Below, piece by piece: positions 1 through 64,000 of a stretch of DNA of 64,000 bases. Positions within the stretch are counted from its first letter, which is position 1. Each line of letters starts with the position of its first letter. The position numbers were made by a program, and so were the translations under genes. The stretch comes from Octopus sinensis (taxonomy: Eukaryota), in contig NC_043002.1 of the NCBI RefSeq assembly GCF_006345805.1, positions 10,478,001 through 10,542,000 of the forward strand, read 5' to 3'. Under the pieces are notes generated by a model, which worked only from the letters and a program-made list of their open reading frames with translations, was not told the origin of the DNA and searched no databases.

Positions 1-1231
1 CACATGAAATGTATTTGAAAGGTAACAATAAAATGTTTCAGAAGTGTTAGAGAACTGATTTATTTAATCAAAGTATGATCCATGTTCATTTACGATGTTT
101 ACCCAACGTTTCTCTATGTCATATATTCCGTCTTTAAAAAATATTTTCATCTTTTGCTGTGATAAACTGTCCGAATGCTTCAGTTACCTCTTCTTTATTT
201 AAGAATGCTTTATTGCTTATGAAAAGCTCAAAACGCTTGAATAAGTGATGATCAGTAGGAGAGATATCAGGGGAATAGGGAGAATATTACAAAATCTTAT
301 AATTCAGGCTTTGCATGTTTTGGACCGTAGCTTGAGAAGTGTGAGGATGTGCATTGTCGTGAAGAAAAATCGGGCCATCTTTCTTCACTAGTCCGGGTTG
401 TTTCTTTTCCAAATTCTCATGCATACGATGTGGCAATACGATGTGGCTGTTACCGTTTTCCCTTATTGCAAAAATGAATAATGAATAAATTCTTTCGCAG
501 ACCACCATACAATGGCCAATAACTTTCTAGGGTGCAATGGTGGGTTTGAGATGTGTTTTGTTGACTCTCCTGCATCTAATCACCGTCCTGTCCTCCTGCT
601 GTTGTCAAAGAGTATTCATTTCTCATCACAAGTTATGATTTGATTCAAAATTTGTCTTTTTCCAGTCGAGAAAGCAATAAGGAGCACACTTCAGGGCGTC
701 TGCTTTTTTAATCTCGTTCAGTTGACGTGGAACAATCCTACCTGCTTGCTTCACTTTTTCAATTTTTAAAGGTATCCAAAATAAGTTATGCGAGATGTTT
801 GGAGTTCTGATGAAATTTTTCGAACTTTTGTTCTCGGATTTTATTCAACCAAAACATTTAATCCATCAAGCCGCATAACTAATTTTGGCATACCCCTTGG
901 TGTATTTTCAAGTCTATCATTTCCTGAACGAGAGCTTTGGAACCACGTCTGAACAGTTCTGATATCAACAAAACCATTACCAAAGGCCCGCTTGATATTT
1001 CGTAGAGGATCTGCGGCAGAGTGACCAGTTTGTACTCATACGAGAAAATCACTCAACATAGTTTGGTTGTTATCATTTTCATAAGGTCTGCGGATACGAA
1101 TTTTGTATTCCAATATTGTTGGGAAAGAAAAAGAGTCAAGATTAAATGCAAGGCATACATAATCGAGATTTTTAATGACTGAAATAACAAGTAATTAAAA
1201 ATGCGACATTTCCTGTGAAACAGCCTAATAT
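1..1231 (-). mobile_element. Mariner DNA transposon fossil, left TIR cut by the window edge
   Basis: Minus-strand transposase remnants ~64-1082: IFSYEYKL-like N-terminus, FLHDNAHPHTS, YSPDISPTDHHLF, C-terminal RWVNIVNEHGSYFD*, with frameshifts and stops. TIR at ~1203-1231 (revcomp tattaggctgtttcacaggaaatgt) matches cacatgaaatgt at position 1. Confidence 0.88.
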
Positions 1232-1446
1232 ATAACTTACGTTCCCTCATAACAGCTGCCTCTCCCGTTGACTCCCACTCTGGTAAGATACTGCATTCAG
1301 TAGTTTCAATACGAAAATTAGTATACTAATGCAAACGAAGTATTAACACACACACACACACACACACATCTATAGTTATCTATCTATCTCTCTTTCTTTC
1401 TTTCTCTCTCTCTCCCCCTCTCTCTTTCTCTCTTTCTCTCTCTCTC

Positions 1447-1497
<51 letters not shown>

Positions 1498-1638
1498 AAA
1501 ATACAGTGTACATTTAAACACATAAGAGATGACCATAATAGGACATCTGACTCACTATAAAGAGCAGTTAAAACTCCAAGCCACTAACAGTTGCAATTCT
1601 GAAAGGGAATGAAAAATAAAAAAACATTTACCCTATTT

Positions 1639-1677
<39 letters not shown>

Positions 1678-1902
1678 TAATTAGAGATAAAACCACTATT
1701 AGGCAAATCATACAATGAAAAACTTAAGCCAATACATAAGATTAATTAATTTATATTATTTTAAATATATATCAAAATTATTAAAAAAAGATAATGAGTA
1801 TAACACTACGATCGTTTCATGGCTGTCCAATTCGTAATAATTCGAGTTACAGTCAATATATATACAGAGAGAGAGAAGAGAGAGGGAAAGAGAGTGAGAG
1901 AG

Positions 1903-1954
<52 letters not shown>

Positions 1955-2871
1955 GCAATATATGCGGATAAACAGATTAAATATATTAAAAATAACAGCT
2001 TGGGTATGAAATACAAAATATGTGTATATGTAAACTTGCAAAACGATGGAAAGCAAAGAGTGAAGACTTACAGAATATGAATACTTAACTATAAATATAC
2101 AGATATTTATATCAACAGGACCAACTTACACAGAGTACAAACGACACAGAAAAATAAAAGGGGAAGAAGTAAGGTGATATACGTCCAACAGCTGTTTCAG
2201 GTGGCTCGGAGATCCGTCATAATGTCGGTAGATGCAGTATATCGCAATATGCAGGCCGTAATGGAAACCATCAACGTAGGATAAATCGAGCCTCTGTCAT
2301 CAGGGTAGAAAGGGTCTAATGTTTCTGAACATGAGGCAGAGAAGTTCAAAGGTGGAATGATAATTATGACGGAACTGCGATAAATGATAGATCGTAGATT
2401 CCGCATTATTTTCAAAATATAAGCCTAGTAACTCAAGAGCGTTTTGGAAACCTGAGTCCTGGAATGGATCCAGCTTTGGCAGCTCTGCGTCGAACATCCA
2501 TAGCAGTGGTTCCTAAACCTTATTTAAAGGAGTTTTCCCACGAACACCTTTATATATGATTACCCTTATATATATATATGTATATATATACGTTTAAATA
2601 TTTGTTGTGCAAGATTTTTGATGTGAAATCGTGTGTTGAAACAGATATTGTTGTATTTAGGAAGGGTCATTTTGTCAGTTTAGCCAATAAATATATATTT
2701 GGTGTTACTTTGCTTCAGCGTTATTTATTTTTTACATTAATCCTAATGTTATTTCAGCCAGAGTTCTTTCGTTACACTCCTGTGACCGCATCAAAATGGC
2801 TGACGGTTAGTAAGGAGAGACACACAAATAAGAAAGAAGAAACTAAACTGGCAAAATGACCATTCCTAAAT

Positions 2872-2977
<106 letters not shown>

Positions 2978-3016
2978 ATCTATCAATCTATTTCTCTCTC
3001 TCTCTCTCTCTATATC

Positions 3017-3075
<59 letters not shown>

Positions 3076-3139
3076 CGTTGGCTATTTCTTTTCCTCTGTC
3101 TTCTTTTTTGCTGAAATTTCCTGTCTCTTGTTCCTTAAG

Positions 3140-4038
3140 AAGAGCTTTGCTTGAAACAATTAAAGACCGTCGTTGAAAAATAACCATGTAAAACCACTCG
3201 AAAACTGGCAAAGGAACTTCAACTTAGTCAGAAAACTGTCTGCATCCCTTTGCATGCGATCGCAAAATCGAAAAAGCTCGACAACTGGGTACCACACGAT
3301 TCGAATGAAAATCAGAAAATGCGCAGATATGAAATTTGCTCGTCGCTTTTTCTCCGTAACCAGACCGATCCGTTTCTCGACCGTATTGTAACTTCCGATG
3401 AAACGTGGATTCTGTATAATGATAAAAAAAAAAACCTTCCTCCCAGTGGTCGGGAAGCAAAATGAAGTACCGAAAATCTTCTCTACATCCAATTTCTTCA
3501 AAAAAGAAGGTTATGGTAGCTGTTTGATGGTGTACTGCTGGACTCATCCACTATAACTTCTTAAAACAAAAAAACATCAGTGCAGAAACATGAAATTGCC
3601 AACATGAACGAGAAGCTGCAACTGTTCTGTCGCAGACCGGTCAACAGAAGAGGACCAATCATTGTTCATGAAAATACTCGACGTTTCGCTAATGACGCTC
3701 CAGAGTTGAGGGAACTTGACGCTGAGGTTTTTATCCCCACCTAGCTTATTCCCCAGACCTTTTTCCTACCGACTACCACTTTTTTGAGCACCTTGATGGT
3801 TTCCTGTGAGAGAAGGAGTTCAAAATTCAAACCGATGATGAAAGTGCGTTCAAAGAGTTCATCAGCGCCAGAACTCCAGATTTTTATGTTACCGGAATAA
3901 ATAAACTTATAACTCGTTGTCGAAAATGTGTTGATTGTAATGGTACCTACTTTGATGAATAAAATTTCCGCATTGTTGGAATATACTGTGAAGAATTTCA
4001 TGTTTCAAAACGTTGCTTACTTTTTACTCAGCCTGATA
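3140..4038 (+). mobile_element. 5'-truncated mariner transposase fossil, copy 1
   Basis: KKLDNWVPHD, FLDRIVTSDETWILYND, VHEN-like DNA motif, C-terminal ...GTYFDE*, TIR ending ttactcagcctgata; disrupted frames. Confidence 0.9.
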
Positions 4039-4167
4039 TATGTGTGTGTATGTGAATATGTATATTTGTGTGTATGTATGTGTGTATGTATATATACATA
4101 TGTATATGTTGCGTGTATGTGTATGTTTATCTGTGTGTATGCATATGAGTGTGCGTATATACACATC

Positions 4168-4231
<64 letters not shown>

Positions 4232-4235
4232 TGTG

Positions 4236-4271
<36 letters not shown>

Positions 4272-4284
4272 ATCTATCAATCTA

Positions 4285-4359
<75 letters not shown>

Positions 4360-4423
4360 CGTTGGCTATTTCTTTTCCTCTGTCTTCTTTTTTGCTGAAA
4401 TTTCCTGTCTCTTGTTCCTTAAG

Positions 4424-5317
4424 AAGAGCTTTGCTTGAAACAATTAAAGACCGTCGTTGAAAAATAACCATGTAAAACCACTCGAAAACTGGCAAAGGAA
4501 CTTCAACTTAGTCAGAAAACTGTCTGCATCCCTTTGCATGCGATCGCAAAATCGAAAAAGCTCGACAACTGGGTACCACACGATTCGAATGAAAATCAGA
4601 AAATGCGCAGATATGAAATTTGCTCGTCGCTTTTTCTCCGTAACCAGACCGATCCGTTTCTCGACCGTATTGTAACTTCCGATGAAACGTGGATTCTGTA
4701 TAATGATAAAAAAAAAACCTTCCTCCCAGTGGTCGGGAAGCAAAATGAAGTACCGAAAATCTTCTCTACATCCAATTTCTTCAAAAAAGAAGGTTATGGT
4801 AGCTGTTTGATGGTGTACTGCTGGACTCATCCACTATAACTTCTTAAAACAAAAAAACATCAGTGCAGAAACATGAAATTGAACATGAACGAGAAGCTGG
4901 CAACTGTTCTGTCGCAGACCGGTCAACAGAAGAGGACCAATCATTGTTCATGAAAATACTCGACGTTTCGCTAATGACGCTCCAGAGTTGAGGGAACTTG
5001 ACGCTGAGGTTTTTATCCCCACCTAGCTTATTCCCCAGACCTTTTTCCTACCGACTACCACTTTTTGAGCACCTTGATGGTTTCCTGTGAGAGAAGGAGT
5101 TCAAAATTCAAACCGATGATGAAAGTGCGTTCAAAGAGTTCATCAGCGCCAGAACTCCAGATTTTTATGTTACCGGAATAAATAAACTTATAACTCGTTG
5201 TCGAAAATGTGTTGATTGTAATGGTACCTACTTTGATGAATAAAATTCGCATTGTTGGAATATACTGTGAAGAATTTCATGTTTCAAAACGTTGCTTACT
5301 TTTTACTCAGCCTGATA
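4424..5317 (+). mobile_element. 5'-truncated mariner transposase fossil, copy 2 (tandem duplicate)
   Basis: Near-identical to 3140-4038 at an offset of ~1280 bp; ORF 4534..4839 carries WVPHD and IVTSDETW. Confidence 0.9.
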
Positions 5318-5444
5318 TATGTGTGTGTATGTGAATATGTATATTTGTGTGTATGTATGTGTGTATGTATATATACATATGTATATGTTGCGTGTATGTG
5401 TATGTTTATCTGTGTGTATGCATATGAGTGTGCGTATATACACA

Positions 5445-5486
<42 letters not shown>

Positions 5487-5489
5487 TGT

Positions 5490-5657
5490 TATGTGTTTAT
5501 GTGTGTATGTATGTGTGTATATTCGTATACGTGTATGTGCATGGATATATGTGCATGCCTGCGCGCGTGGGTATGTGTGGATAGATGAATCTGTATGCAC
5601 GGAGATGTATATATGTACATGTGTGTATATTCATGTATGTATGGGTGAATAATTGCT

Positions 5658-5688
<31 letters not shown>

Positions 5689-5875
5689 ATATATATATAT
5701 ATATATAGATGTGTATGTGTGTATGTATGTGTGTATATTCGTATACGTGTATGTGCATGGATATATGTGCATGCCTGCGCGCGTGGGAGTATGTGTGGAT
5801 AGATGAATCTGTATGCACGGAGATGTATATATATGTACATGTGTGTATATTCATGTATGTATGGGTGAATAATTG

Positions 5876-5885
<10 letters not shown>
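5490..5885. repeat. ~217-bp tandem duplication of a low-complexity unit
   Basis: attcgtatacgtgtatgtgcatggatatatgtgcatgcctgcgcgcgtgg...atgggtgaataattgcttat occurs at ~5520-5660 and ~5737-5880. Confidence 0.85.
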
Positions 5886-5928
<43 letters not shown>

Positions 5929-6032
5929 CAATATATATATATTATGTTTATATATGTATATATATATGTACATATATATGTAAGTATGTATAAGTGTATA
6001 TTTGTTTATATATATATTTACATATTCATATG

Positions 6033-6710
6033 CAATATATGGAAGTGAGGCATGGGTTTACCGTAGGCAGGTAAAGCAATTGGAACGATTTCATCAAAAC
6101 TGGCTGAGAAAAATGTTGTGTATAAACTGGGAAAAGGCCATTATTAATGCGGAGGTGCTTGAGAGGAGTGGCAGTAGAAGTCTAGAGTCAATGATTTTGC
6201 AAAGACGTTTAAAAGTGTAGGGACATTTGGTAAGGATGACTAATGAGTGACTGCCCAAGCAGCTATTGTATGGTAAGCGGGAAGATGGGAGGAGACCAGT
6301 GCAAAGGCCTAAATTAAGGTTTAAGGATTGCCTTAAAATGCGCTAATACAGACACGAATTGTAGCTGGTAATTGGGAGAAGGAGGCACAAGACCGTGATG
6401 GATGGAGGGAGGGAGGAAGATAGTGCATGATGGTTGTTCAAGGATTGAGAGGGAGAGAGTGAAGTAGGAGAGAATTAGGAGGGGGCTTAGAAGGGAAACC
6501 TGTGGAAAGTGAGAGAGTGTTACTTTTTATGTTTTTGGTTTGTAGGCGGAGGATTTTGAGTCGTGCAGGCCTGGTGAGTCATCAAAATTCTCATAGAAAT
6601 CGACCCATGATAAACAATGATGTGGCTATTAAAATTCATAGCAGAGCGTGTGTAAAATGTGGAAGAGTGTGCCTCTTAGTTGGAGGTCTATAAAAAGCGT
6701 ACATATGGTG
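6033..6710 (+). mobile_element. RTE-clade LINE 3' fragment
   Basis: [64 protein letters not shown], then C2H2-like (C..CRR.ILSRAGLVSHQNSH) residues typical of RTE ORF C-termini; internal stops. Confidence 0.85.
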
Positions 6711-6900
6711 GCACCTGTTTCCCCTGCCACCCTTACGGCAGGGATACAACATTTCACCTCTCTCACATTTCCCTGCCTTCTCTTCTCACTCACTTTCCCT
6801 CCTCTTTTCACTTCACTGTGTCCCTGTCATTTTTTCTCGTCCCTCCTTAATTCTTCTATCCCTTTGCCTCTATCTCCTGTGGATTGCTCAGTCACTTGTA

Positions 6901-6975
6901 CGTTTATTTCCTGAGCAGGCTGTTCCGTTGATCGTATGAGCTGGGATCTTCGTCGTCGTAACCGACGGAGTGACC
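6901..6975 (+). mobile_element. 3' tail fragment of SINE family A (tail type a)
   Basis: gagcaggctgttccgttgatc...cgtcgtcgtaaccgacggagtg is the reverse complement of the tail at 44861-44930. Confidence 0.75.
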
Positions 6976-6987
6976 CTATATATATAT

Positions 6988-7050
<63 letters not shown>

Positions 7051-7227
7051 GTATACGCTAGCAGGCAACAAGTATATACTAGTCTATGCACACAGATTTA
7101 TATATTTGAATGATGGACCATATGAGCATCAGAGAATGTACTTTTGTAAATGTATTTGAAGATACAGTTGTGAGAGAGTGCGGGAATCTTTATAGATCTA
7201 TCGAAATTACCACTTCACTTTAATCTC

Positions 7228-7447
7228 AATATGAAATTAACAACTGGTTATTTATCTGATCTGACTGTTTCCCCGGGCTTCAATCGTTTTTATCTCTCTC
7301 AGATCTCTTTCGCTTAACGCATAAAGTTACGCATAAATTTCAATATTTGTCTCAATACGAAGGTAATAACTGGTTATTTATCTGATCGCACTGCTTCCCT
7401 AGACCTCTTTCGTTTTTATTTCTCTCAGATCTCTTTCGCTTAACGCT
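7228..7447. repeat. Diverged ~126-bp-period direct repeat
   Basis: aactggttatttatctgatc...tctctcagatctctttcgcttaacgc at ~7242-7320 and ~7368-7446. Confidence 0.75.
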
Positions 7448-7811
7448 TAAATTTTTACATCACTGCATCGCTAAAATATCCGACCCATCTATTCAAACTT
7501 ACTTCAAAATATGAAATGCTGAACATTCATAATCTTTGCAAGTTTCTTGTAAATCTAAAACTATTTAATGTAGTTTTTTTCTCGCCTTTTTCTTTTGCCT
7601 CTTTTACTTCTTTCATTCATTGGATTGTGGCCATGCTGGAGCGCCACTATGAAGGGTTTTATCGATCAAATGGAGCCCAGTACTTATTTTTTCTAATCCT
7701 GGTACTTATATTATCGATCTTTTGCTAAACTACTAAGGGACGAGATCGTACGTAGGCCAACACTAACTGTCAAGCGGTAGTCGGGGATAAGCACAAGGGA
7801 CGCCCACATAG

Positions 7812-8034
7812 ACACGCGTGTATTCTTAAAAGTTCCTGGCTTTAATGTCGTCGCAAATGGCCTTGGTGGAGGCCCAACGTTCCGAGTACTTTTACAGGGC
7901 TTAGAAAACTGAACGACCGCTGCTATAAGTGTGTGAAACTGAGAGGGGAATATTTTGGATAAAATCATAATTAACGGATCCTCCTGTATTTTATTTTACT
8001 CAAAGCCAGGAAATTTTCAGCATCCCCTCGTATA
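7812..8034 (+). mobile_element. Short non-autonomous mariner derivative
   Basis: Imperfect TIRs (aaaagttcctggcttt / aaagccaggaaattttcagcatcccctcgta) enclosing a transposase C-terminal remnant (GLEKLNDRCYKCVKLRGEYFG*-like). Confidence 0.7.
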
Positions 8035-8106
8035 TATACATGCTATACACATACACGCACAAACAAGCGCCCACACGAACACACACATATACACGCATCT
8101 ATCTAT

Positions 8107-8186
<80 letters not shown>

Positions 8187-8200
8187 ATACATATATACAA

Positions 8201-8332
8201 GAGAAGAAAATGGATATAATAACAATGGGAAACTCATGGTTTACACTGGCATGTCTTTAATTAAAGACATGCCTAAATTAAAGCCAGCGTAAACCATGAG
8301 TCTCCCATTGTTATTATATCCATTTTCTTCTC
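8201..8332. repeat. 50-bp inverted repeat with a central 26-bp perfect palindrome
   Basis: Arms 8201-8250 and 8283-8332 with 2 mismatches; ggcatgtctttaattaaagacatgcc at 8248-8273. Confidence 0.92.
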
Positions 8333-8519
8333 CTATATAACCTAAACTCCGGTTCACCAACAGAACCACTTGCTACCGTACAATCTTTCAGAAAACTGTA
8401 CCTACCTAGCTAATAGCCAGGAGTGACTCTGGATTTAATTATCCCTTAGAGGTATTAAAGTCCTCTAACTTGATACCTAGATATATATAAAATTGAGGTT
8501 TATATATATATATGTATAT

Positions 8520-8553
<34 letters not shown>

Positions 8554-9924
8554 GATATTATATAATATATATATATAATATATATATATATATATACATA
8601 TAATACCTATATATATACAACCAATACTATTGATATGAGACAAAACCATTGTGAGTCATCCGTCGATATCGACTATTTGTTTTGCCTATCTCATCATCAT
8701 ATTTGATTCAGGCGTAACTAGTCGCACGCAGATTCCTTTCTCTTTGAGTGTTTCAGTCCCTTAACCTTTATATCTCAGCAAAGCCTTTATATTTCAAAAG
8801 TGCTTGAACCTCTGCAAGACAAGCTATCTGGGATTGATGTTACGCTACATACTCCACGATTTTTTCCGTTATGAATCTTTCCTTTATCGGTAAGCACTGG
8901 TCTTGAGCCAGTCTAAAACTAATTCCTGGCTTTAATTTGCATGCAGCAGAATTCTCACTCTTTCAAGAAATTATAATACATTCTTCCAGTTTTCGCCTTT
9001 CTTCTTAACACCTTATATTATTAATCAAATCAGGGCACTTCTCCATTGACGCAAATTCATCACCAAAAACAAATTATTCTATCATTAATCAAATATCTTT
9101 AGACTTGGTTCAATCTCTCTTATTACCAATCACCCTTTATTAACATTTAAAGTACATTCTATTCCTTTCTGACATAATTTCTCAAGGCCTATCTTTGATC
9201 TATACCTGTTGTGCATTTCGCATGAGCTTCTCTAGACTTTTACAATTACTATTAAAGTAAACACATTATTGTATCTAATGTACATTATTGTCTCTACTCT
9301 GCTATTTCATAACCTCAATTTTTGTATTGGTCATATACGACGTGTCTTCAGCCATTACCAAAAAAATAAAAATCAAAGAAAAGAAAAGCTGATTCTGTAT
9401 TTGCCCCCCTTTCTAGCATAAATAAGTTTAACATCAAGAAAACGTCATCGTAGGTGCAAGAGAGGCTCTGTGGTAAGAAGTCTGCTTCCTAACCAATGGT
9501 TCCAGATCCAGCCATACACGTGACAAATGTCGTCTGGGCAAATGTCGTCTGGGTAAATGTCGTCTGGGCAAATGTCGTCTGCTATAGCCTCTGGCCGACC
9601 AAACCTTTGCGTGTGAAAATAGAAGGCATAGACTGAATGAAGTCTAACGTATGTATATCTCCTCTTAATTTCAGCTCCCTTCACGACAATGTAACCTTCA
9701 TTTGACTAAGGTATCTTCGGCCTGATGAGCTTCTAGTGGAGTACTCCTCTTTGAGAAATTACTACTTCTGTGGTTCTGTTAGCAACGAAACATATGTAAC
9801 TTGGTTTTCATGTGCGCCATTCCCTAAATTTGGATTTTTATTCTCACACATAGCAACCCCAGTTGCTAACCGTGAGTTGTAAAATAACTTTTTTCAGCTT
9901 ATCAAACTCCGATATTTTTTTCGT

Positions 9925-10180
9925 TTATTTATTTCAGCCATTTGATTGCCGTCATGCTGGAGCACTGCTTTAAGTCGAACAAATCCACCCCAGGACTTAT
10001 TTTTTTGGAAGCCTAGTATTTATTCTATCGATAACTTTTGCCGAACCGCTGGGTTTCGGGGACATAAACACACCAACATGAAGTGATACTGGGAGTACAA
10101 ACACAGACACACAATCACGTACAAATACATACATACACACACTCACACGCACGCACACACCACGCACACACACACACACA

Positions 10181-10219
<39 letters not shown>

Positions 10220-10229
10220 ACACCACACC

Positions 10230-10273
<44 letters not shown>

Positions 10274-10415
10274 CGATGGGCTTCTTTCAGTTTCCGTCTA
10301 CCAAGTCCACAAACAAGGTTTAGCAGAAGACACTTGCCGAAGGTGCCACGCAGTGGGACTGAACCGGAACCATGTGGTTGGTACGCAAACTACTTATCAG
10401 ACAGCCACTCCTGCG
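9925..10415 (-). mobile_element. SINE family B (tRNA-like head, internal TA/CA microsatellite, (gtaaaaga)n tail)
   Basis: Reverse complement of the copy at 32381-32822, with an internal deletion. Confidence 0.85.
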
Positions 10416-10579
10416 TTTGGGAAAATTGACAATCTTCTACTCCAATAAAACACTCTCTGTTCCTAAAAGTTCTTATATCTTCTACAGACTGCTCGAAGTG
10501 TTTACTCACATTCTACACCTGGAACCTTAGATCTTATTTTTGCATATATCATTATATATATATATATATATATATATAT

Positions 10580-10614
<35 letters not shown>

Positions 10615-11204
10615 ATAAGAACTGAGTTCTATTCGTTCAACAAAAATTCTTCAAGACAGCGTCCCAGCATGGCCGCAGTTTAATGACTGAAACAGGTAAA
10701 AGTTAAAAGATTGAGGTGAATATTTTTAGCTCAGTTATATTGCAGTGTCAGCATCCCTGTTTTCTTTAATATATGATATTCTCATGAATCTATGGTCAAG
10801 ATGTGTTTTATATATTTTCTAATGTAACTATTAATTGCGTAAGTAATACGAGAACAGTTTCATGAGATTTAAGAAGTTTGAAGTGTGGAAGAAACTTATG
10901 CTTTGGAGTTATATGGCTTTTAGTGACGACCGGTGAAAATGAGAAAGGAGAGCGAATAATTTATCTGGTAAAAACTAGAAGTAAATGAGAATTTAATATG
11001 TCGGAGATTTAGATTGTGAAGGATAAGGACCGAAAATGTTTGACGTAGTAACAAGAGTAGACAAAGTAATAGAGCTAGCTCTCAACTAATGGATTATCTT
11101 ATAAAGTCATTCACTTCTTTGCAATGGTATTTGAATGAACACGAAAGATATTCTTATCGAAACATATTTTTATCGAAATGTTTTATGGCTTTCTGTAATT
11201 TTAT

Positions 11205-12421
11205 CTTGGCTGTACAACTTAAGTTCGTGGGTTTTGAAATTTGAATAGGATTACCTCTCTTCGGCCATATGGCGATGTAATGCCAAGTTGAGAAAATGAT
11301 TTTTTTTCGACATCTTCTACTCTTCATTTTCAGTCAAATTTCCAGACCTGCCAAAGTTGCTTGTGACATTTGTGTAGTGTACAGAGAAGGCAATATTACA
11401 AGGAAAAAAATAAAAATAAATGGAAAATAACTGTACAGCAATGCTTTTTTACTTTTCAAGGGGGCAAATTCGACCTCACAGATTCTTTGCGTTCTGGCCG
11501 ACCTGTTCAGTTCTATGAATACCTATTGAAGAATCTCATTCATGTAGATCCACACCAGTCAGCTTGGGAATTGCCCCAACAGATGGGATGCTCTCACGAT
11601 ACAGATGTCAGTTACATTTGATTGATGGGTAAGATCCAGATAATTAGTGCATGGGTGTCACACGCTCTGAACGAAAGGGACAAGCTTCAGAGCTCCCCTA
11701 TCGATGCCAGTTTGCTCGCAAGACCCAGAGCTACTCGTGGATATAGATAGGGATTTTTGTACCGCATTGTCAGGAAGATGAAAAATCTGACTTTACATGA
11801 ATGTGAAGCAAAAGAATCAGTCCTGTTAAGCAAGCAATCTCTCGAACCAAGTCAGGGCTGCATCTACTCAATACAATGACTTGTATTTGATGGGATTGGG
11901 CAGGGCTAATCCATTACGAAATACGAGCAAACAATCACACAGTATATACAGAACTTTACGTTCGATAATTACATCGGCTCAACGAAACTTACAGCTGAAA
12001 CAACCCGGAGGCAACGCAGCATGCTTCTTCAACATGATAATACTCGCCCTTACGTCGCCGATTTACCAAAAAATTACAATTCAAGAAGTCGGTTGGTAGG
12101 AGCTACGAAACAACTATATACTCCTGAAAAAGAGCATTCAGATTATAATCTCTTTGGGGCACACTACAGTAGTCTGCGAGGCGTTTCATTCAACAACGAT
12201 GAGGAGCTGAAAACGTGGTTCGATAAATTCTTCGCGTCAAGACTCAATGATTTCTACCGCCAAAGTATTAAAAAGATAATCCAGCGTTGGCAAGAAGTTG
12301 TCAACAATTAAGGAGAACATATTATTAACTGACATATTTATTATCTCTTAAAATCGTTGATGGAAAATAAAGATTAAAATAAATGAAAAACAAGTAACAG
12401 CGAATTTATCTGGCAATCTAC
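11205..12421 (+). mobile_element. Full-span degenerate mariner
   Basis: FDLTDSLRSGRP, WVSHAL, LLQHDNTRPY, SDYNLF, FNNDEELKTW...RWQEVVNN*GE; decayed TIRs at both ends. Confidence 0.87.
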
Positions 12422-12497
12422 TACAACAACCGATCAAGTAGATTGCCAGTAGACTGCTGTTGCTGTTTGTCAATCAAATGAATAATTGGATGGGGAA

Positions 12498-12876
12498 GCA
12501 CTACGTCGGTTACGATGATGAGGGTTCCGGTTGATCCGAATCAACGGAACAACCTGCTCGTGAAATTAACGTGTAAGTGGCTGAGCACTCCAGAGACATG
12601 CGTACCCTTAACGTAGTTCTCGGGGATATTCAGCGTGACACAGCGAGTGACAAGACCGTCCCTTTGAAATACAGATACAACAGAAACAGGAAGTAAGAGT
12701 GAGAGAAAGTTGTAGTGAAAGAGTACAGCAGGGATCACCATCATCCCCTGCCGGACCCTCGTGGAGCTTTTAGGTGTTTTCGCTCAATAAACACTCACAA
12801 CGCCCGGTCTGGGAATCGAAACCGCGATCCTATGACCGCGAGTCCGCTGCCCTAACCACTGGGCCATTGCGCCTCC
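12498..12876 (-). mobile_element. SINE family A, tail type a
   Basis: Minus head ggaggcgcaatggcccagtggttagggcagcggactcgcggtcatagg...ggtttcgattcc has A and B boxes; same structure as 44861-45253. Resembles described octopus tRNA-derived SINEs (from recall). Confidence 0.88.
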
Positions 12877-13739
12877 CAACTGAATAATTATCTCTTCTAA
12901 TACAAACTACTTAACCAGTTGTAGTCACTGCAGCCATGAACGTGTTTCCACCGTCTTAAACGTCCTTAGTTCCTCTCTTCTAATCACGCTCATAGCTACT
13001 AATTTTATCATTCAACCACTATGTACGTCTACCTTGTACCATGTCCCGCCAAATATATAAGTCCTACGACCATAGTTGTTCGTTTTTCTATCTGTAACAT
13101 CTCGACCGAATTCAACACCAGCTACATATATAAATTTATGTATCCCTTGCCCCGACAATACCATACAATAGTTTTGCCCTTGTGCTCACCAATTCTGTTC
13201 CGTTACCCACAAAATTCCTCTCATCAATTAATGTAATTTCTCTGTTGGCCACTGCAGAGTGTCAGAATCTAGTAGCCCCAGACTTTTTTCCGCTCCGTTG
13301 AACTCTTTCTTACGTTTTCCTGGGAATTTTCGTATCGCGTTTGGGGACAAGCCATCGGCATTGGGGTTGGACCCAGTTATGATGGCTTCATTTTTTTCCT
13401 ACCTTGTCCCCTAAACTTTCATATTGCAAATGTAATTTTTATGCTCCACTTCAGCAGCTATGTCACCTTCTCTTTTATTATCACTTTCCACCTGGCAATA
13501 CAGTTAATTTCCAGCATACTAGAAACCTCTATCAATCACCCTCAATTTTATGATTCTCTCGGAAACTTCACCTCTGTTTTTTACGAAGCAATTGATTCCT
13601 GTTTTTCTGTTGATATTTTCTACCTCCTCTCCAATTCAAAGCAAATCCACCATTCCTATGTCCCAGTTCCTCTATCTACGTCTGATACACTGACTTGAAA
13701 ACGAAGTACCTCCAAATTAGCTTCTTTTCGTTCGTGATA

Positions 13740-14830
13740 ACCCTCAACACGAAAATTCAGATGTCAAAACTGCATGAAAATGGTTTTCAGAGGAACTGCT
13801 GATATAATAGCATCACTTGATGATCAAGATATAGCAGGAACAATCCAAAATGACTGGAAAGGGATTGGTCGTGATGCCTTTAAACCATTTTTGACGATGA
13901 CACAAAGGGAGCGCAGAGCCACTGTCAGTGGTTGTGTTAAAGCAAAAGAAATAAAGAAAAGGGGACAGCATTTTATTCAATATCCTCAGCAAAGTCAGAT
14001 ATATAAATGAGGAGAAAAGATAATTTTTGTGAAGGTGGGTTGGGATGAGATCTGATGGTGAAGCACATCACTGTTGAGTTACCTTTTTCAAATCATTTAT
14101 AATATATAATATATCACGTGATCACGTGACCGACCAGACCATCAGATGTTGCTACACATCGCTGGTCACAATGCTTTCGCATTGTTTTAGCCTTCGAACG
14201 ACGCCACATCACTGGCTAAGCTAGCAGGCCAACAGAAGAAAGAGAGAAAGAGTGGTGAAAGAGTACAGCAGGGATCACCACCCCCTGCCGGAGCTTCGTG
14301 GAGCGTTTTTAGGTGTTTTCGCTCAATAAGCACACACAACGCCTGGTCTGGGAATCGAAACCGCAATCCTACGACTGCGAGTCCGCTGCCCCAACCACTG
14401 GGCCATTGCACCTCCATATATAATATATAATAATATATAATATAATATATTGTCATCGCCAGGCAATCTGCTACGATGGGAAATAACCAATGACGACAAA
14501 TATAGATGCTGAAAAGTTGGCACAATAAAAAGTTCTATCTAACTGTTTAACGGGGTTGGAAAAATACACATGGAGGTATAATGAGGTTCCCAGAATTCTC
14601 TATAGTGCCTCTTTGAAGTAGATGGAAACGATCCATGGCTGCAAGAAACGGCAGAACGACAGCGGCGAACGGGTTATCACGGTTGTCCGTCAAGGTCAAG
14701 ATAATTGCAAGAAAGAGGAGTATGTGAGTGACAAAACCTGGAATAGAGTTTGGGAGGTGACATCAGATCGTGAATGTGAGCACCTCTTTCCTATACCAGC
14801 AAGGAAGAAGACGGATACAGCAACATGATG
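13740..14830 (+). mobile_element. RLE-type (R2/NeSL/HERO-like) non-LTR retrotransposon C-terminal fragment, split by a SINE
   Basis: LSSPGNLLRWEITNDDKYRC*KVGTIK..LSNCLTGLEKYTWRYNEV resembles the CCHC finger + RHN motif; downstream FPIPARKKTD resembles the RPD of the restriction-like endonuclease. Confidence 0.65.
14113..14416 (-). mobile_element. SINE family A, tail type b
   Basis: Same head and core as 12498-12876 but the tail reads ggctaaaacaatgcg...gatcacgtgat; TA-rich TSD-like flanks. Confidence 0.88.
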
Positions 14831-14858
14831 TGAGGAACATAAGATAATACACTTTGTA

Positions 14859-15245
14859 TACTCTTTTACTCTTTTACTTGTTTCAGTCATTTGACTGTGG
14901 CCATGGTGGAGCACCGCCTTTAGTCGAGCAAATCGACCCCGGGACTTATTCTTTTGTAAGCCCAGTACATATTCTATCGGTCTTTTTTGCCGAACCGCTA
15001 AGTAACGGGGACATAAACACACCAGCATCGGTTGTCAAGCAATGCTAGGGGGACAAACACACACACGCATATATATATACATATATACGACGGGCTTCTT
15101 TCAGTTTCCTTTTACCAAATCCACTCACAAGGCTTTGGTCGGCCCAAGGCTATAGTAGAAGACACTTGCCCAAGATGCCACGCAGTGGGACTGAACCCGG
15201 AATCATGTGGTTGGTAAGCAAGCTACTTACCACACAGCCACTCCT
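14859..15245 (-). mobile_element. SINE family B
   Basis: Reverse complement of 32381-32822. Confidence 0.9.
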
Positions 15246-15850
15246 AACTATTCCATAAGAAAACAATATAAAAGTAGACCAAATTAGGAAAGACGAGTGT
15301 TATGAGATGTTAATGGAGTATTGTATAAATGCTGGCTAAATTGCTGTACACTTGCTGCTAAAAGTTGGATGAAAGGGTTTTAATTGAACGAGACTGAGAC
15401 GGTTGCTGGTATCAAATGATATCCAAAATAATCAAGCAAGCGCCATCTTGAAATATTATGTAGGTTAGAGTCAGCCATTGGATATAGGTAAAAAGAAAAG
15501 ATGAAATCTGGCTCTGGATTAATGATCACAAAATGGACTTGTGGCTGAGTGCTTGTTAGTCGAACCATTAGGTGGGTTGTCGGGTCGCTGTAAAGCCGTT
15601 GAGAGGAAAGCCTCGAAACGGTGTGCATTCTCTCGTGATGAGCCCTGATACGTACTGGCACCTGATATGAAGGGGATTTTAATCACTGCACTTGCACTGG
15701 CAAGTTGTTTCTAAGTCCCTAGAAATGCACATCTGTCATTTTGCATCGCACCATCACCCTGTAAATAATGACTCATAAAGTAAAAAATTCTAAGTTGTTT
15801 TTGCTATGCATATGTTTCAACTCCTTTATTCCCAGCTAGTATTTAGTAGC

Positions 15851-16070
15851 TTTACTCTTTTACTTGTTTCAGTCATTTGACTGTGGCCATGCTGGAGCAC
15901 CACCTTTAGTCGAGCAAATCGACCCCAGAGCTTATTCTTTGTAAGCTTAGTACTTATGCTATTGGTCTCTTTTGCCGAAGCGCTAAGTTACCTAAACACA
16001 CCAGCATCGGTTGTCAAGCGACTTTGGGAGGACAAACACAGACATACAAACATATACACATACACACACG

Positions 16071-16152
<82 letters not shown>

Positions 16153-16324
16153 CATATATACGACGGGGTTCTTTCAGTTTCCGTCTACCAAATCCACTCA
16201 CAAGGCTTTTGTCGGCCCGAGGCTATAGTAGAAGACGCTTGCCCAAGGTACCACGCAGTGGGAATGAACCCAGAACCATGTGGTTGGTAAGCAAGTTACT
16301 TACCACACAACCACTCCTACGCCT
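15851..16324 (-). mobile_element. SINE family B with expanded (CA)n
   Basis: Reverse complement of 32381-32822. Confidence 0.9.
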
Positions 16325-17377
16325 TTGTAACAGAAATTTAAGAGGCTTTTATCACATACAAAAATTTATTATCTGACAATGTTTAAAGAAGAAAAATTAT
16401 TGCAATAAACATAACGTTAATTTTTTTATCTTAACTGGTCAGGTGGTTAACATTATAGTCGAAGCAGTATCATTTATTTATTAGGTCCACATATATGTCT
16501 AGAAGTTATTTATTCGAAACTGAGGACATGTGAAATTGGAAATCAAGTTATTAAGAGGCCATTTAAAATACGATAAATCAAGTAATATGAGGTTTAGAAG
16601 TTTTACATTAACCGAGTGAACCCATAAATTGTAGGATCGTTTGAATATGATGATGTGGCATTCTTTGTTTTAGGCACGTAGCTTTACCGAAATGCTGGAA
16701 ATTATCTGTTCTGTCTGCAACATAACTGATGTGAAACGGCTACTGATAGAAACTAGATGCAAATTCGTCTCACCATTTAAAACGATGATGGAGAATCCTA
16801 TAGCAGATTTGGTCAAACGGGGTTCATTGTACTAATTGTTTTTAATTTTGGTACAGGGCCTATTTTGAGGGGAAGGAAGAAGTCGATTGAATCGACTCTG
16901 TACTGCTCTGGTACTTTTTTTCATCAACACCGAAAGGATGACAAAGTCGAACCCGGCGGAATTTGAACTCAGAACACTTCTAAACATTTTGTTCAGCGCG
17001 CTAACGACTCTGCCAATTCGCCGCCCTAGATCATTCTTTTAATGACGAGCAGCTTAATAAAGACGTTCTTCTCCAATTTATTCTCATAAAAGGTGACGAA
17101 TTAACGAAACACTTGGCACTTGTACACTGCTGAAGCTATGGATAGCTATGATTTCCTACTTCAGAGTATCAACTGTACAGTGTATTGGGCCACTGAGTCG
17201 CTTTGGGAATATACAGTGCACGGCTCTAGGTAGGATCGAACATTGATCTGCTTATTTCGTAATTCTAAGTTGGGCACAAGGCCAGAAACATTGAGAAGAT
17301 AGAGTAAGTCGATTAAATTGACTTCAATACGAAAGAATAAAATGCAAAGTCGACCACGACAGTACTTAAATTGAGTC

Positions 17378-18164
17378 AAGGCGGCGAGCTGGCAGAAACG
17401 CTAACGCGCCGGGCGAAATGCTTAGCGGTATTTCGGCTGCCGTTACGTTGTGAGTTCAAATTCCGCCGAGGTCGACTTTGCCTTTCATCCTTTCGGGGTC
17501 GATAAATTAAGTACCAGTTAAGCAATGGGGTCGATATAATCGACTTAATACCTATGTCTGTCCATGTTTGTCTCCTCTATGTTTAGCCCCTTGTGGGTAA
17601 TAAAGAAATAGGTATTTCGCCTGTCGCTACGTTCTGAGTTCAAATTCCGCCGAGGTCGACTTTGCCTTTCATCCTTTCGGGGTCGATTAAACAAGTACCA
17701 GTTACGCACTGGGGTCGATATAATCGACTTAATACCTATGTCTGTCCATGTTTGTCTCCTCTATGTTTAGCCCCTTGTGGGTAATAAAGAAATAGGTATT
17801 TCGCCTGTCGCTACGTTCTGAGTTCAAATTCCGCCGAGGTCGACTTTGCCTTTCATCCTTTCGGGGTCGATTAAACAAGTACCAGTTACGCACTGGGGTC
17901 GATATAATCGACTTAATCCGTTTGTCTGTCCTTGTTTGTCCCTTTTGTGTTTAGCCCCTTGTGGGTAGTAAAGAAATAGGTATTTCGTCAGCCGCTACGT
18001 TCTGATTTCAAATTCCGCCTAGATCGACTTTGCCTTTCATTCTTTCGGGGTCGATTAAATAAGTACCAGTTACGCACTGGGATCGATATATTCGGCTTAA
18101 TCCGTTTGTCTGTCCTTGTTTGTCCCCTCTGTTTTTAGCCCCTTGTGGGTAGTAAAGAAATAGG
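17378..18164 (+). mobile_element. SINE family C, one head followed by four 184-bp body units
   Basis: Head aaggcggcgagctggcagaaacg; ggtattt at 17427, 17611, 17795, 17979, 18163; B-box gagttcaaattcc in each unit; flanked by gta(c/t)ttaaattga. Confidence 0.92.
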
Positions 18165-20065
18165 TATTTAAATTGAAAAGGTAGAGATCTGGAAGAAATG
18201 CGGATTGGCAATTTCGTCGGATGCTCAAACGATTCTACCGGTTCGCTGCCTCTCTGTGAAGAAATATATGTTTCAAATTTTGGCACAATGCCAGAAAGCT
18301 GTGAAGCAAGGAGATTTGATAATTACATTGACCCCAGTACGTTACTGGCATTTTATTTTACTAGCACTTAAGAAAAGTTAACCTCAGTAGTATTTGAACT
18401 CAGAATGTAAAGAACCGGAAGGTAAAAAACCCGCTAAGCAAATTTTCCCGACGCCCTAACGATTCCGCCAGCACATCACCAATTGAGGGAGAAATATTGT
18501 TGCTTTTAGTACAGGTACAATGCCTGAAAATCGTGAGAAAGGCCTATTTCGTTACTTTATTTTATTCACCCGGAAAAGATGAAAAGCTAAGTCGACCTTG
18601 GCGGGAGTTGAACCCAGAATGTTAAGGATCAGTACAAATACCGCAAAGTATTTTGTACAATGCTCTAAAGATTCTGACAGCTTTCCATGATGAAATATAA
18701 TGATAACAATTTTTCATTAAGCGGCACGATGGCTATTTATATTATTTCACCGATTGGTGAAACGGAAAGTGCAATGTTTAGTTATTTACCAAGAGCTTAG
18801 GCATTAAATAAAAAGCGATGATATTTCTAGCAGTAATTGAAAGTAAGTCGAAAGAAACGAGACTTATCTCATTGCTCTACGATGCGCTGCGACCAAGAGG
18901 AGTAATGATGGTATTGATTATTATCATTTTGTTTTTCCATGTAGCGAACGATTAGAGTAAGAGATATCCTTTTTATAAGTCGAAACTACGATTCTGTATT
19001 GATTTTCAGCTGATGAAACTTCTCTTGTTCTGCTAATTTCTTGGGAAATCTTTTTGATCATCACAATGTCTCATCGTTCCATTTTCCAAAAAATATATTA
19101 GAAAAGTGATTAGTTGTATTATTTTCTTGCCCCAAATTATGATCACAAATTGTTAAAAAGATCGCGTTTTAGATCTCACTCAAAACTTACCCTAGCGTTT
19201 TCACTTCACTAATCCCACTGGGAAAGCTTTGAATGATGCAAGTTTATATTTTAACACCTGGAAAACATTGGGGAGGGGTGTACATAATTTCATTGATCCA
19301 ATTTTTTTTTCACCAATGCTGCTTCTTCAACCCTTCATAAACCAGGATTCAATCGAGTAATGATGAAGGAACTGCGTAACTAGAACTGCATTTGTCAATG
19401 TATTATTTCCTATTCTACAAGAAGTAATTTCAAGTTGCTACTTCTCACAGATCGAGTGACTACACTGTGGCTCACTGGTTGGCTTGGGTCTGGAAACCCG
19501 CAAAGTGTTTTTTTGTTTCAATATATGCTCTAGTCCTTTACTGTTTCTGCCTCTCCTACATACATCTACACCTCTTATTTGTCTCTGAAATATTGGTTTA
19601 AAGTTTCTGATAAGATTTACACCGCCACCAGTGTCCAGTTAATCATTATTTTATCGATACTTACAAGATAAAACGAAAACGCCGACCTCATTGGAATTTG
19701 AACTTACAACGTAAAGAACCGGACGAAATGCTGCTAGGCATTGCTTGCCCGACACACTAACGATTCTACCAACTCACCACCTTTTTGTTCTCTGAGTTAT
19801 AAATAGTTTGAACGGAATGGTGACGATATAATGTGAAAAAAATGTCTGCCTGAGTTTCCCGGAGCTTGTGCTCTACAGAGATCAGCGGTATAAGTATATA
19901 AAAGAAGGCGTAAGTATAAACAGTGATATCTGTGGATACTAGTCCAAACACTATACTATCGGTTTTATTTTAAGAGATTAAGAAGTAAAGTTAATACTGG
20001 CAGAGTCTGTGCCAAAAACATGGATAAGTAAAACTACTTCTGTTACCATATCAGTAATATTAGAT

Positions 20066-20484
20066 GGATCTTTTCGGTTTGACCGGCAGTTTTTTAAAAT
20101 AATTTCCACGTAACTAAACACTTTTAAACTTCGTATACTGGTAGAATGTGTTTATATAACATCTTTTTCTCTTGGCTTTATTGAGAAAATTCTATGGTTT
20201 GTAAAATATTTGTTGTTTTTTTCTTCAATTTCTGCAATTTCAACCAATCAATGACGTCTATTGAGGTGAAAACATTCTGTGCCGTATGAATATGTCCCTA
20301 GTTTAAGAAACAGATTGGGTTTATTTACATTTCTGAAGAAAAAGAGATACCCTCCCCCCACCCCTAACCCTAACTAACCCTAAAATAGATTGAAATGCAA
20401 TAGTTCGATACTAGGGTCATAATTATGGGTGACAATTTCATATGACACCGCTAGAAAAAACTGCCGGTCAAACCGAAAAGATCC
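20066..20484. mobile_element. 419-bp MITE with ~30-bp TIRs and an 8-bp TSD (Merlin-like by terminal signature)
   Basis: TIR ggatcttttcggtttgaccggcagtttttt and its exact inverse; TSD tattagat at 20058-20065 and 20485-20492. Confidence 0.92.
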
Positions 20485-20774
20485 TATTAGATTTCTCACT
20501 CTAGGCAGTAATCTTTCGAAATACCAGTATATTGATATTGCATCTAATCTCATTAATCGTGGTGGTTTGTTAGAAAAAATACCAGTAATAAAGTAATGAT
20601 CTCCACGCACGTTGCAAATATAAGGAATAGTAGATTTATTGATATCAAACTCGTGGCCCACAGCAGCGATGCTTCAACACCATGTATTTTCTTATTCATC
20701 TCTACCTTTCTCTGTAGAGAAGACAATAGCATCCTTCATCGTTTGCTGGGGACTGGAACCTCTGTATCATTTGT

Positions 20775-20978
20775 TCTGACTAGTACCATGTTGACTCGTA
20801 TCATGTTTTTGACTAGTACCATGTTGACTAGTACCATGTTTTTGACTAGTAACATGTTGACTAGTACCATGTTTTTGACTAGTAACATGTTGACTAGTAC
20901 CATGTTTTTGACTAGTACCATGTTTTTGACTAGTACCATGTTTTGACTAGTACCATGTTTTTGACAAGTACCATGTTG
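20775..20978. repeat. Minisatellite, unit tgactagtaccatgt(ttt), ~12 copies
   Basis: Directly visible 15/18-bp units. Confidence 0.95.
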
Positions 20979-21234
20979 AACGTATATCTGGATAAAAGCG
21001 AAGCATCTTTGAAGCACGGTCATGAAAAAGCAAGCGATGGTCAGAGCGCTCTGAGTGGCAAAGTATTGCGACTGGTCGTTGGGGTGCATTTTTGAGGTAC
21101 AAGCAGAATCTTCGACTGATGTTATCCATGATTAGTAACAAACGAATTAGTGATAAATAAGACTAAATGTACTAGCTATATCAATTACTGGCATGGAACT
21201 GCTCGTACTTTGAAGACGGTAATGAGAGACAATC

Positions 21235-21458
21235 TGGCAGAAACTTTACAACGCCGGGCATAATGCTTAGCTGCATTTCCTCTGCCGCTACGTTCTGAGT
21301 TCAAATTCCGCCGAGGTCGACTTTGCTTTTCATCCTTTCGGGATCGATAACTTAAGTAGCAATTGCGTACTGGGGTCGATATAATCGACTTAATCCGTTT
21401 GCATGTCCTTGTTTGTCCCATCTGTGTTTAGCCCCTTGTGGGCAATAAAGAAAGAGGT
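21235..21458 (+). mobile_element. SINE family C monomer
   Basis: Matches the 17378 unit; flanked by ggtaatgagagac on both sides (TSD-like). Confidence 0.88.
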
Positions 21459-22275
21459 AATGAGAGACCTATTTGCAAACTTGTAGCGCGATTTGCCATG
21501 GGTTGTTATCGTTAATAATCTTTGCGTATCTGAAGAATTGAATAGTAATCCAAGTGTTTATGTCCTTAATATCAGAACTAATTTGCACAAATAATTCAGA
21601 TAACTAAAAGATTGATATCTGTTTTCTATTTATATAAATGCATACTTCGAAACGATTAATGGCGTTATGCTGATTTTAAGAACTGATAGATCGTACCATG
21701 AACGATATGATTTATGCCTCTTTTTTCATATCACACTAATCTAATCGATATTGTCAATTTCATTAAGATCATTAATTCAAGACCGAATCTAGAACTTTCT
21801 TTGCTATAAATAGCTTCAGCAGTTGGCACAATGCCAATAATTTTGAGGAGAAGCCGAAGTCCAATACATCAACCCCAGTAGTCAGATGGTATTTATTTGA
21901 TCGATCTCGAAAGGATTGAAAGAGAAGTCGACCTCAGGAGAATTTGAACTCAAAAGGTAAAACCGAAAAAATACTGCAAACCATTACCGATGCTATAACG
22001 ATTCTACCAGCTCACTACCTTTTTTTCTGTACACAAATATCAATATTTTTTTCAAACCTTAAGCACACGGCCTGAAATTTGTGGGACCCTACTAGCCAAG
22101 TGATACTAATTTTATCGATGAACGGATGGTAGGAAAGGTTGACTACGGCAGAATTGGAACTCAAAACGTAGAACCAGAAGAAATTCTAACTATTTTGTCA
22201 GCCGCGTTAACGGTCCTGCAAGCTTAATAATCTTACAACTAAAACGCACAACCCTTTCCCTACCCATATATATAT

Positions 22276-22334
<59 letters not shown>

Positions 22335-22580
22335 ACACATCATACTTTCATTTTTTCTTCGTTTTAGTCTATGCCCCATGCTTGCCTTTTCAGATAGCCT
22401 TTATTTCTTCTTACAAACGGAGTGGGAGTGTGACAGCCATAGACCATAAATGCAGACGAACAGTAGGAAAACATTTTACTCTGAAGTCGGTGGTACTTAA
22501 ACGAAAATAAAACTGCAAATGCTTATCGTAAATTGTATTTAGTTTATCACCTTCACACACAAACACGCACATATATAAAT

Positions 22581-22668
<88 letters not shown>

Positions 22669-23390
22669 TAGGTTTTAAACTCTTTTCTTTTACAAAATAT
22701 TAACTTTCACATAAATACACATACACACGCACACGATTATGTATGTATGTATGTATGTATGTATATGTATATATATATATATATATATCAAGAAGGTAGT
22801 CAGAATTTTGGATGATTATATATAATCGCTTTCATCTCGTTCGTTTCGGTGACTCATTAGGTAAGATCCTTTCGAAACAAATTATGCCTTTAATGCAAAG
22901 CAGCAAGGGAATGTTCCTTTTGTTATTTGTGTGTGTGTCTGTGTGCGCGCGCGCGCTCGATTGCATGCATGAGTGAGCAAGCAGGTGGTGAATGTTTGAA
23001 GGCTTGGTTTACAGAGAGAAAAAAGGCGAAAAAATTCAGAAGGAAGGAAAGAAGAAAGGGGAAAAGACAGAAACAGAGAAAGGACTCGTTTTCCTAAGTT
23101 TTATTGTATTAAAAAAGTAACTATTGTCACTTTCTCTCTTTCTTTCTTTTTGTCTTTCCTACTTTATTTCTTTCTGCTATCTTTTCTTTTTCTCTCTTTC
23201 CTTCCTGTCCTTCTTTCTATCTTCCTCTCTCTCTTTATATCTCCTTTTCTGTTTTACTCCGTCTTACGAAGCCTCCAAAGATTCATCATACACTCACACA
23301 TGATTCTACACACGTGCATGCACGTACAAAGACATGCGCACATATATACGCACGCATATATATACCATATAAATAACAAAAGAACAGTCT

Positions 23391-23464
<74 letters not shown>

Positions 23465-23673
23465 TCAAACTTTTCATTAAAAAATAATATAACTAATGAG
23501 TCTCGGACACGAACGAAATGAAAGACAAATAGATAATTATCAAGAATTCTGAATACCTTTTATCTTAATATATGAAATTTGTACACCACTTCAAACAACC
23601 TACACTAATAAGAACACACACGCGCACACAATTATACATAAACACACAGACACACATACAACACATTCCCTAA

Positions 23674-23715
<42 letters not shown>

Positions 23716-24189
23716 ACACATCATACTTTCATTTTTTCGTTCGCTTTAGTCTATGTTCCATGCATGCCCTTATTTCCTCTTACAAATAAATGATAACACC
23801 TTTTACTCGTCCTCGAAACAGGACTTGCTCAGGTGAATCGACACCGATTCATGTGTATGTATAAGTGTATATGCATACATACATACATACATACATACAT
23901 ACATACATACATGTATATATATATATATATATTTTTTTTATCCTACATTAGTTATATATATATAAATATTTTTATATAACTAATGTAGGATAAAAATTTT
24001 TCGGGAAAACTTTTTATTAATGGCCAGCATATCAAAAAATACCTTTAAAGGTTAAATTTATAAATAATTTACAAGATAAGGGCAAAAGAAAAATTCTAAT
24101 GCCAAATATGCCGAAAAAAAGACAAAAATTGTCAATAACCATTATGATTTATGCGTCTCGAAACAAACCGATAGAAATTTCTAAAAATT

Positions 24190-24260
24190 CGTTATTACCG
24201 TATTGGTCCCAATTTCGGGGTTAATTCATAAGAATTTTCCCCTCTTCAGCGGCAAATACG
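24190..24260 (-). ncRNA. Candidate minimal type-I hammerhead ribozyme
   Basis: Minus strand: cgtatttgccg-CTGAAGA-gggg[aaaattcttatgaattaa]cccc-GAAA-ttgg[ga]ccaa-TA-cggtaataacg. All core nucleotides and three stems are present. Confidence 0.8.
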
Positions 24261-24545
24261 CGAGATATAAGTGAAATACTTACTCATACCCATGGAAAAA
24301 GCAAGCACCAAGTCCCGAGCAGACCTAAGTACCCCAAATATATCCAAAATAGAAAATCTTCGGCACATCTTCGGAAGTTCACTTCCGGATTCTCTCACTC
24401 TGTGAAAGTTTCTAGTTCGAATCACACGTGTCTCGAGATGTGCCAAAGATTTTCTATTTTGGATATATTTGGGGTACTTAGGTCCGCTCAGGACTCAGTG
24501 CTTGCTTTTTCCATGGGTATGAGTAAGTATTTCACTTATATCTCA

Positions 24546-24615
24546 CGTATTTGCCGCTGAAGAGGGGAAAATTTTTATGAATTAACCTCGAAATTGGACC
24601 AATACGGTAATAACG
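24546..24615 (+). ncRNA. Candidate minimal type-I hammerhead ribozyme
   Basis: cgtatttgccg-CTGAAGA(24557-63)-gggg...cctc-GAAA(24590-93)-ttgg[a]ccaa-TA-cggtaataacg; predicted cleavage 3' of A24604. Confidence 0.77.
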
Positions 24616-24897
24616 AATTTTTTAGAAATTTCTATTGGTTTGTTTCGAGACGCATAAATTATAATGGTTATTGACAATTTTTGTCTTTTTTTCGGCATAT
24701 TTGGCATTAGAATTTTTCTTTTGCCCTTATCTTGTAAATTATATATATATATATATATTATATATATATATTATATATATAATATATATATATATATATT
24801 ATATATATATATAATATTATATATATATATATATATATAATATATATATGTATATACATATATATATAATATTAGTGAGAATATTTTATATATTTTA

Positions 24898-24928
<31 letters not shown>

Positions 24929-25216
24929 GCATACAATGGTTGTCTACTCCTTATGCAGAGTTTGACCACCTCCTCTACCTAGACATCTGATGTAGCTTTT
25001 TAAACCGGAAAATGTTTTGAAAATATCGTGAAGTATATTTGCCATTTAAATATGGCAAACCCCTAAGGGTGGATGCTACTGTAGCTTGTAGCCCCAGGAG
25101 GACATCTCCTCCAGCTGGCTGTTTTGAAAATACACTCCTATAAATTGCATAACCGATTTGGACCATCAAGAGCAGCAGTTAAGTTCTGATCTTCGTGGAT
25201 CTTAAAATGAATATAT

Positions 25217-25247
<31 letters not shown>

Positions 25248-25365
25248 AAAAGAGAAAGAGAAATGTTTATTTGAACATTATATATATGTATATATGTCTC
25301 ATAAATATATAAAAGTGTGTATATATATATACATATATACATATACATATATATATATATATGTA

Positions 25366-25407
<42 letters not shown>

Positions 25408-26324
25408 TATATACACATATATATACCTATACATACACATGCATATATATTCAAACAATCTATATATAGGTGTATGTATATGTGTATATGTGCGTGTGTA
25501 ATTTACGTGTATGTATCTACATAAGTATGTCATTTATAAATATATATGTAAATTTGTATTTATATATATAGTTTATATATACATGTATATATGTTTGTAT
25601 GTATGTATGTATGCATGTATGTATGTACCGATGTGTTATATGTATGTATTTCTGTATACATCATCAAGATAATGTATATGTGTATTCCTATATGTATATA
25701 TGTTAATGTATACATGCACATATACATACATATATACATTATGCGGACTATATTTTCGTCCGTATCTGAGAATAGAAGTGCTTCAATTCTTTGTATGTAC
25801 ATATATTAACTCCATTGTTGACATGCAAAAACGGTTTCTCTCATGGCTTTGGTATGATATTTTCTATCCTGAATAAAAATGATATGATAGTGCTTAATAT
25901 AAATAGTAATAATAATTTCGTTCAAAATGCAACTTCTCATTTTATTGCTGTTATTCATACCTTATCAAGAAAATTGTATTATATACAAGTGATAATAGAA
26001 ACCAGAAAGTAGATTCAGCTATTATAAACTTCTACTCCACAGGGCTCTTCATATCTGTCTTAAATTTGTGTGTTAAGCTGACCTTATACTGGCTTTCTGT
26101 CCACTTCGAGCAAGAGAAGGAGAGAATTAAAATGAACCGGATGCACTTTTACCTAAGGTGAATGATTAGACAGTGAAATGTGGCGGATCACTTCTCAGCA
26201 GTCTGATCTTTACAGTATCTACAGGAGTAATCCGATTAATTTAGCATATCTATATATGTTGCCTTCCTCTTTCCAACACACAACCATTTCTGTGTTATCA
26301 TTATATATTCCCCTAGCAACAACA

Positions 26325-26354
26325 CCACCATCATCATAACCATCATCCTTGTTG

Positions 26355-26395
<41 letters not shown>

Positions 26396-26489
26396 TTTTT
26401 GTTGTTCTTGACCACCTTTTGATTTCTCCTGCACAGCTGCTTTTCTTCAACTTATCTAACTCTAGTCCAGCCTCCGCAATAGTAGTTGC

Positions 26490-26547
<58 letters not shown>
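26325..26547. repeat. (CAT)n and (GTA)n trinucleotide microsatellites
   Basis: Directly visible. Confidence 0.95.
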
Positions 26548-27302
26548 AATGGAATGATGAAATTAAACGAATCGGTGTCAGCTTGATTGCATTTCTTCAT
26601 ATATTTCTCCATTGCCTGAAAAATATATTTAAAAAAAGGAGAATTAATAGAAAAAATTAAGCAATTAATGAAAAATTATTCATTTTATCACATTAAGATA
26701 TTACTCATAACTGTTAATTGTATAAAAACTGCGTTGTAATATAAAGTCTCCTTTTTTTTCTTTTCGTTTTTCTATTTATCTCGTCATCGTCACACGCTAG
26801 AAAAGAAATATGATTTATTCAAATCTCAAACACGTTAGACAAAAGTTATAGAGAAGGAATACAGCTACAAAAACAATATTAAAACATATAACACTACAAA
26901 TAACTATTTTTCGTGCTTATTCAAATAATATTGGAAAGGGTTAAAGTAAACAGAAGCAACATCAATGAAAGCGGACGAAGTTTTTTGTAAACTCAATTCT
27001 CATCAAACTCAGTTTTGAAGAGCTTGAGAAAAAAAATGACGAGGTACATTTTTCTCAGCGACATAAAGTTTAAAATAACTCTTTCTGACAAATTTTGAAC
27101 TATGACGACTTTAAATCTATAGTTTAGCCCTTCACATTAGGAATTATACTACGTCCATATATATTAAATATTAGCTGCTGCTTTGGTCTCATCTAAAGTA
27201 TATAAAGCATTTAGACTATTTGCCTACCAGGCTTATTTTGCGCCATATTTTCTTCTGCAGCAGTGGTCTTATTTTTTTATGAACTCTGCACTTTTAAACA
27301 TT

Positions 27303-27527
27303 TTAATCTGTCAGTACTCAAGCGGGCCATATCAGGCCCAACTAGTCTACCTGTTTTCTGTCTAAACTGACCAGATCAAGCTTCTCACAGCTACCTTAAA
27401 ATGTCATACTAGAATCTGCCACGACATTGAAAATTCCAATCTACAGGAAAATGTATGATAAATTCAAAACAATGTGAATAATTAAGTATTGCATATGACA
27501 GAGTAATCTGAATACTGAACGGTTGAT
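27303..27527. mobile_element. Degenerate MITE, possibly piggyBac-like
   Basis: Decayed ends ttaatctgtcagtactcaa / tctgaatactgaacggttga resemble TTAA-flanked TIRs; recalled as a common octopus repeat. Confidence 0.5.
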
Positions 27528-28037
27528 CATATATTAGTTCAAGTCCTCTATATAAACTACCACATTAATTTATAGCATGAGTATCGTCCGTAACTTCTGC
27601 AAATTCATAATATATTCTATATTTTGCACCACGTAAATCACCTGGGATATACATGTTAAAAATTGTTAAAACCTTTATTATACCTCCAATTATGTATTTT
27701 CCATCTATTTAAAAAACATTTTCTACAAACTATATTTCAGACTATAATCTATAAAAATATTTTTATGGGTAGCGTTGTTTCACTGATGGAGATAACAGCG
27801 ATTTGTAGCCTTCTTGACAGGCCCTATCTCAGCTTTTAGTGATTCAAACTGAAAAATCTCCCGGAAATATCAAAGGACGTACTCTCTGTACACTTCCTGA
27901 AACTGAAATGATATTGTTTGGTCCAATGCAACGTGAGGCTAGAGAAAAGACAAAAGGATCATTGGGCGTCACCCGTTACTCCTATTAAGAATATAAGGCG
28001 ATGTGTCACTGATGGCTTGCATAGTAGGTAAAGAATT

Positions 28038-28272
28038 AAGGCGGCGAGCTGGCAGAAACGTTAGCACGCCGGGCGAAATTCTTAGCGGTATTTCGGCTGC
28101 CGCTACGTTCTGAGTTCAAATTCCGCCGAGGTCGTCTTTGCCTTTCATCTTTTCGGGGTCGATTAAATAAGTACCAGTTACGCACTGGAGTCGATATAAT
28201 CGACTTAATCGGTTTGTCTGTCCTTGTTTGTCCTCTCTGTGTTTAGCCCCTTGTGGGTAGTAAAGAAATAGG
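28038..28272 (+). mobile_element. SINE family C monomer with a 16-bp TSD
   Basis: taggtaaagaattaag at 28025-28040 and 28269-28284. Confidence 0.93.
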
Positions 28273-28859
28273 TAAAGAATTAAGCACAGTTAATTCAAAA
28301 GATTTATTGGTACTTCACAATTAAATTTAAACCTTAACGTTTCGTGCAATTCATTATTATACTTCAAGCAAACATCGCAGCTGTATATAACACATTTATT
28401 TATCCATACCCCGAGGTTTAGCAGCGTATAACCATTAAAGCCACTGCGGTGATAGCGCTTAATAACCTAATAAAATAAATAAGCCACACATAGTGCTTTC
28501 AACAGGTCGAATGTTTGATAATAGCAGATCAGGTCCTTTCAAATCACACTCTCGAATACTATTCCAGCAGAGGTTAGTCTATGATAATCAACAAACACTG
28601 TAGTCATTGAAGGAACGAATTATGCAAAGTTAAATGGAAAAGTCCTTTCCCCCAAACTAAAATCATAACTTTATACACACACATACACACACACACACAT
28701 ATATATATATATACACGCACACACACACATATATATATATATACTTACATATGCATATGCATATATATATATATATCCATGTATATGTATATGCATATAT
28801 GTAAATATATACGTGTATGTATATAATAATATAAATTGCATAAATATGTGTGTTTGTGT

Positions 28860-29760
28860 GTGTGCATATATGGGTACAGGACGTCACCAACTGTGTGAAT
28901 AACATGAAGTACGAATATAAACGAGTTAAATAGGCAAAACAAAACAGGAGAAAAATGAATAGCTGGACAAATAACACAGAGAATGACCCTTCATTAATTG
29001 TCGGCTGTCTATCTACTCCTCATTTCCAGCATTCAACGACAATATGAATCCTGGAAAGCAGTTACTCCTATAAATTCCAAAATATAATTTGGGATTTATG
29101 GAGGGTCAAAGTTGGGACAAAAACAAGACACTGGAGACACACAAGGAAACCGAACGAAAACAACTGTGTTCTTGTTGAGCGTATTCAGGCGTGTGTCAGG
29201 AGACTTTTCATAGATTTGGATTGTCTCTTGTTTTTTATGATGGTGTGCGTTTGGAAGATTAAGTTCATTCTGTGGTCCTTTTCTAGCAGGGGAATGTCTT
29301 CAAGGATGGTGTTGAAGTCTTCATTTGTTAAGAGGGTTGTGTGTGGAGATATATGGTTGGGCTGTTGGTTGTAAATCCTTCTTTAATTTGGGATGTGAGT
29401 TCGTGGACGTTGAGATGAAGGGCACGTTGAAAGCATATGTCAATTAGTGGAGGTGGGTAGTTCCTGGTGACGAGTGCATCATCTAGTTCATGTAGTCGTA
29501 TGTCTCTGGTGCTTGCATTAGAAACTATAGTACATATCCTTTTTGCTAGGTTGAAGGGGATATTCATTCTGGTGTGTCTGGGGTGGCATGAGTTGAAGGA
29601 TAGATATTGCTTGGAGTCCGTGGGCTTATAGTATATAGCTGTTTCTATTACGTTGTTAGATTTCTTAAAGAGGATGTCGAAGAAAGGGAAGTGAATTGAA
29701 TGTTTATTTCAAGTCCATTTATAAGTGCTTGGAATTCTTTTAGTTTCCCTGTTTTCATGC
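28860..29760 (-). mobile_element. Penelope-like element fragment (RT thumb/linker plus terminal-repeat-like sequence)
   Basis: [11 protein letters not shown]...YYKPTDSKQYLSFNSCHPRHTRMNIPFNLAKRICTIVSN, homologous to 38280-38770. Confidence 0.9.
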
Positions 29761-29777
29761 CAAAGAAAGCAACAGTC

Positions 29778-29824
<47 letters not shown>

Positions 29825-30009
29825 TATAATATATATATTATATATATATAATGTATATATATATATATACGTATGTATATATATGTATGTATATATATAT
29901 ATGTATATATATGTATATATGTATGTATATATATATATGTATATTATGTATATATATATGTATATATATATGTATATATATATATATTATATATTATATA
30001 TATATTATA

Positions 30010-30044
<35 letters not shown>

Positions 30045-30364
30045 CGAATATATATATATGTATATATATATATATATCTATATGTGTATATATATATATA
30101 TTCACTCGCACACACATATATGCACATTCACTTATATACACATATATACAGCGGTGATATCCAATATTGTGATGAAGTTTTGCATTATTTATCTTTTTAT
30201 GCACTTGTGTTCGTTTCCGGGGTCCATTAACACAGAAATGTAATTTCGAAGAATTTGCAGAAAAACAGTACAAAATAAAATATTTTCCAGGTTGCCATTG
30301 ATTTGTGTGCACTATACGTATAGTCATATCCCGAAAGAACAATGACAATATTTGCAATGTATAT

Positions 30365-30395
<31 letters not shown>

Positions 30396-30405
30396 CATAC
30401 ATACA

Positions 30406-30441
<36 letters not shown>

Positions 30442-31128
30442 TATGTATATATATATATTATATATTTATATATTTATATATACATATATACATGTATATA
30501 TATATATTTATATTTATATATACCTATATACATGTATATATATATATATATTTATATATTTATATATATATATATATTCATTTATATATAAATATATATA
30601 TGTATATATATTCATTTATATATATAAATGTATATATATATACATTTATATATATAAATATATACATATTTATATATATATTATATATATATATTCATTT
30701 ATATATATAATGTGTATATATATATACATTTATATATATAAATGTATATATATATATATGCATTTATATATATATATATATATATATATATGAATTTATA
30801 TATATAAACGTATATATATATACATTTATATACATTTATATATGTACATATATATATTTATACATTTATATAAATATATTTATATAAATGCATAAACACA
30901 TTTATATATATATATAATTACATTCCAATATGCTTTGTCAACCTGTCATATCTAGTGCAGTTGATACAGTGATGATTATAAACGGTGCATTTCCTCTTTA
31001 AATGAAAATCACAGAAGTCTTATTCATTGATTTTGTTTCCTGACCGTGCATATTAATGCTCACTCTATTAAAAATGCGTGCACCAGCTTCTCTTCTTAGG
31101 AATATGCTCGTGGGTATACAGATAAATT

Positions 31129-31190
<62 letters not shown>

Positions 31191-31769
31191 CAGAATTATA
31201 CAAATAAATGTGTATATCTACATAAGACATCACAATAATATTTCATCATTCGTGTTAATATATGTTCAAGTAAGTTACGCACCTTTTAATGTTTTTACAG
31301 TTCCACTTAATAAAAGATCTTCGTAGTTTTATCTCCATCTTATTAGGAATACTCGTGTATTACTATATACAAACCACACTGACAGTGCAATGTCGTATGA
31401 ACAGTAATCACATATTTTCCTGAAAACCATTGACCCTATAGAAGCTAGAAGTTGCTTATGCTTTTAGGTATGTGACCTCAGTTTGAAGTATTCATCCTCT
31501 ACTCAACATGGCTTTCATTAAAAATTACCAGAAATAATGAACTGTCCGTAAAATATTTGTCCAAGTTCTTAATAGCACAGTTGGATAACGTGCACACAAT
31601 GTTGCCATGTGTGGCCTGCCTACCAGACAATAAATATTTCAGAAAGATGCCCTGTGTGTGTTTGTGGTTCATCCAGATCTTACTTATGATTTTATTAAAG
31701 TGTGGTATCCATGAAAAGCAAGTGTTGTTTGGGGTGATCCTTCTTTCGGTTTGTAAAGACCCTCACCAT

Positions 31770-32092
31770 CAGTCATGAATGACCATGGGATTGCACCTAG
31801 ATAGTTCCCGTCCGAGGTACAATTCTGGGAAAGGTTGTTTTTGGAAGACCAGCATTCGCCCATGCATACCAGCCTCCCTGCTCCACGCCATCGATGTTAT
31901 CTAAGGGAAAGGCAAATACCGATACAGCTTGGCATCAATGACGCCGCAACTCATTTCTACAGCTGAGTGAAGTGGAGCAACGTGAAATAAAGTGTCTTGC
32001 TCAAGAACACAACACAGAGCCTGGTCCGGGAATCGAGTACACGACCTCATGATTGTGAGCCCGTTGTTCTAACCACTGAGCCATGTGCCTTC
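31770..32092 (-). mobile_element. SINE family D (tRNA-like head)
   Basis: Minus head gaaggcacatggctcagtggttagaac...ctcgattcccggacc followed by tgtgttcttgagcaagacacttt, a common SINE body motif. Confidence 0.75.
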
Positions 32093-32343
32093 TTTGGTGC
32101 TTTATCATAAAGCCATCTGCTAGGTAGCTATTGTTTACCAGCATTTTTTGAAGCCTCTTAAAGTTGACGGCTCAATTGCCTACCTTATTACTTCTGGTGT
32201 GTATGGTTAAGAACCCACTTCCTATGTATCGTTAGCTCTGTTCGGTATGGTACAAATAAACACTTGCAGGAATTTTTCCCGTATTTGTTGGTATTAAAGG
32301 ACTTGGAGACGGAAACTGAAGCGAGAATGAAAGAGAGAAAGAT

Positions 32344-32380
<37 letters not shown>

Positions 32381-32382
<2 letters not shown>

Positions 32383-32543
32383 CGCAGGTGTGGCTGTGTG
32401 GTAAGTAGCTTGCTAACCAACCACATGGTTCAGGGTTCAGTCCCACTGCGTGGCATCTTGGGCGAGTGTCTTCTGCTATAGCCCCGGGCCGACCAATGCC
32501 TTGTGAGTGGATTTGGTAGACGGAACTGAAAGAAGCCTGTCGT

Positions 32544-32593
<50 letters not shown>

Positions 32594-32822
32594 TATGTGT
32601 GTGTGTGTGTGTCTGTGTTTGTCCCCCTAGCATTGCTTGACAACCGATGCTGGTGTGTTTATGTCCCCGACACTTAGCGGTTCGGCAAAAGAGACCGATA
32701 GAATAAGTACTGGGCTTACAAAGAATAAATCCCGGGGTCGATTTGCTCGACTAAAAGGCGGTGCTCCAGCATGGCCGCAGTCAAATGACTGAAACAAGTA
32801 AAAGAGTAAAGAGTAAAGAGTA
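32381..32822 (+). mobile_element. SINE family B, full length
   Basis: ggcgcaggtgtggctgtgtggtaag (A box) ... gggttcagtccc (B-box-like), internal (TA)n(TG)n, tail gtaaaagagtaaagagta; at least 8 related copies in the window. Confidence 0.92.
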
Positions 32823-32859
32823 TAGTGGGAGATAGAGTGGGAGAAAAAGAAGAAAGAAA

Positions 32860-33300
32860 TAGAAATACAGCACCACCAGGAGTTTCTATATCAAAATCTA
32901 TGTCTTTATCGACGTAGTAGAATATATTAATACATGGTAATTGATTGTTCACGAGAATTATGATATCATCTATATATCTGGAAACGAATGGGAAATCCGA
33001 AAGTGATATGTGGTTCCTATGCACACCAGCTGGTCTATATATGTAGTGGCAATTAAAATCAGATAGATTTGTTTCTCCCCAACCAATCCAAATAGAAAGA
33101 ATGATGTCTGTTTATATGTGGTATAATCGAAGTAGAAAAAGCTGTTGTTTAGGATAATGGCGAAGAATTAGTGGTGAAAAGTTGATGTAAAAATGGGAAG
33201 CAGATATAGTAGGGTTTACAAGAAAGACACAGAAATATTAGATATTTGAAGAGTAAAGAAAACATCCCTATTAAAATTGTTTGTCTCTTAATGGCTGACA
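32860..33300 (-). mobile_element. Old Penelope-like RT fragment (second family)
   Basis: FPFVSRYIDDII catalytic motif, preceded by ILNNSFFYFDYTTYKQ. Confidence 0.65.
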
Positions 33301-33562
33301 ATATTTAAGCTACACTGATTGGTTGATTTAACACAAGCGGTCACTACATGCTATAACTAGTTATTTATAATTCCGTTGTCACTCGTGTCTTAAAATGGAT
33401 CTTATATCGCAATTATTGGTACTCAATAGGAACAAAATTTGGTGCCTCACCAGGACCCGAATCAAACGACCGAGACAAGTAAAAGTCTGTAACTATAAGC
33501 CCAAGCCTTTACCGTTGCTTCTGGTTTCATTTTATCTCCAAACCGTGTCCTTTTAGAAAATA

Positions 33563-34710
33563 CTAGCATTATGACCCGTCGTTGCCGGGTCATAGTGCTA
33601 GTGCATGTATCTATGTGTAGATATTACATCAACACATAAAATACAAAATACAAAGTTATATCTTGATATCGCTAGTGATAACAATACTCAAAATATATAA
33701 CAGACTGGAATTGTAAACCCGTCTCTTGCAATTTCGATCAATTGTATCTTGTCCTCCCTCTTGTATAGAAGTGTGGCTACAATCCAGCCTATCTCAACTT
33801 CTGGGGCGGGGGACATTTTTAATTTTTTTCCGGGGCGTCCTACGTCCCAGATATAAAGGTAAAAATAAAATATTTCCACTTTGTAAGTTCGAGTCGAGTA
33901 CTCCCTTGCACGCTCCGTTGACTCAAACCTTGCTTCTATTGTGGCGAATTTACCGCCTCTGGTTAGATATCTTTCATAGTCGCACCAAGACACTTTTCAA
34001 TTGTGCTTTCCTCCAGGTGTTCAAATCTTCTTTTTTGTCTACATTGTATACTTTATAGTCTTTTCTTTAATTTAATTTTTTATTATCCATCTGGACTATT
34101 CCATTTCTGCACGCTAATTTTACTGTTTATTTATTCCCATTCATGTGAAACCACTTATTCAAATTCAAGTCATTGATGCAATTTTATACCAATTGCTATT
34201 TTTACTTCTGTTATGTTACGATTATATTATACTTTTGTTTGATTTTAATTATTACTTACTACATATAATTCAATTGCTATTATTATTTTTATTGTTAAAG
34301 TGAAAGTATCTCACATAAAATAGAGAAATGTTTTTGTTTCACTTTTAACACGTAATACTGAAATAGTGGAGAAGATATGATATTGCTATGGGCTCGCTCT
34401 ACGCAAGAAGCTGAACATTTTTTTTGCCCATGAAACTACATGGACCCTAAGTAAGGCCTGTGTAAAATTTGAATGAAATTGGTTTTGTAGTTCTCAAGTT
34501 TTAGGGAATCGTAGTGGAGAAGATATGATATTGCTGTGGGCACGCCCTAGGCAAAAAGTTAAAAAGTTTTTTGGCGATGACACTCCCCGGACCCTAAGTA
34601 AGGCATGTGTAAAATTTGAATGAAATTGATTGTGTAGTTCTCAAGTTTTAGGGAAACACACAGACAGACAGACAGACAGACACACATTTTCAGTTTTATA
34701 TGTAGAGAGA
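33563..34710 (-). mobile_element. Non-autonomous Helitron (~1.15 kb)
   Basis: Minus 5' end A|TCTCTCTACATATAAAA followed by (GTCT)n; 3' hairpin gacccg-gcaacga-cgggtc, 6 nt, CTAG|T; no TSD; internal ~147-bp tandem duplication at 34363-34655. Confidence 0.85.
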
Positions 34711-35419
34711 TATTCATTACTGTTTTTCAGAATGTTTCATATAACGATAGTACTCTGAGCCAAGCTGAAATTTCTATGGTAATTAAATTACACAATCTAT
34801 GAGAGAAACAGGTGAAGATCTGTTTCTAGATTCGTAAAACTATGTATGAAATGTGGTACCATCTCTAACATTCCTTAAACTTTCTCATTCATTATTCCAT
34901 GATTAAGGAATTTTTGAAACACTTCCCGTATATCGCTTGATCAATATATCTCCAGATTTCAACGCTTATTTTAAAACTTGGACAGATTCCAAGCACTTCT
35001 CAGCAAGAATTATCCAAAATGATTAATCAATTCTACGATAATCGAATTACCCACGATAAGAAGAGTACTGCAAACCAAAATTGCATTGGATTCAGAAGAA
35101 ATAGTGCCACACCAATTTCTTATTGCCAAAATCAGGATGAATATTCTATAAACATCGCAAATAAACCGCTTATCGTTGCTACATAGCCGCTCGTCATAGA
35201 CAAGTCTGGATCCCTTTCACTTGCAAATTTCTCAGACTGAAATTTACAGTAACAGAAAACTTAATGACGGGCTTCGACTTAACATAGAAACGAACATTTA
35301 CAGAACAGCCAACTAATTAACTGAATATTGGATCCGAAACCAAGTTCTACAAGAAATAGAGTATCAACCAACTACTCATATAATCCATTCCACCCTTGCC
35401 ACCATACGGCAATCTTAAT

Positions 35420-35933
35420 AGCCTCTTCTCCTTATCTCCTCAAAGACATACAGCATCTCGAAAGAGTCCAGAAGCTAGCTACCCGCATGCTTCATGGTCT
35501 CAAGAATTTGTCTTATGACGAAAGGCTGAAGACGCTCGACCTTTATTCTCTAGAAAAACGCCGCCGCCGTGGTGATCTCATTCTCGCTCACAACATCATA
35601 AGCGGAAAGTGTAACCTCTCGAAAGAGCTGTTCTTCACTCCTGCTCCAGAGCGTTGGCTGCGGGGTCATTCCGAAAAGCTCTACCCGCGACGATTTCATC
35701 TCAATCGAAGGAGGGGAGGTTTCTCCGTCCGGGTTGCGGATCCGTGGAACAAGCTGCCAGACGAGATGGTGAAGATGCCGACGACCGCTTTGTTCAAAGT
35801 CTCCCTTGACCTCAAGTGGCCTGAACTCTTTACATGAACACCACCCTGTACTTAACTCCATGTCCCCCTACATGGCCTTGCTTTTTGCTTTTGAGCCAAA
35901 AAATTAACTAACTAACTAACTAACTAACTAATA
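35420..35933 (+). mobile_element. CR1-clade LINE 3' end, apparently young
   Basis: Uninterrupted SPYLLKDIQHLERVQKLATRM...YDERLKTLDLYSLEKRRRRGDLI...LRGHSEKL...FSVRVADPWNKLP; short 3'UTR and (AACT)n tail. Confidence 0.92.
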
Positions 35934-36124
35934 TAAATCTGTTCGGACTGTGGTGAAATCATGCAGCTCATTCGTTAACCACTCTAGTTCTCGATTCCTG
36001 CCTTTATAAAACACGTGGTTTAACGATATCATATAATTACCTTCAGGTGAATTACCGTTTGAATGTCAAAGTAACACTTCGTTCGTTATACGTTAAGTTT
36101 GCCATATCTAGTAAGTAGGAAAAT

Positions 36125-36270
36125 ATAAGGTTGTCCCAAAAGTTCGTAGAAAGTCTTGGAAAATAATGGTCTTTATTTTGAGGAATAATTTTTGTTGTTT
36201 TTGTTAGTACTTGGCGAGTAAAAATTCAATTTTCGCAAGTGTTTACGAATTTTTGGGACAACCTGATATA
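36125..36270. mobile_element. Tc1/mariner-type MITE (~145 bp)
   Basis: TIRs aggttgtcccaaaagttcgta / tacgaatttttgggacaacct; TA flanks. Confidence 0.85.
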
Positions 36271-36308
36271 ATAACCATTTAGTCAGTAATTTTCAACCAC
36301 AGAATATT

Positions 36309-36520
36309 CTTTTCTACATTAGGCACGAGGCCCGGAATCTGGGGAAGGAAAGAGCCAGTCGATTAGATCGACCCCAGTACGCAACTGGTACTTAATCTAT
36401 CGACCCCGAAAAGATTAAAGGCAAAGTCGACCTCGGTGGAATTCAACTCAAAACGTAAAGACAGACGAAAAACCACTAAGCATTTCATCGGTGTGCTAAC
36501 GTTTCTGCCAGTTCACCGCC
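36309..36520 (-). mobile_element. SINE family C (alternative tail) with an 18-bp TSD
   Basis: tttcaaccacagaatatt at 36291-36308 and 36521-36538. Confidence 0.9.
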
Positions 36521-36814
36521 TTTCAACCACAGAATATTATAAAATAAAGTTCCTTAGAAGAAATATTACATTTTTGGTATTTTATTGTCTTGTTCTGAAA
36601 ACACGGAACTCTATATACTTATTTTTTCTTGTGAGCAATGAAAAAGCCAATCCCGTATTAAACTGGTCAAATCCATCCGTACAATACATATACATCTTCA
36701 CACACACACATAGGCACACACACACACACACACACACATACATATATATATATATTCTATAATTATGAGTATAATTATAATTAGGTTCCAGCAAAAATTT
36801 GCTTCACCACATAC

Positions 36815-37187
36815 CGAAATTTTGGGGAGAGAGAGCCAGTCCATTAGATTGACCACAGTACGCCACTGATACTTAACTTATCGACCCTGAAAGGATGAAA
36901 GGCAAAGTCGACCTCGGCGGAATTTGAACTCAAAACGTAAAGACAGACGAAATACCTATTTCTATTTCTTTACTACCCACAAGGAGCTAAACACAGAGGG
37001 GACAAACAAGGACAGACAAACGGATTAAGTCGATTACCCCAACCTCAGTGCGTAACTGGTACTCATTTAATCGAATCCGAAAGGATGAAAGCAAAGTCGA
37101 CCTCGGCGGAGTTTGAACTCAGAACGTAACGGCAGACGAAATACCGCTAAGTATTTCACCGGCGTGCTAACGTTTCTGCCAGTTCAC
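36815..37187 (-). mobile_element. SINE family C dimer (units carry different tails)
   Basis: Head at ~37187; junction aaataggtatttcg at ~36950; the second unit ends in the alternative tail. Confidence 0.82.
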
Positions 37188-37480
37188 AATTTTTGCTCAA
37201 CTTTAATTATAATTATACTCTTAATTATAGAATTTTTGTATAAGTTTACCGATAAAGGTTCATTTAACATACCGAAATACTTGGTAAAATTATTAATTAT
37301 TAATTAATTAATTAATTTTTCCCTTTATTATTGTTGATTATATATATATATAATATATATATATATAAATATTATTCATGTAGTCGAATTATATTTCTAC
37401 ATGAATAATATTTTGTCTAGTGACTAATTCGTCTTTTGTGCTGAGCCACTGGTAGTAATCTATATTATTACCCTTTTGTT

Positions 37481-37520
<40 letters not shown>

Positions 37521-37538
37521 TATTATATATATATATAG

Positions 37539-37575
<37 letters not shown>

Positions 37576-37609
37576 TGTGTATATTATATTATATATATAT
37601 ATATATATA

Positions 37610-39857
37610 ACGCATGCAAGATAGCCACAGACAAAAATATTAAAGTCCCTAATACTAATGACCTCAAATTGAGACCCATAATAGCAGGTCCCGCATGCGA
37701 AACCCACCGCCTCAGTAACTTTTTAGACACCCTGTTAAAACCACTCCTCAAACATGTCAAAAGCTATATAAGGGACGACTTAGATATGCTCAATCACCTA
37801 CCGAATACTATAAACCAAAACACCATACTGGTATCCTTCGATGTAGTCAACCTCTACTCCAATATCCCCTACAACCTAGGACTAGAGGCAATCCAATTCT
37901 GGCTAGAGAATCACGCCAACGAACTACCACACCGCATCAAAAGAAATTCGTGATAGAAGGGGTTAAATTCATCCTGGAAATAACTTTCTTCCGCCTTCAA
38001 TGACAACTTCTATACCGACAAAAATCGGGGACTGCGATGGGTACACGAATGGCCCCCTCCTTTGCCAACCTAGTCATAGGATACCTAGAGATCAGTCTAT
38101 ATCGTAAGGTTCTAGAAAGATATGGCAGCCCTTTCTCCATCTACATAGAAAACAACTGGAAGAGATATCTAGATGACTGTTTTATTCTTTGGCATAAAAA
38201 TATAGAAAAAACTCATAGAATTCCAGGAAATTTAAACGGGCTGGACGTAACATCCAATTCACGATGGAATATAGCCAGCAACACTTCCCTTCCTCGATAT
38301 CCTCATTAAGAAAGCTAATAATATAATAGAAACAGACATTACTATAAACCTACAGACTCTAAGCAATATCTTCCATTCAATTCATGCCACCCCAGACACA
38401 CCAGGATGAATATCCCCTTCAATCTAGCAAAAAGGATATGCACTATAGTCTCTAACGCAAACACCAGAGACACACGACTACAAGAACTAAAAGATACCCT
38501 TATCACCAGGAACTATCCACCTTCACTTATTGACAAGTGCATTCAACGTGCCCTTCAACTTAACATCAAGGAACTGACATTCCAATCAAAGAAAACTTAC
38601 AACAAAAAGCCTTACCATACATCTCCGCACACCCTCTCAATAACGAAGCCTTCGGCACCATCCTCCACAACATACCCCTCCTAAAAAAAGACCACAGAAT
38701 GAACACAATCCTCCAAACACACGATCATAAAAAGCAAAAGACAGCCTAGATCCATGAAAAGTCTTCTAACACAAGCCCGAATTCACTCTTCAACACAGAA
38801 GCCGACAGTAAAAAAATGTGGAAGACCCAATTGCGGGATATGCGACTATCTAATCGAGGGTTCTGAGTTCTCCTTCAAACAGGGACAACGGTTTACAGTG
38901 AAAAGCAACTTCACATGTGCTTCGGAGAACCTAATATACTCACTAACCTGCTCCGGGTGTCAAGAGCAGTACATAGGCCAAACAAAAAATGGTTTGCGTA
39001 AACGAATGGCCCTGCACAGATCCCAGATAAAATTCCCCAAAACAGAAAAATAGCTTTTAGCCAACACATAGATACTTGCGCCAACAAAAAAACACCAACT
39101 TCAGAATTTTCCCCCTCTACCAATTTAGGGACGATACAACCTCGAGACAACGAATAAGTTAAGAAAATCTCTTTATTATAAAATACAGGCCACTTCTTAA
39201 CGGGCCTACGACAAACAATTAATATAGCTCAACTTAAGAATAAAGAATATATATACACACACACAATATTACATTCCATAGAATCCATTACTAATCGCCC
39301 CAAAACAGATATATCTTCACCCATTCATATTCTCCCTTTTCTGTTTTTTTTCTTCTTCTCCCTCTTCTTCTTCTTCTTCATCATCATCGTTATCATCATC
39401 ATCGTCGTCATCGTCATCACCACCATCATCATCGTCATCTTCTCCTTCTCCTTCTTCTTCTTCATCGTCATCATCATCGGCACCGTCATCATCTTCTTCT
39501 TCTTCTTCTACTTCTCCACCTTCTACCCCCACTAATGTCTTTAAGTATAACGCCTACGCAGCGACTGCCGGTCGCCACTGACCAGCCCAGAGTTTCCCAC
39601 TCCCACCCCCTCAAGAACTCACAACGACCTCGAATACACAAGTGCAAACAAGGGAGTCAGAGAAAGGCAGAATGCCACATATATCTGAACACTACTATGG
39701 AAGTATTCCTTTAAAAAAACCTTTCTTCTAATTTTTCAAATTTTTTTCAAAATTTAATTATTTAATCGTTACAGTTGAAAAGGTCTCAAAGACCGAAACC
39801 GGTACTGAAAGATTCACTATAAAATCATCTTAGCATTTTCTATTTTTGACTTGTTTT

Positions 39858-39865
<8 letters not shown>
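37610..39865 (+). mobile_element. Penelope-like retroelement: RT + C-terminal GIY-YIG endonuclease (frameshifted) + pLTR-like 3' region
   Basis: RPIIAGP, LVSFDVVNLYSNIP, GTAMGTRMAPSFANL, WKRYLDDCF, YKPTDSKQYL..NSCHP, CGRPNCGIC, CASENLIYSLTCSGCQEQYIGQT...RMALH; both ends abut (TA)n. Confidence 0.95.
39764..39814 (+). ncRNA. Degenerate minimal hammerhead ribozyme in the Penelope 3' region
   Basis: cag-TTGAAAA (CTGANGA with 2 changes)-ggtc[tcaaa]gacc-GAAA-ccgg-TA-ctg; palindromic stem III. Confidence 0.7.
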
Positions 39866-39907
<42 letters not shown>

Positions 39908-39909
<2 letters not shown>

Positions 39910-41085
39910 AACTTAGAATAACTTAGAAAGGTTTTGGCCAGTATTGGCCCAGGCCATGTCTAACTTAATAGCACCACCTGGCGAAGTCTTTCAGTTCAGG
40001 ATTTGGGCACCAAGGCCCATTCGTGCAGAGAGTTATTGTTTTCGGAGACATATCCGGTTGTGGGTGGTTTGTCCGGTACTGTTTGAAGGAATTTGTCCAA
40101 AGACTTCTTGAATTTTGTGTGGTCAGTTTCTTTTTTGACGTGCCCTGGTGTAATGTTGAAGAGAGCAGGTCCAATTGAGGTGAAATAGTTGTGCCGTATT
40201 GTCGTTATGTGATGCGATTTAGATTTTTGTTGTGGACGGATGACACGTGGACGGATGGCACGTGGTCATTCGGACAGTGCTGGTGGAATATTTTCCACAT
40301 CATACAGATAATGTAGCGGTCACGGCGTCGTTGGAGTGAATACAATTTCAGCTTCTCTAGTCTACCCCAGTAGTCAAGGTCTGAACATGCCATCTATCTT
40401 TTTTGTGATTGACCTTTGGGGAGCTTCAATTCTCATAATATTTTGTTTTGTGTAGGGAGACCACAGTGGACAGCAGTATTCAAGGTGGGGTCGGCACAAA
40501 AGTGGAGAAGAGAAGGATAATAGCGTGGGAATCTCTCGACTGGAAGGTTCTGAGAATCCAGGAACACATTCTGCGGGCCATGTCAACTTTGCTGCTTATA
40601 TGTGTAGCCCAGCTTATGTGGTTGTCCACTGTTACTCCCAGGTCTCTGATGTTGTTGGATGCCATGAGAATTTCTCCAGAAGGAAGAGAGTATGGGAGTT
40701 TCAGAGTGTCCTCTCTTCCAAAGTGGATCAGTTCAAATTGTCTTCATTTAGCACATGTTATTCTTTTCCGCCCATTGGACAACAGCCAGTAGGTCTGACT
40801 GAAGGTTATTCGGTCATCACGCCATTGATGACCTTCTGGAGCTTGGAATCATCAGCGAAGGTTCTGATGTTACTGTGTTTGATGGTGTCAGTAATGTCAT
40901 TTATGTAGATGATGAAGAGAAGTGGGCCCAACACAGTGCCTTGTGGGACACCACTGCTGACTTTGGCTGGGCTGGATTTGACTCCTTCGACTACAACATG
41001 TTGGTTCTGTTAGACAGGAAGCACTTGATCCACTGCAGCAGCTTTCCAATGACACCAATATTGGACAGCTTTCTCAGAAGGATCT
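39908..41085 (-). mobile_element. CR1-clade LINE RT fragment through the 3' end
   Basis: SGVPQGTVLGPLLFIIYIND, FADDSKL, RDLGVTVD, PHLEYCCPLWSP, LKLYSLQRRRDRY; frameshifted. Confidence 0.93.
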
Positions 41086-41098
41086 GTGTATATATATA

Positions 41099-41148
<50 letters not shown>

Positions 41149-41374
41149 GTGTATATATAATATATATAGTATATATATAGTGTATATATATATGTATATA
41201 TATATATATATGTATATATATATGTATATATATATGTATATATATATATGTATAATATATATATATGTATATATAATGACATATATATAGTATATATATA
41301 TGTAATATATATATATATGTATATATATGGATATATGATATATATGTGATATAATGTATATATATATTAATCTG

Positions 41375-41405
<31 letters not shown>

Positions 41406-41518
41406 GAGCTATATATATATATATATGTATATATATATTATTTACATATATATATATATATATGTATATATATAATGTATATATATATATATTGTATATA
41501 TATATGTATATATAATGT

Positions 41519-41562
<44 letters not shown>

Positions 41563-42265
41563 ATGTTTTTTGTATGAATTACGTATCGCCACCGTGGGCC
41601 ACTGCATCGAACACTTTGAACATATACTTCAAACTATATATCAACTATACATGAACTATATGTAACTCTAAATGTCTCGACACTCCGTTGTGTATTATAA
41701 ATGAATTTCTTGTGTTTGACGGCATGAGCTGTCTTTTTTTATATATAACTTTTTTTGATAAGGTTCATTTCAGGAACTGAAACATGTTATAATGTATATA
41801 TAAAAATTAAAAATTGTATAATACAGCAGCATTTTCGAACTTCATTTTTTACAAATATATATATATGTATAGATATATATATGTATATATATATATATGT
41901 ATATATATATATACATATATATATATATAAGGATGCATTCCTATGACAATGGTGAATCGTTTTTATATTCTTTTGCTTCCTTCTCATGGCTCTTCTAAGC
42001 TCTCTGTCCACTCAGCGTACCTCTCTCCGTTAACGACCAGATATGTCTGAGAAGATAAAGGAGAATTAAGCCCTCGCCGTCCCCAAAAGCCAGTTATAAT
42101 AATTCTCAGTGGCGGTAGGGTTTTGCTGCCCTGCTCGAAGTTTTATCGGATGCAGTTGTGCATCGTTAACCAACTAGAAGAGACGTCCTTTTGGGTTTAA
42201 AAAAATCACAATAGAGTCCACTCGAACAGACACCCATGTTAAAGTGGCTACGAATATTACTTGTC

Positions 42266-42690
42266 AGGCGCAGGAGTGGCTGTGTGGTAAGTAGCTTGCT
42301 AACCAACCACATGGTTCCGGGTTCAGTCCCACTGCGTGGCCCCTTGGGCAAGTGTCTTCTACTATAACCCCGGGCCAACCAATGCCCTGTGAGTGGATTT
42401 GGTAGACAGAAACTGAAAGAAGCCTGTCGTATATATGTATATATATGTGTGTGTGTGTGTGTGGGGGGGTTGTGTTGTCTGTGTTTGTCCCCCCAACATC
42501 GCTTGACAACCGATGCTAGTGTGTTTACGTCCCCGTCACTTAGCGGTTCGGCAAAATAGACCGATAGAATAAGTACTGGGCTTACAAAGAATAAGTCCAG
42601 GGGTCGATTTGCTCGACTAAAGTCGGTGCTCCAGCATGGCCGCAGTCAAATGACTGAAACAAGTTAAAAGAGTAAAAGCGTAAAAGAGTA
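42266..42690 (+). mobile_element. SINE family B, full length
   Basis: Near-identical to 32381-32822. Confidence 0.92.
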
Positions 42691-43309
42691 CAGCTACTGC
42701 GTTGATCTCTTAGGTTTTAGAACTAGCATTAGTTCTAAATATTCTTTACTTAAATAATAAAAGAGATTCTTCAAGTATCTGAGGACGAATGAAACCCGTT
42801 TCCTAGAAGATAAATCGATTCTCACATATACTAGGAAAAACACATTTTATATTACTAGACGTTAAACGTTATAATTAATTTGGCACACTATTTCGCATTC
42901 TGAAGTCTTAATGAGAAATAAGGACAAAGAACTTTTAATTCTGACACTAGCAGCTGCCAGAAAAGTACAGATCTATCATAAAAGACTTTACGAAACATTA
43001 GCTTGGTATAAATATTTATTAGCATCAGTACGTTATGAATTCTCTTTTAATACTTTTGAAACGTTAGTTACAGAATTCTTATAACTTTATTATTCTGTCA
43101 TAAATTTTGAATCAAATGTTTACGATAAGCAATGATGATAAGCAATTGTTTTCTCCTTTCATATGGCGCTGCCCTGCTGTCGCTGCCCTGCCGCCGCTGC
43201 CCTGTCGTCGCTGCCATATATATATAGCTACAGTGTGATGAAAAATTCTATTGGTTAGTTTTCCCTGAAGTGCAGTGAACGCAAAGCATAGAATATGATT
43301 GCGGAAGTC

Positions 43310-43523
43310 TCTTTTAGTCTTTTACTTGTTTCACTCATTTCACTGCGGCCATGCTGGAGCACTGCCTTTAGTCGAACAAAGCTTAGAACTTATTCCGTCG
43401 GTGTCTTTTGCCGAACCGCTAATTTACGGGGACGTAAAAAACCCAGCATCGGTTGCTAAGCGATGGAGGGGGTACAACCACGAACACACACGCAAATATA
43501 TACATACATACATACAAACACAC

Positions 43524-43596
<73 letters not shown>

Positions 43597-43855
43597 TAGT
43601 TTTAGAGACAGAACCACCTTCAACTCAATCAACACTAAAATATTTTATACCCGACCACTCCTTAAAATGCTAATGTATATACGTATATATATATATACGA
43701 CGGGCTTCTTTCAGTTTCCGTCTACCAAATCCATTCAAAGGCTTTGGTCGGCCCTTGGCTATGGTAGAAGACACTTGCCTCAGGTGCCACGCAGTAGGAC
43801 TGAACCCAGAACTATGTGATTGGAAAGGAAGTTTCTTACCATACAGCCACTGCTC
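43310..43855 (-). mobile_element. SINE family B with an insertion in its (TA)n
   Basis: Family B halves flank an extra ~80 bp at 43595-43675. Confidence 0.85.
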
Positions 43856-44110
43856 TCTATTCATTATATATTTTACTGTGAAGTATTATAGATAAATACG
43901 GATCTAATATCAATACATATATTTATTTTTAAGTCGGCGAGTTGGTAGAATCGTTAGCACGCCGTGCGAAATCCGTAGCGGATTCTAATTTCGAATTCCG
44001 GTGAGGTTAACGTCGCCATTCATCATTTTGGAGTCGATGAAATGAGTACAGGCTGAGTACTGGTTTTGATGTAATTGACTTACCGACTTCCTCGAACTTG
44101 GTGCCCTTGT

Positions 44111-44153
<43 letters not shown>

Positions 44154-44156
<3 letters not shown>

Positions 44157-44375
44157 TCTTTTAATTGCTTCAGTCATTTGTCTGCGGCCATGCTGGAGCA
44201 CTGCTTTTAGTCGAGCAAATCGACACCAGGACTTATTCTTTGTAAGCCAAGTACTTATTCTATTGGTCTCTTTTGCCGAACCGCTAGGTTACGGGGACGT
44301 AAACACACCAGCATCGGTTGTCAAGCGATGTTGGGGGGATAAACACACACACAAACATAGACACAGACACACACA

Positions 44376-44424
<49 letters not shown>

Positions 44425-44425
44425 T
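44154..44425 (-). mobile_element. SINE family B, 3' half
   Basis: Matches the 3' half of 32381-32822. Confidence 0.85.
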
Positions 44426-44745
44426 TCTCTTTAAAGTGAGAGCTGGCAGAATCGATAGCAAGCCGGACGAAATTCTTACGGTATTTAGCTCATCTTTAAT
44501 GTTCTGAGCTCAAATTCAGCTGAAGCCATCTTTGCCTTTAATCCCCTGTCAATAAAGTAAGTATTTGTTGAATACTGGAGTCAACATAATTCAAATATCT
44601 CTCCTTGTGCCAAAATTTGATTCTAATATATATAAAATTTATTTTTCATATCTCAAGTATCATTTGTGTTCAGCACATGAAAGCAACATTCGTGCCTCTG
44701 CTGAACGTTCTGTAAGCCTTTGATGAATAACTGCAAGACTCATAC

Positions 44746-44788
<43 letters not shown>

Positions 44789-44860
44789 TGTGTGCGTGTG
44801 TGAATGTGTGTGTACCTCAACCTAGTATGTTCGTCTGTGTTTAGTTGTGAGGGAAATCGT

Positions 44861-45253
44861 GGCACTCCGTCGGTTACGACGACGAGGGTTCCAGTTGATC
44901 GAATCAACGGAATAGCCTGCTCGTGAAATTAACGTGCTAGTGGCTGAGCACTCCACAGACACATGTACCCTTAACGTAGTTCTCGGGGAGATTCAGCGTG
45001 ACACAATGTGTGACATGACTGGCCCTTTGAAATACAGATACAACAGAAACAGGAAGAAAGTGGGAGAGAAAGTTGTGGTGAAAGAATACAGCAGAATTCA
45101 CCGTCACCCCCTCCTGGAGCCTTGTGGAGCCTTGTGGAGCTTGAGGTGTTTTCGCTCAAAAAAAAAACACTCATAACACCCGGTCTAGGAATCGAAACTG
45201 CGATCCTACGACCGCAAGTCCGCTGCCCTAACCAATGGGCCATTGCGCCTCCA
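44861..45253 (-). mobile_element. SINE family A, tail type a
   Basis: Homologous to 12498-12876; TSD-like tgtgaggga(a/g)at(c/a)gtg on both sides. Confidence 0.9.
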
Positions 45254-47444
45254 CTGTGAGGGAGATAGTGCGTGAGAGTAAGGAAGCTACATTTATCTGC
45301 TAAACTCAGTAGAAACGCCGGTTATGATTCTCCTTTATTATGGCTGAGCTTTGATACTTAATGTACAACTCAGCGCATCTACACCAGACTTCGAAAAGAC
45401 AACACTGAATCTTAGAGCTTGTGGCACTGTATCCAAAGACTTGCCTGATAATAAATCTATGTCAGGATCATTTATTTTGTTGATTATACTTAAACTTTTG
45501 CCACACATCGTTTAGAAGTATTCGAAAGCGCCTGCGTATCTTATATGTATTTATAACTGAGCTTGAATTTCGCCTCTCAAAGTTTCGAAATGTGTCTTTT
45601 ACATGTATCTCGTTAGTAATTGTATATTTCTTTAAATATTGTTCCCCCTGTCCTTTACATCAATTGTTCCATTAAAATACCTTGAAATACATCCCACTTA
45701 ATAATGTGTAAGGGAGTCCATTTCACATTACTATCTCAAGTCCCTGGAGTGATAGGACCGGTTACCCGTTTGTCATGGCGTATAAAATGCCGAAGTCACA
45801 ACCCCACCTCATTCTGAGCGGAGTGCCAATCCGTCGCAGGGTCACGCGACGGAGTCGATAAAATAGAAACCTGTCAAAGCGCCTGTCAAAGTACCTGTCA
45901 AAGTACTAGTGTAATACTGTGGTGGATGTAATCGACTTCACCCTCACCTCAGAAATTGCTGGCTCTGTTCCAAAATGGGAAATGTATATTACGAAAATGC
46001 TAATTTATAATTGACAGATACGGATAAGGAAATAATTTTATTCTCAAACGTAGGATAATGCTAATAATATAGCATGAACAGGATTAAACCAAACTTTGCT
46101 GGCTTTCAATGTAAGTTGAATTTAACGTAATCTATAATTGTTTTCAAATACAATGAAAGCGATTAGTATCGCACGACGCTCAACTTTACTTCTCTCTATT
46201 AAACCTCATACCCCTCTTGCTACGACGCTATTGTCAATAGTTCACGTAAGATATCTGCATATAAGGCAAATCTGGGCCAAAATATTAATATGTTTATGCC
46301 ATTCAAAATGCATCAATAATGTACTTTGTTACTGATACATAATTATTGTGTATGTATCTGTGAAAATTACGTTTCGCTACTACTATATACTTTTAATCGG
46401 ACTTGGTTCTCCTATCTCCATTTGCATTTTAAAATATATATCTTTACGTATATCTGAACGTCAAACCTATGTTAAAGCGCCTATTAGTTAAACGTAGCAT
46501 ATTTTCTCCTTCAAGTATATAGATATTTAGATAGAGATGCCTCAAGTTATATCTTCAAATGTTACGCAGTGACGTGTATTCATACAATCACTGTATACGT
46601 ACATTTAAATACACACATACAAGCATTCGTACATGTATCTTTGTGCCTGTGTGTATATGAGTGCGTGTATATGTACATGTGTGCGTGCGCGTGTGCATAT
46701 ATGTATATGTGCATGTGTATGTGTGTATGTGCATGTATGTATGTATGTAATATTTTTCGTAGTCTGGTACAAACAGGACTTGATCTGAACGCAAGCCTTA
46801 TTTGAAATTGTTAAAATTTGCTGAAGTCTACTTTTTGCCTATTTCTTAACTGTGTACTCTGTTATGAAACACTAAAACATTTCGCCATTGAAACAATTCA
46901 CGTACAGTGGCCCATTATTGAACGCGGGTCCCTTTTGATCTTGAAGGTGTGGTTTATGTTTTTCGGAGAAATATTACATACTATTACAACCGATTACAGT
47001 ACTAAACAAAGGAAGAAGTAAATTATTTCAGTTATGTAATGACTAATTTCGAACTAACAAATTGTTAGAGATCTTATTACACATAAATGGAGTTGTCAAA
47101 CTGGGAAACGCGATCATGTACTGTAAATGCATTGAATTATTTACCAAGTTTGTTTCTATGCATTGTATACATATGATATTGAAAACATGAGAATATTAAT
47201 TTTTTTCCTTTTATATCTTCGAATATTAGCCTCGAGGAATATGGAGACGCAGGCTGGAAAGCGGAGCATTTTCCAAGTGAAGTCGGATGTAGAGGATTAG
47301 TTGGATACAGTGCGAGGCGACTGTTGTTATCGTTAAGCATAACTCATCGTAAAGTGAATACAACCATGAACGATATCCAAACCACCGTGGAAAAGGCTAG
47401 CCACTGTATCTTGTTAAAAACAGACAATAAGCGATGGCTAGAAT

Positions 47445-47650
47445 ATTCTTCTCTACTCTAGGCACAGAGCTCGAAATTTGGGGGGAATGGGACAATCGAT
47501 TAGATCGACTTCCGTAGCAACTGGTAATTAATTTATCGACCCCGAAAGGATGAAAGGCAAAGTCGACCTCAGTGGAGTTTGAACTCAGAACGTAAAGATG
47601 GACGAAACACAGCTAAGCACTTCTAATTTTTCTGCCAGTTTTCCGCCTTA
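47445..47650 (-). mobile_element. SINE family C (alternative tail)
   Basis: cgaccccgaaaggatgaaaggcaaagtcgacctc core. Confidence 0.8.
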
Positions 47651-48844
47651 GAATAAGGCGCTTTGCCGCTTTATTTAATAATCCGTTGATCTAGCAAGCG
47701 GGACCTCATATCAGTGAGTAGGGTCGGTGTGCAAGGATGTTGTCTAGATGTAGGCCCCGAAACGGCGCGCATTCTCTCCTGATGACCCCATACACTTGCT
47801 GTCTTCCGGTATGCGGAGTTTTTGACTGGCAGCACTTGCATTTGCAAGTTGTTTGCAAACCTAACGTGTTATGAATATGACAATTGATAGCTAAACATAT
47901 GATGCAGTTTTGACAGCATTTTGGCAACCAGTCATATTTCGATGTGATCACGTACATTGTTTTTTCTTATAATTGTCACACTGCTTCCCTGATAAAGTCA
48001 TTTGAATAATCGACAACATGAAAATCAAATTTACGATTCAAGACATTGTTGTTTAATCCATTGAGAATTCTCAATTGTCGGGCTTAAAAAGGTGAAAGTC
48101 TATCAGAAGCTAAAAATTTTCTGTACAAGAAAGTCCCGTTAGCATTCAAAACAAAATTCATTAAGTATTTAAGTGGAAACACAAAAGACATTATCGTGTG
48201 TATGACAAAAAAATAATAAATATTTCTTCATAAAGCGATTATAGATAACACAAAAGTGAGTTTTATTTCAGATACTTTAAATGCTTATCTACACAGCAAA
48301 ACACTTCTAAGTGATGAAAAAAAGTGTTTTGAAATGTCTTCGAACGACCTTCAAGCAAAATCTTTGCTTTAACAAAATTTAAAACTTGCCAAAAACATTG
48401 TTTCTTCAGAGAAAAAAAACAATATTATTTTATTTTCAAAGTGATAACTGCACTCATTTATTGATACGATTCCAACAATATCACCAAAGCCTGTTAAAAA
48501 TCTAACCCTAGCAATTACTCTGCTTATTACAAAACTGTATCTCTCAGTTAAAAATTACGTGCGAGAGTAGAAACTTAACGTTATATCGGAACATAAGCTG
48601 TATGCTACTTTCAACGGTCATAAATATAATATCCTGGTTAACCAAAAATGTAAACTAATAATATAAGGAAGGGTCAAATATATGGGATCAGTAAAAATAT
48701 TTTAGGCCGCATGTTATTTAATACTTTTCAAGTATTACTTTGAAATACCGATTTGTCTTATTATCTCTTGATTCAGCAGCTTTATATATGATAATAAATA
48801 AAATGACCATCCTGAAGTACAATAATTTCTTTAAAAAATTTATA

Positions 48845-49265
48845 CAGGAGTGGCTGTGTGGTAAGTAGCTTGTTTAAAAACCACATGGTTCCGGGTTCAG
48901 TCCCACTGCGTGGCATCTTGGGCAAGTGTCTTCTGCTATAGCTCCGGGCCGGCTAATGCCTTGTGAGTGGATTTGGTAGACGGAAACTGAAAGAAGCCTG
49001 TCGTATATATGTATATATATATATATGTATGTGTGTATATGTTTGTGTGTCTGTGTTTTTCCCCCTAGCATTGCTTGACAACCGATGCTGGTGTGTTTAC
49101 GTCCCCGTCACTTTGTGGTTCGGCAAAAGAGACCGATAGAATAAGTACTGGGCTTACAAAGAATCAGTCCCGGGGTCGATTTGCTCGACTAAAGGCGGTG
49201 CTCCAGAATGGCCGCAGTCAAATGACTGAAACAAGTAAAAGAGTAAAAGAGTAAAAAAAGAGTAA
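48845..49265 (+). mobile_element. SINE family B
   Basis: Near-identical to 32381-32822. Confidence 0.92.
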
Positions 49266-49452
49266 CTCCAAGTATTTTACAGTTATAGATACTTTTCTGA
49301 TTTGTAGATATCATTGCACTCTAAAGTGGGTTTAAATGCTTTGTCAATACATCTGAGACCTGGTCGTTGATACAGACCAAGTCCAACTATTGGCAGTTAG
49401 GTACTGACCAGTTTTTATACACCTCAGTACAGTTTTCTAGCTGTTGTTGCTG

Positions 49453-49821
49453 TTGAGCGAACGGTCTTCGTCCCAGAACTCGCAAGATGGGAGAAGTCCG
49501 AAACGTGGTCCTTTGCTATTCGTAAGACCCGCAGAAGAGAAAGCAGGTCAACCCCCGACACCGAGAGCATCGACGGATGAATGAATGCACATCCAGGCTC
49601 AGCGGTTGCGTAGGAAATCGGGGACGAGAAGCAGGAAGAAAGATTGAGAGAAAGCTGGAGCGAAATAGTACAACAGGGGTCGCCACCACCCCCTGCCGGA
49701 GCCTCGTGGGGCTTTAGGTGTTTTCGCTCAATAAACACACACAACGCCCGGTCTGGGAATCGAAACCGCGATCCTCTGACCACGAGTCCGCTGCCCTAAC
49801 CATTGGACCATTGCGCCTCCA
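49453..49821 (-). mobile_element. SINE family A, tail type c
   Basis: Same head and core, third distinct tail; TSD ctgttgttgctg on both sides. Confidence 0.88.
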
Positions 49822-50567
49822 CTGTTGTTGCTGCGTCTTTGCAAGTTCTTAATTTCAATCCTCTTCAAAAAACTGAGAAGATCATGCTAAGGAATCTACG
49901 GAAGCTTTGAATAGCTGATCGCTAATTCATGCTGCCAGATTGGGTAAAAATCTTTTAGATAGATAGCAAAACGTTAAACCATATATTTGTATTAAGCAAA
50001 AAAATAAATGTACTTCAGTGCGTGTGTATGTGTGTGTGTGTGTGTGTGTGTGTATGGTGTTTGTGTGTCTGTGCGTGTCAATGTGTCTATGTGCGGATGC
50101 TTGTGCGTCTGCATCGGAATTCCTTGTAGTCGATATATATATATATATATATATTAATATATATATATATATGCGTGTGTGTACGCATGTACGTATGTGT
50201 GTGTATGTATGTGTGTATGTATGTATGAATATATATGTGTGTATATATATATATATATATAACATATATATACACACATATGCATACACAAACACACACA
50301 CACGCACGCACACACACACACACACCACACACACACACACACATATATATATCTATATATATATATATATATATATATAATCAACTAATAAGGGTGAGAA
50401 AATTGGATACTAATTTAATAGTACATCAATTTAACACCAAGTGGCTTAGTGCATTAAAACCGTGATATATTATATGATTGTCTATATATGTATATGTTTA
50501 TATTTATATCTGTCTATCTATTTATCTATATATCCCTTTCTCTCACTCCCTCTCTCTCTTCCCCTGT

Positions 50568-50599
<32 letters not shown>

Positions 50600-51194
50600 T
50601 ATATATATGTGTGTGTGTGTGTGTTGTGTGTGTGTGTGTGTATTTGTGTACCTATAATAACGCAAAATAACCGATGACATACAGATAATAGCACAATTAT
50701 TATCAAATTTTACCCCGCAAAACAGACTTTTCTAATAATTCGTCTCTGAGGAAGAAAAATCCTGGCCGAACGCGTTAACCATTTCCTTTTTTAGAACTAC
50801 ATTTTCTGTTTGGAAAATGAAAGAGCAACAAGTGCAGCGAATTCTTAACCCACTTAAACTAGAGTACATCTATTTTATTCTACAGTTTGAAAAGGGATCT
50901 ACTAGTTTAAGGCGGATATCTTTTAATGTAACATTGCATTCTATAAATTTCTGAATATTTTTTCAATTCATTAATAACTGAGTGTCGATGCATAAAAGTA
51001 AGTCATAAAATATTAATGTAATCTAATGTATGTATATAGAATATATATAAACATTGCAGAAGGAAATGGGAATAGTAATATTAGAATGATATCGATCTTA
51101 ATTTTAATATTTAAATTCGTGTTTTCTAACTCTTTCGATACATATTTTTTCATTAATGCTTTCATGATTTCTAATACTACAGCATATAAGCAAC

Positions 51195-51226
<32 letters not shown>

Positions 51227-51269
51227 ACGTGTGTGTGTGTGTGTATGTGTGTGTGTATGTGTGTGTGTA

Positions 51270-52769
51270 CACCGAACCGCATGTGACTGTGAAATATATT
51301 TTAATTTCATTATGTCAGAGATAAATTTTGATAAATCTGATGAAGTCAATTTCTTGGATGCACTTTCATCACAGTCTACGGGTCATTGTCATGTGTTCTG
51401 GTAGAGGGCGGTTACATCACATCGAGATTATAGGACGTGACATGTTCAGTCCCGTATATGCCCTCCCTGGGTGTTCAAAACAGCCATACATCGTCGGTAC
51501 GAAAGCTATTCGCACCTGTGCCCACACCCTGAGACAAGCTGCCTTCATTTCCATACGACTTGTCAGTTTTGGGATCACCTGGTATAGCCGCCTCTGGATT
51601 TCATCACATAGGTTTTCAATTGGGTTCAAGTCCGGTCTGAGTGCCGGTCAGGGCATGATTCTGATGTTGTGCTGACTCAGGAAGCTCATGGTGACTCTGG
51701 CCGTGATGGAGGGAGCATTGAGCTGTGGGAACACGTAGCTATGGTGACGTGCGAAGGGCACGATGTGAGGTCTTAGGATCTGGTCAACGTAGCGCTGCGC
51801 TGTGATGACATTCCCGCTGCCTGAACCAACAGTTTGGAACACATAGGGCCCAATTCTCTGATTCAGCCCTATAGCACCGCAAACCATGATGCTTTGGCCA
51901 CCAAACGCGTTTCTCTCCGTGACACATTCGTCTCTGTAGCGTTCACCCTTCCTACTCCACTCCCTCACTCTGCCATCCGAGGAGGAAACACAGCAACGAC
52001 ATTCGTCGCGGAAGACTAGTGATCTCCATTGTTGATGCCGCCAATGCCGGTGCTGTGTAGCCCACTGTAATGCCTGATGGTGGCGGGCAGTGCGGACAGA
52101 TCCCCTCGAACAGGACGACGGCAACGAAGGCTGTTGGCGGTCAGTCGACGCCGTATGGTCACGTTGTTTATGGGTTGCTTTCCAGTGCCAATGGTCTCGC
52201 GAGCTGTCACACTGGCCGGTCTGAAGTGATCATGGAGTTGTTGCAGGTGGATGAAGCGGTCCTGCCTGGGCGTGGTCACCTAAGAGCGCCCTATGAATTG
52301 CTATTGGTCTGAAGTGCTATTGGTATTGTTGTATCGCTGTTGCAGGCGATAGATGGAGCTGACATGAACATAGTATGCTTTCGCAACAACCATGGTACGC
52401 TGCCCTGCTTGCAATCGGCCGATAACATATTCTCCACGTGCTGCTGGCAATCGGGTCATACCTGATGCGTCCAAATCATCAATGCCATCAACGCCGCTCA
52501 AGTTGGTTTTTGTACCCATAACCTCCACGAGATGCACGGGCATTTCGGTTTTCATGACAGTTGTTTGCGACTGCTACCGACAGCATTTAACTCAACTGCA
52601 TTTTGGCACCACGTTTCAGGAAAAGTTGAAGGGTTACCTGCAATTTGGGTCTCAGCTATAAGGCAGCATGTGTTAGAATATTTACTCTTACTTAGTCGAA
52701 ATAAATTTTCAGAATTTGTCATATAAAAATGACATTTGAAAAATATTGCATTTCTTTTGCGGTTCAGTG
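51270..52769 (-). mobile_element. Tc1-like transposon (1.5 kb), transposase pseudogene ~51446-52459
   Basis: TTPRQDRFI, TIRRRL..RCRRP, WRSLVFRDECR, QLNAPSI, PDLNPIENL, GGHIRD*; termini cac(c/t)gaaccgc flanked by TA. Confidence 0.92.
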
Positions 52770-52777
52770 TATATGCA

Positions 52778-53851
52778 TAGGGGTTGGACAAGATAATGGA
52801 AACACGAAGCATCATAGCATCATAATTTTGAATTATTTATAAAACAGTCAAAAGCTTGTTTATTATTATATTTTTATGTATTATTAGTATTGCTTAATAA
52901 GCTTTGCTAAAATTGCTGGTTTTTTTCAGATATCATCAGACAAAAGTAATAAAAATTCATTAAAATGACAGATCTATTGGACTTTCAAAGATGTCAAATT
53001 GTTGGTGCGAATTGTTGTAAAGGATCACAAAAGTACAGCATCCAAGCTTATTGCAGAGCTTAATGACCACGTTGAGAACCCAGTTTCCACAAAAAACTGT
53101 TCGTGGGAGCTGCACAAAGCCGGATTTCACAGCAGGGCTGCAATTAGAAAACAACTACTTTCAAAAACAAACGTTGCAAAGCGTTTAGAGTGGAGTAAAA
53201 ACCTACAGAATTGGTCCCTACAGTAGTGGACGAATGTTATTTTCTCGGAGGAGTCATCCTTTACTTTGTTTCCGACCACCAGACGAGACAGCCAAAAGAA
53301 GCATTTGACCCAGACTGATTTCTTCCAACTGTTAAACATGGAAGAGGATCTGTGATGATCTGGGAGGCTATATCTTGGAAATCTGCCGGCCCTATGGTTT
53401 CCTTTCATAGTCAAGTCTATTTAAGCATTTCATTTGATCAAATTCATCCTTTGGTTGCGGAACTGTTTCCAGAGGAAAACGCAATCATTCAGGATGATAA
53501 CGCACCAATTCACACAGCTAAAGTTGTTACTGAATGGCACGAGGAAAATTCTAGTGAAGTTGAATATGTTCTCTGGCAACCACAGTCTCCAGATCTCTCA
53601 ATTATTGAAAATCAATAGTATATTATAGAAAAAGTAAGGATTTGATATCCTCCCCCATCAGCACTATAAGAACTGGAGAGTGTTTTAGCTGAAGAATGGA
53701 CAAAAATTCCTTTGGGAACAATTCAAATCTTCGAACGAGACCGTATTTCGTAGAATTAAAGCTGTAATTATTGTCAAAGGAGGTCCTACTCCATATTAAA
53801 ATAAATTTGTTTGGAATTTTAAGGTGTTTCCAATATTTTGTCCAACCCCTG
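52778..53851 (+). mobile_element. Second Tc1-like transposon, internally deleted transposase ~52965-53799
   Basis: TIRs aggggttggacaagataatggaaacac / gtgtttccaatattttgtccaacccctg; VIFSEES, QDDNAPIH, WQPQSPDLSIIEN, GGPTPY*. Confidence 0.92.
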
Positions 53852-53868
53852 TATATACTTTATTATTC

Positions 53869-54082
53869 AGGCGACGAGCTGGCAGAAATGTTAGCACACC
53901 AGGCGAAATGCTTAGCGGTATATCACCTGTCTTCATGTTCTGAGTTCAAATTCCGCCGACATCGACGTTGCCTTTCATCCTTTCGGAGTTGAAAGATTAA
54001 GTACCAGTTGCGGACTGGGGTTGATCTAATTGACTGGCTCCCGCCTCAAAAATGTTGGGCCTTGTGCCTAGAGTAGAAAAGT
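53869..54082 (+). mobile_element. SINE family C (alternative tail)
   Basis: aggcgacgagctggcagaaatgttagc head; tail ggccttgtgcctagagtagaaaag. Confidence 0.85.
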
Positions 54083-54203
54083 ACATATATTTTATTTACA
54101 TTATTTACATTCGACGGATATTTGACCTCATCTTGTTTGTTGTTAAGATATATATATACAGATATATATATATATATATATAGATAGATAGAAAGATAGA
54201 TAG

Positions 54204-54265
<62 letters not shown>

Positions 54266-54771
54266 GGAGGTAGGTAGGTAGATAGATAGATAGATAGACA
54301 GATATGTATGTATGTGTGTGTGTGTGTATCTATGAATAAAAGGATAAAGATAGCTAGAATAATTATGTCGTCCGTAATTATGACTCAGGGCGCATTGTAG
54401 CATCTATGTTACTAGAAAAAAGAGTCAAAGTCCATTATAGCTACAAACATAGCACAAGTCTATATACTGACAGGGGAGTTAACCGCGCCACCGCAAGCGA
54501 GGGTACAAAATTGCCAAGCCAATTTCGCTTGAAATTATAGGTACTTAGTAGCCTATTTCATCGCTTACAGTTAAGTGAAATCCAATCTATCACTACATAG
54601 ATTTTTGCTGATTCACCAAAATGGCATATATGTGTATATGTATATATATATATTATATATATATATATATATATACACGACACACACACACATATGTAGA
54701 TATACTTATATGCATAATATATACATATGTGTGAGTGTATGTGTGTGGGGGTGTATAAATATATTTGTATA

Positions 54772-54809
<38 letters not shown>

Positions 54810-54856
54810 AGTACTTAGGTTTTCGAACTAACCTGATCGCGAATAAATCGTACTTG

Positions 54857-54895
<39 letters not shown>

Positions 54896-54976
54896 TGTGT
54901 GTGTGTGCCATTATATATATATGTGTTTGTGTGTATATATATATGTGTGTGTGTGTATATATATATATATATACAT

Positions 54977-55016
<40 letters not shown>

Positions 55017-55068
55017 GTATCTATATATATATAGTATATATACATATATATATAATATATATATATAC

Positions 55069-55150
<82 letters not shown>

Positions 55151-55355
55151 ATATATGTAATGCTTATGCATGGTGACAAAACAATGTTAGCTCAGTGTTT
55201 TGCCAGAAGATTGCAATATCCTGTAACTCGAGTGGCGAGAGAAACGCTCGCCTTCACTAGGGCTTCAATTTCAATAAAAAAAATATCTATATGAATATAA
55301 TCTATCTCTATATATATGTGTATATATATATATATATATTATACTATACTATACT

Positions 55356-55391
<36 letters not shown>

Positions 55392-55848
55392 GCATATATA
55401 TGCATATACACACATATGTATACGTACCTACATACGCACACTTCAATAAGCATGTCTGTGTATATTGTGAAAATATTTACTAGTTTATCACCCAGACGCG
55501 ACGCCGCTCGTCTTATCAATTTATCCAGCAGGAAACATTTATGAATTGTACTATAATTCCCCACCATCTAGTCATCGATAAGTAAGTAAAAAAAAAAGAA
55601 TCGTTTATATATATGTGTGTGTGTTTGTGTCTGTGCGTGTGTGTGTGTATGTTTGTGTGTGTGTTTGTGTGTGTCTGTGTATATGTATCTGTGTTATGTG
55701 TATAAATATATATATATTATATATATATATAATATATATAATTATATATATATATATATAGATATATATATAATATATATATAGTATATATAGTTAATAT
55801 ATATATATATACATATACGTATATATACAATAAATATATATATTATAG

Positions 55849-55881
<33 letters not shown>

Positions 55882-55924
55882 GTATATATAGTTATATACA
55901 TTATAAAATTAGTATATATATTAC

Positions 55925-55969
<45 letters not shown>

Positions 55970-56691
55970 GTATATATACATATAAATATATATATATATA
56001 TATACGTATAGTATATATAATATATATATATATATATAACGTATATATATAGATATATATATATATATATATATATTATAATATATATATGTATATATAT
56101 ATGTATAAAGAATATTTTTATAATCTATGCTGGACCGTGTTACTTGGTTTCTGTTTTCTAAAAAGTGAATTCGTAAATATGTTACTGTCTATATTTATTT
56201 CATTTTCTTATTTACATTTCCAATCAATGATATTATTGAATACCAATTTTTTTTTATAGCCTGCGATAGATAAGTATACAGATTGTTTCATATTCAGAAG
56301 TTTTCCAATAATATAAGACAGGGAAGTCATGTGATCTACAGGTTAGGGAGTCTGCACCTAAGATCATCGTTTCGACTCGTTGATCGAGTGGTGCATTTTA
56401 TTTTTCAAGTTTACTTTTCGATGCTTGCTCCAGTTCAATCTGTTGTGAATGAGTAAATATGAAACGAAATGGCGTTGCATTTCAGTGGGAGTATTGGCAC
56501 CTCGGTCGCTTACACACAAGATACCCCGCTTAACTATCCTACGTATTCTAACTCTCAAACAGAAATGTCTAAGGATTGATGATGATAATGACAATGATAA
56601 CGATAATGTATTAGTGAGCGCCTATAAAATAACCAGACCTGCTAGAAATGACAACCATATCAATCTCACGTCTTAATTAAACATTTTACAT

Positions 56692-57105
56692 AAGGCGGCG
56701 AGCTGGCAGAAACGTTAGCACGCCGGGAGAAATGCTTAGCGGTATTTCGTCCGACGCTGCGTTCTGAGTTCAAATTCCACCGAGGGTAACTTTGCCTTTC
56801 ATCCTTTTGGGGTCGATTAAATAAGTGCCAGTTACGCACTGGTGTCGATGTAATCGACGTAATCCCTTTGTCTGTCCGCGTTTGTCCTCTCTGTGTTCAG
56901 ACCCTTGTGGGTAGTAAAGAAATAGGTATTTCGTCTGCCGTCACGTTCTGAGTTCAAACTCCGCCGAGGTTAATTTTGCCTTTCATCCTTACGGGATCGA
57001 TTAAATAAGTATCAGTTACGCACTGGGGTCGATGTAATCGACTCAATCCGTTTGTCTGTCCTTGTTTGTCCCCTCTATGTTTAGCCCCTTGTGGGCAATA
57101 AAGAA
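56692..57105 (+). mobile_element. SINE family C dimer (184-bp period) within a TSD
   Basis: ggtatttcg at 56741 and 56925; aattaaa(c)cattttacata on both sides. Confidence 0.9.
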
Positions 57106-58083
57106 TTAAACCATTTTACATATAGAAGTGCATATCGTGTTTACGATCTTGAGGTAGCTTAGGTCTGAACTGAAAATTAGAAAATAACTGACACAAATCC
57201 AATCGTATCTCGAACTTCATACTTAGACTCTGTCAATACTCAGCCATGTTAAATAACATTTAGTGTGAAGTAAGGGCTTCAGATTAGTGCATAAGGCCAG
57301 AAATTTTGAAGGAAAGTGTTAATGAATTACATCGAACCCCGTTCTTAACTATGCTGGTATTTATTCTTTTGACACCGAGTGGATGAAAAGTAAAATTTAA
57401 ACTAAGAATGTAAAGATCTGGCAGAAATTCCACGGAGCATTTTGTCCGCTTTGTTGACGATTGTAGCATCTCACTGCTTTACTTGTGTGAAATAATAACA
57501 ATCTGAGGCTCTTGTCTTTGTTTGTTCAGTGACACTCGAAATATAATACATGTGGTGACTAAAATCAATGTTTATTTTCAAATCAAGTAAATCAATTCGA
57601 GAAAGAATTGTGGATGTTAGCTGAGCATGGTAACGACAATGATTATTCGAATCAACAACAGTATTTCAAGAAAGCGGCTACAACACATTGATAATGTAAA
57701 ACTGGTGACGAAGAAATCACGGTAATTTGCTGAGCAAGCATATGAACATTTACTATAAACAAACATTCATGTATGTTAGTAATACAAGCAATTACAGAAG
57801 TTCTTGCAAGAAAACAAACTGCTTATTTTATTATATAAAATCATACATTAGAAAATTGTGACAAATTTGGTTTCATTAAGAGATAACAACTTTTCAATAA
57901 TTGAATGAACAGCTCGGTAAAATATAAGAATATAAGAGTCTTTATTTGAATTGTTTGCTTTTGGTATTCGTATCCGATTTCCACTCAACTCATGACTTGT
58001 TAAGATTTAATCAATACATAGTAAGGAATGTAGGTTTGCATATAATCAGTGACAAAGATAAGACTAACGTAATTTTAATTATG

Positions 58084-59196
58084 CTACATACCTCGTTTGA
58101 CAGACACCAATTTAAAATGATGTGTTCCTGGAAATGTAGCTAGCTGAACTTCTCTGTACACATTGCTTTGCAGTTGTCTTGATGGTGTGGAGACGTTCAT
58201 CTGGTGGTGAGGGCAGTAGATTTTTATACAAATAGCGCAGAAAATATGTAAGAAGTTCTTCCAAAATATCGTGTTGAATATGCAATAGAGTATAAAATTC
58301 ACCGCTGAGTTAATAAGAAGTAATAGATCGGTTATCTCGCGAATGCCACGAGTTAAATAATCTTCTTCGATATATCCAAAACCAAGGATGGTGGACATGA
58401 TGGCATCAGGCGATATACAAACCATGAATACCAAGACAACACAGACCAACATGATGGTAATGCGGTATCGTCTCATATTCTTGGATTTGCTTAGTTTACA
58501 ACGCCTAATACCACACATTATACAAGTATTTAATACTATTAAAGTTAAGAGCGGAATTACTGAACGAATGAGGTTTTGAAACCAAGTGTAAGCCCTGGAG
58601 AAGACATTGTTTTGCCAGAGTTTCGTGACTGACATATCCATTAAAGTCTGATTTGTTCTATTATCGTACACTTCAAAAGACTGGTATCTCATTGCATATG
58701 GTATGGATAGCATACTCATAAAGAAGTAAACACATACAGTTATAATGCGGGCGCGGTGAATAGTGCAGTAAGATTTCACGTAGAGTGGTTTACACACGTA
58801 AACATATCGTTCCACTGCGACAGATACGGTGATCCACGCCGATATGCATAACGACGTATTGAATATATAATGGGCGTAAGGATATAAACCTTGATATAAA
58901 GACTCTCCTGTGCGTTTGTCTATCTCCATCAGTAATATGACGATGAAATAGAGAAAGTCGTTGATGAGTTTTATGCTATCAGAAAAGGCCAAAGCCAAGA
59001 GGTAGATATTTGTCGAGGACTGCATTTGCTTTTGGGTCATCACGATAATGCTCATTGTGTTTCCTATAAGGCCGATTGAGCAGGCGATTGGGTAACATAC
59101 GAGACCGGTGATGGAACGCGCTTCCAAGTAGAACTGTTCGTAAGCATTATAACTCTTTGTGGTGATAATGTTCGTGAGGTTTTCTGACGGAATCAT
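58084..59196 (-). CDS. Class A (rhodopsin-like) GPCR, FMRFamide/sex-peptide-receptor-like peptide receptor group, single coding exon, 370 aa
   Basis: Seven hydrophobic segments; TM1 GLIGN, TM2 STNIYLLALAFSD, TM3 AWITVSVAVERY..VCKP, TM5 IPLLTLIVLN, TM6 FMVCISP, TM7 NSAVNFILY; N-glycosylation sequons NLT, NRT, NQT; in-frame stop upstream of the ATG. Confidence 0.95.
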   Translation of the reverse strand: MIPSENLTNIITTKSYNAYEQFYLEARSITGLVCYPIACSIGLIGNTMSIIVMTQKQMQSSTNIYLLALAFSDSIKLINDFLYFIVILLMEIDKRTGESLYQGLYPYAHYIFNTSLCISAWITVSVAVERYVYVCKPLYVKSYCTIHRARIITVCVYFFMSMLSIPYAMRYQSFEVYDNRTNQTLMDMSVTKLWQNNVFSRAYTWFQNLIRSVIPLLTLIVLNTCIMCGIRRCKLSKSKNMRRYRITIMLVCVVLVFMVCISPDAIMSTILGFGYIEEDYLTRGIREITDLLLLINSAVNFILYCIFNTIFWKNFLHIFCAICIKIYCPHHQMNVSTPSRQLQSNVYREVQLATFPGTHHFKLVSVKRGM

Positions 59197-59295
59197 TCTC
59201 GCCTTTAATTCTTCATTTCTCCTGAAGTCGAACTTTTACTTGTGGTAACCAGTTCATTATTTTTCACCATTCAGCCTAAATTAAAATACAAAAAT
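59197..59295 (-). promoter_or_regulatory. Putative splice acceptor and 5'UTR with two uORFs
   Basis: Minus strand tttttgtattttaatttag|GCTG (exon start 59275); uORFs 59270-59205 (21 aa) and 59257-59213 (14 aa), both out of frame with the GPCR ATG. Confidence 0.5.
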
Positions 59296-60961
59296 TTAAA
59301 ACAATCATACATTTCCAAAATAGAATTTTTAAATAAATACTTCACATTATCAATATCGATAAAGCTGAAATGTGAAAAATTTGTTTTATTTCTTGGTTGT
59401 TTGTCTCATTTTGGGATGGTAACGGTTTAGATGAGGTCGGATTGGCGCCAAATTTTACAGTGGGGGGTAAAATGGGGTGGGCAATTGTGTCAGGAGGGCT
59501 GCAAGTCGTTCGGGGCTACAGTTTGGTTGCCATGGTGAGGAATATGGGAAAAGGAGAAAAGAAAGAGTGGAAGAAGAGAAATAATAATAATAAGAAGAAG
59601 ATAAAGACGAAGAAAAAATAAAAAGTAAGAACAAGAAAAGAATAAGAGGGCAATAAAAAGAACCAGGTGAAGAGGACGAACAAAAGAAAAAAGGGAAAAG
59701 GAGACAACTCGCAGAAAACAACACCACCACCAAAACCAGAGCGAAGCACGGGTCAAAATAGCTAGTCTTCAATATAAACGTATATAATTGTTTTTTCTTT
59801 TTTTATGGCGGAGCTCGAAGTAGACAAAGCTATAATTATGTGTAAATATTGAGCTAAGACGCCCTTTGGCTAGAAAAATTCAAAGACTGCTCATAAACAT
59901 TTGCGTGCTTGCGTGTGGGTGGCAGGGTGTTAAAATAAGGGCAAATAAGAGAGGCTGAACATGTTCATTCGATCGGTTAGAAATAGCAGTCACATCGCTC
60001 CCTCTCTCTCTCTCTCTCGCTTTCTTAAGTTGTCTCCCCTATTCCCCGTACTATCATGTTTAAAAAAGAAGAACTCATTGAAAAATGCAGACATAGGTTG
60101 ATTATCTCTGAAAAGATATTATTATTATGAGATGGTCACATTTAGATTGTCTCGCGTGAAGATAGACAATAAAAACAATGTCATATCAAAATGTTTTCTA
60201 ACAGAGATACTGGGAAATAGATTTGTTTGGGAAGAGATTATTCGATTAAACATCTCTAATTCTTGACTGGTACTGTCTTTTAGGATGCAGAGGCAGTGAA
60301 CCGGCAGAACTGTTAGCACGCAGGACAAAATGATTAGCGGCATTTCTTCCGTTTTTAAGTTCAAATCTCGTGGAGGTCAACTTTATAAAATAAAGTAACA
60401 AACCAGTACTGGAGTGGGTAGATGTAATCGATATCTACCCCCGACAAAATTGCAGGCATTCAATACTGCTAATGACCGATGTCAGATTCGCGGGTAATGC
60501 TATGATTTTCATCTCTTACATACCATGGAAAGCGGGGAGCCGGCAGTATGAGTCAAAGAGCTCAAGAAAAAAATGTGACATTGTATTATTGTAGGATGCA
60601 AAACAATGTTGATTTAGGTGAAGTTTGAACTCGATAAGGTATAAAAAGCAATTGAAAGCTTGAAACAACTTGTATTTGGTTCACATCACGTAAAAAGTCA
60701 AATTAGAACTGTGATATTCATTCCTTTACGAGTAGCATTTATGCAAGTAAATGAAATAAATCAATATATTAATTGGGTCATACATAATTGTAACGAATGC
60801 ATCAACATCATCTTTATTCTGCTTTAATGCACACTCGGATTTACACACACGCGGGCGCACGCAGGCAGATAGATGGCTAGATAGATATATGGATAGATAG
60901 ATAATCGTTTTTATGTAAAGACAACATTGAACTGAAGGAATAGACAATACCTTTTACTAAA

Positions 60962-61084
60962 GTACATGTTTATTAAACTTTTTCAAGAGGGGTAACAGTG
61001 ACTTAGAGTGTCTGCTTGCTAGTTTTCGTCAGAATGCCTGATGAAGGTTACCACCCCTCTTGTAAAAGTTTCATAAATATGTAC
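60962..61084. repeat. Imperfect ~32-bp inverted repeat enclosing CTGATGA, next to (GATA)n
   Basis: gtacatgtttattaaactttttcaagaggggt vs acccctcttgtaaaagtttcataaatatgtac. Confidence 0.75.
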
Positions 61085-61114
61085 CTTATAAATAGATAGA
61101 TAGATAGATAGATG

Positions 61115-61152
<38 letters not shown>

Positions 61153-61253
61153 CAAATAGATAGGTAGGTAGGTAGGTAGATAGATAGATACATGGATAGA
61201 TAGACAAATAGATAGATAGGTAGGTAGATAGATAGATAGATAGATAGAGAGAG

Positions 61254-61333
<80 letters not shown>

Positions 61334-61760
61334 GAAAGTAGGAGAAATAAATATAGCTGTAAGTGATGGATTTATATAAGATGTTTACATATATTTAGAA
61401 GACGTGCATACACCTTCCTGTACATTTACATTCTGTACGTATGTATAACATCTCATATAAATGTATCCTTACATTATTGTTTCTTCTTTCGACATTGATA
61501 TCGTTTCGTACATCAGTTTTCTTCTTCCAAGCTCACCTGCTTTTTGAGTACAGCACCATGATAAGGAAGTTGGCGTTTAAGAATTCTATCATACATACGT
61601 AGAATCGTTTACAATTATTTTATCATCCGCTATCGAAGATTAACTACATATACCGTTGAGGTGCCCGTAGAACCCTACTGATTAATGGACCCTACGTGGA
61701 TCAATGGAATTGGTTATTAATTCAAAATTTCGGTTAATATTCCTCTTAGTAATGGTTTCA

Positions 61761-62070
61761 TGGAGGCGCAATGGCCTAGTGGTTACGGCAGCAGACTCAC
61801 GGTCGTAGGATGGCGATTTCGATTCCCAGACCGGGCGTTGTGAGTGTTTATTGAGCGAAAACAACTAAGGCTCCACGAGGCTCCGGCAGGGGGTTGTAGC
61901 GATCCCTACTGTACTCTTTCGCCAGAACTTTTTCTCACTCTTTCTTCTGTCGGCCTGCTCGCTTAGCCAGCGGGGTGGCGTAATTTGAAGGCTAAAACAA
62001 TGCGAAGCGCATTGTGACCAGCGATGTGTAGCAACATCTGATAGCCTGGTCGATCACGGTGATCACGTTG
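61761..62070 (+). mobile_element. SINE family A, tail type b
   Basis: Homologous to 14113-14416; TSD-like taatggtt. Confidence 0.9.
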
Positions 62071-63217
62071 AATAATGGTTCGAAATTCTGACACAGAGCT
62101 AGCAACTTTTAGAGGAAAGTAGCAAATCGATCATATCGACTCCAGTACTCCACTGGTACTTATTTTATCGACCTCAAAACGATGATTGGCAAAGTTGACC
62201 TTATCGTCGAACGAAGTGCCGCTAAGCATTTTATCTGGGGTGTTATCGCATCTGCTAGCTGACTGCCCTAGACTAGTCCTGCTCTTAATAATAACATCTG
62301 AGGTAGAGAACTGGCAGAACTGTTAGCACGTCGGACAAAATGCTCAACGGCATTTCGTTCGTCTTTACGTTCTGAGTTCAAATGCCACCGAGGTCGACTT
62401 TGTCTTTGATCCTTTCAGGGTCGATAAAATAAATACTAGTTGAGCACTGGGGTCGATGTGGCAAATTTGAAACCAGTCATAAGAACACCTCTGTATAAGA
62501 TACCAGTATTAATAAGTTACTTATATTCTCCGTTGCCCATTTCCGAGTATGGAATGAATAAATACAAACACCATAATACACGTGGTACGGAAATCACATT
62601 AAAGCACCGAAAGCATATTCAAAATCAAGCATCTAAACGTGGAAGTGTAACATCATATCCACTTTTCCAATTCACATATAGGAGCAAAGACTGAGACACA
62701 TGTATATAACTGATCCATTGGTATTAACATTAGAACAAAGAATGGATAGGAACCAGCATTTACTACGGTACACATGGATTCTATAATATATTTCGTAGGT
62801 TTCAAGAAAGGAAAATAACTTCAAAGGAAGCTGACCATTGCAGGAATTTTAGTAAATACCAGGTATTACACAACTGGAATTATTGGAAAATCTTGCGCTT
62901 GTACTTCTTGAAGATAATCATATTTATTGTTAAGTAACCGAAGAGACAGAATTAAGAAAAGCGTATAAAAATAGACGGAATTAGGAATCGTGTATTGAGA
63001 CAGAGAGAGACACAGTTTATATGAAAATGTCTATTTTAATCGACCGAGATTTCAGAAATACGGACGTTTTGCATGAAGGATCTCGAAACGTAAAAGACTT
63101 TTTCTATTCCTGAGCGTTATACTAATACATCTGGGTTTTTTTTGTACACCACCTGTCTTCGTCTTTTGTCTTTTTCGTAAACTCTCCCTATACACACACA
63201 CATATACATATATATAT

Positions 63218-63280
<63 letters not shown>

Positions 63281-63369
63281 ATATATTTCTGCTTCAATTC
63301 TCATCTTTTATCATCCTCTTTTTTTTATATAATGTTACACAGACACACACACACACACACACACACAAC

Positions 63370-63404
<35 letters not shown>

Positions 63405-63796
63405 GGGGTGGTGAGAGAGTTTGTGTGTGTCTTTGTGTGTGTCTGTGTGTCTGTGTGTCTGTCTAACATTATATAAAAATAGAGGATGATAAAAGATGAG
63501 AAGTGAAACAGAAAAATAAGACAATGTTAAAATAAGAGGTATTGTAGCTAACAACAATCAAATACGATGTATGTATATATGTATGGGCGTGTGTGTGTGT
63601 GTGTGTGTGCGGGCGCTTGCAGTATCGAGAATGTGTGTACACCTCTTTAGCATCTGACATCGCACTTAGTTTTCATTTCGTTTTAGATTTAATCCCTTAG
63701 AAAGAATGCAGTAAGTTAGACTAGACTTTAAACAAAGACAATGGTCTAAATAACTACTGGGAGTTCAAAAATTTTGTCGAAGTGCAAATTTAATAA

Positions 63797-63865
63797 GGAG
63801 ATTCAAAGAGATTCAAAGAGATTCAAAGAGATTCAAAGAGATTCATACATAAAGATTCAAAGAGA
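63797..63865. repeat. 10-bp tandem repeat (gagattcaaa)n
   Basis: Directly visible, ~5-6 units. Confidence 0.9.
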
Positions 63866-64000
63866 ATCACCCGAATGGGGGACAACATTGAATCAGCAGG
63901 AACTGTTCAGAATGACTGCAAGAAAGGTTTCGTAGCATCAAGGACATCGATATGCTCCACAAGTCAAGGAATGGCATTTTAGACGTTCAAGAAAATCCGA

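Follow-up and report, generated by a model that had tools for sequence, protein, structure and literature searches.

Two head-to-head copies of a hammerhead repeat in Octopus sinensis, probably a single insertion primed from both target ends by a Penelope-type enzyme

In the 64-kb window of the Octopus sinensis genome analysed here (the whole stretch of DNA, 64,000 nt), a foldback with one hammerhead ribozyme on each strand is very probably a single insertion of a 468-bp hammerhead repeat, present as two 5'-truncated copies placed head to head, which the reverse transcriptase-endonuclease of a Penelope-like element (PLE) would have copied into (TA)n with both DNA ends priming at two start sites. 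Family-wide counts lead us to favour, with less assurance, a strict rule in which one arm comes from a long reverse transcription site and the other from a short one, the lengths of the arms being independent; a PLE enzyme would prime both cut ends, also on gene-less retrozyme RNA, and would have seeded the genome with about a hundred long ribozyme hairpins belonging to just this one family. On its sequence, we judge the octopus element to be a new member of the non-LTR retrozyme or non-autonomous PLE kind.

The arms of the inverted repeat (24064-24370 and, reverse-complemented, 24436-24742) match at 296 positions and differ by 10 mismatches, every one a transition, and two single-base indels; they are separated by 65 nt (24371-24435), which bears out the ~307-bp inverted arms and 65-nt spacer described in the first-pass annotation. 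Its limits of 24064 and 24742 hold for the arms but not for the insertion, which extends left to 23975, and the spacer, correct in length, is not a separate part: 24377-24435 (plus strand) corresponds to monomer positions 105-163, element sequence that belongs to the right arm only. The left arm is a 5'-truncated monomer copy on the minus strand (23975-24370, reference positions 164-562; blastn to the natural copy L004, 95.5% over 400 columns) and ends in the long, tailed 3' end, with its outer end at 23975. The tail (23975-24063, minus strand) comprises the shared TA junction and about 81 nt past the short end; it includes a hairpin followed by 14 nt and is missing from the right arm. The right arm, also a 5'-truncated copy (24377-24741, plus strand; reference 105-481 by alignment to L004), stops at the short, tail-less 3' end and runs straight into the (TA)n array that received it (24740-24928). 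The earlier description of a setting in (TA)n is right for this end, which adjoins the array directly, but on the left a short TA-rich stretch lies between the tail and a stub, 22 nt of the same family's long 3' end (23935-23956, plus strand; blastn 22/22, E 1.6e-5), which sits tail-to-tail with the left arm and is probably a separate, heavily truncated insertion. Any target-site duplication would be masked by the (TA)n at the ends. The inversion junction itself contains a small palindrome, visible in the sequence, with 7-bp arms and a 2-nt loop (24371-24385), likely the trace of a brief self-primed fold-back at the right arm's 5' truncation point. Just right of the foldback lies a piece of a dispersed repeat, ~97 nt long (25023-25119), 92% identical to sequence in L022 and L095.

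Inside the right-arm spacer, a B-box-like GTTCGAATC is found at 24415-24423 on the plus strand; the motif reads GTTCRAATC in most copies of the sampled subfamilies, the variable base belonging to a CpG. No A box was evident near this motif, and ARAGORN detected no tRNA in the 64-kb window. A putative Pol III promoter at 24415-24423 is a weak lead.

Each arm presents, in order, stem I, CUGAAGA, stem II, GAAA, a palindromic stem III, UA and stem I'. The right-arm hammerhead occupies 24546-24615 on the plus strand (core CUGAAGA at 24557-24563, GAAA at 24590-24593) and the left-arm hammerhead 24190-24260 on the minus strand, where the core starts at 24249, loop III has 4 nt and the cut is predicted between 24201 and 24200. 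In both arms the type I core is complete from C3 to H17 (C3 U4 G5 A6 N7 G8 A9 / G12 A13 A14 A15.1 / U16.1 H17) and sits at a three-way junction open at stem I, as had been claimed for each strand, and the plus-strand cut, predicted 3' of A24604, falls where the first-pass annotation placed it. Stem I consists of 6 bp, a 2x2 loop and 3 bp, and stem II, longer than the first-pass annotation drew it, of 4 bp, a 2x2 loop and 5 bp; with 6 bp of stem I and 4 bp of stem II preceding them, the 2x2 loops are suitably positioned for a candidate loop I-loop II contact. Stem III, being palindromic, forms 4 bp with a 3- or 4-nt loop in a monomer and 10 bp between two molecules, and co-folding pairs the palindromes between molecules. 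The minimal hammerheads of PLEs, to which the ribozyme had been likened, have no or a very short stem III, an extra base between A9 and 10.1, and a stem I of 4-5 bp, whereas the octopus ribozyme has a 4-bp stem III with a 3-4-nt loop, a 6-bp stem I and no extra base between A9 and 10.1. Because of its 4-bp stem III and the lack of the extra base, it is closer to invertebrate retrozyme hammerheads than to the minimal PLE ones.

A strict motif scan, of the kind proposed earlier, recovered the sites of both arms, which were the only two in the window, and none in any of 30 block-wise Markov resamplings. The Rfam hammerhead models gave no match at the gathering score, nor at E<=10 over 24000-24800, nor at E<=0.5 on five related loci, and what Rfam did return were hairpin and TA-repeat miRNA models, all of them below threshold. 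A possible reason for this miss is the long two-part stem II, and a library match is not in itself defining for a type I hammerhead. The left-arm hammerhead fold has an energy of -18.4 kcal/mol compared to -19.2 kcal/mol for the minimum free energy (MFE) structure, for the right arm taken alone the hammerhead fold falls 2.7 kcal/mol short of the MFE, and RNAalifold favours an inactive structure in which the core pairs with stem III; in these models the right-arm energetics and the RNAalifold pairing count against activity as a monomer. The single stem II difference reported between the arms, a G-C to G-U wobble, proved to be one of two: positions 24574 and 24588 both differ, each by a C-to-T change in the right arm that is found in one of the 57 distinct sequences, and such private changes point to decay rather than covariation. 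The hammerhead RNA as such is likely to cut itself.

The repeat is best described as a self-standing 468-bp tandem monomer of retrozyme type, and the family fits the sequence-level definition of a non-LTR retrozyme. The earlier reading as an ORF-less retroelement remnant holds in that the unit is ORF-less and bears a hammerhead, and is refined in that the unit is judged not to be the leftover pLTR of a full PLE. A similarity search of the 2.7-Gb genome with the right arm gave 2,960 first-look candidates, and the 40 that were scored contained 68 matches, most of them 94-96% identical. Two hammerhead patterns matched 1,152 and 1,199 times genome-wide and never in reversed controls, answering the proposed copy-number check with more than a thousand motif matches. 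The natural copy L004 has a period of 468 nt, in partial tandem overlap; a second subfamily, B, is about 80% identical with a period of 479 and 3,948 candidates, and a third was found via the hammerhead pattern scan. Full monomers are 468-504 nt long with a GC content of 0.31-0.35, six-frame translation of L004 revealed no long open frame on either strand of the monomer, and the predicted fold of the circular monomer is more stable than those of mononucleotide shuffles. Cut-to-cut units with two hammerheads, 305-513 nt long, number 15 among those listed. The two same-strand hammerheads expected of an active retrozyme copy occur elsewhere in the family and not at the foldback locus, which has one hammerhead per strand.

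Where a copy exceeds one unit, the extra sequence is the 3' end of the preceding monomer, and copies reach about three units at most (L036, L055). They end at two fixed places, reference position 481 (short) and 562 (long), with TATATA within 20 nt past the end in 79 of 86 cases for the long end and 43 of 60 for the short. The 5' ends of copies show no clustering at the cut site (of 154, one lies within 6 nt, with about 4 expected), which implies a template that spanned the cut site, either a circle or an uncut multimer; the 5'-end data contain no direct trace of cleavage in genomic copies. None of the public runs was recorded as RNA; two presumed to be RNA gave 159 and 66 contigs of the family (query 23930-24440; 4 of 24 runs), which inform on the family only and not on transcription, ends, strand or editing at the locus. 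Fourteen pattern matches in metagenomes, GC-rich and without blastn similarity to the monomer or the stem I/III context, were taken as chance. The accessible portions of the literature hold no description of this hammerhead family, which may be catalogued in Repbase, Dfam or the repeat library of PMC13282606. Elsewhere in the window, a related repeat forms 184-bp tandem units in four copies at 17427-18169 and two at 56741-57105, in which the strict scan found no hammerhead.

Comparison of subfamilies argues that the ribozyme fold is kept under selection in the source lineages. We aligned 67 of 69 hammerheads from loci chosen by DNA similarity, leaving out one deleted and one locally duplicated copy. 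In the 57 distinct sequences, 94% of cells pair, as opposed to 24-49% in slid controls, and the core columns are invariant or nearly so in the 67 copies. Subfamilies A and B agree in their commonest core letters, and five pairs are swapped between them on both sides (columns 3/73, 12/64, 20/47, 27/40 and 53/60), spanning all three helices (stems I, II and III); another three pairs change on one side but remain paired, and the distal pair 4/72 breaks. Because a shuffle control ignores relatedness, lineage events between the subfamilies were counted instead: given 12 changed of 44 paired positions, at least five double-changed pairs have P 0.00065. The covariation evidence consists of few such events. 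Subfamily B has A-U in place of G-C at 10.1-11.1, and an additional G-C to A-U swap in stem II is present in other subfamilies. The stem covariation that the first-pass annotation proposed to look for is therefore found, and the five compensatory swaps together with unchanged core letters are what suggests selection on the source lineages. The preferential core conservation it expected takes, among single copies, the form of a lower rate that is not significant: rare changes affect 1 of 319 core positions versus 125 of 8,852 (Poisson P 0.06), and non-core hammerhead positions carry 2.0% rare changes versus 1.4% outside. The stems of inserted copies are shown to decay neutrally, and the data are suggestive of the same for the core.

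Foldbacks are frequent in this family. An inverted arm is present in 57 of 111 insertion blocks, and in 23 of 57 when loci are picked by similarity only; these counts leave aside blocks that are shorter than 120 nt, lie at the edge of a locus or repeat another exactly, as well as three segmental duplicates and two blocks duplicated locally. Among the first 100 listed sites, close hammerhead pairs were head-to-head in 11 cases (8 after collapsing a fourfold repeat), tandem in 6 and tail-to-tail in none, which extrapolates to roughly 90-125 head-to-head foldbacks in the genome. Four near-identical head-to-head hammerhead foldbacks, 112-257 kb apart at 159.7-160.3 Mb of G000:C1, are probably a segmental repeat. 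In 29 of 31 foldbacks the two arms were more alike than the median unrelated copy (mean 95.8 versus 92.7%), as expected for one event. Two unrelated small repeats (L099:6770-7860 and L095:6280-7390), each with a hammerhead that has a long stem II and a palindromic stem III, also form head-to-head foldbacks ending in TA, a manner of insertion that is apparently common to several retrozyme families.

The outer ends of these foldbacks obey a one-tail rule. Both were resolved in 37 of the 57 inverted blocks, the other 20 having an unresolved end, and all 37 combined one long with one short end, none having two long or two short ends (P 7e-12 against a coin toss); the end windows for subfamily B were reset after a first pass, and block L003 was split by hand. 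In a second set of 30 further loci, scored by eye, 7 were repeats, 8 plain and 4 unresolved, and the 11 that were resolved all had one long and one short end. A possible exception is L018, where the short end flanks a 13-nt palindrome on either side. Of the two arms, the tail-less one extends further 5' in 20 of the 37 blocks and the tailed one in 15, with 2 ties, and in 20 of the 37, the foldback locus included, each arm holds sequence absent from the other. Since an arm copied by fold-back must lie within its template, a requirement that fails in these 20 cases, simple fold-back of a cDNA is disfavoured, and the sequences are better fitted by both DNA ends priming at two sites. This agrees with the behaviour of a lizard PLE protein, which cuts and extends both strands in vitro, starting at two tail-delimiting sites (PMC11167929, in the text available). 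The accessible parts of the literature contain neither twin priming in PLEs nor a strict end rule.

We infer the following sequence of events. Tandem source copies would be transcribed, and the hammerhead would cut the multimers into monomers, which may circularise as in other animal retrozymes. A PLE protein would then cut both strands within (TA)n and, to judge from the end statistics, the long site would be used by one end, yielding the tailed arm, and the short site, 81 nt upstream, by the other, yielding the tail-less arm. Both cDNAs would stop early and be linked at their growing ends by short homology or filler of a few bases; in the resulting head-to-head palindrome, the loop would be the stretch that one cDNA alone had reached. 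After insertion the copy would decay neutrally, as shown for the stems and suggested for the core. In twin priming by L1 elements, both target ends also prime cDNA and the cDNAs join by short homology, but the second primer anneals far inside, producing an inversion without duplication; here, with starts that would be separated by 81 nt at the 3' end, the cDNAs would overlap and create a palindrome.

The most serious alternative, though in our view an unlikely one, is inversion by self-priming, in which a cDNA or antisense template would serve as its own primer after folding back, and one end would then be cut to the short site by the endonuclease. Its elements appear in the published text available, self-priming being proposed for Penelope inversions with junction palindromes (PMC3846280) and the tail being ascribed to endonuclease resolution (PMC8557442). 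It would also account for the small palindromes, which occur at the locus junction and at the 5' ends of L052, L107, L158 and L162, and for the greater likeness between the arms of a foldback than between unrelated copies. Nevertheless, the 20 blocks, the locus among them, in which one arm has the tail and the other extends further 5' are at odds with it, and a rescue requires an exact 81-nt trim of the template arm in every one. The small junction palindromes show that brief self-priming occurs too, alongside the priming from both DNA ends that we prefer.

Autonomous PLEs are present in the genome, with frames of 775-883 aa containing GIY-YIG and RVT_1 (RVT_1 just under the cut-off). A young one combines reverse transcriptase (RT) and GIY-YIG in a 781-aa frame, with (TA)n ends and a CX4CxxC linker, a linker of Neptune/Nematis type in the accessible text of PMC8557442. 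Thirty loci of the autonomous PLE, picked by their tail, comprised 25 tail-ended copies and 5 internal junctions; 10 had an inverted arm, and in the 7 where its outer end was in view the inverted arm of the tailed copy was always tail-less. The autonomous PLE thus has the same target and end pattern as the monomer, (TA)n ends and the one-tail rule, and the octopus family displays the features of non-autonomous PLEs, namely 5' truncation, partial tandems, an inverted 5' copy and a tail at one end.

Because all of its end features are PLE-like and most PLE copies are 5'-truncated, the unit might instead be the pLTR end of an unfound autonomous PLE family, seen in 5'-truncated fragments, and the search from GIY-YIG that bears on this scored 150 of 5,029 candidates. 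Among the 44 GIY-YIG-linked loci from that sample, no PLE with a pLTR homologous to the monomer was found, and the linkage to PLE ORFs suggested earlier did not emerge in this set. This alternative is improbable, since copies that run past one unit (L036, L055) enter the previous monomer's 3' end and no ORF, and the tblastn matches in five family loci are unrelated fragments with unshared junctions. Two possible links were rejected. The monomer copy at L097 lies in a 1.1-kb duplicated flank that is missing from sister copies, and the likeness between the PLE and monomer tails (a hairpin and 14 nt ending in TTATA, 8 of the 14 alike by eye) is too weak.

L097:1342-6158, with L098-L102, represents a young two-frame PLE family whose copies are 98-99% identical, in which a 479-aa frame overlaps the 781-aa RT and GIY-YIG frame, and which carries a hammerhead-like motif with U3-A8 in place of C3-G8 in the core and a weak stem I. 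The full-length PLE at L097 is flanked by near-identical 1.1-kb copies of host DNA (245-1341 and 6180-7291); the duplicated flank contains a subfamily B monomer and could be a very long target duplication, a transduction or an assembly effect. The 64-kb window holds three PLE remnants: the 3' end of an L097-type PLE (41561-41882, plus strand) with the hammerhead-like motif at 41755; a degenerate, 5'-truncated PLE of another family between TA runs (37615-39860, plus strand), which has a U3-A8 hammerhead-like motif with an ACCGGU stem III at 39775, also present in L075; and an RT fragment (29122-29777, minus strand), 47-52% identical in amino acids to L097 and interrupted near a TA array.

The first-pass annotation saw in the foldback a potential fold-dependent switch. 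Sequestration of the ribozyme is supported in silico, where the full foldback abolishes hammerhead pairing (0.0), but an evolved switch is not, and it is very improbable that the foldback at this locus is a selected fold-dependent switch or a functional source of dsRNA (ADAR/Dicer). A transcript starting at 24064 leaves zero hammerhead pairing, starts in the spacer or later leave 0.004-0.2, and the hairpin has an MFE of about -513 kcal/mol; however, a read-through transcript would be predicted to bury both ribozymes in a 300-bp duplex simply because any such inversion does so, and about half of the sampled insertions are foldbacks. The ten transitions between the arms split into four that make G-U on the plus strand and six on the minus, favouring neither strand's duplex, and the wobble that had been cited is a private C-to-T change, one of two private weakening changes in the right ribozyme. 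Moreover, stems mutate at the background rate among copies (2.0% versus 1.4%), and the only host-gene-like Pfam match, in a scan of 60 of the 197 candidate frames, is to a receptor ORF at a distance of 33 kb. That match is a single 383-aa open frame (58084-59235, minus strand) fitting a rhodopsin-family 7TM receptor model (E 7e-25). The foldback at this locus is likely ordinary, its inversion a routine by-product of Penelope-type insertion, and the locus is most likely a dead end; with one sense ribozyme per strand, it releases no cut-to-cut monomer. Finally, that the inversion is a fold-back read or assembly artefact is scarcely credible: no contig piece among those listed was shown to bridge the locus's own junction, but the arms differ at 12 places and each holds sequence the other lacks, both ends are typical of the family and land in TA, and joints of the same kind with other truncation points occur in public-run contigs (24048-24397, 24109-24396, 24133-24380 and 24185-24406 in X15, and 24120-24381 in X5).

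The family shares with animal non-LTR retrozymes (Cervera and de la Pena 2020, PMC7229834; Li, Clavereau and Pollet 2026, bioRxiv 10.64898/2026.07.22.740005) an ORF-less, low-GC monomer with one type I hammerhead, the occurrence of monomers and short tandems in thousands of copies, and PLEs in the same genome, as far as the accessible text of these sources describes them. Its monomers of 468-504 nt lie slightly above the 150-450 bp first described for such retrozymes and within the 51-972 bp of the bioRxiv report, which proposes a PLE origin of retrozymes. In contrast to those retrozymes, the octopus copies are mostly dispersed, 5'-truncated and often inverted rather than in long arrays, and the family has an extended two-part stem II that Rfam misses. 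PLE insertions, in the portions of PMC8557442, PMC3846280 and PMC11167929 available, have in common with the octopus insertions partial tandems, an inverted 5'-truncated copy at the 5' end, a head-to-head joint with a small palindrome, a tail at one end and (TA)n targets; the octopus unit, however, lacks an ORF, its tail is 81 nt rather than the published 30-40 bp, and the one-tail rule is counted here as strict and independent of arm length. The available text of PMC4209133 ascribes opposite-strand hammerhead pairs 100-700 bp apart in Schistosoma mansoni to truncated PLEs, and those ribozymes are minimal and without stem III, unlike the octopus ones with their 4-bp palindromic stem III and 6-bp stem I. 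Going by the accessible parts of these sources, opposite-strand hammerhead pairs, inverted PLE ends with a tail at one end and a PLE origin of retrozymes have all been published already.

The value of these results lies in the end rule and the family and not in the ordinary locus. They describe a hammerhead retrozyme family that is invisible to Rfam and comprises several subfamilies, with clear covariation. Both ends are visible together in its many short insertions, which is rarely so for long PLEs, and the origin of the head-to-head inversions and one-sided tails of PLEs thereby becomes testable. The end counts provide a link between genomic architecture and the two start sites observed in vitro with one lizard PLE, and they lend support to the published view that PLE proteins mobilise animal retrozymes. 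Were they read through, the hairpins would be a candidate source of long dsRNA made by the insertion mechanism itself.
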